Source of the DNA: Leucoraja ocellata
Lineage: Eukaryota
Direction of reading: 5' to 3'
Assembly: GCA_036785375.1 (NCBI GenBank)
Contig: JAWMAR010000982.1
Coordinates: 186,001-250,000 of the forward strand
Length of the DNA stretch: 64,000 bases
Positions 1-64,000 of this stretch are shown piece by piece. Below the pieces are notes generated by a model. That model did not search any database and was not told where the DNA came from. It was given only the letters and a program-made list of their open reading frames with translations. The translations under genes and the position numbers were made by a program. Position 1 is the first letter of the stretch. Each line of letters opens with the position of its first letter.

Positions 1-415
1 GCTTTTTGTTGCACACTATCGTCAAAGAAAAGGCTTTATATGCTTACAATCAAATTGTCCATAGTTTATAAATAAAGGATGCAACATTTAGTGCAAGATA
101 AAGTCCGATTAAAGATGGTTGAAAGGTCTTCGGTGAGGTGGATGGGAGGTCAGATCCTCACTCTAGCTGGTGAGAGGACAGTTCAGTTACTTGATAACAG
201 CTGGGAAGAAGCTGTCCCTGAATTTGGAGCTGTGCGTATCAAACCTCTGTACTTCTTGCCTGATGGGAACAGAGAGAAGAAGGAGTGACCAGGGATGAGA
301 TTGGTCCTTGATTATGTTGGTGGCCTTGCCGCAGCAGCGAGAAGTGTAGATGGAGTCAATGGAAGTAAGCTGGTTTGTGTGATGGTCTGGGCTGCGCCCA
401 GAACTCTCTACAATT
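1..415 (-). mobile_element. Rex1/Babar-type LINE 3' fragment
   Basis: Reverse complement reads like HSFFSLFPSGKKYRG..RTAPNSGTASSQL, a decayed form of the Rex1 C-terminus (LFSPLPSGRRYRS..RT.RFRDSFFP), plus 3' UTR. Same family as 35682-35990 and 48275-49840. Confidence 0.7.
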
Positions 416-824
416 CCCCTTTGTAGATATATTTCCCTTTGTTCCTGGTTGCATTACTTTAATGTCAATGTAGCCACCTCCATATTTGCTTAATGTGCAG
501 GTTAGAATTGCTGACAGCAAGGTTTCTGTTCTGGAAAACTATAATAATTAATTTTTATTCTGAAGCATGGTGGAGGCTTTGAACTTCATCCTCAAAAAAA
601 TCGGCAGAATATTCTGTAAAGGCCAGTACCTCTTGGGGGCATAAATCCTCCAATGCTTTTAAAGTCAAATATATTTCAGATGCCAATTTCAGACTAGCAA
701 AGTGACACCAGAGTGAGAGGCACAGACCTTTAATGTACTGAAATGAAGTGTGGATTGGCACAGGGCTTTGGATGGGGAAAAGTTAAGGCAGATTGGGGCA
801 GATTGCTGAAACGAGGGACCCCGA

Positions 825-1135
825 CAGTTCTTTTCATTTGCACTCCCTCCAACCTCATCTACTGTATCCGCTGTTCCAGATGTAGACTCCTATTTATCGG
901 CGAGACCAAGTGCAGATCGTTTTGCTGAACACCTTCGCTCAGTCTCCCTCGGCATATGTCATCTCCTGGTTGCCAACCACTTTAACTCCCCTTCCCATTC
1001 CCATTCTGACCTTTCTGTCCTGGGCCTCCTCCACTGTTAGAGTGAGGCCAAACGCAGCTCATATTTCGCTTGGGCAGCTTACAACCCAGAGGTATGAATA
1101 TTCATTTCTCCAACATCAAGTACCCCTCGCATCAT
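825..1135 (+). mobile_element. Penelope-like element, GIY-YIG endonuclease fragment (frameshifted)
   Basis: Translates in pieces as FICTPSNLIYCIRCSRCRLLFIGETK, FAEHLRS, VANHFNSPSHSHSDLSVLGLLHC and LIFRLGSLQPRGMN. These are the PLE GIY-YIG motifs with the CxxC insert. Confidence 0.85.
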
Positions 1136-1402
1136 CCCTCATCATTGTGGGCTGAAGGGCCTGGTCTTATGCTGTACTTTGCATTGTTCCAGGTTGTTCA
1201 AGGATTTGCATTGAGACTTCCGGGTTTGTAGCTGTGTTAAGAATTGCAGTTTCCAGCTTGCAAGGTGCAAATCGATTTGAACAAAAAGTTTGTTCACTTC
1301 ATTGATGATGCTGATGTTCAAAAGGATTGACATTGGAAGCTGGACAGGGAATGTTGACAAAGTCAGAAGGGGGAGCTCAGTAAAGAAGAGGTTGAAATGC
1401 AG

Positions 1403-1556
1403 TTTCCCTCTCCCCTGACTCTCAGTCTGAAGAAGGGTCTCGACCTGAAATGTCACCTAATCCTTTTCTCCAGAGATACTGCCTGACCTGCTGATTTACT
1501 CCAGCATTTTGTGTCTATCTTTGGTGTAAACCAACATCTGCAGTTCCTTTCTACAC
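1403..1556 (+). mobile_element. Penelope-derived short repeat with decayed hammerhead motif
   Basis: cagtCTGAAGAagggtctcgacctGAAAtgtc, followed by the recurrent ctccagagatgctgcctgacc..ttactccagcattttgtgtctatc block. Confidence 0.7.
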
Positions 1557-2249
1557 CGGTTTGAGCGCAACATTTCCGGATAAAATAACCTCCAATGATA
1601 GATGTTTGTAGAGGATTTTATAAGGAACAGGTTATTGCATTCATTATTTTTTATGATCATACACTTTTGGAAACTGTTGGAATTGAGTTTGGAACATGCA
1701 ATAAAAAGATAGGCAAAGATTTTCAGTTATTTGGGTGATGATAAAACTCCACAGCAATTTCAGCTGAAATACCAGGCCACATTTTTCTCTCTGTTGGTAG
1801 AAAATCACTGGTCCTTGTGAGACATTGCTAAGAGCAAAATGGTTACCACATTTTGGTCATATTACCCTCACAGTAATTGAGGCCCGAGTGTCAGTCAGTC
1901 AGGTTTACTGGATAAGCCATGTTGCCTGTATGCCCAGGCCCTGAATAGACACTTCACTGTGAGCTCTGTAATGGTGGAGGATTCCTAGGCAGAGAGAGGA
2001 AGCATTCAAGGAAGTACTACTAAAATAAATGAAGCATCCCCACTGATTCTAGTTTTAGAATCCTTCCCTCTGGGAAAAAGATTATGAGCGCTCATTTTAT
2101 CCAAGCCAAGTGATTCGTCCAAGTGATTTTGTGCACTTCAATAAGGTCAGCCCTCAGTCTCCAGTGTTCCAAAAAACCCCCATCCCAGCCTATCCAGCCT
2201 CTCTCTAAAACTCACCTCTGCTTCTTGCTGCTTTCAACAAGCTCCTCAT

Positions 2250-3085
2250 TGGGAGAGTGGGCAGAGAAGTGGCAGATGGAATACAGCGTAGCAAAGTGTC
2301 GAATCATGCATTTTGGTTGTAGGAATAAAGGCGTAGACTATTTTCTAAATGGGAAGAGAATTCAGAAATCAGAGGTGCAAAGGAACATGGAAGTGCTGGT
2401 ACAGGACTCCCAAAAGTTTAATTTGCATGTCGAATCGGTAGTACGGAAGACAAATGTATTTATTTCACAAGGACAAGAATATAAAAACAGGGGTGTAATG
2501 TTGAGGCTTTATAAGGCACTGGTCAGACCACATTTGGTATATTGAGAGCAGTTTAGGGGCCCCATATCCAAGGAAAGATATGCTGGTGTTGGAGAGGGTC
2601 CAGAGGAAGTTTACGAGAATGATCTTAGAAATGATTGTGTTAATATATGATGATAATTTATTTAGTGACACTGGGCCTATACTTGATGGAGTTTAGAAGG
2701 ATGTGGGGAAAGTTCATTGGAACTTACTAAATCATGATAGGCCTGGATAGAGTGAATGTGGAGAGGATGTTTCCCCTTGTGTGAGAGTCTCGGACTAGAG
2801 ATAGCCTCAGAATAAAAGCACATGCTTTTAGAAAGGAGATGAGGAGGAATTTCTTTATCAGAGGGAGATTCATCTGTGGTATTTATTGTCATGGAAGGCT
2901 TTGGAGGCCGTCAATGGATATTTTTAAGGCGAAGATTGAAAAATTTGTTATTAATAAGGCTGTCAGGGGTTATGGGGAGAAGGCAGGTGAATGGGGTTGA
3001 GAGGGAAAGATAGATCAGCCATGATTGAATAGTGGAGTAGACTTGATGGCCTAATTCTGCTCCTATAACTTATAACTTATGAACT
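2250..3085 (+). mobile_element. CR1 LINE 3' fragment
   Basis: EWAEKWQMEYSVAKCRIMHFG..LYKALVRPHL, then a CR1 3' UTR and a (cttataa)n tail. Confidence 0.9.
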
Positions 3086-5149
3086 CATTGAAACAAGGGT
3101 GGCCACTTGGCGTGTAGTATTGGAAGGCGCTGGTAAGTGAGGAACATCTCAAGTTTCCTAATCCCAAGTGCTGCTTCCATTGGAAGAATGGGTCCATCTA
3201 TCTTCTCTTTATAGGACAACGCTGAACAAAACAAGAAAGAGTAAAAGGTTTGCAGGATGACTGAGATGTTTGTAAAGTTCATGGACGAGGACCCTCTGGG
3301 CATAAACAGTAAATCTAGATCCTTCTCAGAGTCAGAGGGCTGGTAGTTAGAGGGTGACATAATTACTCCACTCTGTGACATGCATGTGTTGACTTTATTC
3401 CATCAATTTCTCTTTTGTACATTGATTTTGGCACAGAAAGACAGATGCACTGCCAACTGTAGCAAGTCTGACAATGCTAAAGATTTTTTCATCCAGCAAC
3501 TATGAGCAGTTTCAAGAAAGAGATCTTAAGATTGTTTGAAAGACAGATTTTCTGAAAAGTTGCAAATTACAACTCTCATCTCCTAAATAGTATTTTATCC
3601 AAAAATGTGCTTGGGGTAACCCTGTCGCAGTACGTCTTATTTAACCAAAAGGCACCTGGTCTTCTCACAGACCTGTCTGCACTGTTATTCTCTGTGAGAT
3701 AACTTTTCCAAACCACTAAATGTCTGCTCAATTGAATCCAGATGTCAGGAGCTGAAAGTACTGTTCTCAGAAAAGAAGGAACCAACATAAATCTTACAAC
3801 TGACAGAAATCCCGCTGTGCTCATTTGAGGAAGCTCTTGGAAAAAGTAAGAGGGCCAAGATACCTGATGGGCACAAAGACAGATGTGCATATCTAAATTC
3901 CCTTTACCCTGAATGCCTTCAGATAAGTTGCAAAACAATTACTGGCTAGAAATGGGAGACTTTCAAAAACTCAGTTTTTTTAAATGCCTACATATCTCTT
4001 TTTTAATAATCTAAAGTAGTTCAAATATTCTAATGTTATCAGCTAAATGGAAAATTATCGTAATGCTCAGTTGATCATTAACTAAAACAGCAAATATGAT
4101 GAAACATTACTACTCCATTAATTTAAAACAAATGTAAAAGCATTAGTAGATAATACTTTTCCAAAGTAGGACCTTCAATAATGCAATGTATAAAACGTAT
4201 AATACACAGCACAAGTGTTGTACAGATTGTGAAGTTTAATTGTTAAAGCTTAAATCATTGCCTTTATCTTGCCTTGCACGTCAGGATTTTAGACCTAATA
4301 TTTATTTAATGTAGTTAGCATAACAGTTTTTGAACACAGAGGCTTTTCAAGGTGTTGTTCTTGGTACAACTAATGAAAATGAGTTAATGTTCCATACTCT
4401 CCATTTTCCCTTCCCTCTAAAAGGCCCCTCTTATGACTGCCTCCTAATCCAAGGATCATCTGACTTGAGTTACAGAAAACGAATATCTTTGTTTGCAAAG
4501 CTTGAGTGAGAAAACAACAAATGGATTACTTACGACTAAAAAGTAGTTAGTACTAAGGGATTTTAGTCTTACTAAATAAAGGATTAAATAGAAATTTAAC
4601 CGTCTGATTTAAGTACTTTAGTATTTAAATATTTATTTTCTGTCATTTAATCTGTCCCAATTATTATTTTTCACTATTTTCAACCATATTTCTGATTAAT
4701 TAAACTTATCTATATGCCAAACTTCTCTCTACCCAATTTTGTTACGGTGGTATAAAGATTGTTGGTGACAATCACTTCCACGGATCCAGCCCAAATCCAT
4801 GACTTGCAGCGAAAACGTAATAAAACAAGGAGCAAACTTTAATGGCACATGGTTTTGGTAACTTTCCACCAGGTTGCAAGTTAGAATAACCATGTTAGAG
4901 TTCCCTGGACGATAGAAAAGATAGAGTAAGATGAGAAGGGAAAGGGGTTAAATGAGAGATTAAGTTGTTACCACAAAGGCTGAATCAGGCTAAACAGATT
5001 TTTTTAAAGGCAAGAGAAGCCAGAGGATGGTAAAATATTAGGAGACTAGACCACTATTTGACCTAAAAAGCAATTGCAGAATTCTTCTGCACCATATAGA
5101 TAGTAAAATGGTGGTAGATGGAGAGATGCATAGAAGGGATGACTAATGG

Positions 5150-5272
5150 AGGCAGAAAAGGACATGAAGTGCTGGAGTAACTCAACAGGTCAGGCAGCAT
5201 CTCTGGAGAACATGGATAGGTGACGTTTTGGGTTGAGAAAGGACCAGCACTTGCAGTTCTTTGTTTCTACAT
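5150..5272 (-). mobile_element. Penelope-derived short repeat
   Basis: gctggagtaactcaacaggtcaggcagcatctctggaga..ggtgacgtttt is the reverse complement of the repeat at 1403. Confidence 0.65.
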
Positions 5273-5334
5273 AATGGAGGCTGAGACATGCCTTGAGTTT
5301 TAAATTAATGCTTTACATCTGCCTTTATAACGAA

Positions 5335-6450
5335 AAATGCATCTGTCCCAGGTGTACTTAAAGTAAATAAGCCATCAGGTCTGGGTGGCATTCTACCAAG
5401 GGGAGATGCCAAGTGGAGCAAAACTAAAATAGCAGACAATGACCTTAGCTAAGAAATGGGGTGTTGTCTGAGGACCAGAGGACTGCAGAATTTATAGGCA
5501 TGGTGTAAAAGGAGAGTCAGGTTAAATCTTGCAACTGTGGACTTGTTATTTTAACCTCGGCAGTTTTGAAGCTTGTGGAAACAATAATCAGGGTAAAATT
5601 AACAGTAATTCGGTAGAGAATTGATTAATTAATGGAAGCCTGCATGCATTTATAAAAGACGAATGGTGATTAACCAGTAGTTTGACACAGGTAACAGAGG
5701 ATTGATGAGGTCAGTGCAGTTCAAGTGGTATGGACTTTCAAAGAGTGTTTCTAAAGAGCCATATAATAAACTTATGAGTAAGACTGAAACTGGTGGAATG
5801 GACAGGATAATGGAAGTATTGATAAGATATAGTTTAATGACAAAAATCAGTTGTGGTGAACGCTACTTTTCCAGGTCATAAGAAAGCTAGACAGTACTAT
5901 TCGCTGGGAATGGTACTCACTGCTACTGTTTCTCTTCATACATTAATGGCATGCTTTTGGTTTTACAGGTTGCAGTTTCAAAAGATGTAGATGAACAGAA
6001 AACCTAAAGGTATTATAAATAAAGTGGAAGACAGACTGAAGGAGAGCATAGAACGCTGAATGGGGAACATAAAAGTGTGCTAAATTTTGGCAGGAACACA
6101 GGTTGCAAAATAGGTAAAGAGTATGGATCTGAAATGGATGCAGGAACAGTGAGATTGGTTGTATCTGTACACAAAATGTAGCATAGATGTGCGAGTGCAA
6201 AGTAATAAATGTCGAGACAAAGATAGCAAGATAAGCTGTTCCTACTGGCAAAATAAACAAGAACCCTGTATACAGACTTAAAGTGAATATTAAAGTGAAT
6301 AGCAAAAGAACTGAAAATGAGAGGAGGGAAAATCTTTTTTCATAAATGGTTAGCATCTGGAGCACTCTACCTGACATGGTGGTGGGGGTAGAATCAATAA
6401 TGACTTTTAAAAAGTGAATGAAGTCAGCACATTAAAAAAAAACTTGCATG
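5335..6450 (+). mobile_element. Old, highly decayed CR1 LINE
   Basis: Remnants LKVNKPSGLGGILPR (cf. KVDKSPGPDGIYPR), 'tggactttcaaaga' (DFQK) and a CR1-like 3' region. Many stops and deletions. Confidence 0.6.
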
Positions 6451-6669
6451 ATTACAGGAAAGAATCGGTGTGCGGTATTTGCGGCATTGCTTATGCAGAA
6501 ATTAAGCAAAAAGCCATGGTGTTATTTCGGGTCGTATGTATTTGTTTGCAGAACAAACGCCACTGGTACTGTGGATCAGAGTCTCTTGACTGTGACTGAA
6601 GATCCAAAAGGAAACGTCAGTGCAGAACGCAGCAACATCAGAAGTGCTTCCTTTCGGATTGGAAGTTAA

Positions 6670-7938
6670 AGGGCCTGTCCCACTTGCCTGCGACTGCATG
6701 CGTTTGGCGCGACCAAATCGGAAGCGGAGTTCGCGGTAAGTACGCGCAAAGTATATAAATAAAATTAAATTTAAACACGCTAAATTCGCGAGTGACGTAA
6801 TTCGCGTCATACTTACCAATCAGCTGGGCAGGAGCCTGGCCGACTGAAATTGGACGTCGCGCGATGATGTCATCACGCAACGGCACGCCGGGCGGTGACG
6901 TCATCGTGCAACGCCACGCACTAGGCGTACACTGTCAAGACGCTGCGTACGCCCTCAATGCGCCTGCAGGCCGACAGGCAGTTGCCGTGCGGAATTTTCG
7001 GTCAGTGAAGGAGTAAACGAAGGAGCTGATCATGGACTTTAGGAGGGCACATCATCCGAGGGCGTACACTCCATTGAGGATAAATGGGGATCCTGTGGAT
7101 AGGGTGAACTGTTTTAAATATCTGGGAGTCCATATCTCCGAGGATATGACATGGGCATCACACACCTCAGCACTCGTGAGTAAGGCAAGGCAGCGCCTTT
7201 ACCACCTCAAGCAATTGAGGAAATTCAGTGTGTCTCCGAGGATCCTCCAGTGCTTCTACGCAGTGGCGGTGGAAAGCATCTTGTCCGGGAGCATTACCAT
7301 CTGGTTTGGGAATTGCTCTGCCAAGGACAAGAAGGCTCTGCAGAGAGTAGTGCGTTCGGCCGAACGCACTATGGGAACTTCACTTGCCCCCCTTCAGGAA
7401 CTATACATCAGGAGGTGCAACTCCAGAGCCAACAATATCATGAGAGACCCCTTCCACCCCTGCAACGGACTGTTCCAGCTGCTACGGTCAGGCAAACGCT
7501 TCCGTTGCCATGCGGTGAGAACAGAGAGGTTGAGAAGGAGTTTCTTCCCAGAGGCCATTCGGACTGTAAACGCCTATCTCACCAGGGACTAACCCTACTG
7601 AACGTTTTTCCTTCCATTATTTATTATGTAAAGGTATATGTGTGTTATGATTGTGTTTATAGTTTGTTTGGTTGTTTGGTTGTTGTCTTTTTACACAAAA
7701 GTCCGCGAGCATTGCCACTTTAATGTCACTGCACATTTCGTATGTGTATGTGACAAATAAACTTGACTTGACTTGACTTGACAGTGCGGGATTTTTGGAG
7801 CCCCGCACGATGTCGGGACCAGCCCCGCACAACTCCATACGCCTCCGCGCTTGAAAGTGGGACCGGCCCCGCACGCCTCAAGCGACCGCGTTTGGTCGCG
7901 CCAGACGCATGCAATCGCATGCAAGTGGGACAGGCCCT
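6670..7938. mobile_element. Non-autonomous DNA transposon with ~50-bp TIRs (AGGGCCTGTCCCACTTGC...), interrupted by a Rex1 fragment
   Basis: Left end agggcctgtcccacttgcctgcgactgcatgcgtttggcgcgaccaaa; right end tttggtcgcgccagacgcatgcaatcgcatgcaagtgggacaggccct. TTAA on both sides (6666-6669, 7939-7942). CpG-rich interior. Confidence 0.85.
7008..7781 (+). mobile_element. Rex1/Babar LINE, 5'-truncated, with open C-terminal ORF (7032-7592)
   Basis: KELIMDFRR..FKYLGVHISEDMTW..KARQRLYHLKQLRKF..LLRSGKRFR..RTERLRRSFFPEAIR. Tail is gtgacaaataaa(cttga)n; CAGTG flanks both ends. Confidence 0.9.
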
Positions 7939-7960
7939 TTAACAAAGGCTTGTCTACTTT

Positions 7961-10900
7961 ACATAGAAAATAGGTGCAGGAGGAGGCCATTCGGCCCTTC
8001 GAGCCAGCACCGCCATTCATTGTGATCATGGCTGGTCGTCCCCTATCAATAACCCGTGCCTGCCATCTCCCCATATCCCTTGACTCCACTAGCCCCTATA
8101 GCTCTATCTAACTCTCTCTTAAATCCATCCAGTGATTTGGCCTCCACTGCCCTCTGTGGCAGGGAATTCCATAAATTCACAACTCTCTGGGTGAAAAAGT
8201 TTTTTCTCACCTCAGTCTTAAATGACCTCCCCTTTATTCTAAGACTGTGGCCCCTGGTTCTGGACTCTCCCAACATTGGGACCATTTTTCCTGCATCTAG
8301 CTTGTCCAGTCCTTTTATAATTTTATACGTTTCTATAAGAACCCCCCTCATCCTTCTAAACTCCAGTGAATACAAGCCTAGTCTTTTCAATCTTTCCTCA
8401 TATGACAGTCCCGCCATCAAAGGAATCAATCTCGTGAACCTACCCTGAACTGCCACAATAACAAGGATGTTCTTCCTCAAATTAGGAGACCAAAACTGTA
8501 CACAATACTCCAGATGTAGGCTCACCAGAGCCCTATACAACTGCAGAAGAACCTCTTTACTCCTATACTGAAATCTTCTTGTTATGAAGGCCAACATTCC
8601 ATTAGCTTTCTTCACTGCCTGCTGCACCTGCACGCCAACTTTCAGTGACCGGTGTACAAGGACACCCAGGTTTCGCTGCACCTCCCCCTTACCGAACCTA
8701 ACCCCATTAAGATAATAATCTGCCCCCTTGGTTTTGCCACCAAATTAGAATTACCTTTATTGTCATTCAGACCTTACGGTCTGAACGAAATTTCGTGCCT
8801 GCAGTCATACATACAATAATACAATAATAAACAACAATAAACACAAATTAACATCCACCACAGTGAGTCCTCCAAGCACCTCCTCACTGTGGTGGAGGCA
8901 AAAATCTTAGGGCTGCAGTCTCTTCCTTCCTCTTCTCCCTCTGCACTGAGGCGATACCCCACCAGGCGATGGTACAAACAGTCCCGCGGCTCATCGAACC
9001 CCACAAACGGGCCGGCTCAAACACCGCGGCCCAGGGTGGTCGAAGCTGCCGCCCTCCAGTCCAGCGGACGCAGCCGCTGGCCCGCGGCTGAACCCCAGAC
9101 TCAGGTCACCGCCGCCAGAACGCCGTCCCAGCCACCTGAGCACCGTTCCAGCCCCGAGCCGGATCGCCCTCATGTGAGTGCCGTTCCTCCCTCGAGCTGG
9201 GCCGCCCTGGTGGGAGCGCTGTACCTCCCTCGAGCTGGGCCGCTCCGACGGGAGCGCCATTCCACCCTCAGGCTGGGCCGCCCCGACGGGAGCGCCACAG
9301 CCCCTCACGGGAGAGTCTCAGCCCCGCGCCAGTCCGCCCTCACGGGAGCGTCACAGCCCCTCACGGGAGCGCCGTTCCAGCCCCGAGCCGGACCAAAGTG
9401 GATAACCTCATATTTATCTGTATTATACTGCATCTGCCACGCATCTGCCCACTCACTCAACCTGTCCAGGTCACCCTGCAACCTCCTAACATCTTCTTCA
9501 CAGTTCACACTGCCACCCAGCTTTGTGTCATCTGCAAACTTGCTAGTGCTGCTCCTAAATCCCTCTTCCAAATCATTAATATATATGGTAAACAGTTGCG
9601 GCCCCAACACCGAGCCTTGCGCCACTGCCTGCCATTCTGAAAAGGACCCGTTCACTCCTACTCTTTGCTTCCGGTCTGCCAACCAATTTTCTATCCATGT
9701 CAACACCCTACCCCCAATACCATGTGCTCTAATTTTAGTCACCAGTCTCCCGTGCGGGACCTTATCAAAGGCTTTCTGAAAGTCTAGATACACTACATCC
9801 ACTGGCACCCCTTCATCCATTTTACTTGTCACATCCTCACAAAGTTGCAGAAGATTAGTCAAGCATGATTTCCCTTTCATAAATCCATGTTGACTTGGAC
9901 CAATCCTTTTACTGCTATCCAAATGCCCCATTGTTACCTCTTTAATAATTGACTCCAGCATCTTTCCCACCACCGAAGTCAGGCTAACTGGTTTGTAATC
10001 CCCCATTTTCTCTCTCGCTCCTTTCTTGAAAAGTGGGATAACATTAGTTATCCTCCAATCCACAGGAACTGATCCTGAATCTATTGAACATTGGAAAATG
10101 ATCACCAATGCGTCCACTAATTCTAGAGCCACCTCCCTGAGGACCCTGAGATGCAGACCGTCAGGCCCAGGGGATTTATCATCCTTCAGTCCCATTAGCC
10201 TACCCAATACTATTTCTCACCTAATGACAATTTCTTTCAGTTCCTCTACCCCCTTAGATTCTCTGTCCTCCTGTACATCTGGGAGATTGTTTGTGTCTTC
10301 CTTAGTGAAGCCAGCTCCGAAGTAGCTATTCAACTCTTCTGCCATTTCCTTGTTGCCCATAATAATTTCACCCGTGTCTGCCTTCAAGGGACCCACATTT
10401 GACTTTGCTACTCTTTTTCCCTTAACATATCTAAAGAAGCTTTTACCGTCCTTTATATTCCTGGCCAACTTCCCCTCATACTTCATCTTTTCAGCCCGTA
10501 TTGCCCGTTTTGTTTCCTTCTGTTGTCCTATGAAAGTTTCCCAATCCTCTGGCTTCCGGCTACTCTTTGCTGTGTTATACATCTTTTATTTTAGTTTTAT
10601 TCTATCCCTAACTTCTCTTGTCAGCCACAGTTGCCTCCTACTCCCCTTAGAATCTTTCTTCCTTTTTGGAATGAAATGATTCTGCTTCTTCCGGATTATG
10701 CCCAGAAATTCCTGCCATTGCTGTTCCACCGTCATTCCAGTCTACTTTGGCCAGCTCCCCTCTCATGCCTTCATAGTCCCCTTTGTTCAACTGCATCACT
10801 GCCTCTTCCGATTTAACATTCTCCTTCTCAAATTGCAGATTAAAACTAATCATATTATGATCACTACCTCCAAGCTGTTCCTTTACCTCGAGTTCTCTTA

Positions 10901-11013
10901 TCATATCTGGTTCATTGGACAACACTTAATCCAGAATTGCCCTTTCTCTGGTCGGCTCCATTACAAGCTGCTCTAAGAATCCATCTCGGAGGCATTCTAC
11001 AAACTCTCTTTCT
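7961..11013 (-). mobile_element. CR1 LINE ORF2 (end of endonuclease through RT and 3' UTR), frameshifted and interrupted
   Basis: ORFs 10647-10925 (LGGSDHNMISF), 9305-10207 (KSPGPDG, YLDFQKAFDKVPH, QGSVLGP, KFADDTK) and 8046-8681 (RGHSLRI..FFTQRVVNLWNSLP). Confidence 0.95.
8745..9391 (-). mobile_element. GC-rich non-autonomous retroposon with Rex1-like 3' tail, inserted in CR1
   Basis: ACCAAA TSD (8739-8744 and 9392-9397). Internal cgggagcg and ctcacgggag repeats. 3' end reads atttcgttcagaccgtaaggtctgaatgacaataaa. Confidence 0.8.
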
Positions 11014-11071
11014 CGGCTAGATGTCACTATTTAAATAAAAAACATGAGACCTGACCAACAAAGTCCTGTCC

Positions 11072-11363
11072 TTGACAGTTTCCTCCCAGCTTTATCAGAC
11101 AACTGAACCACCCTACTGCAACTAGAAAGCAGTCCCATCAACTATCCATTTCGTGCATGACCCTTGGACTATCCTTGATTGGACTTTACTGGCTTTACCT
11201 TGCACTAAATGTTATTCTCTTTATAATGTATCTGTACACTGTTTATAATGTATCTGTACACTGTGAATGGCTCGATTGTAATCATGTATTGTCTTCCCGC
11301 TAACTGGTTCGCACACAACAAAAGCTTTTCACTGTACACGTGACAATATACTAAAACTCAAAC
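11072..11363 (+). mobile_element. Rex1-type LINE 3' end/UTR
   Basis: gacagtttcctcccagct (DSF.PA), UTR ending aaaagcttttcactgtacacgtgacaat, and a 22-bp internal tandem duplication near 11221-11264. Confidence 0.7.
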
Positions 11364-12589
11364 ATGCGCCAGTCAATCAAATATCTAATTAAAATAAAAA
11401 AAAAAACATTTTCTGACCAACGAGACATTGCTGTCTGTGGGAGTGTGTTGAGCTTCCTACACTACAAAATACTGAAAGAGTATTCCATTACTGTAAAAAG
11501 ATTGAGATATTTTGAGATGGCAAAAACATTTATATTTCATTTATTCTTTCACAGATACAGGCTGCCCTGAAGTTGCAACTTATGGAGACTGCTACACTCC
11601 TATCAATGGAGGTCCCATACTATTATTACATTTCAAAGTCTGATGTACATACGATTTTCATTCCCACAAATGGCAGAACTAGTTCCCACTCAGTCTCTGC
11701 TTTTAGTATTTGTTCTTCCTTATCAACCAATGTGCTTTAGACTGTGGAGGTATGGCTACCATATTGAGCGATTTTTATGCATTGCTGACACAGGCAAAAT
11801 CGACTTGTAAAAGCAGAACCCATTTATTACCCGGGGAAGGCCTGTAGCGTCATTTTATTCTATGGAATTAAATTTAAAGGCATTTGTATAAACGATATCG
11901 GGTTCTGAACAATGAAAGGTGCTATAAAGTCACAGGAAATAGACTTTTCTTGTGATAGCTTCTGATCTTAGCAGTACCACCACACAGCGGTTTTCAAGCA
12001 CTCAAAACAAATGGGAAATAGAAAGCCAAAATGTCTCACAGAGATTAGCCTGGGAAAACAGTAATTTGATTCCTGATCATCCACTTTTTGATTAAATTTT
12101 TTTTCCAAAATCTTGTTTTTTTAACTATTAGGCAGGATATTGCAAAATTCAAGAATATCTCTGCCATGTTGTGAAAGAAAAGTTATTTTTACCTACAGTG
12201 GAAACAATTCCATTTTAGGTATTTGATAAGAGAATTGGGCATCAAACAATGTACTACAACGACACTCCAAACTTCCGTGGGATGGAGCAACAGCGAATTG
12301 ACACATCACTATGATTCCCTACATGGCCATTTCCTTCAAATTGAAAATCATGCTAAAATTAGCACTGGAAACTCCAACAGTAAGCATTACAACACAATTC
12401 TATTTCCCGCATTAGGAGTGTGTTCCTAGCAATGTTTATTTATTACAAAACCAGCCTGAAGCGAATTAACATTTTCTTTGATTGCACCATGGAAACGTAC
12501 CATTACATGGCTATCAATTGATTGGATTAAAAATTTTCAGGCATTTTGAGATTCTTCTTTCCCGCAGAAGAATGTAAAACTGAAGGTTT

Positions 12590-12816
12590 TCGCCCGGTGC
12601 ATCGCCTCAGCGCAGAGGGAGAAGAGGAGGGAAGAGACAGTAACCCCAAGACTTTTGCCTCTATCACAGTGAGGAGGTGCTTGGTGAACTCACTGTGGTG
12701 GATGTTAATTTGTGTTTATTGTGTGTTGTTTATTATTACATGTATGGCTGCAGGCAACGACATTTCATTCAGACCGAAAGGTCTGAATGACAAATAAAGG
12801 ATTCAATTCAATTCAA
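12590..12816 (+). mobile_element. 3' part of GC-rich non-autonomous retroposon (same family as 8745-9391)
   Basis: Near-identical to the reverse complement of 8750-8975; ends cagaccgaaaggtctgaatgacaaataaagg(attca)n. Confidence 0.85.
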
Positions 12817-12951
12817 GGTCTGAAATATGTAGTTTTTAATATTATATTTGTATTTTTGTCAGGAAGGATAGTATGATAATTTCTCATAGCAAATTAATGA
12901 AATTGTTAAGTGAATTTAAAATCACTTGAAACTGAGTTTGAAATCTGATTT

Positions 12952-13105
12952 CATAAGTTGTAAGTTCATAATTCATAGGAGCAGAATTAGGCCATTCGGT
13001 CCATGGAGTTTACTCTGTCATTCAATCATGGCTGAACTAACTTTCGTTCTCAACCCCATTCTCCTGACTTCTCCCCAAAACCCTTGACACCCTTACCAAT
13101 CAATA
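12952..13105 (-). mobile_element. CR1 3' UTR fragment
   Basis: cataggagcagaattaggccattcgg...ttctcccc..cccttgacaccc is the reverse complement of the CR1 3' end at 2950-3085. Confidence 0.75.
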
Positions 13106-13265
13106 TCCATTTCAATTGGACCACGTTCTCAATTAATTCCAGTTCTTAGTTCGTAATATTAGTTCACGTCTGTTAATTAAATGATATGAGTCACAGGACA
13201 GGAAAGTTCAAAACAATTTTCACCTGAATTTCACTTACATAAACGTCTATAACCATTTCACTAAA

Positions 13266-13616
13266 TTAGTTTAGTTTAGAGATACAGCGCGGAAATGCTG
13301 TAGATAATGCGGGAACAGGCCCTTCAGTCCACAAAGTCCGCACCGACCATCGATCCCTACACATTAACACAAGCCTACACACATTAGGGCCAACTTACAC
13401 TTATACCAAGTATACAAACCCAAGCTAATTAACCTACAAACTTGTACGTCTTTGGAGTGTAGGAGGAAATCGAAGATCTCGGAGAAAACCCTCACGACAA
13501 GGGGAGAACGTACAAACTTCCTACAGACAGCACCCATAGTCTGGATCGAACCGGGGTCTCTGACGCTGCAAGCGCTATAAGGCAGCAACTGTAATGCTGC
13601 TCCACGTTGCCGTCCT
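13266..13616 (-). mobile_element. HE1-type tRNA-derived V-SINE
   Basis: tRNA-like head with B box (GGTTCGATCC), V-domain ttcctcctacactccaaagac, CR1-like 3' end and (ctaaa)n tail. Confidence 0.85.
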
Positions 13617-14749
13617 TAAATTGGCCAACCACATCTTGGTTGTAAATAAGTCCCATAAAGTCCCATACATACCATAAAGTGCAAAAAACTTCAGATTTAA
13701 ATCATTAGAATATTTAATTGATCCTGTTTTTTTTTATTGGTACAAGTTTACATCACTGATATGCAATTTATATTTCATGAGATTATCTACCCAGTTGAAT
13801 ATCAGAACAAAATAAAAAATGTAATTTATGTTCCAATGTTACAACTTCAGCTGAAGCTTCATCTAACACAGGGCACAGGTTCAGAATTAGGGTTTCAAAG
13901 TTCCAGCTTTACCAGTGTAATCATTAGACAATCTATTACTCAAAGAAATGTCAACAGCATACTCTGGGAATAAACCCAATTCTGCTTAAGAAATAATGGA
14001 CTGCTTGAATACCACAGTTTTATGAGTGGTGGAGAGAGAATACTTCAGCTAACAATCTCCAACTGGAACATGTCACACCTGAACAATCTCCTCTACATAT
14101 AACTTTCATTTGACAGATACTTTTCTAAATAATTAATGTATTGAACAGCTTTTTCTGTGGAGAAATATGGCTTGCCGTTTTTGATTAATTCTGTGACACT
14201 GTTGAACTTACAATGTTTTTTGCTTGTGGTTTCTATAATTTTCACTGTATTAAAATACTGATGAGAAGAGCTTCACAGACACAAAGTACCCTGTAGTGTT
14301 TCTCTGAAATGGCCGTTATTTATGTGCACGCCTTGACTGTGAGTGTAGATGAGTATTTGCAAATCTGAGTGCAAGGCCTGACTGGGAATAAATATGTCAT
14401 TTATGAGTGTGAGACTTGAATGTCAGTATGCACGTCGGTGAAGAGGGCAGAGGGTGCAGGGTTCAGCATCCTGGTTCTGCAGAAGTGACATTTTCCAGTA
14501 CAAAAGTTGATCAGCCACCCCCATAAGTCTGATTTTAACCTATAACCGAACTTTTCAGAACAGAGATGGAGAGATTTCACTTAACGGCATATAAAGACTT
14601 CATTTAAAACCTCTATTTCATGAGAATTGTTTTTCTCATGAAATGCCAAAGGAATGCAATTCCACAGTCATAGATATCATTGTGATGCTGTTGGCAATCT
14701 CAGTACAAACGGCAAATATGTATACTCTACAAACTCATCATAAATGTGG

Positions 14750-15013
14750 CTCGTTTTCAACTAGCCCACAGCTAACAACAAACTGTTTCCATTATCATTG
14801 TTTCTTTTTTGCATATCTTTCATTCATTCATTTGTTCTATGTCTCTCTATATCTCTCGTTTCCCTCTCCCCTGACTTTCAGCTTGAAGAAGGGTCTCAAC
14901 CTGAAACGTCACCTATTCCTTTGCTCCAGAGATGCTGTTTGACCCGCTGAATTACTCCAGCTTTTTGAGTCTATCTTCAGTTTAAACCAGCATCTGCAGT
15001 TCCTCCCTACACA
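14750..15013 (+). mobile_element. Penelope-derived repeat
   Basis: Longer copy of the 1403 repeat, including gaagaagggtctcaacctgaaacgtcacc. Confidence 0.7.
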
Positions 15014-15271
15014 TGAATGTGGCACTGACATGTTCTGTTGCTGTGAATCAGAAATCTCAGAGAATAATGTGTCTGGTTTTGTGTAAGGTGTAGGGTTAAA
15101 TAATCAGAAAGAAAAAATATAAACATCTTTTCCACTAAATATAACAGTCAACCAGATCGAAATAGAGTAAGCCCTCATTATAATGGACCATGCATGGAGG
15201 GCGGGGGAAGGGGAGAATGGCGTTCAATATTGCCGATTATCCGCTATAACCGAGTAAAGAATTATCATTGT

Positions 15272-15510
15272 ATGTAGTTGAAACAAAGAAATGCAGACGA
15301 TGGTTAATGCAGAAAAGGACACCAAGTGATGGAGTAACTCAGCGGGTCAGGCAGCATCTCTGGAGAACATGGGTAGGGATCGTCGGGACCCTTCTTTGGA
15401 CTATAATAATAATAATAATTTTATTTATAGAGCACTTTAAAAACAAACGTAGCTGCAACAAAGTGCTGGACTGATTCGGTCTACTGAGTTACTCCAGCAT
15501 TTTGTGTCGT
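15272..15510. mobile_element. Penelope-derived fold-back repeat
   Basis: ggagtaactcagcgggtcaggcagcatctctggaga ... ctgagttactccagcattttgtgtc. Confidence 0.6.
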
Positions 15511-16244
15511 TTCACCTTTCAACTAGTGCCAATGACACTGGTCTGCACCAGCGAGCACTTCTTAACAATCGGTATGGTCTGGAGACATGGCTGTTGTTGC
15601 GGCTAACATTGTAGCCCATGGGGACAGTATTTCCTCCCCTCTCACCTGTTGCTGCTTTTAAGGTGGAGTATGTCGGTGACTCTAGGGGCGAGGGAGGAGG
15701 AGGCAATGGTGGAGGGAGGGGACATGAGGCTGATTAGACAGAGCGACGGAGAAGGAAGAAGTGGTGACAGTCGAGCAGGGAGTGGACAAAGCAATGGCAG
15801 GCAGGAAGCATCTGCAGATGGGAGGGAAGGGAGCCCCATGATCAGCCCCTAGGCCGATTGGACCGATTTTTCCAAATTGGGCCCCGCGTTAATTTTCCGT
15901 ATTTCATATGAACATATAAATTCGCTATGTTAAATAAAGATTTTTAAAAAATCATTCGCCATACGGATTTTTTTACAAAACGAACATGGATAACAAACGA
16001 TGTGTTAACTGCTGCTGTAACACTTGTAAACAGGCAGTAGTTAGCAAGTAGTTAAACAATTTCCTCAGTAAATGTGTTATATTGTGTCACTCGCTGCCAC
16101 GGAGCTGACCTGGGGGGGGGGGGGGGGTACACAAAAAAGCTGGAGAAACTCAGCAGGTGCAGTGGGGGGTGGGGGGGGGGGGGGTGTTAACTGGTTCGGC
16201 GCCTACAACAGCAGACCTGGTTGGAGGTTTGAGTGTGTTAACAT

Positions 16245-16425
16245 CGGTGTCTGTCTGTGTATGTGTGTGACTCTGTGTCTGTGTATGTCTCTGTGTTTCT
16301 GTGTGTGTGTCTCTCTGTGTCTGTGTGTGTCTGCGTTTCTGGGTCTCTGTGGCTGTGTGTGTGTGGTCTCTCTCTATCTGCTTGTGTGGCTGTGTGTGTT
16401 TCTCTGTCTGTGTGTGTGTGTGGGG
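16245..16425. repeat. Imperfect (TG)/(TC) microsatellite with flanking poly-G tracts
   Basis: gtgtctgtctgtgtatgtgtgtgactctgtgtctgtg...; poly-G near 16112-16127 and 16163-16185. Confidence 0.9.
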
Positions 16426-16691
16426 GGGAGAGACAGAGGGGGGGTGTTTCAGTTTGCAAACCACTCGTTTTCAATAAGAGGTGGATACGATTACTGACAC
16501 AACGAGCAGCTCACGGAGCAGGGTCAGAATGAGAAACACTGCTCGGCTCTCACACACACTTGGTGGAGAAGAGGGATGTGGGAACGCTGTACACAGGTGG
16601 TGCCTCACTCTCACACTGGGATCCCCCCCCTGTCATTGCGCAGTCTATCTGATTCCCTGCATCCCCCTTCACCCCCCCCCCCCCCCCCCCA

Positions 16692-16840
16692 CTCTATGGA
16701 GCGAAGGAAATATGCAAAGTTTCGGGTCGAAACCTTTCTTTAGACCCGGCCCGAAACGTTGGCTATTTCCTTCGCTCCATAGATGCTGCCTCACACCCGC
16801 TCCCGCTGGGTTTCTCCAGCATTTTTGTCAACCTTCGATT
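16692..16840. mobile_element. Penelope-derived fold-back repeat (variant subfamily)
   Basis: ctatggagcgaaggaaata..tttcgggtcg ... ccgaaacg..tatttccttcgctccatag inverted arms. Confidence 0.65.
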
Positions 16841-17574
16841 TTGCGCGTAACCTCAATTGATCCCTTGTTCGCGCTGACACAGGAGTAAGCTCCACCGCCC
16901 GCTGTGATGTTATCCATCACCTGCTGACCCGCTCCGCTCTATGAACTTTGCTATTGAGCTGGTCCCCTCACAGTTTAGACGGAGAGCGCTGCTAGAAGGC
17001 GCTGAGATGACAGTCGGTTCCGCTGTCTGGTGATGGTTGCCGCTCGTAGCGCCGTGGCAGCGGTGAGTGAGTGTTACTGGCATGAACCCAACCCCCTCCT
17101 TCTCAACGCTCCTTCCCTCCTTGCAAGTTTACCCCTGGCTAGATTCCCCACACGCTGTGAAAGGAACTCCCCCCCCCCCCCAAATTGTCATGTTACTCAC
17201 GACACGCGACTCAATCATAATTATTTATATATATATTTCTACGAAAATTGTTCCCAATTGGGCCCCGCACCTCCTAAGGCCGGCTCTGCCCATGATGACC
17301 AAGCGTGTCCTGTCGCTGGCGGCTGCCTGAAGGAAGCTCTGTCCTCAAGAGCTACAATGTGAGCCACAACAACAGCCATGTTGACGGACCATGCGGTGGG
17401 TGAAGTAGGGCTCAATGGTGCATTTTGCGAGTCGAGGTTTGTTTAGGAAGCTGGGGCTCTAAGCGGCTGGGGAGATGATACAAACAGGGATGGGTCAGTA
17501 AGTCTGTCCTCTATATCCAAAATCCATTATAAAGGGGTCCGTCAAAACGATGGTTTACTGCATCTCTGATTGAT

Positions 17575-17710
17575 CTTCTTCCTTCGTGTGGCGTGCACAG
17601 CCTAAAGTTGTTGGACAACTTGTTCTATTTGATCTTCCGTTTGTGCACGTCGAGTTGATTGCATTAGTCGAAACAGGGTGGACCACGTGAAGGTTGCAAT
17701 CTTCCACCCC
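17575..17710 (-). mobile_element. 136-bp ribozyme-headed short retroposon, copy 1
   Basis: 11-bp TSD CTCTGATTGAT (17564-17574 and 17711-17721). Starts GGGGTGG and ends in a GAA-repeat tail. Same length and ends as copy 2 at 62470-62605. Confidence 0.9.
17657..17710 (-). ncRNA. Minimal HDV-like (CPEB3-type) ribozyme
   Basis: Minus strand: P1 GGGGTGG, J1/2 AA, P2 GATTGCA, P3 ACC, L3 TTCACGT, P3' GGT, P1' CCACCCT, GT, mini-P4 TTCGA, J4/2 CTAA, P2' TGCAATC. P1-P3 pair fully, with a G-U wobble at the cleavage site. Activity untested. Confidence 0.85.
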
Positions 17711-18699
17711 CTCTGATTGATGAAATAGTGAAATAGATTTAGTGTTGATTAAGTAATAAAATTAAAATGATCACTTTTTACAATTCCTTAAACATTGAAG
17801 TCCCAACATTAAGTAGTAAGAAATAATTTACAGGACAAAAAAAAGATTTTAGTTGGAAGCCAAATACCAAAAAGAAATGATAGGACTTTTAGTTCTGACG
17901 ATATCTAAACTGTTGATCAAGTGGATCTATTGCAGAGGACAAATGTACTCAGAATGACAAATTTTACATGCGTACATGTGTCAAGTATTAATCAGCTTTA
18001 TAAAGTAGGATAGTGTTGAAAGTGCTAAGAAAAGTTTACGAATTACTCCTCAAATTATAATTATTTTGAAAGTATAGGTTAAAAAAAAAACAATTACTCT
18101 GATTAGATTTGGCAGCTCTACACTAGAGTTCCCAATGTTGGTCAAGTTAACTTGGTTTAAAAATTCCCATACTTTTATTCACATTCACAAGTTTCATGCC
18201 CTCTAGCATTGCTATGAACCCTCTTAATTCCTTAATTTTAAGTTCTTAATCAACGCTTTCTTCATTTCATCATTTCTGCCCATATGCTCAAGCACACAGT
18301 CCCCAGGTTCTAGAATTGCCAGCCTGTGTCCTTTTAAACCTACTGAGTAAACATGAGGTTAGATTTTTAGTATAACCTTCCTTAGTTTGTACTTCGATTA
18401 CAACTATGCAATATGATTTGTGATTTTCTTTATTAAATTTGCTATACAAAGACATGCTGTTGAGAAGAAGTGCCGATGAGTAATTCTGTTGCAGCATTTG
18501 GAGTAATTGTTCATTATTTAGGATATATTAAAGCACAGTTTTTATGCTTCAAGACAAACTATACTCAGCAATACAGTATGGAAATTAGAAGGTGATTCAC
18601 ATGAACCTGGCTTTCCCTTTCCTTGTGGTAGAAGTTATAAATTGAAAAGGACCTGAGTAAGTAACCACAGTGCTTTTTGCGGATTGTACTCTGCAGGTG

Positions 18700-18945
18700 T
18701 TAGAATCAGAGACATACAGCATTGAAACAGACTCTTCTGCCCAACATTCCCACGCCGACCAAGGTGCCTCATTTACACTAGTACCACCTGCCAGCGTTGG
18801 CCAATATCCCACTAAACCTTCCCTGATCATATGTACCTGTCCAAATATCTTTTAAATGTTGTGATAGTACCTGCCTCAAATACCTCCTGTGGCAGCTCAT
18901 ACCATATACCACCTCCTGTTAAATCTTTTCCACCTCAGCTTAAAA
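18700..18945 (-). mobile_element. CR1 3' fragment
   Basis: gacatacagcattgaaacag..tacctgtccaaatatcttttaaatgttg..cctcctgtggcagctcat is the reverse complement of a CR1 C-terminus/UTR. Confidence 0.7.
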
Positions 18946-19098
18946 ATGAATAGCCATGGGTCATGGAGTACATTCTATGTCCTTGTGACTTTCAGTGGTC
19001 TTAGGATTTGTACAACTTGAAGGAGTGCCAATTATAAGCTGAGGGCAGTGGGTGGTGAGTAGGATCTTTCTTTGCCCATGCTTGAGTTCATTGCATGA

Positions 19099-19405
19099 GG
19101 CGGCACGGTGGAGCAGTGACAGAGTTGCTGCCTTACAGCGACAGATACCCGAGTTCGATCCTGACTATGGGCGCTGTCTGTACAGTGTTTGTACGTTCTC
19201 CCTGTGACTGCATGAGATTTTTCCAGGAGCTCCGGTTTCCTCCCACACTCCAAAGACGTGCTGTTTCATAGGTTAATTGGCTTTGATAAAAAATTGTAAA
19301 TTGTCCCTAGTGCGTAGAATAGTGCTAGTGTAAGTGGATCACTGGTCGGCGTGGATTCAGTGGACCGAAGGGCCTGTTTCTGCGCCGTATCTCTAAACTA
19401 AACTA
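19099..19405 (+). mobile_element. HE1-type V-SINE, full length
   Basis: ggcggcacggtggagcag (A box), gagttcgatcc (B box), V-domain, and tail tatctctaaactaaacta. Confidence 0.9.
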
Positions 19406-19496
19406 TACTTGATACGGTCTGAAGTCAATGTTGAGGACACCCAAGGCTACCCTTTCCCACCAGTGCAAGCTGTCACAATCCACTCCAGCAATATCA

Positions 19497-19753
19497 GTAG
19501 GAAGGAACTGCAGATGCTGGTTTACACCGAAGATAGACACAAAATGCTGGAGTAACTCAGCAGGCAGGCAGCATCTCTGGAGAGAAGGAATGGGTGGCGT
19601 TTCGGTTGAGAACCTGCTTCTGAATGGAGAGATATGGACCACGGAAGCAGAGGAGAAGGGTCTGAAGAACGATCTTGACCTGAAACATCACCCATTCCTT
19701 CTATCCAGAGATGCTGCCTGCCCGCTGAGTTACCCCAGCATTTTGTGTCTATC
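19497..19753. mobile_element. Penelope-derived fold-back element
   Basis: Long inverted arms gatagacacaaaatgctggagtaactcagc...gctgagttaccccagcattttgtgtctatc, with a hammerhead-like core at ~19658-19693. Confidence 0.75.
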
Positions 19754-22027
19754 TCCAGCAATATGAGTGGGTCTATTCAATAACTGTGAGGAGGAGCTTG
19801 ACACATTTTAAGTTATATTGTCAGCTGTTGTTTGACTAGTCTGTGGAATAGTTCCTTCATCTGCAAGGTTAGCTGAGCTGGAAAACAGTTATTCTGTGGA
19901 AAGGGCAGGCTGTGATGGATAGATGATGGATGAATGGGGATTTGGTGAGTTAGAATGGACGCACCACGGTATTAAATGAATTCAACCTTCCAGGAAGTTG
20001 GCTGATGGGAAACCCATCAGAAGAGCATTGGGATGGCCAACTCTAGAGACAACGGCTTGCATGATTTCTCCAGAAAGTGTTATGGGCACAGATGTACCTG
20101 CAGGTGCTCAGGCAATGAAAGGTTTACCTCAATTTCAAACACTACACGAATGGTCTGGTATAGACTCAAACAATCGTCACAGAGATGGAGTGAGTGAATG
20201 TCCAGGGGAATGTTTTTTTTGACCAGCTTCAGTCTTCTAACTGAAGGAAATTTCTGCGCAAGATGCCATTGGAGTACAATCTGTTTGCCGATGCACTGAC
20301 AATGGAGAGGCTAAGATAGAAGTTGTATGTTGCAGCCGTATGTTGGCAGCGTACTTGTGGAACTTGTCTTCGCAGTTGGTAAGATGTGAACGAAACAGGA
20401 GGTTTTAATTATCTATCAGATGTGGCTGTAATAACTTACATAAAGTTTATAATAAGTATGGATAGACTAATAAAACACACAATTTCTCCCATTAATAGTT
20501 AGGAGATTAAATGTTAGCCCTTTAAAACTGGAAACAGTAGAAATTTCTAAACTCAAAGTCATGAGGCTATGATGTGTAGGAATTCACTTCAAAAATATAT
20601 GGTCAACATTCAATTTAGATTTAATGTGGAAAAAGTGCAAAAGAAGATGAAGGGAAATGGAAACAGAATGGGTAAATATGAGCAGTAACGAGGGAATATT
20701 ACATTAATAGTAATGAAATAAAAGATCAGTTAGTTTATTGTTGATCAGGCAGATTTCGGCTAGATAGCATCTTAGCCAAGAATAGTGTAGAGAGACTAAA
20801 CAGGAAAAGTAGATGAAACCAAGTATTTTGTACAAATATATTAAAAATATTTTCATTAATAATAAAGTTGAGTAACTAAAGTAAAAAAGATGAACAAACA
20901 AATACATCTTCAAAACAATATTAGAGCCCTCTACATCCAAAATCTCAATGAAAAAATCAGTCATGACTTTTGCAGGATACAGATTTTGTATGTGATTTTA
21001 ACACATTATAGGCTACTGTAAAATTTTATCATGAAAATCATCTGCTTCTGATCTTATTATTTAGTAAATATCTGAGGTCATCAAGATGAAAATGAAATAT
21101 GTGGCAGGGGGAGAGAGGGGAGGAAATGCAAGGATGTGTGTAAGGGAATGGTGATTACAACCATAAGTAAAGTTGATTGTGGAGAAAATGAATGTTTAAA
21201 AATCTTAAACCCTTCCAGTTTGGAGAAAGGGTTGCAGAGGGGGATGGGCTGCCCATCCATTCTCAGTAAGGGAGGCTGCTGGAACTGGGGTGGTCAGATC
21301 ATATATTATATTATGACAGAGATATGCCTCAGATCTAATATCTTTTAGGTTTGACATTGGCCAGCTGGATTCCAGAAACCAGTGAATAAAAAAAGCAGAG
21401 GGGTAGCTCCTGCAAAGTTAAGTGCCTTCACTGACTGCCTACAAGCCTACATACAGTAAGGATAATTCCTTCCAGTCCAGCTAATTTACTTTCTCTACTC
21501 TCCGACAATTGCTCTATTCTCCTCCCCCATCCAGCTAGTCGAACATCGGAATGAATCCCTTCCACAGTCTGTCCTCCATCCTCTGTCAGAATCTGACTCA
21601 TGAATCAGACCCTCACTTAGATTCAACACTAACGTTTAAGTTAAATTAAAATAACCCCACTTCCACACACACCCACTTGAAATCGCAAGTGGTGATCTAT
21701 GACTGCTCCAGGCCTTCAACCTCATTCAGCTGACTGGGTGCCAAGCTTGCCAAATAACTTGGCCTGTTGACCGGTAAAATCCTATAGCCTGCCAGGAAAC
21801 GTGGACATCAAAACAAATTTGCCCTTTTCCCATGGACCCGTCTTCAACTAAGTTACCATGACTCAGACACAGCAACCTCATGTCTCATCAAAAGGTTACC
21901 CAGTATTCCAGTATGTTGCAAAAAATAAAAGAACAGATGAACATTTAGTAGTGAGTAGGCTGCACCTCAGGGGAGCAGTCTTCCAGATGAGACATGAATG
22001 ACAAGTACAAGTCAATGTAAAACATTT

Positions 22028-24232
22028 GGGGCAGCACAGTGGCGCAGCAGCAGTGCCTTACAGCGCCAGACACACAGGTTTGATCCTGACTATAGGTACT
22101 GTCTGTATGGAGTTCGTACGTTCTCATTGTGACCAGGACTAAACTGAAAAAGGAGATCAGAAGGGCACCAAGGGGCCAGGAGATAGCTCTGGCGGGTAGC
22201 ATGAAGGACGATCCCAAAATATATTATAAATACATAAGGGGGAAAAGGGTAACTAGAGAGAGAGTGGGACCTCTTAGGAATCAAAGCGGTCACCTCTGTG
22301 TGGAGCCACAGGAGATGGGCAAGGTCCTCAATGAGTATTTCTCCTCTGTATTTACCGAGGAGAAAGACAGTAGGACGGTGGAACTTGGGGCAGTCAGTGG
22401 AGGTTTCTTGAGAGCAGTCAGTGTTACCGTTGAAGTAGTACTGAAGGTACTGTCTTGTATGAAGGTAGACAAATCTCCAGGGCCTGATCAGATATATCCG
22501 AGGACATTGCGGGAAACTAGAGAGGAAATTGCGGGAGCCCTGGTTGAAATTTACGAGTCATCCTTAAATACAGGAGAGGTGCCGGAAGACTGGAGGGTAG
22601 CAAATGTTGTGCCTCTTTTCAAGAAGGGCTGCAGGAAAAATGCTGGGAACTATAGGCCAGTGAGTTTAACATCTGTAGTTGGAAAGTTACTAGAGGGTAT
22701 TCTGAGGGATAGGATATACAGGCATTTGGATGGGCAAGGGCTGATTAGGGATAGTCAGCATGGTTTTATACATGGGAGGTCATGTCTCACAAATCTGATT
22801 GATTTTTTTGAAGACGTAACCAAAATGGTCGATGAGGGCAGAGCTGTAGATGTTGTATATATGGATTTCAGTAAGGCATTCGACAAGGTTCTGCATGGTA
22901 GGCTGCTCTGGAAGGTTAGATCGCATGGGATCAAAGTAAATATAGCTGAATGGATAGCAAATTGGCTCCACGGAAGGAAGCAGAGGGTGATAGTGGAAGG
23001 TTGCTTCTCGGACTGGAGACTTGGGACTAGTGGTGTGCCTCAGGGTTCGGTGCTGGGCCCGTTACTGTTTGTCATCTACATCAATGATTTAGATGAGAAA
23101 ATGCAGGGCAAGATTAGCAAGTTTGCTGATGATACAAAAGTGAGTGGTTTTGCAGACAGTGAAGATAGTTGTGAAAGATTACAGCAGGATCTGGAACGAT
23201 TGGCCAGGTGGGCGGAGGAATGGTTGATGGAATTTAATGCAGAGAAGTGTGAGGTGTTGCACTTTGGGACGTCGGACAAGGGCAGGACCTACACAGTAAA
23301 TGGTAGGCCTCTGGGTAGTGTTGTAGAGCAGAGGGATCTAGGAGTACAAGTGCATGGTTCCATGAAGGTCAAGTCACAGGTGGATAAGGTGATCAAAAAG
23401 GCTTTTGGCACTTAGGCCTTCATCAGTCAGAATATTGAGTATAGAAGTTGGGAGTTCATGTTGCAGTTGTATAAGACGTTGATGAGACCGCATTTAGAAT
23501 ATTGTGTTCAGTTCTGGGCACCAAGTTATAGGAAAGATATTATCAAGCTTGAAAGGGGTCAGAAACGATTTACAAAGATGTTGCCAGGACTAGAGGGTGT
23601 GAGCTATAGGGAGAGGTTGGGTAGGCTGGGTCTCTATTGCATGGAGCACAGGAGGATGAGGGGTGATCTTATAAAGGTGTACAAAATCACGAGAGGAATA
23701 TATCAGGTAAATGCACAGAGTCTCTTGCCCAGAGTAGGGGAATCGAGGACCAGAGGACATAGGTTCAAGGTGAAGGGGAAAAGATTTAATAAGAATCAGA
23801 GGGGTAACGTTTTCACACAAAGGGTGGTATGTGTATGGAACAAGCTGCCAGAGGAGGTAGTTGAGGCTGGGACTACCCCATTGTTTAAGAAACAGTTAGG
23901 CAGATACATGGATAGGACAGGTTTGGAGGGATATGGACCAAGCACAGGCACGTGGGATTAATGTAGCTGGGACTTTGTTGGCCGGTGTGGGCAAGTTGGG
24001 CCGAAGGGCCTGTTTCCACACTGTATCACTCTATGACTCTTTGACCACAACGATTTTCTCCGGGTGCTCTGGTTTCCTCCCACACTCCAAAGACATACAG
24101 GTTTGTTGGTTAATTGAATGGTATAATTGTTCTTAGTGTGTAGGATAGTGCTAATGTACTTAGTGATCACTGATCGGCATGGATTAGGTGTGCCGAAGGG
24201 AACTGTTTCCGTGCTGTAACTCTAAGGTCTAA
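22028..24232 (+). mobile_element. HE1-type SINE split by a CR1 insertion (halves 22028-22135 and 24042-24232)
   Basis: The head lies before the CR1 and the V-domain/tail after it. TGACCA is duplicated at 22130-22135 and 24042-24047. Confidence 0.85.
22136..24041 (+). mobile_element. Young 5'-truncated CR1 LINE: RT domain to 3' end, one in-frame stop
   Basis: ORFs 22129-23415 and 23458-23961 share a frame, separated by TAG at 23413. Motifs YRPVSLTS, YMDFSKAFDKV, SGVPQGSVLGP, KFADDTK. Confidence 0.95.
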
Positions 24233-24394
24233 GGTAATGCCATGCTGTATTCAAAACAAAACATGGAATCTGGGCTATGTTAGAGAGGGTTTGGATGAAT
24301 TTTCACAATACTTGCCCAATTCATAAAAGCCACATGAATTGAATCTTCCATTGTGTGTAAATTCAGATTCAGATTAGTTTATTACCATATAGAC

Positions 24395-24628
24395 AAGTAC
24401 AGCACGGGAACAGGCCCTTCGGCCCACAATGTCTGTATAGAACATGATGCCAAGTTAAACTAATCTCCGCTGCCTGCATGTGATCCATATCCCTCCATTC
24501 TTTGCATATCCATGTGCATATCTAAAAGCCTCTTAAATGCCACTGCCTCCACCATCACCACTAGCAGCACGTTCCTGGCACCCACCACTCGCTGGATAAA
24601 CAACCTGCCCTGCACATCTCTTTTAAGT
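24395..24628 (-). mobile_element. CR1 3' fragment
   Basis: ORF 24460-24642 (FIQRVVGARNVL..AFKRLLDMHMD..MEGYG). Confidence 0.75.
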
Positions 24629-24629
24629 G

Positions 24630-24853
24630 CTGTTCGACTCACACTAGGAACAATTTACACTTATATCAAGCCAATTAACCTACAAACCTGTACGCCTTTA
24701 GAGTGTGGAAGGAAACCGAAGGTCTCGGAGAAACCCCACGCAGGTTACGGGGAGAACGTACAAACTCCGTACAGAGAACCCCCATAGTCGGGTTCAAACC
24801 CGTGTCCCCAGCGCCGCAAGGCAGCAACTCTACCGTTGCGCCACCATGACGCC
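24630..24853 (-). mobile_element. HE1-type SINE (head and V-domain)
   Basis: Reverse complement ggcgtcatggtggcgcaacggtagagttgctgcc..gggtttgaacccgac. Confidence 0.8.
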
Positions 24854-25020
24854 ACGATTGTCCAACCTGGGCACTGGTGGTGACAGCAGTAACCGCTCAT
24901 ACTTATCCCACTGTCAGATGGGCAACTGGATTGGCGGAGCCAATCACATCTGACCAACTACTTGTTGTTAACACGAGTCGCTCACTGAGCATTGGGAGCT
25001 AGAATCTCCCACCCTTTGAT

Positions 25021-25160
25021 TGGCACAGTGTCGCAGTGGTAGAGTTGTTGCCTTACAGTGCCAGAGACCTGGGTTTGATCCTGACTACGGGTGCTGTCTG
25101 TGCAGAGTTTGTACATTCTTCCCGTGATCGCCTGAGTTTACTCCGGGATCTCCGGTTTCC
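25021..25160 (+). mobile_element. HE1-type SINE 5' fragment
   Basis: ggcacagtgtcgcagtggtagagttgttgccttacagtgccagagacctgggtttgatcc. Confidence 0.8.
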
Positions 25161-25235
25161 TTTTGAGGAAATTGTGAGAGTTGGTCAGGTAGTCATCATT
25201 ATATGCCGATGAGCAGCAAGTGGCACGTAGTACAT

Positions 25236-25393
25236 TGTGGGAAGGAACCTCAGATGCTGGTTTACACTGAAGATAGACACAAAATGCTTCAGACTCTGAA
25301 GAAGGGTCTCGACCTAAAACACCACCCATTCCTTCTCTCCAGAGATGCTGCCTGACCCGCTGAGTTACTCCAGCTTTTTGTGTTTATCTTCGG
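25236..25393. mobile_element. Penelope-derived fold-back repeat
   Basis: gaagatagacacaaaatgct..ctgaagaagggtctcgacc..agctttttgtgtttatcttc. Confidence 0.7.
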
Positions 25394-26521
25394 CACAAAG
25401 TACATTGCAGGATCTCCCTGTCAAACTGGGTGGAAGAGGACTTTCAGTTATCAATTCCCTCTTTGCAAGAATACATACATACAACTTTTTAAAGGAAAAT
25501 TCTTTCTGATCTGCTATTCCAAGTTAATAATGTCTACCATTTCAGATCACCACGAGAATCAGCATAATCAACCACAACGTACATATATTTGACCCAGAGC
25601 CCTCACCTACCTCAGGTCACCACCATTTCCAAATTGAGGAACTGTTAACCTTGTTATTTATGAATCTAAAAGGTAAATGATATTCCTGTTCTAACCCCCA
25701 TACAATTTTCTCTCTGACCTCAACTCGATAATCACTCTATAAGAGGCCCTTTTAATTTTTCCAGACTCTGATTTTGTGCTAAAATCAGCATTGTCAAGTG
25801 ATACCCGCTATAAGAAAAGCTATGGAGTAGCTTTTGGTCGGTTTGTGCTATGTTTAGTTCCCCTCAACTGCAGACAATTCATTTTCTAACTCTTGAACAG
25901 TAGCAACTTATTTTCGGATAAATGATTTGATAAGGTTTGGCCAATACCACGGTGATTCAGATCAGTTGGTAAATACTCGATATTGCTCTCAACTTGCAAG
26001 AATGATTTACTAGCTGTGCGCAAATGGGAAATAGCTGGATAGAAAATCGAGCTGTGATTTAGTAAAAGAGTTTGTGAAAATAAATGTTAATTGTAAATGA
26101 AAGGGTCAGACAGGACCAACATCATCAAGGCTGTTTATCAATATATAGACAAAAGAAGCAATAAGCAGTTGGAAGAGAAGCCAAGGAGAAAGAAGATAAA
26201 TGTACAATAATTATTTTGTGTTTATTTTACGCCATTTGCTGTTATGCTTGCGATATGAATCCTGGTGACATTTTATAACATATTTTAGGTAACATTAGGT
26301 TTATATTTGAAATAAATTCTATCCCTGATATAAACTTGGAAGGAACTGAGAACCAAAACTCGTAGCAATGTTTTGAAACAATGCTGAGAAACATAAACTT
26401 CCACTAGACTGCCAATTATTTCGTTTATACATTTACGGAATTTCCAACGATAATTTGAGGGAAGTTAAAATTAAAGTTGCACATAATCACAAGCAGGAGA
26501 AAAAGCATTAGGGATTCAGAC

Positions 26522-26648
26522 TTCAGTTCAGTTTAGTTTATTGTCAAGTGTACCGAGGTACAGTGAAAAGTTTTTGTTGCGTGCTAACCAGTCAATGGAA
26601 AGGAAATACATGATTACAATCGATTCACAGTGTATATAGATAAATGAT
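26522..26648 (-). mobile_element. Rex1-type 3' UTR fragment
   Basis: agtttagtttattgtcaagtgtaccgaggtacagtgaaaag..gcgtgctaaccagtc. Confidence 0.7.
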
Positions 26649-26719
26649 GCTGACAGACTTGGTGCTGTTGGTTCTTTATAGGTAAATGGGCATCATACAA
26701 TCTGGTATATAAAAAATGG

Positions 26720-26818
26720 AGAAAGAAAGAATTGAAGATTCTGGTTTATACCAAAAATAGACACAAAGTGATGGAGTCACTCAGTGGGTCAGACAGCATC
26801 TCTGGAGAAAAAGGATGG
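26720..26818 (-). mobile_element. Penelope-derived short repeat
   Basis: atagacacaaagtgatggagtcactcagtgggtcagacagcatctctggagaaaaagg. Confidence 0.65.
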
Positions 26819-28282
26819 TTATCTGGTATATAAGCTACACTGGTGCATAAGTTACTTCCCTTCCACCCTCACATAATTGTGCAATTGTGATATATTGTGG
26901 GTGACAAAAGCTAACATTAAAAACATTAGACATGCTTTTCTTTGCAAACATCTCTATTCAAATAGTTGCAAGTTGCACATGGTTGCACGTCTGTTGTGCT
27001 GCTCCCAGTAAAAAATGTCATTGCTCTGTTTCTGTACATATGACAATAAAGCACTCTTGTATGGGAAAACCTGTTGTCTGGATTCCTGGATTTAAAAGTC
27101 GGTCCCACAGTGGGAGATAGGGCCGTGTGATAACTGTTGGCAGAGTGACCAGAAGGCAAAGTAACAAAGAGGTGGAACGTAATCACAGCTTATATCACAA
27201 CCCATATTTCGGAAAGATTTACCGTCATATAATTCATATCAGTTCATAAATTTAGCCCTAATTATTATTTTTAATCTAAAGAGATTGGTATATACACCAA
27301 ATTGTACAGTACTTTAAAAATCTTCTTGGGCCAAGCTATCAAACATGGAAAGATTGCTCACATTGCTGGAATTTTTAAAGCCAAAGATTATGAGCTTATT
27401 ATAGGTGTGCCCTGCAGCAGGCATAGCACAGCTTAACATTTCTTATAAAAAGAAGCCACCACAACAACATCCCACGAACAAATGAATGAAGGCAGTCTGG
27501 ATCAATAATGTCAAGCTAAAATAAGTCTGAAAGGGACATGGTAATTGCTGGGGCTATAACACAGGAATGTTAAGTTCGCTGAAGTTTATTTCATGAGACA
27601 GAATATAAGATTTTCCACAAATTTAAAACAAAAGCAGTTCAAATTACTTAAAAAGTATTGAATGCTAATGGGCGCAGGTGCAAATATCAGTATAATTTAG
27701 ATATTGTACATGAAATTAGCTCCTGTCAAAGAAAAGGCTGATGTAAAGTTTTATGTTACATCAAAGTTAGAGAAAGCTTGAGATCAGTCCAGACGTCATT
27801 GAAAAAGAACATCCTGATCTTTGAAGTATTAAAATGCTTTGGGAATAAGAGAATATTATTTCAAGAAATAATTCAAGAAAACATTATCTACAATTTTTCA
27901 TGCATCTTTTCATACATTCTTCATTGTACTTTACTCTTGTATTTCAGTTATATTTGTTGCAAACAACAATAGTTAATCTTGTGTGTGGCCAGCCCAAGAC
28001 CCATCATGGTATAGTTTTGTTGGACCAAAATGGAAAAGCCATGCAGAGTTGGTGTTTGAAGTAAAGACTTCCTGGTGTGCACCAGTCACAGCCAAACTCA
28101 GCAAGGCAGGACGTGGCTAGTTGGGAGGGCAGGAGGAGTTGCCGGGGTGGGAGGAGTGAGTGTGTGAGGGGGAGAAAACCTGAGGGTCAGCTCCTATCGT
28201 CTGCCTTCTGGTCTACAAACTGAATTCTCCAACTGCAGGTATCGTGTCTGTATATGTTGTCCACCTATGATCTTGCTCCCCG

Positions 28283-28384
28283 GTGGGCAGCGCGACTAAC
28301 GTCGCAGCGGCCTCTGCAGTCCGTTTGTCTTTTTGTTATTTTTTTGTCCCGTTTTAATGTAGTTTTTATTATTTTTTTGATGGG

Positions 28385-28415
<31 letters not shown>

Positions 28416-29130
28416 GGGGGGGGGGGGGGGTGGGGTGGGCAAACGTTTAAAATCTTTCCCCTGCACGGAGAACCCGACCTTTTCCCTGTCGGTTGTCGTT
28501 GGGGCTGCAACGTGGAGCGGCCTCCGGCAGGAACGTCCTGGGGCTCCAGTCGCGGTGCTGCGGAGCTACTCACCATCATGGAGCTGGCCGAGTCCGGAGC
28601 GGGTGGAGCTGTGGTGGCGCGCTGCTGTGACCCTACCCCTGGAGATTCGGAGGCTTACCGCAGGGCTGGCAGACAGTAATATCGGGTGCCCGCGGGTCCC
28701 TGGTGGGAGACCGCTTTTCGAGGCTTCTGCAACGGCGACTTCTCCTGCCCGAGTCGCGGGGTCGAGGAGTGCCTGGAGCGGGGCCTTACATCATCGCCCG
28801 GCGTGGCTTCAACGGCTGCGGGACTTTGCTAGAGCCCGCCGGGAGCTCCGACAACAAGACCCGGAGCGTGGCCTTGCATCGCCCGGCGTGGTTTTAATGG
28901 CCGCGGGACAATTGCCATCGCCCGCCGGGGGCTTTGACTGACATCGGGAGGGGAATGGGGAGTGCAGGGTAGAGTTAAGTTTTTTTGCCTTCCATCACAG
29001 CGAGGAGATGCGCTGTGATGGATGTCTGTGTAAATTGTGTTGTGTCTTGGGTCTGCAAAACAACATTTCATTTGAGCCTCTATGAGGTTCAAGGGACAAA
29101 TAAATTGTATTGTGTATTGTGTATTGTGTA
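28283..29130 (+). mobile_element. GC/CpG-rich non-autonomous retroposon with Rex1-like tail
   Basis: Internal catcgcccggcgtgg repeats, a (TG)n/poly-G tract, hairpin ccatcacagcg..cgctgtgatgg, and end gacaaataaa(ttgtattgtg)n. 5' boundary approximate. Confidence 0.7.
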
Positions 29131-29466
29131 TAATAAATTGCCCGATACTTCAAACACCAACTCTGCATGGCCTTTCCATTTTGCTCCGACAGCTTTTTTG
29201 TTTATTTATTCTATTTTTTTGGGATCTGGGCATTGCTGTAAAGGTCTGCATTTCTTGCGCATACCTACTGCCCTTGAGAAGAAAGTGACAAACTCCTCCT
29301 TGAACCATTGTGGTCCATCTGGTGAAGGTGATCTGACAATGCAGCCAGGAAGGGAGCTCCAGTATTCAGACCGAGTAAAAATGAAAGAAACGCAAAATAT
29401 ATCTCCAAGTCAGAAAGATGTTTCACATGAAGGAAACTTACAGAATATGTTTCTATACACTTCGAA

Positions 29467-30180
29467 TTAGAGTCATACAGCATGGGCGTGGCACGGTGGC
29501 ACAGCACAGTGTTGAGCTGCTGCCCAACAGCGCCAGAGACCCAGGTTTGATCCTGTCGACTGAAGCTGTCTGTACGGAGTTTGTACATTTTCCCTGTGAC
29601 CGCGTGAGTTGTCTCCGAATGCTCCGGTTTCCTCCCACACTCCAAAGACGTACAGTTTTATAGGTTAATTGGCGTTGGTAAAATTGTAAATTGTCCTTAG
29701 CATGTAGGATAGTGTTAAGTGTACGGGGTGACCACTGGTTGATGAGATCTCGATGGGCCAAAAGGCCTGTTTCTGTACTGCATCTCAAAGACTAAAGTCT
29801 AGAGCATGGGAACAGGCTTTGTATCCCAACCTAGAACTAGAGGACCCATGTGCTCTAGTTCTTAATTCCTCTACCCTGGGTAAAAGATTCTGTGCATTCA
29901 CCCTATCTATCCCCACATGACTTTATACAGTTCTATAAGATTATCCGTCAGCTTCCTGTGCTCCAAGGAATAGTCCTAGCCTGCCCAACCTTCCTCGATA
30001 GCTCAGGCCTCAAAGTCCAGACAACATGCTCTTAAATCTACTCTGCATTCTTCCCAGCTTAATGACATACTTCCTACAGCAGGATGACCAAAATCAAACA
30101 CAATACTCCACATGTGGTCTCACCAAAGTCTTGTACAACTGTAATATAATTACCCAGGCCCTTAGCATTCACTGTGAAAG
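29467..30180 (-). mobile_element. CR1 3' fragment, interrupted by HE1 SINE
   Basis: Reverse-complement motifs LYKTLVRPHVEYCV and the CR1 3' terminus agagtcatacagcatggg|aacagg. Confidence 0.75.
29484..29802 (+). mobile_element. HE1-type V-SINE, full length
   Basis: A/B boxes, V-domain and tail. AGCAT(GGG) is repeated at 29479 and 29803. Confidence 0.9.
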
Positions 30181-30442
30181 TCTAGCCCTTGCTTGACTTA
30201 TTGCCTATGTCCTTCTTGGTAGTAGAGATTGTAGGTTTGATAGGTGCTGTCAGCATAGTCTGAGCAAATCATTTGTGGCTGGGGTGCCAGAGAACAGTTC
30301 TACTTGTACCTCAGTGATAGCCTGAAAGCTATTTGAGTTAGGATGATCTCGTGAAAATATACGGCACTATTTGCAACAACTGCTACAAGCCCAGAACAGG
30401 GCAGGTAGAGCATGAAATGTGATTGTCAAAGAATTCATTAAG

Positions 30443-31463
30443 TAGCAATGTTACAACATTTTGAGATTTTAAAAACCAAGTCTGCAATTTATCCCACCAA
30501 ATAAAGCATAAAAAGAAGTATAATTTGACACCTAATTCACTTTCATATCTTCAGTATTAAAAAAGTTATGGCCATTTTCATACTAGGAAATTAGCATCTT
30601 GTCCATTGACTTAACTCAAAAGCTGTGATCAAGGACAGTCAATAGCCCATAACTTTCTTAAAAATTAAGAGAACTGAAAGAAATTTTCAGTTATTTTAGA
30701 TTGAAGCATTCTGAAACAAATATGAAACAATTTCAATGACTTGAAATTAAAGCATATAATTAGTTAATCTAATTGTAGCTAATTACAAAATTCAAATACT
30801 AGATCTAAACATCTATCAATTTCTTAAGAATAGATTAACATTTTTAAATAACCTAAGTGTCCAAATAACATTCACACAAGAATTCACAATATAACATAAT
30901 TTTTAAGTCTCATTGTCATGTATTTATGGGCCAAATGGAAGGAACTTAGTGTTTAATTCCCGTAAATTAATCGTCATTTAAATCATCTTGCGAGTGGGTT
31001 TTTCTGGAACGCGATCATTTGGAACGTTGCGGTTGCAGTGAATTTAAACACCATATCGGCAGGAAAAATACTGCCAGTTCGTATGGGGAAAAAAATCACC
31101 GTTTCGCAACGTAAAATGTGAATTAAAGGCATCTTAAGGAGCACTTTTATACATAAAATAAACGGCTTTCCTTTACCTGTCCCGTACGTGAAATCCGTCC
31201 CCGTTGTCGGCGTTGACGGCTTTAGAAGCTGATTTTAAAATTACTCCAGCGCTGAACTTGTCGGGCGATTTTAAAAAAAAATTCACAGAACGACCGTCGG
31301 AGCAATTCTTCAGCAAAAGATTGCACTCCAACAAAATATAATCCAGGAAAAGGTAGGAGAAAACCGCGTTTAACCCCGCCCCCCCCCCCCCCCCAACTCA
31401 AAGGCGCCAAAGTCGCGCACACGGCCAGTGGTAGAACTGCAGTTAAGTTTTGTAACATACCTA
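30443..31463. mobile_element. Unclassified non-autonomous DNA transposon (TAG...CTA ends)
   Basis: Left end tagcaatgttacaacatt versus right reverse complement taggtatgttacaaaactt. Flanks CATTAAG and TATTAAG. No transposase ORF. Confidence 0.65.
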
Positions 31464-31624
31464 TATTAAGGTGCAAACTTTCATTTGGGTCAGAGTTATA
31501 GATATATGCACCATTTGGTAGTCGGTTTCCCCCTTTTGGGTAAAGGAGCTTACTGATACTATTCAATGATATCTGAATAGGTTTATAATCTCTCTTATCA
31601 GAGGGCAGCAAGCAAAGTAAACAT

Positions 31625-32035
31625 ACGGCTTGGTGGGGATGGAAGGATACCCTTGCAGGCATCTCATCTCAACTCCACTATGTGTAACACAAGCCAAAAC
31701 ATTTCACTCTCTTGACATCCAGCTAGTGTGCATCATGCATCAACACATCCTTAATACCTTCATTTTGTGGCAGTCTGCTGTGCTCTCAGCACTTGAGTAC
31801 CAAGGGAAACCAAAAAGTAGTGCCTTAATTTTTAGGATACCTGCTAATTACATGGTCCGTCTTTGCTGCACAATCCGTACACATAGAAGAGACATAATGC
31901 CGCACAGAATGCAGAGAGCAGTCAACCCGCACATTGAGACAATGGTGTTACCATGAGGAGCCTACAGTATGCATCCCAACTACTGTCAAGAATTGTGCAG
32001 GTCTTCTGTAAATTCACAGCCCTTGCCACCACAGA
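31625..32035 (+). pseudogene. Decayed PIF/Harbinger (HARBI1-like) transposase fragment
   Basis: Ordered remnants GYPCR (cf. GDSGYP), RRHNAAQ (cf. ERYNRAH) and LQYASQLLSRIVQVFCKFTALA (cf. LQYSP.KVSRIV..CC.LHNLA). Confidence 0.5.
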
Positions 32036-32896
32036 TGCTAGCTGCAGAACAGGAGCAGGAAGGGATGGGGAAACTAGCACAGCCTTTTTCTGTTACTTTC
32101 GCCCATTGCAATGCCATAAATACAATGCCATCAATTGTCCCACAACTTACCTTCTGTCTGCTGCCGACTCTTACATTATCCAGTGGATTACAAACCACAA
32201 GTAAAATCTGGACCAAAATAAGCAGCTGTTTGGTTGGCGGGCAAGAAGCACAATGAGTGCTGGCACAATGAGTGCTTATCAGCTTGAGGGAGCACAGCAG
32301 ATTCTGCCACAACCCAAAGTCAGCACCTCAATAGTCCCAGGATTCAACTGGGAGGACAGGTTGTGCTCACGTGCTCTTGCTATCCCATGCTGTGATAGCA
32401 GGTTGGCTGGGCTTGCATGCTGGAGGTTTGAGCTTCCCCACTAGTGCCCAGACATTGAAGGGGTCTGCTTGTACTGCAATGGAAACAGCAGCAGGGTTTT
32501 ATCCCTCAACACATTCATGCATTACTCTTCACACTGCCAGGTGTAGAGTCCAAGGTGTTTGCAATGCCATGTGCAAGTTTGGCGATGTGCTCCTTAACTT
32601 GTATACAGTTCTGACACCCCTGGCAATGCATTGAAATATTTCATTGATCTTACCCATCAGCATTCTTCTTGACCTGCCCCCATTCAAGTCCTCACCTGAG
32701 CCCTCTACAGCAGAACCCATTTGTGATCTCACCTTTTAAGGTGCCACTTGCTCTCTTTCCCCGAGGCTGGCTGGAGGCAGATCACTTGTGTACAGTATTG
32801 TAACATGTGCAGATACCACCTCCAAACTCAACCTTAATTTATGTATCTGAGCTAGTGCTCAGTAAATGATCTGTTCATCAATATCATTACTGCAAA

Positions 32897-33170
32897 TTGA
32901 GACACAAAATGCTGGAGTAACAAAGCAGGACAGGCAGCATCTCTGGAAAGAAGGAATGGGTGACGTTTCAGGTCGAGACCCTTCTTCAGACTGAGAGTCA
33001 GGGGGGAGGGAGATAGAGATATGGAAGGGTAAGATGTGAAAAGGAAAGATCTAAGGGGACGATGATGAAAGAAAATGTCGAATGGATCTTTGTTAGCTGA
33101 GGGGAAGGTCACAACGAGGCATACAATCAGTGACATTTAATCAGGACTGTCTGCAGTTCCTTCCTACACA
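32897..33170 (-). mobile_element. Penelope-derived repeat
   Basis: Reverse complement of the 14750-15013 repeat. Confidence 0.75.
32958..32993 (-). ncRNA. Minimal type I hammerhead ribozyme motif (Penelope-type)
   Basis: Minus strand cagt-CTGAAGA-A-GGGTctcgACCT-GAAA-C-GTC-accc: core boxes intact, palindromic ACGT in place of helix III, GUC cleavage triplet. Helix I is very short. Confidence 0.65.
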
Positions 33171-33459
33171 TTATCATAACTGCAATCTGCAACCTATTCA
33201 TCCTTTGCCACTTCTTGAGCAGGTTGCACATCTTGTCTCTCTGAAAGATGAAGGAACATGTGTAGGGCTGCGTGAGATAACCAGCATAGATGTGTACGCT
33301 AACACCACATCAGTTTGGTAATACATCGTTGATGACAGACGAGAATGGGGAGAAATGGGCTGTGAGATGGAAGATTGCGTTAAAGATCTTTTACTGTTTT
33401 TCTTCTTCTTCTTCTGGAACCAGCCTAAGCACTGCCCACTCCAATTTTACTCTGATCGT

Positions 33460-34508
33460 ACCCTCTTATCCCCTCTCCCATCAGGTAGAAGATACAATGG
33501 CTTGAAAGCATGTACTACCACGGTTTCCCCCCACCTGCTGTTATCAGGTAATTGAGCAGACCTCTCCTGAGGCAAGAATATAGTCCCGATCTCTCAACCT
33601 GTTTCATTGCATGTACTTTCTCTGTAATTGTAACACTAAAGCGCTACATTCTCTTTCAACTACCTAGGTCTCCCTGGATAGAGTGGATGTGGAGAGGATG
33701 TTTCTACCCACGGGGAAGACTAGGACCAGAGGTCATAGCCTCAGAATAAAATTATTTTACCCTAGGAAGGAGATGCATCTCTGCCCAGCGAGGCCTGCGG
33801 ACTTTGGGAGTCGCGGACTCCGGCAGGAGGTGGCCGACTCGGATGTCCAGGCCGCTGAGGAGGTCCCCCATGACCCGACGTCGGACTTACATCACCCCGG
33901 CGAGAGGGCCTGAACATCGGGCCGCCCGTAGCGGCATCTGCGGAGGGCTCGGGGAGGCCCCGACCACGGGTGAACATTGGGGAACATTAGAGGAAGAGGA
34001 CTAACTTTTGTGCCTTCCCTCACAGTGGGAAACTTTGATTCTACTGTGTGGCGATATTTTATGTTGAATTCAAACAACTCAATGTTGCGTTCTTTATTTT
34101 TACTGTATGGCTGATTACATTTCACTGTGCCAACTGGCACATGTGACAAATAAATGTATCTTGTATCTTGAGATGAGGAGGAATTTCTTTAGCCGGAGGG
34201 TGGTGAATATGTGGAATTCATTATCACAGAAGGCTGTGGAGGACGTCAATGGTAGAGATAGATAGATTCTTGATTAGTATGGGTGTCGGGGTTATGGGGA
34301 GAAGACAGGAGAATGGGGTTAAGAAGGAAAGATAGATCAGCCTTGATTTAATGGTCGAGTAGACGTGATGGGCCGTGGCCTAATTCTGCTCTATCACTTA
34401 TGAACGTGTATGGCCTGCTTATATATGGTCTGATTTGACAGGAAAGCATGCAAACAACGTTTTTCACAGTATCTCAGTACATGTGACAATTATAAACCAA
34501 TACCAATA
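33460..34508 (+). mobile_element. Rex1-type 3' end (33460-33660 and 34405-34508) with nested CR1 3' fragment (33668-34404)
   Basis: LLSPLPSGRRYNGLKACT then UTR. The CR1 part (RVDVERMF..RTRGHSLRI, UTR) interrupts it, and the Rex1 UTR resumes to ttttcacagtatctcagtacatgtgacaat. Confidence 0.7.
33776..34169 (+). mobile_element. GC-rich non-autonomous retroposon with Rex1-like tail
   Basis: GAGATG TSD (33770-33775 and 34170-34175). Ends atttcactgtgccaactggcacatgtgacaaataaa(tgtatct)n. Confidence 0.8.
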
Positions 34509-35124
34509 CCGTCTCCTCTGTGTAGCTGCCATGAAGCTTTACTCTTCTCCAACATTGCTACTGCCTCTATCAATGCACCATCTTGTCCTGTAAGAACATG
34601 GAGTAGTGCATCAGTGGGCATCGCACAGTACCTTTGCGTGATGAGTCTCTCAGGGTTAAATGGCTGGAAATGCATGCAAGCTGCAGCATTTATGTATGAA
34701 ACTTGCATATTGCCAAATGTGTGAAGATACTATGAATTTTATGCATTGACTGCCGCAGATGGTGGAAGATGAGATAAGAGGAAGTGGTGAATGAAGCAGC
34801 ATCTGAAGTTGGTGGTGACCGTTGAAGGTACATTCACTGACCTTGTGGGGCCATTGAATATCTGGTGGTCTTGCATTCAGATCTTTAAGGATTGACTTCT
34901 CTTATTGACTATTATCTGGCAATATCTTACCAGAACTTTTCTGCAGGACTCCCTTATTCCCACTGGATAGATCACATCTTGATCTCTTCATCTCCTGGAC
35001 AGAAGCGTCCTATGCATTGCATGAAATAAACAAAGTCCGGTCTCCACTGTGAGTGCTAGTTTTACTGTTTTCCACATCAGCATCAAACAAATAACATATG
35101 GCAGCAAAAACCATATTCATACAA

Positions 35125-35478
35125 CATAGAACAGTACAACCCAAGATCAGGCCCTTCAGCCCACAATGTCTATGCCAAACATGATGCCGCCCATAACTTA
35201 TGTACCCGCACATAAACCATTTCCCTCCATTTCCTACATATCAGATTCAGATTCAGATTCAATTTTAATTGTCATTGTCAGTGTACAGTACAGAGACAAC
35301 GAAATGCATATATCCATATGCCTATCCAAAATTATTTTAAATGGCATTAACGTACCTGCTTCAACCACCACACCCAGCAGCGTGTTCCAGGCACTCATCA
35401 CACTCTGTGTAAAAAAAAAACTGCCCTACACATTTTTAAACTTTGCCCCTCTCACCTTAAAGCTATTCGACATACTTT
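35125..35478 (-). mobile_element. CR1 3' fragment containing a ~65-bp Rex1-type tail insertion (~35241-35306)
   Basis: CR1 UTR and C-terminus in reverse complement. The insert (cagatt)n..attgtcattgtcagtgtacagtacagagacaacgaaatg is flanked by CATAT. Confidence 0.7.
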
Positions 35479-35681
35479 AAGAGATGGTCATTATTAGGGC
35501 AAACCAGCATTAAGTGACTCAAATCACAAAATAAAAAGCTGAGGTCAGGATCCAATGAACCCCACAGTTACTGTTGGGTGAAACACTATGAAGCTGGCAT
35601 GCTTCTTGCATTCAAAAGTGATGAGCATAAGTACCAACACTTGTTTATAGAGATTGCTGAATTTATCAGCATGGTCATCTG

Positions 35682-35990
35682 TTCAATTTAGTTTATTGTC
35701 ACGTGTACAGAGGTATAGTGAAAAGCTTTTGTTGCGTGCTAACCAATCAGCGGAAAGCCAATACATGGTTACAATCGTGCCATTTACAGTGTATAGATAC
35801 ATGATAAGGGAATAAGGGTTAGTGCAAGGTAAAGCCAGCAAAGTCCAATCAAAGACAGTCTGCGGGTCACAGAGACAATGGTTCAAGACTGTTCCCTAGT
35901 TGTGGTTGGATGGTTCAGTTGCCTGATAACAGCTGGGAAGAAACTGTCCCTGAATCTGGAGGTGCATGTTTACACACTTCTGTACCTCTC
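35682..35990 (-). mobile_element. Rex1-type LINE 3' end
   Basis: tttattgtcacgtgtacagaggtatagtgaaaagc...acagctgggaagaaactgtccctgaatctggagg (reverse complement TSRFRDSFFPAVIR). Confidence 0.8.
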
Positions 35991-36389
35991 ACAATCAATC
36001 ATCAAATTACAATGTTATCATCCATATCCACCACACACTAGACACTTTTCCTAAATATCGACTAAATTAACACATTTATTCCTGCTTGACTTTTCAATTC
36101 ATCTATTTTGCTGAGAACACATTACTACGTGGTACCTTTAGCTTTAAATGTTTTAATGTTGATTCTTTGGTGAGTACTGTTAAGCTCTCTGGCCCTCTTG
36201 ACACATTCTACCTACTTTTAGCCAAATTGCCCACTTGGTCCTAAGCAAGTGCAAATATTGGAAACACTCAGCAGATCAGCAGTAGTCGTGGAAAGAGAAA
36301 CAGATTTAACATTTCAGGTCAAAAACATTAATTTTCTTTATCTTTTCACAGATGCTGCTTGAGTTGCTGAGTCCTTCAAGCATATTTCT

Positions 36390-36592
36390 GGAAGTCTTCT
36401 CTGCCTCAGAGGGCAGTGGAATTCTCTGCCTCAGAGGGCGGTGAAGGCTGCTCTCAAGAGAGTTAAACAGGCTCTTAAAGATAGCGGATTCAAGGGATGT
36501 GGGTCATAGGCAGCAACGGGGTACTGATTGTACATGATCACCATGAATGGCGGTGCTGGCTCGAAGGGCCGAATGGCACCTATTGTCTATTA
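36390..36592 (+). mobile_element. CR1 3' end inserted in an old Penelope-type fold-back (36255-36625)
   Basis: tggaattctctgcctcagagggcggt..ggctcgaagggccgaatggc, with gatgctgc/gctgagt arms on either side. Confidence 0.65.
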
Positions 36593-36903
36593 ATTTTTAT
36601 TCCAGATTTCCAGCATCTACAGTTTTTTTTTTAATTTTCACCCACTTCAGCTGCCTTAAGTTCTTTGTTCCTGTTTGTTTTCATTTAACCTTTCTGAAAA
36701 CTTCTACTTTACCTCATTAATATTAGTTCTATTGATGAACTTAATTATTTGCTTCACCAGGAGATTTGCACTGGAGTGGGTTTAAGTGGAGTCCCTCCCA
36801 AGAAATTTTTTTTTTTTTTTTTATGCCACAACTGATGTCACTACCCCACAGAAACATTCCTTCTATTCTCACCACCTCAGCAACCAAGCATTTAATTTTC
36901 TGA

Positions 36904-37092
36904 TGATAGACACAAAAAGCTGGAGTAACTCAGAATGTCAGACAGCATCTCTGTAGAAAAGTCTGACAACGGGTCTCGACCCGAAAAGTCACCTATTCCT
37001 TTTCTCCAGAAATGCTGTCTGACCCACTGAGTTATTGCAGCTTTTTGTGTCTATCTTCGGTTTAAACCGGCATCTGCAGTTCCTTCCTACAT
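36904..37092. mobile_element. Penelope-derived fold-back element with 14-bp TSD
   Basis: ATTTAATTTTCTGA at 36890-36903 and 37093-37106. Inverted arms surround a decayed hammerhead core. Confidence 0.8.
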
Positions 37093-38369
37093 ATTTAATT
37101 TTCTGAGTTTGACTCAAATGAGAAAGAATCCTGAACATTTTTTTTCAGTGATGTTCATAGAAGGTTAATATTTTAAATAATAAACTGCTACTGAGAAAGA
37201 AACACAGAGTTGTTTACAACTTCCAAATAGTTTGCTCATACGTGGTAAAATGTAGAGCTCAAGCAAACTGATGCAATCTAACATGTACACATTATGTCAT
37301 TCAAATTCATCACTATCTAACTTTAGAAGTATTAAGTCCCAGCACGTGTAAATTCATGAAACTAATGGATGTATATATTTTGGCTGGAATTACAGCTATT
37401 AGTCGTGATCATCAAACTGTTACAGGAATAAAAGTTAAATGCACTGTTGTCTTCCCAACGCACAAAATGTAAGTTGTCTGCTTTCTATGTTTTGACCATA
37501 TTTCTGACAGTATGCAGACAACCAATTACTTTTTCCATGCAACTTCATCAGTTTAGCTACAGCAGCAAATGTATACCTAGGTAATCTAATTCTGTCAGCG
37601 TAGGAAGGAATGCTTTCAAATTAAGCTTGATCAGTCTAGCAAAACTGTGTCCTCACTAGTGAAAATAAACTAATCCAGATTGATCTGAATCACTGCAGCA
37701 AATCCACACATACCAAAATGTTGATGGCAATTAGTTCTTATCAGAGAAAAAAGGTAGGTGGTCTGGTATTAAATCCTGGAGCAGCTGATTTGGATTACTG
37801 GAGAGAGTAACTGTAGTCCCTTACTGCTTCAGTACTTCGAAATAACATGCAACTACTGTAGGTAGTGTTTGATTTTAATTCTGATAGACTAACTTAACTA
37901 TGGTTTGTGAGTTACTAAACACTGTGTTAAATTTCTTGGTATTGCAGCCAAACCCGGCAGGGATCGTCAAAAACGTAATGACTTAATCGTATTAAAGTTC
38001 AAATTATTTTCCATCTTCAGTTGCGTTTCAGGTCGGATCTAGAGCAAAGTTCACTGCATCAGAACCCTGCTATAAAATATTTGACGATTGCCATAATGCC
38101 TCAATGGCAAAAAGATCAAATACACACAAAGTTACTTTTTTTAACTTCAAAAATGATGTGTAGTGACCACTGATTTTGCATCTTTAATATTTTTCTCTAT
38201 TTCCAGGCAATAACCCTACCTTTGCACGCTGTTTTAACTTTTACACTATAATACTCACTATTTCCAGTTTGAATAATGCAGCAGAAGATTTATTCCTGCA
38301 ACTAATGACAAAGACATTCTTCAGGTAACTACTTCCGTTTTCCATATGAATAGCTTATTTTAACTTTCA

Positions 38370-41058
38370 ATAGACAATAGACAATAGGTGCAGGAGCAGG
38401 CCATTCGGCCCTTCGAGCCAGCACCGCCATTCAATGTGATCATGGCTGATCATCCCCAATCAGTACCCCGTTCCTGACTTCTCCCCATGTCCCCTGACTC
38501 CGCTATTTTTAAGAGCCCTATCTAGCTCTCTCTTGAAAGCATCCAGAGAACCTGCCTCCACCGACAGACTCAACACTCTCTGTGAGAAAAAGTGTTTCCT
38601 CATCTCCGTTCCAAATGACTTACTCCTTATTCTTAAACTGTGGCCCCTGGTTCTGGACTCCCCCAACATCGGGAACATGTTTCCTGCCGCTAGTGTGTCC
38701 AAGCCCTTAACAATCTTATGTGTTTCAATGAGATATCCTCTCATCCTTCTAAACTCCAGAGTGTACACGCCCAGCTGCTCCATTCTCTCAGCATATGACA
38801 GTCCTGCCATCCTGGGAATTAACCTTGTAAACCTAGGCTGCACTCCCTCAATAGCAAGAACGTCCTTCCTCAAATTAAGGGACCAAAACAACACACAATA
38901 CTCCAGATGTGGTCTCACTAGGACTCAGTACAACTGCAGTACAACTCTTTGCTCTTAGATTCCTCTTGTTATAAAGGCCAACATGCCATTCACTTTCTTC
39001 ACTGCCTGCTGTACCTGCATGCTTACTTTCATAGACTGGTGTACAAGGACCCCCAGATCTCGCTGTACTTCCCTTTTTCCCAACTTGACACCATTCAGAT
39101 AATAATCTGCTTTCCTATTTTTGCCACCAAAGTGGATAACCTCACATTTATCCGCATTAAACTTCATCTACCATGCACCTGCCTACTTCTCCAACCTGCC
39201 CAAGTCACCCTGCATTCTCATAGAATCCTCCTCACGGTTCACTCTGCCGCCCAGCTTTGTGTCATCTGCAAATTTGCTAATGCTACTTTGAATCCCTTCA
39301 TCCAATTCATTGATGTATATTGTAAATAGCTGCAGTCCCAGCACCGAGCCTTGCGGTACCCCACTAGTCACTGCCTGCCATTCTGAAAGGGACCCGTTAA
39401 TCCCTACTCTTTGTTTCCTGTCTGCCAACCACTTCTCTATCCATGTCAGCACTCTACCCCCAATACCATGTGCCCTAAATTTGCCCACTAATCTCCTACG
39501 TGGGACCTTATCAAATGTTTTCTGAATGTCCAGGTACGCTACATCCACTGACTCTCCCTTGTCCATTTTACGAATTACTTCTTCAAAAAATTCCAGAAGA
39601 TTAGTCACGCTATCTCATCTTTTAAAATTGACTCCAGCATCTTCCCCACCACCGATGTCAGGCTAACTGGTCTATAATTCCCCGTTTTCTCTCTCCCGCC
39701 TTTCTTAAAAAGTGGGATAACATTAGCTACCCTCCAATCCACAGGAACTGATCCTGAGTACATTGTATAGTACATTGGAAAATTATCACCAATGCATCCA
39801 TGATTTCTAGAGCCACTTCCTTATGCCCCTGTCCCACTTAGGAAACCTGAACGGAAACTTCTGGAGACTTTGCGCCCCACCCAAGGTTTCCGTGCGGTTC
39901 CCTGAGGTTGCAGGTGGTTGCCGGAGGTTGCAGGTAGTGGAAGCAGGTAGGGAGACTGACAAAAACCTCCAGGAACAGCACGGAAACCTTGGGTGGAGCG
40001 CAAAGTCTCCAGAGGTTTCCATTCAGGTTTCCTAAGTGGGACAGGGGCATTAAGTACCCTGGGATGCAGACCATCAGGCCCTGGGGATTTATCAGCCTTC
40101 AGTCCCATCAGTTTATCCAACACCATTTCCTGCCTAATGTGGATTTCCTTCAGTTCCTCTGTCACCCCAGATCCTCTGGCCACTAGTACATCAGGAAGAT
40201 TCTTTGTATCCTCCTTAGTGAAGACAGATCCAAAGTACCTGTTCAACTCATCTGCCATTTCCTTGTTCCCCATAATAAATTCACCTTTTTCGGTCTTCAA
40301 GGGTCCAACTTTGGTCTTAACTATTTTTTTCCTATTCACATACTTAAAGAAGCTTTTACTATCCTGCTTTATATTCTTGGCTAGCTTACCTTCGTACCTC
40401 AACTTTTCTCCCCGTATTGTCTTTTTGGTTATCTTCTGTTGTTCTTTAAACATTACCCAATCCTCTTGCTTCACGCTTAACTTTGCTACGTTGCACTTCT
40501 TCGCTTTAATACTGTCCCTGACTTCCCCTGTCAGCCATGGTCGTCCCTTTCTTCCCTGGGAATCTTTCTTCCTCCTAGGAATTAACTGATCCTGCACCTT
40601 CTGCATTATTCCTAGAAACACCTGCCATTTTTGTTCCACTGTCATCCCTGCTAGTGTATCTTTCCAGTCAACTTTGGCCAGCTCCTCCCTCATGGCCCCA
40701 TAGTCCCCTTTATTCAACTGCAACACTGACACCTCCGATCTACTCTGCTCCCTCTCCAATTGTAGATTAAACCTGACTATGTTATGGTCACTGCCTACTT
40801 ATGGCTCATTAACCTCGAGGTCCTTTATCAAATCCGGTTCATTACATAACACTAATTCCAGAAATGCCTTCTCGCTGGTAGGCTCCAATACAAACTGTTC
40901 AAAGAATCCATCACAAAGGCACTCTACCAAGTCTTAGGGTCCAGTACCAACCTGATTTTCCCAGTCTACCTGCATGTTGAAATCTCCCATAACAACCACA
41001 GCATTACTTTTACTACATGCCAATTTTAACTCCTGTTTCAACTTGCGCCCTATGTCAC
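38370..41058 (-). mobile_element. CR1 LINE ORF2, decayed with internal deletions
   Basis: ORFs 40934-41218 (VVMGDFN), 39821-40759 (KSPGPDGLHPRVL), 39183-39608 (SGVPQGSVLG, KFADDTK) and 38460-38918. Tail (ctattgt)n. Confidence 0.95.
39824..40049. mobile_element. PIF/Harbinger-type palindromic MITE inserted in CR1
   Basis: TIR tgcccctgtcccacttaggaaacctgaa, with long near-perfect inverted arms. TTA TSD at 39821-39823 and 40050-40052. Confidence 0.85.
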
Positions 41059-41107
41059 TAATGTTCACTAATTTTCTACATGGACCTTGCTGATGGGATT
41101 GGGAAAA

Positions 41108-41200
41108 GCAGAAGGGTCTCAACCCGAAACGTCGCCTACTTCCTTTGCTCCATAGATGCTGCCTCATCTGCTGAGTTTCTCCAGCATTTTTGTCAACCTT
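41108..41200 (+). mobile_element. Penelope-derived short repeat
   Basis: gaagggtctcaacccgaaacgtcgcctacttcctttgctccatagatgctgcctc. Confidence 0.7.
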
Positions 41201-42104
41201 TCCAAATCTACATATCATCTGAGTGTACAGCAGTCAAATTATCTCAAAGTTTACTTGCTAAATCTTCAGTCACATCATCTTATTTTCCATATCTGACTAA
41301 TAGCTTCTGTGCATGAACAAAGATGCGACCAAGATTTGATTTTGTTATAGCGCAACTTAGTTAAACAGTCAGCAATTGAATAATTATTCAAATCTGTCAG
41401 CAGGTACTATTTGTCAAGTTACACTATTATCTGTGACATTATTAAAAGTAACTGGATAAAATTTTAATATCTGCAGAACATGGATCGGTTTCATCGTTCT
41501 TTGTGATCCCAGGAATTGGTAATTCTTAGAAAACCAGCAGAGCTTCACAGACAAACCTATGGAACCAGACCACAACAAAAAATAGTGCCTTCTCAGGCAA
41601 TGTTGCAAAATGTGGAAACATATGAAAATGACCATCAGTTCAAAAAAAAGTTTAGAGATTTTTTTTTAAAACAGCAGGATATCATCTGGTAATCACAATG
41701 GACAAACACCATATAATCATACAAATTCAAATATAATTGATAGCTCACTACAAATGAAACTTGATACATCAAACAATCATACACAAACTTAACTCTGATC
41801 CATTTGTGCTTTGCCTGAGCTACACAAATAGGTCTCTTTTATCCCCCCTCTAAATCTAAGTAATTAACTACCCAAGTGCTCTCTACATTAGTTTTGTTAA
41901 ACATTCAAATGTTTAGATTTAAAATCTCCAATTTGAATTATGAATTAATGCAAGAAATCCAATCTTACCACTGAACCTCAGAATTGGATATTTCCTTCTA
42001 TTAAACATCCCATGACAAAAACTACAGTCCTTCTTCAGCTCACTGCAGATTACATATATACCACATACAATAGTGATATTAAAACACCACAAAATCAGAG
42101 CAGA

Positions 42105-42300
42105 AAAAAAGTGCTGGAGGGACTTAGCAGACCAGGTGTGAAGGGAAATGGATGGATGACGTTTTGCGTTGGGACACTTCAGACTGAATTCCCACAATAT
42201 CGCCTCTCATCACCCCTCCACAGATGCTGCCTGACCTGCTGAGTTCCCCCAGCACTTTGTTTTTGCTCAAGATTCCAGCATCTGAGGTTTCTTGTGTCTC
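42105..42300. mobile_element. Older Penelope-derived fold-back repeat
   Basis: aaagtgctggagggacttagcag..gacgttttgcg..cttcagactga..ctgctgagttccccagcacttt. Confidence 0.6.
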
Positions 42301-42789
42301 TATAAATTCAGAAATCATTTGGCACTCAAGCCTTAGCATAACACATTACTAATTGCAACACATCCTCATATTTTATTTGAGAAAGCAAATCAAATTTACA
42401 ATTCAAAATTTTTTGCAATATAGTAGGATGTACATTGTACGGAAATCCACTAGCCTTCTTTCACATCTTTAGAAAAAAAATGCATTTGCTTCCTCCTAAT
42501 TATTTTAAGTTGTTGCAAATGCACTTTATTACAATTTAATTAATCCCAGAACCATCTTCATTCTACTGATCGTAATGTTCTGTTCTCCGCACTTGTTACC
42601 CCATGAAAACTTTCATTGCAATTTTAGAGCCGTTCCCAATTCCTCCATTCATAGTAAATCTCTTGTAAAGATCGTCTGTGCACATGATCACTTTCTTTTC
42701 TGGCTTCTACTATATATTTGTCTCTGGAGAAAAAAGGTCTTGCACTCACATTATTAAGAATGATGTTCCCACAAATATTGATATTGGCG

Positions 42790-43385
42790 TATTGAGGTAC
42801 TTTGTAAAGGTTTTTGTTTGCACGCTATCTGGGCAAATCAAATCATACTATGCTTGAGTAAAATCAAGCTGTACGCTAGTACAACATAGAGCAAAGAGTG
42901 CAGAATATAGTTTATAGCATTGTAGCATCACACAGACAGAAAAAAGCAATTGATCACGATGTGGTGGATTGGAAGATCGACACTGCACCCTAGTTTATGG
43001 GAAGACCATTTTGTAGTCTGATAAAAGAGAAGAAGCTGATCTTGAATCCAGTGGTACGCGCTTTCAAGCTTTTGTATCTTCTGCCAGATGGGTGGGGGCA
43101 GAAGAGAAAATGACCAGGGTGAAAAAGGTTCTCAATTATGTTGGTTGCTTTCCCAAGGCAGTGTGAAGTGTGGATGAAGTAGATGGTGGGAAGGCTGGTC
43201 CGAATGACGGACTGGGTGACATTCGCAACTCTATGAAGTTATTTTTCCCAAGCTATGATGTGACCTGATATTATGTTTTCTAAAGCGGATCTATAGGAGT
43301 TGGTAAGAGTTGGTACAACACGCCGGACTTTCTTGATCTGCCGAGGAACTAGATGGATTTGTGTGCCTTTTTGGCCGTAACTTCA
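42790..43385 (-). mobile_element. Old Rex1-type LINE 3' fragment
   Basis: agaagctgatcttgaatccagtggtacgcgctttcaagcttttgtatcttctgccagatggg (reverse complement PSGRRYKSLKARTTGFKISF). Confidence 0.7.
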
Positions 43386-43424
43386 ATTAAGCCCACACGT
43401 CCTGTCAGGCACTCAAGCTAAAAT

Positions 43425-43955
43425 CTTACATTTTACTGCATTAAATTCCATCAACCATTCCTCAGCCCACAGCCAATTGATCAAGATCCTGCTGCAATTT
43501 TTCACAACCATCTTCACTATCTGCAAAATCACCCACTTTTGTATCATCTGCAAACTTGCTAATCTTACCGTGGATGTTTTCATCCAAATCATTGATTTAT
43601 ATGACAATACAGTAACGGGCCCAGCACTGATCCCTGAGGCACACCACTAGTCACAGGTCTGCAGTCTGAGAAGCAACCTTCCACCATCACCCTCTGCTTC
43701 CTTCCATGAGGCCAATTTGCTATCCATTCAGCTATCTCTCCTTGGACCCCATGCGATCTAACCTTCCAGAGCAGCCTACCATGAGGAACCTTGTTAAATG
43801 CTTTAATGAAGTCCATGTACACAACATCTACAGCTCTGCCCTCATCGACCTTTATGGTCACGTCTTCAAAAAACTCAATCAGATTTGTGAGACACGACCT
43901 CCCACGTACATAACCATGCTGACTCTCCCCAATTTGCCATTATCCATCTATATTT
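43425..43955 (-). mobile_element. CR1 RT internal fragment
   Basis: ORF 43589-43861 (VVYMDFIKAFNKVPHG..SGVPQGSVLGP); same subfamily as 22136-24041. Confidence 0.9.
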
Positions 43956-46495
43956 TAGATTAACCTCCGTGCAGTTAGTTTCACAGTGATACAAAGACAA
44001 CAAATTGTATAAATTCAGGAAAATACTAATCAATAATCAGAAGATAGATTTTTAAGTATTTCAGTGTTACATTGCAATCTATCTGAATTCTGCCAATAGA
44101 TCTTTTCTAACAGAAACACAATTACATGCAAGGCACCAAATACATTAGAGCAAGTCAGTGTGCTGTTTTGCTGGTTTAAATACTAAAATCACTAATTTAC
44201 ACAAGCTTTGTTCCTTTTATCAAATAGCTGAAAATATCCTGATTAAATCACTGTTTGAAACATGAAACCAAGTCTTTTCTTAGAGAGGACAATATTTGCA
44301 AAGGGGGAAACTTGATTATTTTAGATCTTTGTTCGCTGTAAAAGCTCAAAAGAAATTCTAGACTAATTTGTGCTAATCTCCTTTATTTTCAGTGTGTTGA
44401 ACAATTTTATGTAAGGAGCAATTGCTTAAACAGTTGTCATATGCTTATCCTTGGCAAAAGAGAGTGGGGTCCAAGTCTAAATGACAGTGAATGACTTTCA
44501 TAAAATTTCCCTCATCTTCAAAGAAAAGCTAATGCAACCTCTTGGAGGTGCCATCAAATTGACAAATGGGTGCTGTGAAATCCCGTGCCTCGCACTGAAA
44601 TCTGACCCCTAATTTATACAAAATCATCCTGTAAGGAATGTTTAACTCCAGAGTAGAGTTCAGACTGATCTATATTAGCAACATAATACATTCATTATGT
44701 ATTTCTGCTTTATTTAAAAATGAAAAATATGGGGTAAAAAATAATAATTTATCCTGGTTCTATTTGCCAAACCAGTAATAAAAATATGTCCAATGCGAAG
44801 AGATTTATGGTTTCAGGGTCATTAATTAGTTACAGGCCATTAACATGATACAAAAATGTAGTGAAGCCAGAATTCCTTTATTAGTAGTGATGGATTGGAG
44901 CAAGTTCAGATTTATAGGTCTCTTAGAATGGAGCGATCAAGCAAAATTATTATATTTTCTCTTTATTCAATGTCCACTGTAACCCCAAGTTCTTTTCTAA
45001 TATTAATTCTGTTAATTTAAGAGCTTTCATTCTATTGATCTTTGTGATAAGGTTCTCCTTGAAATATTATCCTTTGGCCGCCCTGATCCCTTCCATTCTC
45101 TCTCCTTCATGCGTCTTTGATGGTGATGGTCTTGAGGTTAAAAGTTTTAAAAGCAAAATAAAATCTTTCGAATACAGCGCAATTAAACCTCCAAATCAAC
45201 TTGCTGTTGGCAAGTCTGAGGTTAAAATAACATTGCCATCAAGAATTTGTTTCCAAGCATAGGATCAATGCTAATTGTGGGCTTTGTTCGCAAGTTCACG
45301 TAACTCTGTGCTCAATGACTTTTAGAAAATTGGAGTTTCATTCAGCCTTTCAACATATTGATGTGACTCAAGGCTGCCAGATAAATTCAAATAAAATAAC
45401 TTCCCCCAGTAATGCACAAATTTAACACTGCTCGAATAGACTTGCATTGGAATAAGCGAGTGCGATAACAGTGTCAACACAAAAAATTGTGAAATGCTCT
45501 CTATTTATGTTTTCCATTGGAAAATATTTCTGGCACGACATGTAATTATTGAACATTATTCATTGTATCTTTGAAATAAAATAGATGGACTTTCAAATAA
45601 TCTTTAATAACAGTTGACTGGATTATTAGTTCCATTCAACATGAGAACATTTGGAGTTCTCAAAGCCAACACAATTGGGGAGGGTGGGGTGGGGGGGGGG
45701 GGGGGGGGGGTGGGGGGACGACTCATCAACCAATACTCAATAGCTTGCTGAATGTCAGAATTAAGAGTTGGAGACCCAGTCACAAGTCGCAAGAACCACC
45801 TGGAGTCTGGTTCAATTTCTCTACCCTCTATTTGAGAGGTTGGAATGCCACTTGTAAACTAAAGACTCAATCCCAGATGAAGTAATAACCTTATTATGTT
45901 AAGGTGCACCTCCAACATTCAAACAAGGTTTTAATTTACACAGTAGATATTCTCTTCCAGCTTAACAGTTTAAAAAAAAAATCTGAAATCCTCTCATTGC
46001 AATCTAATTGTACCTTTTCTTACGAATATAAACAAATAATGCTGAAAATACACAGGAGGTCTGTCAACATTTGAAAAGGAAAAAGCGGTTGGACATTTCA
46101 GACAGAAAGCCTTTGTCAGATCTGATTGAACACCGACAGGAGGACCCCTTTGTAAGGCTAACGAAAACAAAGGAAGGGGGTGTTGCAGCCAGAACAGCAG
46201 GAAAAGGTCCACAGTACAAATATACTAACTTCATAAGGTTTAGCTGATCACAGCCAGAGCAGAAGTAAGAGTACATTTGTCTCGGCACTAGAACACAAGG
46301 AAAGGAAAATAATTAATAAAAGGTTTTCAATCCTAAACAACTTTAACCAAAGTTTTCATTTTAAAAATAATTCTTTGGACATGGGCCCCAGTAGTGCTTT
46401 CTCTCTGAAATATCTAAAATTTTTTTTTTTTCAAAAGTTGACAAATCGCTGAGTTTTTTCAGAAGGTCTGTTCAAGGACAAAATAAATTGTAACA

Positions 46496-46958
46496 GGGGC
46501 AACATGTTGGCGCAGCTAATTGAACTGCTGCCTCACATCCTCGAGCAATCCAAGTTCAATCCTGACCTCCGATGCTCTGTATGGAGTTGGCATGTTTTTT
46601 TCTGTGACTAGATGATTTTCCTCCCACATCCCAGACACGTGGGTTGGTAGGTTAAATGAGCAATTTAAATTAACCCTAGTGAATGTAGAATCTGGGGCAC
46701 TCTCGGACAACACGGTGGCTAAGCAGTAAATTTGCTGCCTTACAGAGCCAGAGTGCTGGGTTCGATCATGACTACGGGTGCTGTCCCCGGGAGCTCGTTT
46801 CCTCCTACACTCCAAAGATGTATAGGCTTGTAGGCTAATTGACTTGCTAAAATTGTAAATTGCCCGTAGTGTGTGTAGGATAGTGTTAATGTAGAGGGAT
46901 TGCTGGTCGGCACAGACTCAGTGGGGCGAAAGCCTGGCTCTGCGCTGTATCTCCCTAC
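46496..46958 (+). mobile_element. Two tandem HE1/V-SINE copies (older 46496-46685, younger 46705-46958)
   Basis: Two tRNA-like heads (caagttcaatcc, gggttcgatca), each followed by a V-domain ttcctcc.aca..cc.a.agac. Confidence 0.75.
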
Positions 46959-47477
46959 CTGAACAAAATGCTAGGGACAACATCCTGGTGAATATCCTCT
47001 TCATTTTCTCCACCACAATTGCATCTTTGTATAGTGTGACCATCAGAACTGCGTACAATACTTCAGATGTGGCCTATCCAATGTTTTGTAACAACACGTC
47101 ACAGCTCTTAAGATTTTATACCATTGCCAAAAAATACTTAGAGAGACAGGACAGAAATGCCCTACAGTAACGGCAGGAGCCACGTTAGCACTGGTGCCAG
47201 TTCTCCATTGTGCAAGATAACACAAGCTGTCGTTGCAGGGGATTTGCACCAGCACTTCAATGGGGCAAGCTAGAAAACAAGACAAATGGAAATACTTGAT
47301 GCATTACTAAACTGATGTTCAATGCTGTAACTTCCATTGCCATGTAAGCAGTTAAGGTGATTCACTAGAAGCTTGCTTACACTTTTGTCATTGATGTGTG
47401 CGAAGGAGTTTGCCTGGTGTCGCAGCAATTCAGAATTGGTCTTACAATAGTATTGCTAAGGCATCATCCACGTGGAC

Positions 47478-48038
47478 AGTTTGCGTACAGTTTTGGTCTC
47501 CTAATCTGAGGAAATACATTGTTGCCATAGAGGGAGTACAGAGAAGGTTCACCAGACTGATTCCTGGGATGGTAGGACTTTCATATGAAGAAAGACTGGA
47601 TAGACTCGGCTTGTACTCGCTAGAATTTAGAACATTGAGGGGGGGTCTTATAGAAACTTACAAAATTCTTAAGGGGTTGGACAGGCTAGATGCAGGAAGA
47701 CTATTCCCGATGTTGGGGAAGTCCAGAACTAGGGGTCACAGTTTAAGGATAAGAGGGAAGTCTTTTAGGACCGAGATGAGAAAATCATTTTTTACACAGA
47801 GAGTGGTGAATCTGTGGAATTCTCTGCCACAGAATGTAGTTGAGGCCAGTTCATTGGCTAGATTTAAGAGGGAGTTAGATATGGGCCTTGTGGCTAAAGG
47901 GATCAGGGGGTATGGAGAGAAGGCAGGGATGGGATACTGAGTTGGATGATCAGCCATGATCATATTGAATGGCGGTGCAGGCTCGAAGGGCCGAATGGCC
48001 TACTCCTGCACCTATTTTCTATGTTTCTATGTTTCTAT
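47478..48038 (+). mobile_element. CR1 3' fragment
   Basis: CVQFWSPNLRK..RTRGHSLRI..WNSLP..GYGEKAG; tail (ttctatgt)n. Confidence 0.92.
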
Positions 48039-48167
48039 GAGAAATTGTGTTCTATGGAGCATGTATACATAGTTCTCAAGCTATTGTCCAGCTCCTGCAC
48101 ACTCATCTCCACCTTTGGTCTTTGGCTGCTGTCCATGCCAAATGAGGCCCAGGTGAAGTGGGAAGTT

Positions 48168-48273
48168 CTTCAGTCTGAAGAAGGGTCTCGACCCGAAACA
48201 TCACCCATTCCTTCTATCAAGAGATGCTGCCTGTCCCGCTGAGTTACTCCAGCATTTTGGGTCCATCTTCGGC
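48168..48273 (+). mobile_element. Penelope-derived repeat with hammerhead motif (48171-48206)
   Basis: cagtCTGAAGAaGGGTctcgACCCGAAAcATCaccc. Confidence 0.7.
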
Positions 48274-48274
48274 T

Positions 48275-49840
48275 CAGATGGAGTTCCTGGCCATGTCCTT
48301 CGTAGCTGCATGGACCAGCTAGCGGGAGTATTCACGGACATCTTTAATCACTCCCTATTCCGTTCTGAGGTACCCACCTGCTTCAGGAAGACCACCATAA
48401 TCCCTGTGTCGAAGAAAAGCAAGATCTCATGCCTAAACGACTATCGTCTAGTGGCCTTGACATCCACCACCATGAAATGATTTGAGAGGCTAGTTATGGA
48501 GCACATTAAATCCAGACTACCAAGCAGCCCTAACCCACTGCAGTTTGTCTACCACCACAGGTCCACGGACGATGCCATCGCCCTCGCCATACGCTCAATC
48601 CTGGAATGCCGAGAGAAGAGAGACACCTACGTCAGACTCCTATTCATAGACTACAGCCCTTTAACACCATTATCCAATCCACGCTCATCACCAAACTCAC
48701 CGGACCTGGTCAGCACTCATCTCTGCAACTGGATCCTTGACTTCCTGGCCAACAGACCCTAATCAGTGAGGATAGGGGACAAATCATTCTCTACGATAAC
48801 CCTCATCTCTGGAGGTCCGCAAGGTCAGCCCCCTTCTTTACTTCTTGTACACCCACGACAGTATAGCCATGTACAAACTTAATGCAATTTACAAATTCGC
48901 AGACGGCACCACCATTGTGGGACGGATATCAAATAATGAAGAGACGGAGTACAGGAAAGAGATTGAGAACCTTGTGTCCTCGTGTCGAGACAACAATCTT
49001 TCTCTCAATGATAGCAAGAAAAAGGAGATAGTGATCGACTTCAGGAAGTGAAGCAGTACACATACCCCAGTTTGCATTGATGGCGCAAAAAGTTGAGACG
49101 TTGAAAGCTTCAAATTCCCTCGGAGTAAATGTCACCAACAACTTCTCCTGGACCATCCATTTATTCACTCACTTATTCATTCATTCATATTGAAGCAATG
49201 GCCAAGAGAGCACATCAACGCCTCTACTTCCTTGGCAGGCTTAGGAAGTTCGGCATGTCCCCAACATCTCTCACCAACTTCTATAGATGTGCATAAAAAG
49301 CATTTTATCGGGTTGCATCGCAGCATGGTTTGGGGACAGCTCCATCTAAGTCTGCAAGAAATTGCAAAGAATCATGGACGCAGCCCAGACCATCACACAA
49401 ACCAACCTTCCTTCAATTGACTCCATTTCTAGCTCACGCAGACTCAGCAAGGCCAGCAGGATAATCACAGACAAGTCACAGCCTGGCCACTCCCTCTTTT
49501 CCCCTCTCCCATCAGGTAAAAGGTACAGAAGTGTGTAAACGCACACCTCCGGATTCAGGGACAGTTTCTTCCCAGCTATTGTTAGGCAACTGAACCATCC
49601 CACCACTACTGGAGAGCTGTCCTGAACTACTATCTACTTCATTGGAGACCCTCAGGCTATCTTTGATCGGACTTTACTGTAATTTATCAAGCATCAAACA
49701 TTGTTCACTTTATTCCCTTTATCATGTATCTGCACATTGTGGATGTCACGATTGTAATCATGTTTTGTCTTTCTGCTGACTGGTTAGCATGCATCAAAAG
49801 CTTTTCACTGTACTTCGTGACGATAAACTAAACTCAACTA
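48275..49840 (+). mobile_element. Rex1/Babar LINE, RT to 3' UTR, decayed
   Basis: [77 protein letters not shown], and tail gacgataaactaaactc. Confidence 0.9.
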
Positions 49841-50380
49841 ACTTACAGGTATCACAGTTAGAGAAGTCATTCATTGACCGCATGAACAAGCAAGAGATCA
49901 TTGAGATGGTTTTGTCTCTTCCTCCTGTTCCTAAACTGCAGTTAGTTGTCAGATAGCTAATGGCAAGGCTGAGTAGCATACAATATGTGATTATAATTCT
50001 TAATAATGGCTCTGCCAAGTATAGTGGAACTTTTCCACAGTGATCCAGGTAACAAAAATACTATTTAACTGCATCACCATTTGCTCCATAACAAAACATG
50101 TGACCACATGGCTTTTATTGGATGGATGCAGCCCACAAGAAAGCATGAGCTATGCACTCAAGTCATGTGCCATGCGGTCAGTGAACATTTCTGGCTGACC
50201 AGTAGCCAACTTTTGTTTGCCTTCCCTCCCTAAAGGTAGTCTGCAAGAGGAGCAGGCAATGACCAGCAAACTTCACTACCTATTGTCACACAATATATAA
50301 TATTCAATGAGTGATATTCCTTTCTGGTTATTTGTCTCTCAGAGTTGGAACTTCCTGAACTCAAGACAAAGTTTATTAAA

Positions 50381-50478
50381 GAAGATAGACACAAAAAACT
50401 GGAGTAACTCAGCGGGACAGACAGTATCTCTGGAGAGAAGGAATAGGTGACGTTTCAGGTCGTGACCCTTCTTCAGAT
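50381..50478 (-). mobile_element. Penelope-derived short repeat with hammerhead-like core
   Basis: ggtgacgtttcaggtcgtgacccttcttcaga. Confidence 0.7.
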
Positions 50479-52734
50479 GTAAAAGTCTTGTGTTTCCAAA
50501 ATGAAGCAAGAGAACTCTTCTCTGAATTGCTTATACACCAACATGCAAACTTCCAGCCACCATAAATTACATTCCACCAGATTGGAATAGATTAGATTGT
50601 TATTGTTTTCAGTTCCAATATAAACACAGTCAAAATTATATTGCGAGTTTAAGGAAATTAACTCGCTTGCCATGAAGCACAGAAAACGTCAAGGTAATCT
50701 TTGTAAAAATTATTCGGAAAAGTGGCAAACATAATCCAAGCGATTTGTTCTCTGCATGGAAGTGTTAAAACATGTATGACAAATGCCAGCAACCCCAAAG
50801 TTGGCCGATTCGTGATGCTCAGTTGACTAGAGCATTTCTTTCTCTCAGAGGACTGGCCCACTAGTCTCTTGTGGGGGCAGAAGCATGGCTCTCCACGGTC
50901 AGGAGAGCATGCCTCGCCCAAATTGCTTTTGCCGAAATATAGTGTGACCATCAGAACTGTGTATGCCATCAAAAGCAGATGCTTAACCTTTTGGCAGGAC
51001 CTTGTGGAAAGGACTGGACAAGTTCCCTTATTAATATCACCAATGATGTTTAAGCTCACTTGTGGCATCTTCAGATAATCTTTGGGGAAACTTCAGCTGA
51101 GACTAATTACTCTTAAAAATGATCCAACACAAAATGAAAATTGAGATATTATTAACTGTTCAGAAATTAAGTTCATAAACATCCTTTAAATTGAATTAAA
51201 AAGCTAGCAAAGCTGGTTTCAACTAAATTGCATATCAATTCACATTGAATGCCAGCAGCTAACTCACGGAGCGTCACAACAATTTTTAATTGCGATGTAA
51301 AAATTACACAACTGACTACATTTTGCTGGCAAGGGGAACCGGCTAGGAATAACAAATTCCTAATGCTTTTTGTTATAAATCCAAAATAAAACAGCTTCAA
51401 TTGCCAACTAATTACATCCGCTTTGAATGGTTGAAACTGTTGAGAAGACACAGCTTTGATGATACGATTAAATATTTACCATTAACAAACTAAAGAATTT
51501 TCAAATACTTCCCCAAACTTGCACGCATAGATTCAAATTTCTGAATTGCAAGCTTCCCTCAAAATTGAAATTAATTAGTGTTCATAACACTGGAGTACCT
51601 AATAGTTCTTCTGAACTTCCGATAGTAATGGTGTTTACAGTGCCTCTGAAAAGATAATCCTTAGATGACATACAAAAGTGTATTTTATAATTGAGAACTG
51701 TGGAACTAATGATCTGTGCACAACTTTAAAAAAATAATTTGTATTGTCACTCTTGCACAAACTTTGTTCTGGTTTTGTCTTCCTAAAGTAATGTTAAGAA
51801 ATATACTGGGCATTTCTTTAACTGGTATAAACCTTTTTTTCAACAGACAGCTCATTCCAGAGTGAAAAGATTTCAACAGCTGCTGTCTTGGTGACATTAA
51901 GGACCCCATCGGAGGTGTCCTGCTGCACTAATGTCTTAGAAATGTTTAAAAGAAACTTCAAACAATTTGCATCCAGTAGGCGGTAGAAAGCTCACCACAG
52001 GATTCATTTGAAGACCAGTCCAGCAGTCACTCAGTCATGAATCAGTACTGTCAGTGACTGTCCAGTTAATAAACAGGTGTCAATGGTCCGTGAACCAAAC
52101 TAGGTCTGTTGCTCCCACTGAAGATATCTTTATAACTATGCCTTTTTGAGATTTGAAAATTAGTGCATTATGTATTATGATGAGAGAAAAGTACTGAAGT
52201 GCTGTTGACTGTTATTGCAAATATACATTACTGTGCAGCTCTCATTGTAAACTGATCTTCAACATGGGTATTGCTTCTTAATTTTATTTCAGCTTTGAGA
52301 TGGGGGTTGTGAGCGAATAGTGAATATATTAAAGTAAAAACAACAGTAAAATATCAGTGTTGTGTGTGGGATCCACTGTTTTGCTGTCAGTGAGTATGAC
52401 AAAACCCAATTAACACTGCGGTACTTCAGTCACAAAGGAGTACATTAAGACCGATATTTCAGTAACCTTGGGATGTTGGTGGTGCTGGACTATTATATAT
52501 TACCCTTGTCAATACCCCAGCCAACTTGTAATACTTTTTTTTTAATGCACACAAATTGTATGATCTTTTTTTCAGAGTACCAGGTGAATTCAAAGAGAAC
52601 AGAAAAAACAAAATTTGGTAAGTTTAAAAGGAAATAGAACCTAGGTGAGTTCCAAGGAGTGAGGGAAATTTGCCCCCAGTGATTTTGCTTGTGGGAGACT
52701 GGGATCCAAATGAGTTCATATGGAATGTGTAATA

Positions 52735-52922
52735 AAAAAAGTTCTGCACAAGCTGGTTTATACCAAAGATAGACACGAAAAGCTGGAGTAACTCAGCGGG
52801 ACAGGCAGCATCTCTGGATAGAAGGAATGGGTGATGTTTTGGGTCAGGCCCCTTCTTCAGACTGAGAGTCCGGGGAGAGGGCGACACTGAGAAAAGGAAG
52901 GGTAAGGTGCGAAAATGAGACA
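52735..52922 (-). mobile_element. Penelope-derived repeat
   Basis: agatagacacgaaaagctggagtaactcagcggg..cccttcttcagactgagagtc. Confidence 0.7.
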
Positions 52923-54470
52923 TTGTAGTGTACAAGAAGTTTCCTTTCTGTTCACTCAATCAGTTATCAGAATCTTTAGTAGATCACAAAATAGAGTGAA
53001 GAAAGCAACAAAGACAGTGGGTTCATTTTTGTTCCAGAAAATAATAGGCTTTATGAGTAGGTTATGTTCACATGACATGACCCCACCTCTTAAGAACCTT
53101 TGTTAAAGGGAAAATTAAACAGGAGAACAGAAAGTTTAAAAAGGTTTTTGTTTTTGCCAAGAAAAACAAGGTCAAAGATTTGCAGACTAAATTTCTATTG
53201 AATCTATAACTGGAATGTACTATTTAAACGAAACATTCATTGGTATCAAAATTTCTTAAAAGATATTGCTTCTCATCTGATGAATGAGCAAATTTACAAA
53301 CCTTACATGGTCATTTCATTTATTGTAAGGAATAAACTGTACCGTTTACCATGAATTAGCTGTCATTACTGATAATGAAGTAGAATATCCATATAAACTA
53401 TCCACAAATTAATGCTAAATTAATGTTTTTCCAGTTACAGATATTTGGTCTTCTTGTCTTAACTTCACCAACCCCAACTAGTCCTATCTTTGAACTAAAT
53501 GTCTGGATCCACTAATTTTTGTGCAAAATGTTTTTTGCCATAGAAACTAAATTAACTATCTTAAAAAATACGGGACAGAATAATGGTGAAAATGTACAGC
53601 AACATAACATTTTATTTATTTTTTAACTAATCCTTGCAGGTATTTCTGCCTGTCAAGAGATCGTGTGGGCCAACGATCATAGGAATTTTCAACCCCTGTA
53701 GTCACAGATTTAATCTCAGAAGACTAATTCTTAAACCTGTTCTTTAAACTTTTCAAACTAATGAATAACTTTGCTGGTCGTTAGCTATGCTGCTGGGGGA
53801 AGGGAGAGGGGCAACCTGTCAACTATTTTAAGAACAACTGTCCTCATTCACTTCACTGAAGGAAATGGATCTCTGGTAAATCAATCAAAGGTGCCAGAAC
53901 CCATTTAGGAATCTATAGTCCTCTCTCATGGCTGGACATGAATGGCTACTTTCGTTTATTGGAACAGAATTTGGGAGCCAACGGAGCAATCTTTTATGAG
54001 GGCAATTTCCACTCTTTCTCATACTAATTTAGCTTTTTCATGCAACAGTAGCTTAAGCAAGATATATTTAACAAATTGTTTGTCGTCATAATGAAAATTG
54101 TTACTCATTTACAACATACAATGGTAAATCTATTTGTGGTAATGAACAAACCTTCAAAAGTATATGAAGCTTTAGCATCAGAGTAAGTGAACATAGTAGA
54201 CTCTATCTTCTGTGGAGTTAATTTCATGCTCCAATAAAGATCAACAATGAATCTAGTCCTCCTACATTATTGCTTGAATGAAACTGATGTTATCTTTGTA
54301 GTATGGTGCTGTAATTAATTCAGGAATAATAAGTTTTTAATTAAGTTAAATTTTCTGCTAATATTTCCAACTCTGGTGAAATTAAACCCTTGCGTTGAAA
54401 AACCAATATTCTTCTTCGGTAAACCTTCACTCAAATGCCTATGAAATTCTAAACTGGTTACGTTTTTGAA

Positions 54471-56114
54471 TAACCATATAACCATATAACAATTACAGCA
54501 CGGAAACAGGCCATCTCGGCCCTACAAGTCCATGCCGAACAACTTTTTTTTCCCCTTAGTCCCACCTGCCTGCATTCATACCATAACCCTCCATTCCCTT
54601 CTCATCCATATGCCTATCCAATTTATTTTTAAATGATACGTCCTGCCAAGGTGTAGCACCTCACATTTATCAGCATTAAACTCCATCTGCCATTTTTCAG
54701 CCCATTTTTCCAAATGGCCTAAATCACTCTGTAGACTTTGGAAATCCTCTTCATTATCCACAACACCCCCTATCTTGGTATCATCTGCATACTTACTAAT
54801 CCAATTTACCACACCTTCATCCAGATCATTGATGTACATGACAAACAACAAAGGACCCAACACAGATCCCTGAGGCACCCCACTAGTCACCTGCCTCCAA
54901 CCCGATAAACAGCCATCCACCATTACCCTCTGGCTTCTCCCATTCAGCCACTGTTGAATCCATCTTGCTATTCCTGCATTTATACCCAACAGTTGAACCT
55001 TCTTAACCAACCTTCCATGAGGAACCTTGTCAAAGGCCTTACTAAAGTCCATATAGACAACATCCACTGCTTTACCCTCGTCAATTTCCCTAGTAACCTC
55101 TTCAAAAAATTCAAGAAGATTAGTCAAACATGACCTTCCAGGCACAAATCCATGTTGACTGTTCCTACAGACCCTGTTTATCTAGATGCTTATATATATT
55201 ATCTCTAAGTATCTTTTCCATTAATTTGCCCACCACTGAAGTCAAACTAACAGGTCTATAATTGCTAGGTTTACTCTTAGAACCCTTTTTAAACAATGGA
55301 ACAACATGCGCAGTACGCCAATCCTCGGGGACTATTCCCGTTTCTAATGACATTTGAAATATTTCTGTCATAGCCCCGGCTATTTCTACACTAACTTCCC
55401 TCAATGTCCTAGGGAATATCCTGTCAGGACCCGGAGACTTATCCACTTTTATATTTTTCAAAAGTGTCAGTACTTCTTTTACTTTGAACCTCATAGTATC
55501 CATAGCTACTCTACTAGTTTCCCTTACCTCACATAATTCAATATCCTTCTCCTTGGTGAATACCGAAGAAAAAAAATTGTTCAATATCTCCCCCATCTCT
55601 TTTGGCTCTGCAGATAGCTGTCCACTCTGTCTCTCCAATGGACCAATTTTATCCCTCGTTATCCTTTTGCTATTAATATAGCTGTAGAAACCCTTTGGAT
55701 TTACTTTCACCTTACTTGCCAAAGCAACCTCATATCTTCTTTTAGCTTTTCTAATTTCTTTCTTAAGATTCTTTTTACATTCTTTATACTCCTCAAGCAC
55801 CTCATTTACTTCATGCTGCCTATAATTATTGTAGATCTCCCTCTTTTTCCGAACAAGATGTCCAATTTCCCTTGAAAACCAGGGCTCTTTCCAATTTTTA
55901 CGGTTTCCTTTCAACCGAACAGGAACATAAAGATTCTGTACTCTTAAAATTTCCCCTTTAAATGTCCTCCATTTCTCTTTTACATCTTTCCCATAAAACA
56001 AAATGTCCCAGTTCACTCCTTTTAAATCATCTCGCATCTCATCAAAGTTAGCCTTTCTCCAATCAAAAATCTCAACCCTAGGTCCAGTTCTGACCCTCTC
56101 CATAATTATATTGA
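54471..56114 (-). mobile_element. CR1 LINE ORF2 with internal deletion of the post-RT region
   Basis: ORFs 55165-56103 and 54576-55145 (KYADDTK). Sequence jumps from KCEVLHLGRT to the last codons near 54637. Tail (tatatggt)n. Confidence 0.93.
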
Positions 56115-56954
56115 ATAGTATCTATTCAAGTATATATTTAATAGGCAGATGGTCAAAAGCCACAGGACAGATCTTCTCTCCTGTACTTGAGCTTTTGTCA
56201 GAATTTGACGATGAATCTGTGCAGAAGACCCCGTTTCCAACAATGGTGCTGTCTCGGTTGGTGGTTGCAATTTCTGCCCTGTTGCCTGTGCTCCTTCACT
56301 AGTTTCCTTCTGGAGGCCAATGGGCCAACATGATGTTCTGCAGATTTCCCAGCACTTAGGCCTGGAAATTTACCTGAACCCGAGCTGTATTAAACCTGAC
56401 ATTCAAATAAACAGGAGACATTGACTCAAAGAAGAAAGGAAAACTTATTTCATTATTTGTCAGCTTAAACAATTTCAATTGATCTTTAAATTTCAATTTG
56501 TCATGTGTCTTTTATAGCTTTACAATGTAAAAGGAGATGCTTTAATATTTAATAATATATTTTAATATACATTTTAATATACATAATATTTAAATATTTA
56601 TTTAAATAGTTTTCATTTTTTTCATGTTTTGTTGGGTTTTTTTAAACAAATATCTAAGATATTAATTGAACATTTGTGACATTCACAAACTTTCAATGGC
56701 CACAACCATTCTGCCAGATTTGACAGTGAAAGCCTGGCTGGAAGGCCCACACTCATTCTTACAGACATTATCCAAGTACAGCGGGTTGCCTCCACAAAGC
56801 AGTCCCCTGAGTCACTCTCCACATGCCAAAGTGTGGGGCTGCCAAGCACCACTGTGCTCCAAGAACCAGTGTGGCCTGGAACAGATAGCCAGCAATCCTG
56901 AAGCAACAGAGACCTCCCCTTCACATTTAGCCATGCACTGGAAGAAGACTCAAA

Positions 56955-57243
56955 TTTAGTTTAGTTTAGAGATACAGCACAGTAACAGGCCCTTCGGCCC
57001 ATCGGATCCACATCGACCAGCGATCCCCGCATATTAATGCTATCTTACACATACACTAGGGACAATTTTTACATTTATCAAGCCAATTTACCTACATACC
57101 TATGGAGTGTGGGAGGAAACCTACGCGGTCACGGGGAGAACGTACAAACTCAGTACCGATAGCACCAGTCGGGATCGAACCTGGGTCTTGACTCTGCAAG
57201 CGCTGTAAGGCAGCAACTCTACCGCTGTGCCACCGTGCCGCCC
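56955..57243 (-). mobile_element. HE1-type V-SINE
   Basis: Reverse complement gggcggcacggtggcacagcggtagagttgctgcc..aggttcgatccc; tail (ctaaa)n. Confidence 0.9.
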
Positions 57244-57514
57244 TAAGGTAAAATTCCAGACTGCTGATATTTAATCACCATATTTCTCTCAGATCACAAG
57301 TTGCCACATCATGGATAAACCAAGCAAAGGATTTAAAAAGTATCATGGTTAGCATTTCACCATTAACAGCCAAGCAGCCTGACCTTAAGCCAATTAATGT
57401 GCTAGTGATTGCCAGTCTGCCTCTTGGTCTAGTGACACATATTAGACAATATAACAAATAAAAATGTAGCATTTGTTATCAGCTTCAGTATAGATGATAT
57501 TTTTGGTCATTTAC

Positions 57515-57628
57515 CTGATCACGGCTAGCTTCAATGGAACTTCCTATGCCGTGAAAGGTTATTTGCACAGGTGAAAGTGTCAGGTAGGTCATACATTCTT
57601 TGCCGTTCTGCATATCACTGTACTGCAC
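57515..57628 (-). CDS. STAU2: Staufen homolog 2, internal coding exon (dsRBD5 part), phase 0/0, 38 aa
   Basis: Acceptor ttatttttctAG and donor CAG|GTAAAT enclose 114 open bp. VQYSDMQNGKECMTYLTLSPVQITFHGIGSSIEASRDQ matches recalled human STAU2 VHYCDRQSGKECVTCLTLAPVQMTFHAIGSSIEASHDQ. Not in the supplied ORF track. Confidence 0.93.
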
Positions 57629-58424
57629 CTAGAAAAATAATGATATATAGCACAGAAATAAAACCTATGACCAAGTTGTAACATGCTTCAAATAAAATGA
57701 GTCAACATCAGATCTACTAAAGTAAACTCCCATTGTAAATGTTTAATCATGCAAATATAATTGGAATTAGTTTTTTCAGGGTTAAACATATGTTTGAATG
57801 ATTTGGTCCAGTTGAAAGCAGTGGACTTGATAGGAAATTATCTTTGAAGGTATGCCTATCGGCTACTGCCCGACTATTGACCGGAACTACTCAGTCCCTA
57901 CAGCATAAAAGATTTTCACTGTACCTCAGTACACTTGACAATAATAATCCAAACAAAAATGATCCATGATTGTGTGAATAATAATCCATGATTATCCAAT
58001 TGACTAGAGATTCTATGACTTCATTAGAGTCAATTCCTTTCTCAAGGTCCAAAATACAGATAAGGAAATGCACAGGGAAGTATAATATTTATAACTGACA
58101 TGTTTGTTATATTAAGTGCATAAATGTAAATTAAAATATCTTAACTAAACAGCATAAAATTGGTCAACCAACAAGAATAAAAGTCTTCTTAGTTACTTAC
58201 ACATGAGAAAATGGTATGTTTGGCAGTTAGGCCTCAATGTGTCAGACTCAATTTCAACCCGAAAATCTGAAAAATTCCCTATAGCACACTGAAATATTTT
58301 TGAAATAATCTTTAATGAATGTCGACTTAACCGAAAAGATGTCTCTATGAACGGGAGGCAGGAGGTTAATCACCGTGTCATATGTTTGTAAATGCAATCT
58401 TCCAATGTTTAACAGATTCCAAAT

Positions 58425-58580
58425 AGGATTTAGATAGAGCTTTTAAAGATTGCGGAGTTAGGGGATATGGCGAGAAGGCAGGCTCGGGGTACTGATTGTG
58501 GATGATCAGCCATGATCACATTGAACGGCGGTGCTGGCTCGAAGGGCCGAATGGCCTACTCCTGCACCTATTGTCTATGT
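58425..58580 (+). mobile_element. CR1 3' end
   Basis: ttagatagagct..ggggatatggcgagaaggcagg..ggctcgaagggccgaatggcctactcctgcacctattgtctat. Confidence 0.85.
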
Positions 58581-59518
58581 TCAACTACATTCATACTTTT
58601 AATCCATTTTCTCTCACAGTGGTGTTCATCAAACTGCTTCATCCAAGTGTAATTCTATTACGGTGTAGAGGCTATGAAAGTGTACACATTTTGAGCTGTT
58701 CATCAAAGACGTAAATATTGCAGCTGTCTCAGATCAGTGAAATGAGACATTGATTTCATACTTTCAATCTTGACCTCTATTTATGAGGTAGAGGATCCTA
58801 AAAACTTTCATCACATAGTTTGCATTACACGGGAAAAAACCTGTGATTGTAATGGCAAAATTTAAAAATACAGTATCATTACTTAAAAAAGACATCACAA
58901 ATTCCAGAAATTGCACCCTGAAAGCATCATATCCCGTAGACTACCGTGCTGATATCATCCAGATACAACCAATTAAAAATACTGATTTAATGTGAATTTC
59001 AATGTCTTAAAACATATTCTTAGTGTAGAAGCTGCTGAACTGCTACATCTCGTTGAGCTTTCCTCACTGTCTTTCCAGGCCTCAGGTAGTCCATGGTGTC
59101 CATCTCACTGTCTTTAAAAGTAGCTGGAAATTAACTGAAACAATTCTTTTCGCCAGAAAACCAAAATCAAGTCCCGAGTTTTTAAGAACTCTGAGGGATG
59201 ATACACACGAGCGTTCAAAAATTGAATTGTACAAACATTATATTTATCTGTTCAGAAGCTTAGGGGGAAAGGGCCAAATTCCAATTAGTACTACCAACTA
59301 ATCTTTCACCACTGTATTTACCAAACCACTTTCCATCACGAGCAATAAAAAGGTCACAGACTGATGCATGTGAGCAATGTCAGATGACAATTGTGTCAGT
59401 TAATTTCAATGATTACCAGATACTTTTATGTACAGTGAAACAGACAACACAACCTGCCCGTGGCCAAGAGAACAGTATCATGGGAGATACCTCTGGTTGC
59501 CTATAACTCCTCCTTCTG

Positions 59519-59720
59519 CACAAAAAGCCAGAGTAACTCATCGGGTCAGACGGCATCTCTGGAGAAAAGGAATAGGTGACTTTTCGGGTCGAGACCCTTC
59601 TTCAGACTCAACCCAAAACGTCACCTATTCCTTTTCTCCAGAGATGCTGTCATACCCGCTGAGTTATTCCAGCTTTTTGTGTCTATCTTCGGTTTAAACC
59701 AGCATCTGCAGTTCCTTCCT
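59519..59720. mobile_element. Penelope-derived fold-back element
   Basis: ~65-bp inverted arms around a minus-strand hammerhead-like core (59575-59608). Confidence 0.75.
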
Positions 59721-60499
59721 TTATCATAGATTCTAGGTCACTCTGTAACTTCCTGAACCAAGGGGACTAGATATACCTGACCCTTAGCATCAGTTGGCAT
59801 ATCAAGCATCCTCCCATTCCTCTGGAGTCACTGATTTTAATTAAACATGCGATCATAGCCAGGTTTTCTGCTTATTTCTTTTAATATACTTTTGCTTTTA
59901 ATCAATTAACTGCACTTTATACAAATGAAAACAAATGTTGCCATTTTCAGTTTTTAAAAATTGCTTCAATTAATTTCAATGATGACCAGAGAATTTGAAG
60001 TACAGTGAAACAAACAACATGACCCACCAAAGGCTGAGAGAAAAGTGTTGTGGGAGGCTGTTGGTTGTCATTCACAGCCTGATCTCCCTATGGATGAGTT
60101 GCTGAACAGAGGTCACAAAGTATAGTGGCATGAGCTTCTCAAGGGGCCTGCAGCCATATGAATTTAATGCAGCTATTGTACAGGCATGGAGGAGGCAGGG
60201 TGGGGAAGCCTGAATGGTGGTTGGATCAAGTATGTTCTGTCCCATTTTAATTAGTAGGACTCACAAACGTAAATCAACACTGCCCGCAACACCCATGCAT
60301 TCTAAAAGAATAGTATCATATTTTAAAATTAATCTCAGATTAAAACATGTGAGTGGCTTTGTTTTAAATGCATTCAAATTTAAAACACTGTGAATCAAAG
60401 CATGGCGAGGCATGGACGTTTTCTGCTTTAATATTTAAACCTCAGAGTTAATAAAGGTATTTATTTGTAATTTAAAGAATTGAATTGAATCCGTTGCAC

Positions 60500-61530
60500 A
60501 TTTTCAGGTCACATAATAGACTGCTTTGCGACATCAAAGTGCATGGAATAAAGGGTTATTGGTGATGTTGATTAAAATAAAGCACATAGAACAGAGAGCT
60601 GCTCTTACAACTGGAGGAAGGAACAGTGGTGTCCCACAGTTCAATACTGCTGGCAACTGGAGGATGATGAACAGTGGTGTCCCACAGTTCAATACAGGGA
60701 CATTGCTCATATTAATGGCTTGAATATGGGCATGTGACGTAAAAGAGCAGACATCATGGAGGTGTAATAAACAGAGGAGAAAGTAATAAGATTACAAGAG
60801 GCTACAGGCAGGTTAATAAAGCAGGCATGCTCATGGCAGATGAAAAGGGTGTAAGGGTGTAAGACAGGAGGACATGTGACTGCATAATCGTTGTAAAAAG
60901 GCATGACATATTACGAAACTGCATGATAAAAAATATAGTATTCCATGCTTCATAAACAGAGGCAAAGACTATAAAAGCAAGGAGATTATGTTGAGTCTTA
61001 ATAAAAAACTTGTTAAATCCCAGCTGGAGCATTGTCCAAATCTGGTCAATACAGTTTAGGAAGGATTTGAGTATCTTGGAGAGGATGGAGAAGAGATTTG
61101 TACTGGAATGGTTCCATGGCAGAGGGATTTCAGATACAAGGTTGGTCTGGACTAGCTAGCATGAAAACAGAAAACGTTGAAAATGTTCAGCAGGTTAGGA
61201 AGCAGCATCACTGGAGAAAAACATACAGTCAAGATTTCAGGGGAAGTTTGTCCTATGCTCCTTGGAGCAAGCAAGATCGAAAGGAGAATTGGTATTTGTG
61301 CACAAGGTCACAGAGGGTTTAGATAGGACAAATAGATTGCAGTTGTTCCCGGTGCCAGATAGTTCAAAGCAGGAAAATAGGTTCCAAGTGATGAATAACA
61401 AGTCAGGGAAGTACAGGAGAAAAATATGCCTTCATAATGTTTTAGTACTCAATGCCTGTACAGTTGGGGAAAACCATGAACCATGCCTTTCAAGAGGAAA
61501 TTGGAAGGGCAAAAGGAAAGAAATTAACTG
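60500..61530 (+). mobile_element. Old decayed CR1 LINE
   Basis: ttgcgacatcaaagtgcatggaataaaggg, SGVPQ duplicated at 60621-60700, cagctggagcattgtcc (LEHC), and a CR1-like 3' region. Confidence 0.6.
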
Positions 61531-61699
61531 AGGCCAAACCTGATCCTCCTGCCAGTTGTGGGAATGGGAGATGGATTCTGTCATCAGGTTCATGGAAGCA
61601 GATGTGCTAATCAGAAAATGAGAATAGGATCATAAATGACCGAGTAACCAGTTATGTTTTTAGTAATCACTAGTACGGTAGATAAGATAACTTTTACAA

Positions 61700-62450
61700 T
61701 GTTATCTTTGTAGATTTTCTTTGATAATGTTCCACTGGTGAACAAGGGAAAATGAAAGCACGCAGAATTTGAGGAAACTTTGCTCTTGGCTTGGCCATTG
61801 TTTGATAGATAAGAAACAGAATGAAAGCCTAAAACAAGGCGGGATGATAGTAAATCGTCTTCCTGAAATTATAGACAGGAGTAGGTAAACAGAACACTCT
61901 CCAGTGAAATTATTTTGTGAAAAGCAATGATCCCCATGGATCAGCAGTAGAGCATCAGTTTTTCACTAAATATATTAGTGCTTGGATAAAAGTGTGTAGA
62001 GTTTTCTGCCCAAATTGACAGATTATACTGAGAGGTGTCGTAAGATCCATAGATAAAAGCAAGTATTTACGAAAAATATTAGAAAAGGAGTGAGCAGACT
62101 GGGCAAGCAGAGTTTGACGTGGGGAAGCAATAGACAATTTGAATCCAAAAAAGGTATATTGGAACATGTTTTGAAATTATGGACAGCAGAAGAAACCTTG
62201 GGGTGTTTTATTTACACAAATAAATGGTAATGAATAGGGAGGTATAATAAGAAAATGAAACAGAATCTTTTGTGTAATGAAGTTGGGGAACAAAGAGTGG
62301 GTAAATATGATTCCATTGTTGAGAGCCTTGCGTGATCCTCTTTTGGACTGCATTATGTTCTTAGGTCTATCTCTTAGAGAGGATGCATTGCTCTTAGAAA
62401 GATATATCACTGATTCATCAGCATAGTAGCAAGGGGTAAAAGGTTAAATA
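61700..62450 (+). mobile_element. Very old CR1 remnant
   Basis: gtagattttctttgataatgttccac (DF..FD.VP), ccccatggatcagcagtag (PQGS) and ttggactgcatt..ttc (LEYC..F). Confidence 0.45.
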
Positions 62451-62469
62451 CCATTTATATCCATATATA

Positions 62470-62523
62470 GGGGTGGGAGATCGCAACCTTCACATGGTCC
62501 ATTCTGTTTCGACGAATGCAATC
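62470..62523 (+). ncRNA. Minimal HDV-like ribozyme, partly decayed copy
   Basis: GGGGTGG GA GATCGCA ACC TTCACAT GGT CCATTCT GT TTCGA CGAA TGCAATC. J4/2 is CGAA as in CPEB3; one P2 mismatch and extra G-U pairs in P1. Confidence 0.7.
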
Positions 62524-62605
62524 AACCTGGCATGCACAAACATAAGATCAAACAGAACAAGTTGTCTTACAACTTTAGGCTGTGCACGCCATATGCAAGA
62601 AGAAG
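62470..62605 (+). mobile_element. 136-bp ribozyme-headed short retroposon, copy 2
   Basis: 11-bp TSD ATCCATATATA (62459-62469 and 62606-62616). GGGGTGG start, (AAG)n end, collinear with copy 1. Confidence 0.9.
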
Positions 62606-62864
62606 ATCCATATATAAATGCTTACAATCACTTGAGTTAGTAAGTTGTGTAATAATCTATGCCTCGATGCAGGCCACAGAAAGTTGAATTAATGAACTTT
62701 ATGTTAGTCAACTTCCACTGCCTGTGTTAAGTATTGGCAAAGGTCCCAGTACTAACATTACCAGTAATTAAAGCTAGGAAGGAAATCATTCTAAGTCCAA
62801 ATGGTTCTGGTTTTCACCTCCATCAGGCTGCTGGAGAAAGCCACCACATGGCATAATCTAACCA

Positions 62865-62955
62865 CAAATTGCTGGAGTAGCTCAGCGGGTCAGGCAGCAT
62901 CTGCAGTGGCAATGGTCCGACGACATTCAGGGTCTGGATCCTTCTTCAGACTGAT
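62865..62955 (-). mobile_element. Penelope-derived short repeat
   Basis: gctggagtagctcagcgggtcaggcagcatctg..ccttcttcagactga. Confidence 0.65.
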
Positions 62956-63140
62956 CTGTTCCGTTGTCCATGTGGATAATTATTACCGCGTTAAATCTTT
63001 ACTGGAAGTATGAAACAGAATACTGAAGTAAAGAAAAATACTGGGGTTAGGAGGAACAGAAAGCAATCGCATAAGTTTTCAATTGGTCCAGCAAGAAAAG
63101 GTGAACTGGTAATATAAGGCTGCAATGTTTATTAGTCAGG

Positions 63141-63331
63141 TGTAGCGGCTTGGACGAGGTCAGGAAAAGGCCAGGTGTCAGGCAGGTTCAAACAATAGTT
63201 TTTAATGACACAGGGAGAATACACACATTCGCGAGAGGGACCGCGGTAAACCCTGTGGCAGACCAACGCCCCTGTCCTAAATAGACGAGGGGATGATCCA
63301 AGGAATGGCCTAACCCCGAGGGACCGCCACA
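63141..63331 (-). repeat. 3' LTR (191 bp, TGT...ACA)
   Basis: Begins tgtggcgg just after the PPT, ends gctaca, and contains an ATTAAA poly(A) signal. Confidence 0.8.
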
Positions 63332-64000
63332 GGACCCCCCCCCCCAAGTATCCAAGGCACGAAACAGATAGGAGAGTGTACACGGCGGCCAGCCCGGGTG
63401 CATACCATGGCCGGCACAGGAACAGGCAACTGACCAACAGGTGCAGGGGACGGAGTAGCCAGTGGAGGAGGTAACTAGACGGAGGGCGCCCTCGCTTACG
63501 GGGCCGTGCTACCAGCACCGGCTGATCAATGTCAATATGCGCTGGCTTCAGCTGCTCAACTGAAACAGTTTCATGCCGACCCCCCATGTCCAGGACAAAT
63601 GTAGATGAGCCATGCTCTAGGACTCGGAAGGGATCCTCGTACACCCATTGGGGGGGTATCCGATGAGCATCCCTGCACAGGAAGACGAACTGGCAGTCCT
63701 CCAGAAGGACAGACGGCCGGCGGTCACCCAGGCAGTCCATTCGGAGAATCCGAGCTGCCCGCTCAGATTCACTGAGGCCAAACATCCTGATAAGGAGTTC
63801 CTTAAGGCCCCTATATTTGTTAGTTAACGTGGTGGGGGGGGGGGGGGCTCTGAGGTAAGGCTTAACTCGCCTCGCAGTCGCTTGGTCAAGCGCGCTGACC
63901 ACGTAAAAGTATTTTGTTTCGTCAACAGTTACCTCTCGCACAGTAAATTATGCCTCTGCCTGCTGGAACCAAATGTCAAGGTCTTCAGTCCACAGAATAG
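63141..64000 (-). mobile_element. Internally deleted Ty3/Gypsy LTR retrotransposon (runs off the window)
   Basis: gag N-terminus (FWTEDLDIWFQQAEA*F..ETKYFYVVSALDQ..GLSESERAARIL..LGDRRPS) joined to an integrase C-terminus (YEDPFRVL..ETVSVEQLKPA). Poly-G PPT at 63335-63345. Confidence 0.88.

Follow-up and report, generated by a model that had tools for sequence, protein, structure and literature searches.

The 64,000-nucleotide stretch of DNA analysed here (the window; G000:C982:186001-250000) carries one coding exon of STAU2 and, in the introns on either side of it, two copies of a short retroposon headed by a predicted HDV-like ribozyme (Table 1). The closest named homologues of the exon are skate STAU2 proteins, at 98-100% identity. 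Its GT donor, at 57514, opens a 76,667-nt (76.7-kb) intron in which the copy here called A lies 39.8 kb past the donor and 36.9 kb ahead of the acceptor, in the sense orientation. A preliminary description of the window had placed this copy on the minus strand, like the STAU2 exon, ~40 kb downstream of it and with no STAU2 terminal exon in between, and no coding exon was mapped between 57515 and the ribozyme. The remainder of the gene was located on the same contig beyond the window, so that STAU2 exons are now mapped on the minus strand on both sides of copy A and its sense-intronic position is confirmed. The preliminary description had considered that the intron might be the last of STAU2; because a further coding exon, at about 156,870, follows the one at 166847, it is instead the second-to-last coding intron, with two coding exons beyond the ribozyme. 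The Staufen_C profile matches two exons on this contig and the same two on C221, which is the second haplotig of the STAU2 region, and a second Staufen_C locus (G000:C133:5532858-5535109) presumably represents the STAU1 paralogue. The second retroposon, copy B, lies in the intron preceding the STAU2 exon of the window, that is, in a different intron from copy A. Long open frames resembling fragments of other LINEs are also present in the window at 22096-23412 (+), 7880-8833 (-), 23203-24177 (-) and 53785-54693 (-).

Table 1. Features of the STAU2 locus and of the retroposon copies. Positions are those of the window unless given on contig C982; ribozyme elements are numbered in nt from G1 of copy A.
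Feature	Position	Strand	Remarks
STAU2 coding exon, Staufen_C region	57515..57628	-	38 codons, residues 577-614; protein mapping
Next STAU2 exon	C982:166847-166758	-	Residues 615-644; protein mapping; outside the window
Last STAU2 coding exon	C982 about 156,870-156,733	-	Protein mapping; outside the window
Copy A, bipartite non-autonomous retroposon	17575..17710	-	136 nt; youngest subfamily; sense to STAU2
Upstream target-site duplication of copy A	17711..17721	-	11 nt; gives G at -1
Downstream target-site duplication of copy A	17564..17574	-	11 nt; identical to the upstream one
Copy B	62470..62605	+	Older subfamily; 11-nt target-site duplication; antisense to STAU2
Nt 1-72, also found at the partner LINE's 5' end	17639..17710	-	87-94% identity, 7/12 fetched 5' ends
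Nt 100-136, also found at the partner LINE's 3' end	17575..17611	-	GAA-repeat tail; 29/30 LINE loci, 80-92%
Predicted HDV-like ribozyme fold	17657..17710	-	54 nt; structure descriptor and pair check; variants with compensatory changes lie upstream of the ORFs of related LINEs
Ribozyme P1	nt 1-7/30-36	-	7 bp, closed by G1.U36; every pair intact
Ribozyme J1/2		-	2 nt
Ribozyme P2	nt 10-16/48-54	-	7 bp; every pair intact
Ribozyme P3	nt 17-19/27-29	-	3 bp; every pair intact
Ribozyme L3	nt 20-26	-	7 nt; contains U20, C22, A23, G25
Ribozyme P1.1	nt 22/37	-	Single pair C22-G37
Ribozyme P4	nt 38-43	-	Stub only
Predicted catalytic C44	17667	-	In 4-nt J4/2
Predicted cut	Between 17711 and 17710	-	5' of G1

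The 54-nt head of copy A is by sequence a complete HDV-like double pseudoknot in which P4 is reduced to a stub. P1, P2, P3 and P1.1 are nested as in other HDV-like ribozymes, and the helices, reported as intact in the preliminary description, were verified pair by pair in all four. The core features used for comparison (as given in PMC4836649) are likewise present, namely the G1.U wobble, U20.G25 and a C in J4/2, and HDV-like self-cleavage 5' of G1 is predicted. P4 is a stub because the gap from P1 to C44 amounts to 7 nt only; the P4 helix of HDV-like ribozymes is thus absent, and the fold fits the minimal P4-less subtype. The structure descriptor matched the 64-kb window at 17710-17657 (-) alone and none of 200 shuffled windows, and an Rfam scan of the region listed no ribozyme family among its matches at E<=5 or E<=10. 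Competing helices were assessed with ViennaRNA, used for this purpose only, pseudoknots being beyond its folding. The predicted hairpin in the flank of copy A ranks 7/28 and is hence ordinary; a specially inhibitory flank was considered and rejected on this rank and on a P1 probability of 0.88 vs a median of 0.64. In the 3' body (17575-17656, minus strand), a long stem enclosing a 7-bp hairpin is predicted, which may be what the LINE protein recognises.

Copy A ends in a GAA-repeat tail and shares 86% identity with copy B. By its diagnostic bases the latter belongs to an older subfamily; it has 11 private changes, G25A included, and its predicted fold is damaged by G25A, a P2 mismatch and two P1 G-U wobbles, in keeping with the earlier remark that the antisense copy is the more decayed. 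The two copies, initially taken as a sample of two, belong to a family of at least 8,382 members as counted by a 17-mer of the element 5' end (ribozyme), for which the assembly contains 8,382 exact matches; a 21-mer of the 3' end has 8,203, and the reversed controls have 0 in both cases. Family size is estimated at ~19,000 (17-mer present in 13/30 of the first 3' matches on contig C1; 3.44-Gb assembly), a figure that also counts haplotig duplicates and LINE ends. The 5' end is reached by 23 of 30 copies picked via the 3' end. Among 77 full-length copies, 12 of which were removed as flank duplicates, 47 of the 65 independent ones display a target-site duplication of at least 9 nt with at most one mismatch, mostly of 11-12 nt; since 12/77 sampled copies are haplotig duplicates, the counts overstate haploid numbers. 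A 99%-identical copy on C221 was rejected as an independent copy, being the allele of copy A on the second haplotig. At family density, 2.3 copies are expected in the 410 kb around STAU2 and 2 are observed; the placement of copy A matches chance density.

Several further properties of the family were recorded. Position -1 is T in 31, C in 14, A in 9 and G in 6 of 60 copies, an order that parallels how actively HDV cleaves with each base (U>C>A>G) and may simply reflect the target preference of the endonuclease. The A-rich middle of the element (nt about 75-103) is interrupted by other repeats in four loci (L024-L027). Tandem units of ~1.9 kb occur at G000:C1:19.26-19.28 Mb and 19.41-19.43 Mb (L085-L088), most of them carrying a young, near-intact element copy in the same orientation, and these arrays could give unit-length RNAs via self-cleavage. 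ARAGORN found no tRNA at the four array loci, and an Rfam search of two of them (L085-L086) returned no match exceeding the gathering score.

Coding DNA upstream of 2 of 30 3' matches (one locus, duplicated) led to the LINE family with which the element shares its ends. A near-complete, broken and 5'-truncated LINE copy (L225) encodes AP endonuclease (APE) and RT. In the database it most resembles P0121, a protein of 1,019 aa that shares 67% identity with it in the endonuclease region; a domain search of P0121 yielded APE and RT matches but none to RNase H. The LINE ORF reads into the last 38-45 nt of the element, matched in 29/30 loci, and the ribozyme and the sequence to nt 72 stand upstream of the LINE ORF in 7 of 12 5' ends (5 independent) fetched from 40 listed endonuclease matches. 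Both ends can be assigned to one LINE family because L225, a copy with the 3' end, supplied the ORF through which the 5' ends were found. Since the LINE shares the ribozyme 5' end as well as the 3' end, the short element is an internally deleted LINE derivative, with nt 73-99 outside both shared parts (nt 1-72 and 100-136). It hence combines the features of bipartite LINE derivatives, a LINE 5' end, a LINE 3' end with tail, and dispersed copies with target-site duplications, which together with the tracing of a Vingi-like partner bear out the retroposon origin proposed in the preliminary description. RTE, the initial guess for the partner, was dropped because the LINE has a C-terminal Cys/His motif, which presumably links it to Ingi/Vingi. 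Its compact single ORF with APE and RT and no RNase H corresponds to the Vingi layout (as defined in PMC13708176), and the LINE appears to be Vingi-like, a clade name that reflects domain layout rather than a tree, and it might still belong to RTE. Another LINE family, related at about 40% identity (e.g., G000:C149:4347559), has long open frames of up to 645 aa around the match and may be younger.

Relatives of the LINE in metagenomes bear on the predicted fold. Sufficient upstream DNA was available at 48/80 metagenome loci, and an HDV-like fold occurs upstream in 5/48 of these (two of the five near-identical), vs 0/48 in antisense and 0/480 in shuffles. In these folds P4 is long, and P1, P2 and P3 differ in sequence through changes that compensate each other.

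The better preservation of copy A had been noted with the caveat that it might simply reflect age. Over nt 1-128, a stretch that takes in the 74 nt of body outside the ribozyme, copy A shows 0 private changes, and four further independent loci, from a set picked for an identical ribozyme, are identical to it over the same stretch; the identical 54-nt ribozyme is found at 80 places, counting copy A and its allele. Private changes in copy B affect 5/54 ribozyme nt vs 6/74 body nt (p=1.0), and three samples of the family give ribozyme and body values of 64/1080 (5.9%) vs 49/1048 (4.7%; p=0.21), 51/777 (6.6%) vs 74/1523 (4.9%; p=0.10), and 43/918 (4.7%) vs 64/1255 (5.1%; p=0.69). Family-wide, the ribozyme decays at the rate of the body. 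Haplotig differences at copy A number 1/138 in the element vs 6/846 in the flank (p=1.0). Copy A nonetheless belongs to a best-preserved minority, only 1/20 copies picked via the 3' end having an unchanged ribozyme; all helices and core bases are kept in 6/20. Copy A shows no excess conservation over flank and body, a comparison of low power at so little elapsed divergence: at ~1% per lineage, 128 nt would stay free of change under neutrality with a probability of 0.30, and the 54 nt, at minimum age, with one of about 0.60, a result that leaves room for selection. The unchanged body, the 80 identical ribozymes, the older subfamily of copy B and the equal family decay of ribozyme and body indicate that copy A is intact because it is recent. 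The caveat is thus borne out, and selection on copy A finds no support, its body being as unchanged as its ribozyme.

Recent as it is, the insertion has persisted, since both haplotigs carry it and two other organisms appear to do so. In a comparison drawing on 4 of 24 listed sequencing runs, the unique 5' flank of copy A is joined to the element in contigs of organisms A (X2), B (X3) and C (X5), which reach 25, 25 and 18 nt into it, respectively, and then end. Over about 910 letters, 5 (X2), 8 (X3) and 17 (X5) differ, all of those in X2 and X3 falling in the flank; the first 25 element nt are unchanged in organism B, and all five flank differences of X2 are common to the C221 haplotig. The organisms are very close, with 0.5-1.9% difference vs 0.7% between the haplotigs, and a heterozygosity of 1.6% is given for the little skate (bioRxiv 10.1101/2022.03.21.485123). 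No empty-site joint was seen among the 15 of 47 joints listed. The insertion of copy A is present on both haplotigs and apparently common to two closely related skates, so the species-specificity that would have counted against the preliminary view does not appear to hold; because the overlaps are shorter than the bridging threshold of 31 letters, sharing is strongly suggested rather than formally proven.

Transcription of the family was surveyed in X24, an oligo-dT, unstranded library of organism B of which about 5% of the run was read. The 3,760 reads aligned fall mostly on the element and evidently derive from many loci; 888 continue past 17710 into unrelated flanks, and 282 have a loose end behind 17711. 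These loose ends have a consensus (agreement 0.6) that matches the SMART template-switch oligonucleotide in reverse complement (sequence in PMC8579666, Table 1). In the listed read class, the three G's of the adapter precede the four G's of the element, the order that an RNA beginning at G1 would give. Template switching is described as marking capped and uncapped ends alike and as able to invade at G runs (PMC6280765). The adapter ends suggest, at the level of the family, 5' ends at the predicted cut, and cleavage during library preparation could also have generated them; the pile-up table of read ends for these alignments listed no place. On the unique 5' flank of copy A there are 0 reads at ~5% of the run, and X24 is therefore uninformative on the STAU2 locus.

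A ribozyme cut 39.8 kb into the intron would be expected to leave a broken intron, not a short mRNA. Furthermore, a short isoform made by intronic polyadenylation would be decided earlier, because 31 AATAAA hexamers precede the ribozyme in the host intron, the first of them 913 nt past the donor. A C-terminal choice at this donor does exist in other vertebrates, since 35/98 STAU2 homologues continue differently after the 57515-57628 exon, and four splice isoforms are described for mammalian Stau2 (PMC2893162). Among 24 named cartilaginous-fish STAU2 entries, however, 17 run straight to the next exon, one contains a cassette and six are without the exon; none ends just after it, a count from which 90% clustering could hide a short form. 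With no short entry among these fishes and a broken intron as the probable product of cleavage, the switch between long and short C-terminal isoforms proposed for copy A is not borne out.

RNA polymerase moves at 1-3.5 kb/min, so travel to the 3' splice site (36.9 kb) would take at least 10 min, and a 2-min half-life is calculated to leave <3% of introns whole. Such a half-life is that of the CPEB3 ribozyme, for which about 2 min is reported to match the time taken to reach the next exon (PMC10919898). Fast cleavage would thus spare <3% of introns, yet both haplotigs carry the insertion, which suggests slow cleavage or tolerant splicing. In the HDV ribozyme, G-1 is the slowest -1 base, >25-fold slower than U-1 (PMC1874588), and in L1Tc, G-1 is said to disturb the single-pair P1.1 (PMC3185411). 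A strand-skew proxy for sense/antisense bias gave -0.001 +/- 0.012 over 74 loci, with a calibration of 0.024 +/- 0.112 per tile that leaves it no power.

The reading that best accounts for these observations, and one that may be held with some assurance, is that copy A, young and derived from a Vingi-like LINE by internal deletion, is a chance passenger in STAU2, and that its predicted ribozyme is likely of use to the element and not to the gene. An element copy would be co-transcribed within a host transcript, and the predicted ribozyme would cut 5' of G1, setting the 5' end of the element; the fold evident from sequence and covariation, and the G1 ends suggested at family level, are consistent with this step. 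The APE/RT protein of the LINE would then recognise the common 3' end in trans and insert the copy with a target-site duplication of ~11-12 nt, and one such insertion would by chance have fallen, sense-oriented, into the second-to-last STAU2 intron, where it would be intact as a recent arrival. STAU2 is likely little affected by it, because G-1 and flank pairing would slow the cut or because splicing would tolerate it. Copy A is hence a member, with a genuine ribozyme-like head, of a genuine retroposon family, and a probable passenger in STAU2.

Three other accounts share part of this evidence. Copy A might cut a considerable fraction of nascent STAU2 transcripts, with less full-length mRNA as a tolerated, non-adaptive side effect, which is rather unlikely. 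All its helices and core bases are intact, 282 X24 reads have the template-switch adapter adjoining G1, and the acceptor is 36.9 kb off, at least 10 min away at the polymerase speeds given above. Fast intronic ribozymes are, moreover, known to lower splicing (Fong 2009, as cited in PMC10919898). This account is weakened by the unfavourable G-1 and by the presence on both haplotigs of an insertion that, with a CPEB3-like 2-min half-life, would leave <3% of introns whole. The tolerance that it shares with the passenger reading gives way to selection in the view of the preliminary description, whereby copy A would be an incipiently domesticated switch of the CPEB3 type, shifting STAU2 between long and short C-terminal isoforms. 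Such a switch is very improbable: the placement, in sense, within the intron following the exon at which 35/98 homologues diverge, the CPEB3-like core, and an element intact on both haplotigs and with its first 25 nt unchanged in organism B would all suit it, but the body is unchanged to the same degree as the ribozyme, the same 54 nt recur at 80 places, and the placement fits chance density. Cleavage by itself would not be expected to make a short mRNA, none of the 24 named cartilaginous-fish entries is short (with the proviso on 90% clustering), and no CPEB3-type match is found in Rfam.

The third account holds that the 5' head is mainly an internal promoter, that the P4-less fold has little or no cleavage activity, and that the G1 ends would be transcription starts or library artefacts. 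Pr77 of L1Tc is described as having dual promoter and ribozyme function (PMC3185411), template switching marks capped ends also and invades at G runs (PMC6280765), and 888 reads of the unstranded X24 library pass through 17710 into other flanks. Against this, distant relatives maintain the fold by compensatory changes (5/48 sense, 0/48 antisense, 0/480 shuffles), P4-less HDV-like ribozymes are reported as active in vitro (PMC10879173), and the full three G's of the adapter stand before the four of the element in the listed read class; a promoter with little or no cleavage is hence to be given scant credence. The boldest possibility, that skate introns hold thousands of active P4-less 54-nt HDV-like ribozymes spread by a Vingi-derived mini-retroposon and that the STAU2 copy is an early but already selected CPEB3-type switch metering full-length Staufen2, is a long shot; if true, intronic ribozyme domestication would have been caught in progress at STAU2.

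For STAU2, the passenger reading makes copy A probably ordinary, and it is the P4-less ribozyme family that matters more. The sense-intronic position of copy A is that of CPEB3-type domesticated ribozymes, and its ribozyme shares with the mammalian CPEB3 ribozyme G1.U36, U20, C22, A23 and G25, as well as a single G-C pair in P1.1 beside U-U and the catalytic C in a 4-nt J4/2 (PMC10919898, PMC4836649). The CPEB3 ribozyme differs in being a single locus, conserved for >100 million years and with a full P4 (PMC10919898, PMC4836649), whereas copy A is recent, has thousands of sister copies, stands 36.9 kb ahead of the acceptor and gives no Rfam match; the marks of the CPEB3 ribozyme family, an Rfam match and orthology to CPEB3 intron 2, are absent, the host gene being STAU2. 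The parallel with CPEB3 drawn at the outset hence stands as regards sense-intronic position and a CPEB3-like core, and finds no support as regards family match, selection and isoform switch. The family offers thousands of natural intronic insertions graded in age, orientation and -1 base, which, with an annotated skate genome, would test the cost of intronic self-cleavage, through sense depletion of intact copies, and the recruitment of CPEB3-type ribozymes from retroposons.

LINEs headed by ribozymes and their short derivatives are already known (PMC6765202, PMC5786205, PMC4494074, PMC3185411). Bipartite non-autonomous derivatives with a 5' ribozyme include NARTc/RIME (from L1Tc/Ingi), R2 SIDEs and derivatives of Vingi-1_EE (PMC3185411, PMC5786205, PMC3414825). 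Like these, the skate element joins LINE 5' and 3' ends around a deleted ORF, with a ribozyme at +1, a single-pair P1.1 and target-site duplications; unlike them, it resides in a vertebrate, measures only 136 nt, numbers about 10^4 copies and has a 54-nt ribozyme with a P4 stub. The six ribozyme-bearing LINE clades listed in PMC5786205 are R1, R2, R4 and RTE along with Ingi and LOA, a list without Vingi, and the partner described here would bring a Vingi-like LINE among the ribozyme-headed clades. Within the literature searched, Repbase aside, the Vingi-like carrier, the P4-less 54-nt form in a vertebrate and the copy number are new, and the skate element family may already be catalogued. In its very short double pseudoknot with an absent or vestigial P4, the skate form resembles the drz-Mtgn and theta ribozymes (PMC10879173). 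According to the same source, about 99% of minimal P4-less HDV-like ribozymes occur in phages, often linked to tRNAs, and the eukaryotic set comprises human, mouse and protists. Unlike drz-Mtgn and theta, the skate form heads a vertebrate retroposon and has no tRNA beside it at the four array loci, and the family thereby puts a P4-less HDV-like ribozyme, so far reported almost only from phages, into a vertebrate genome.
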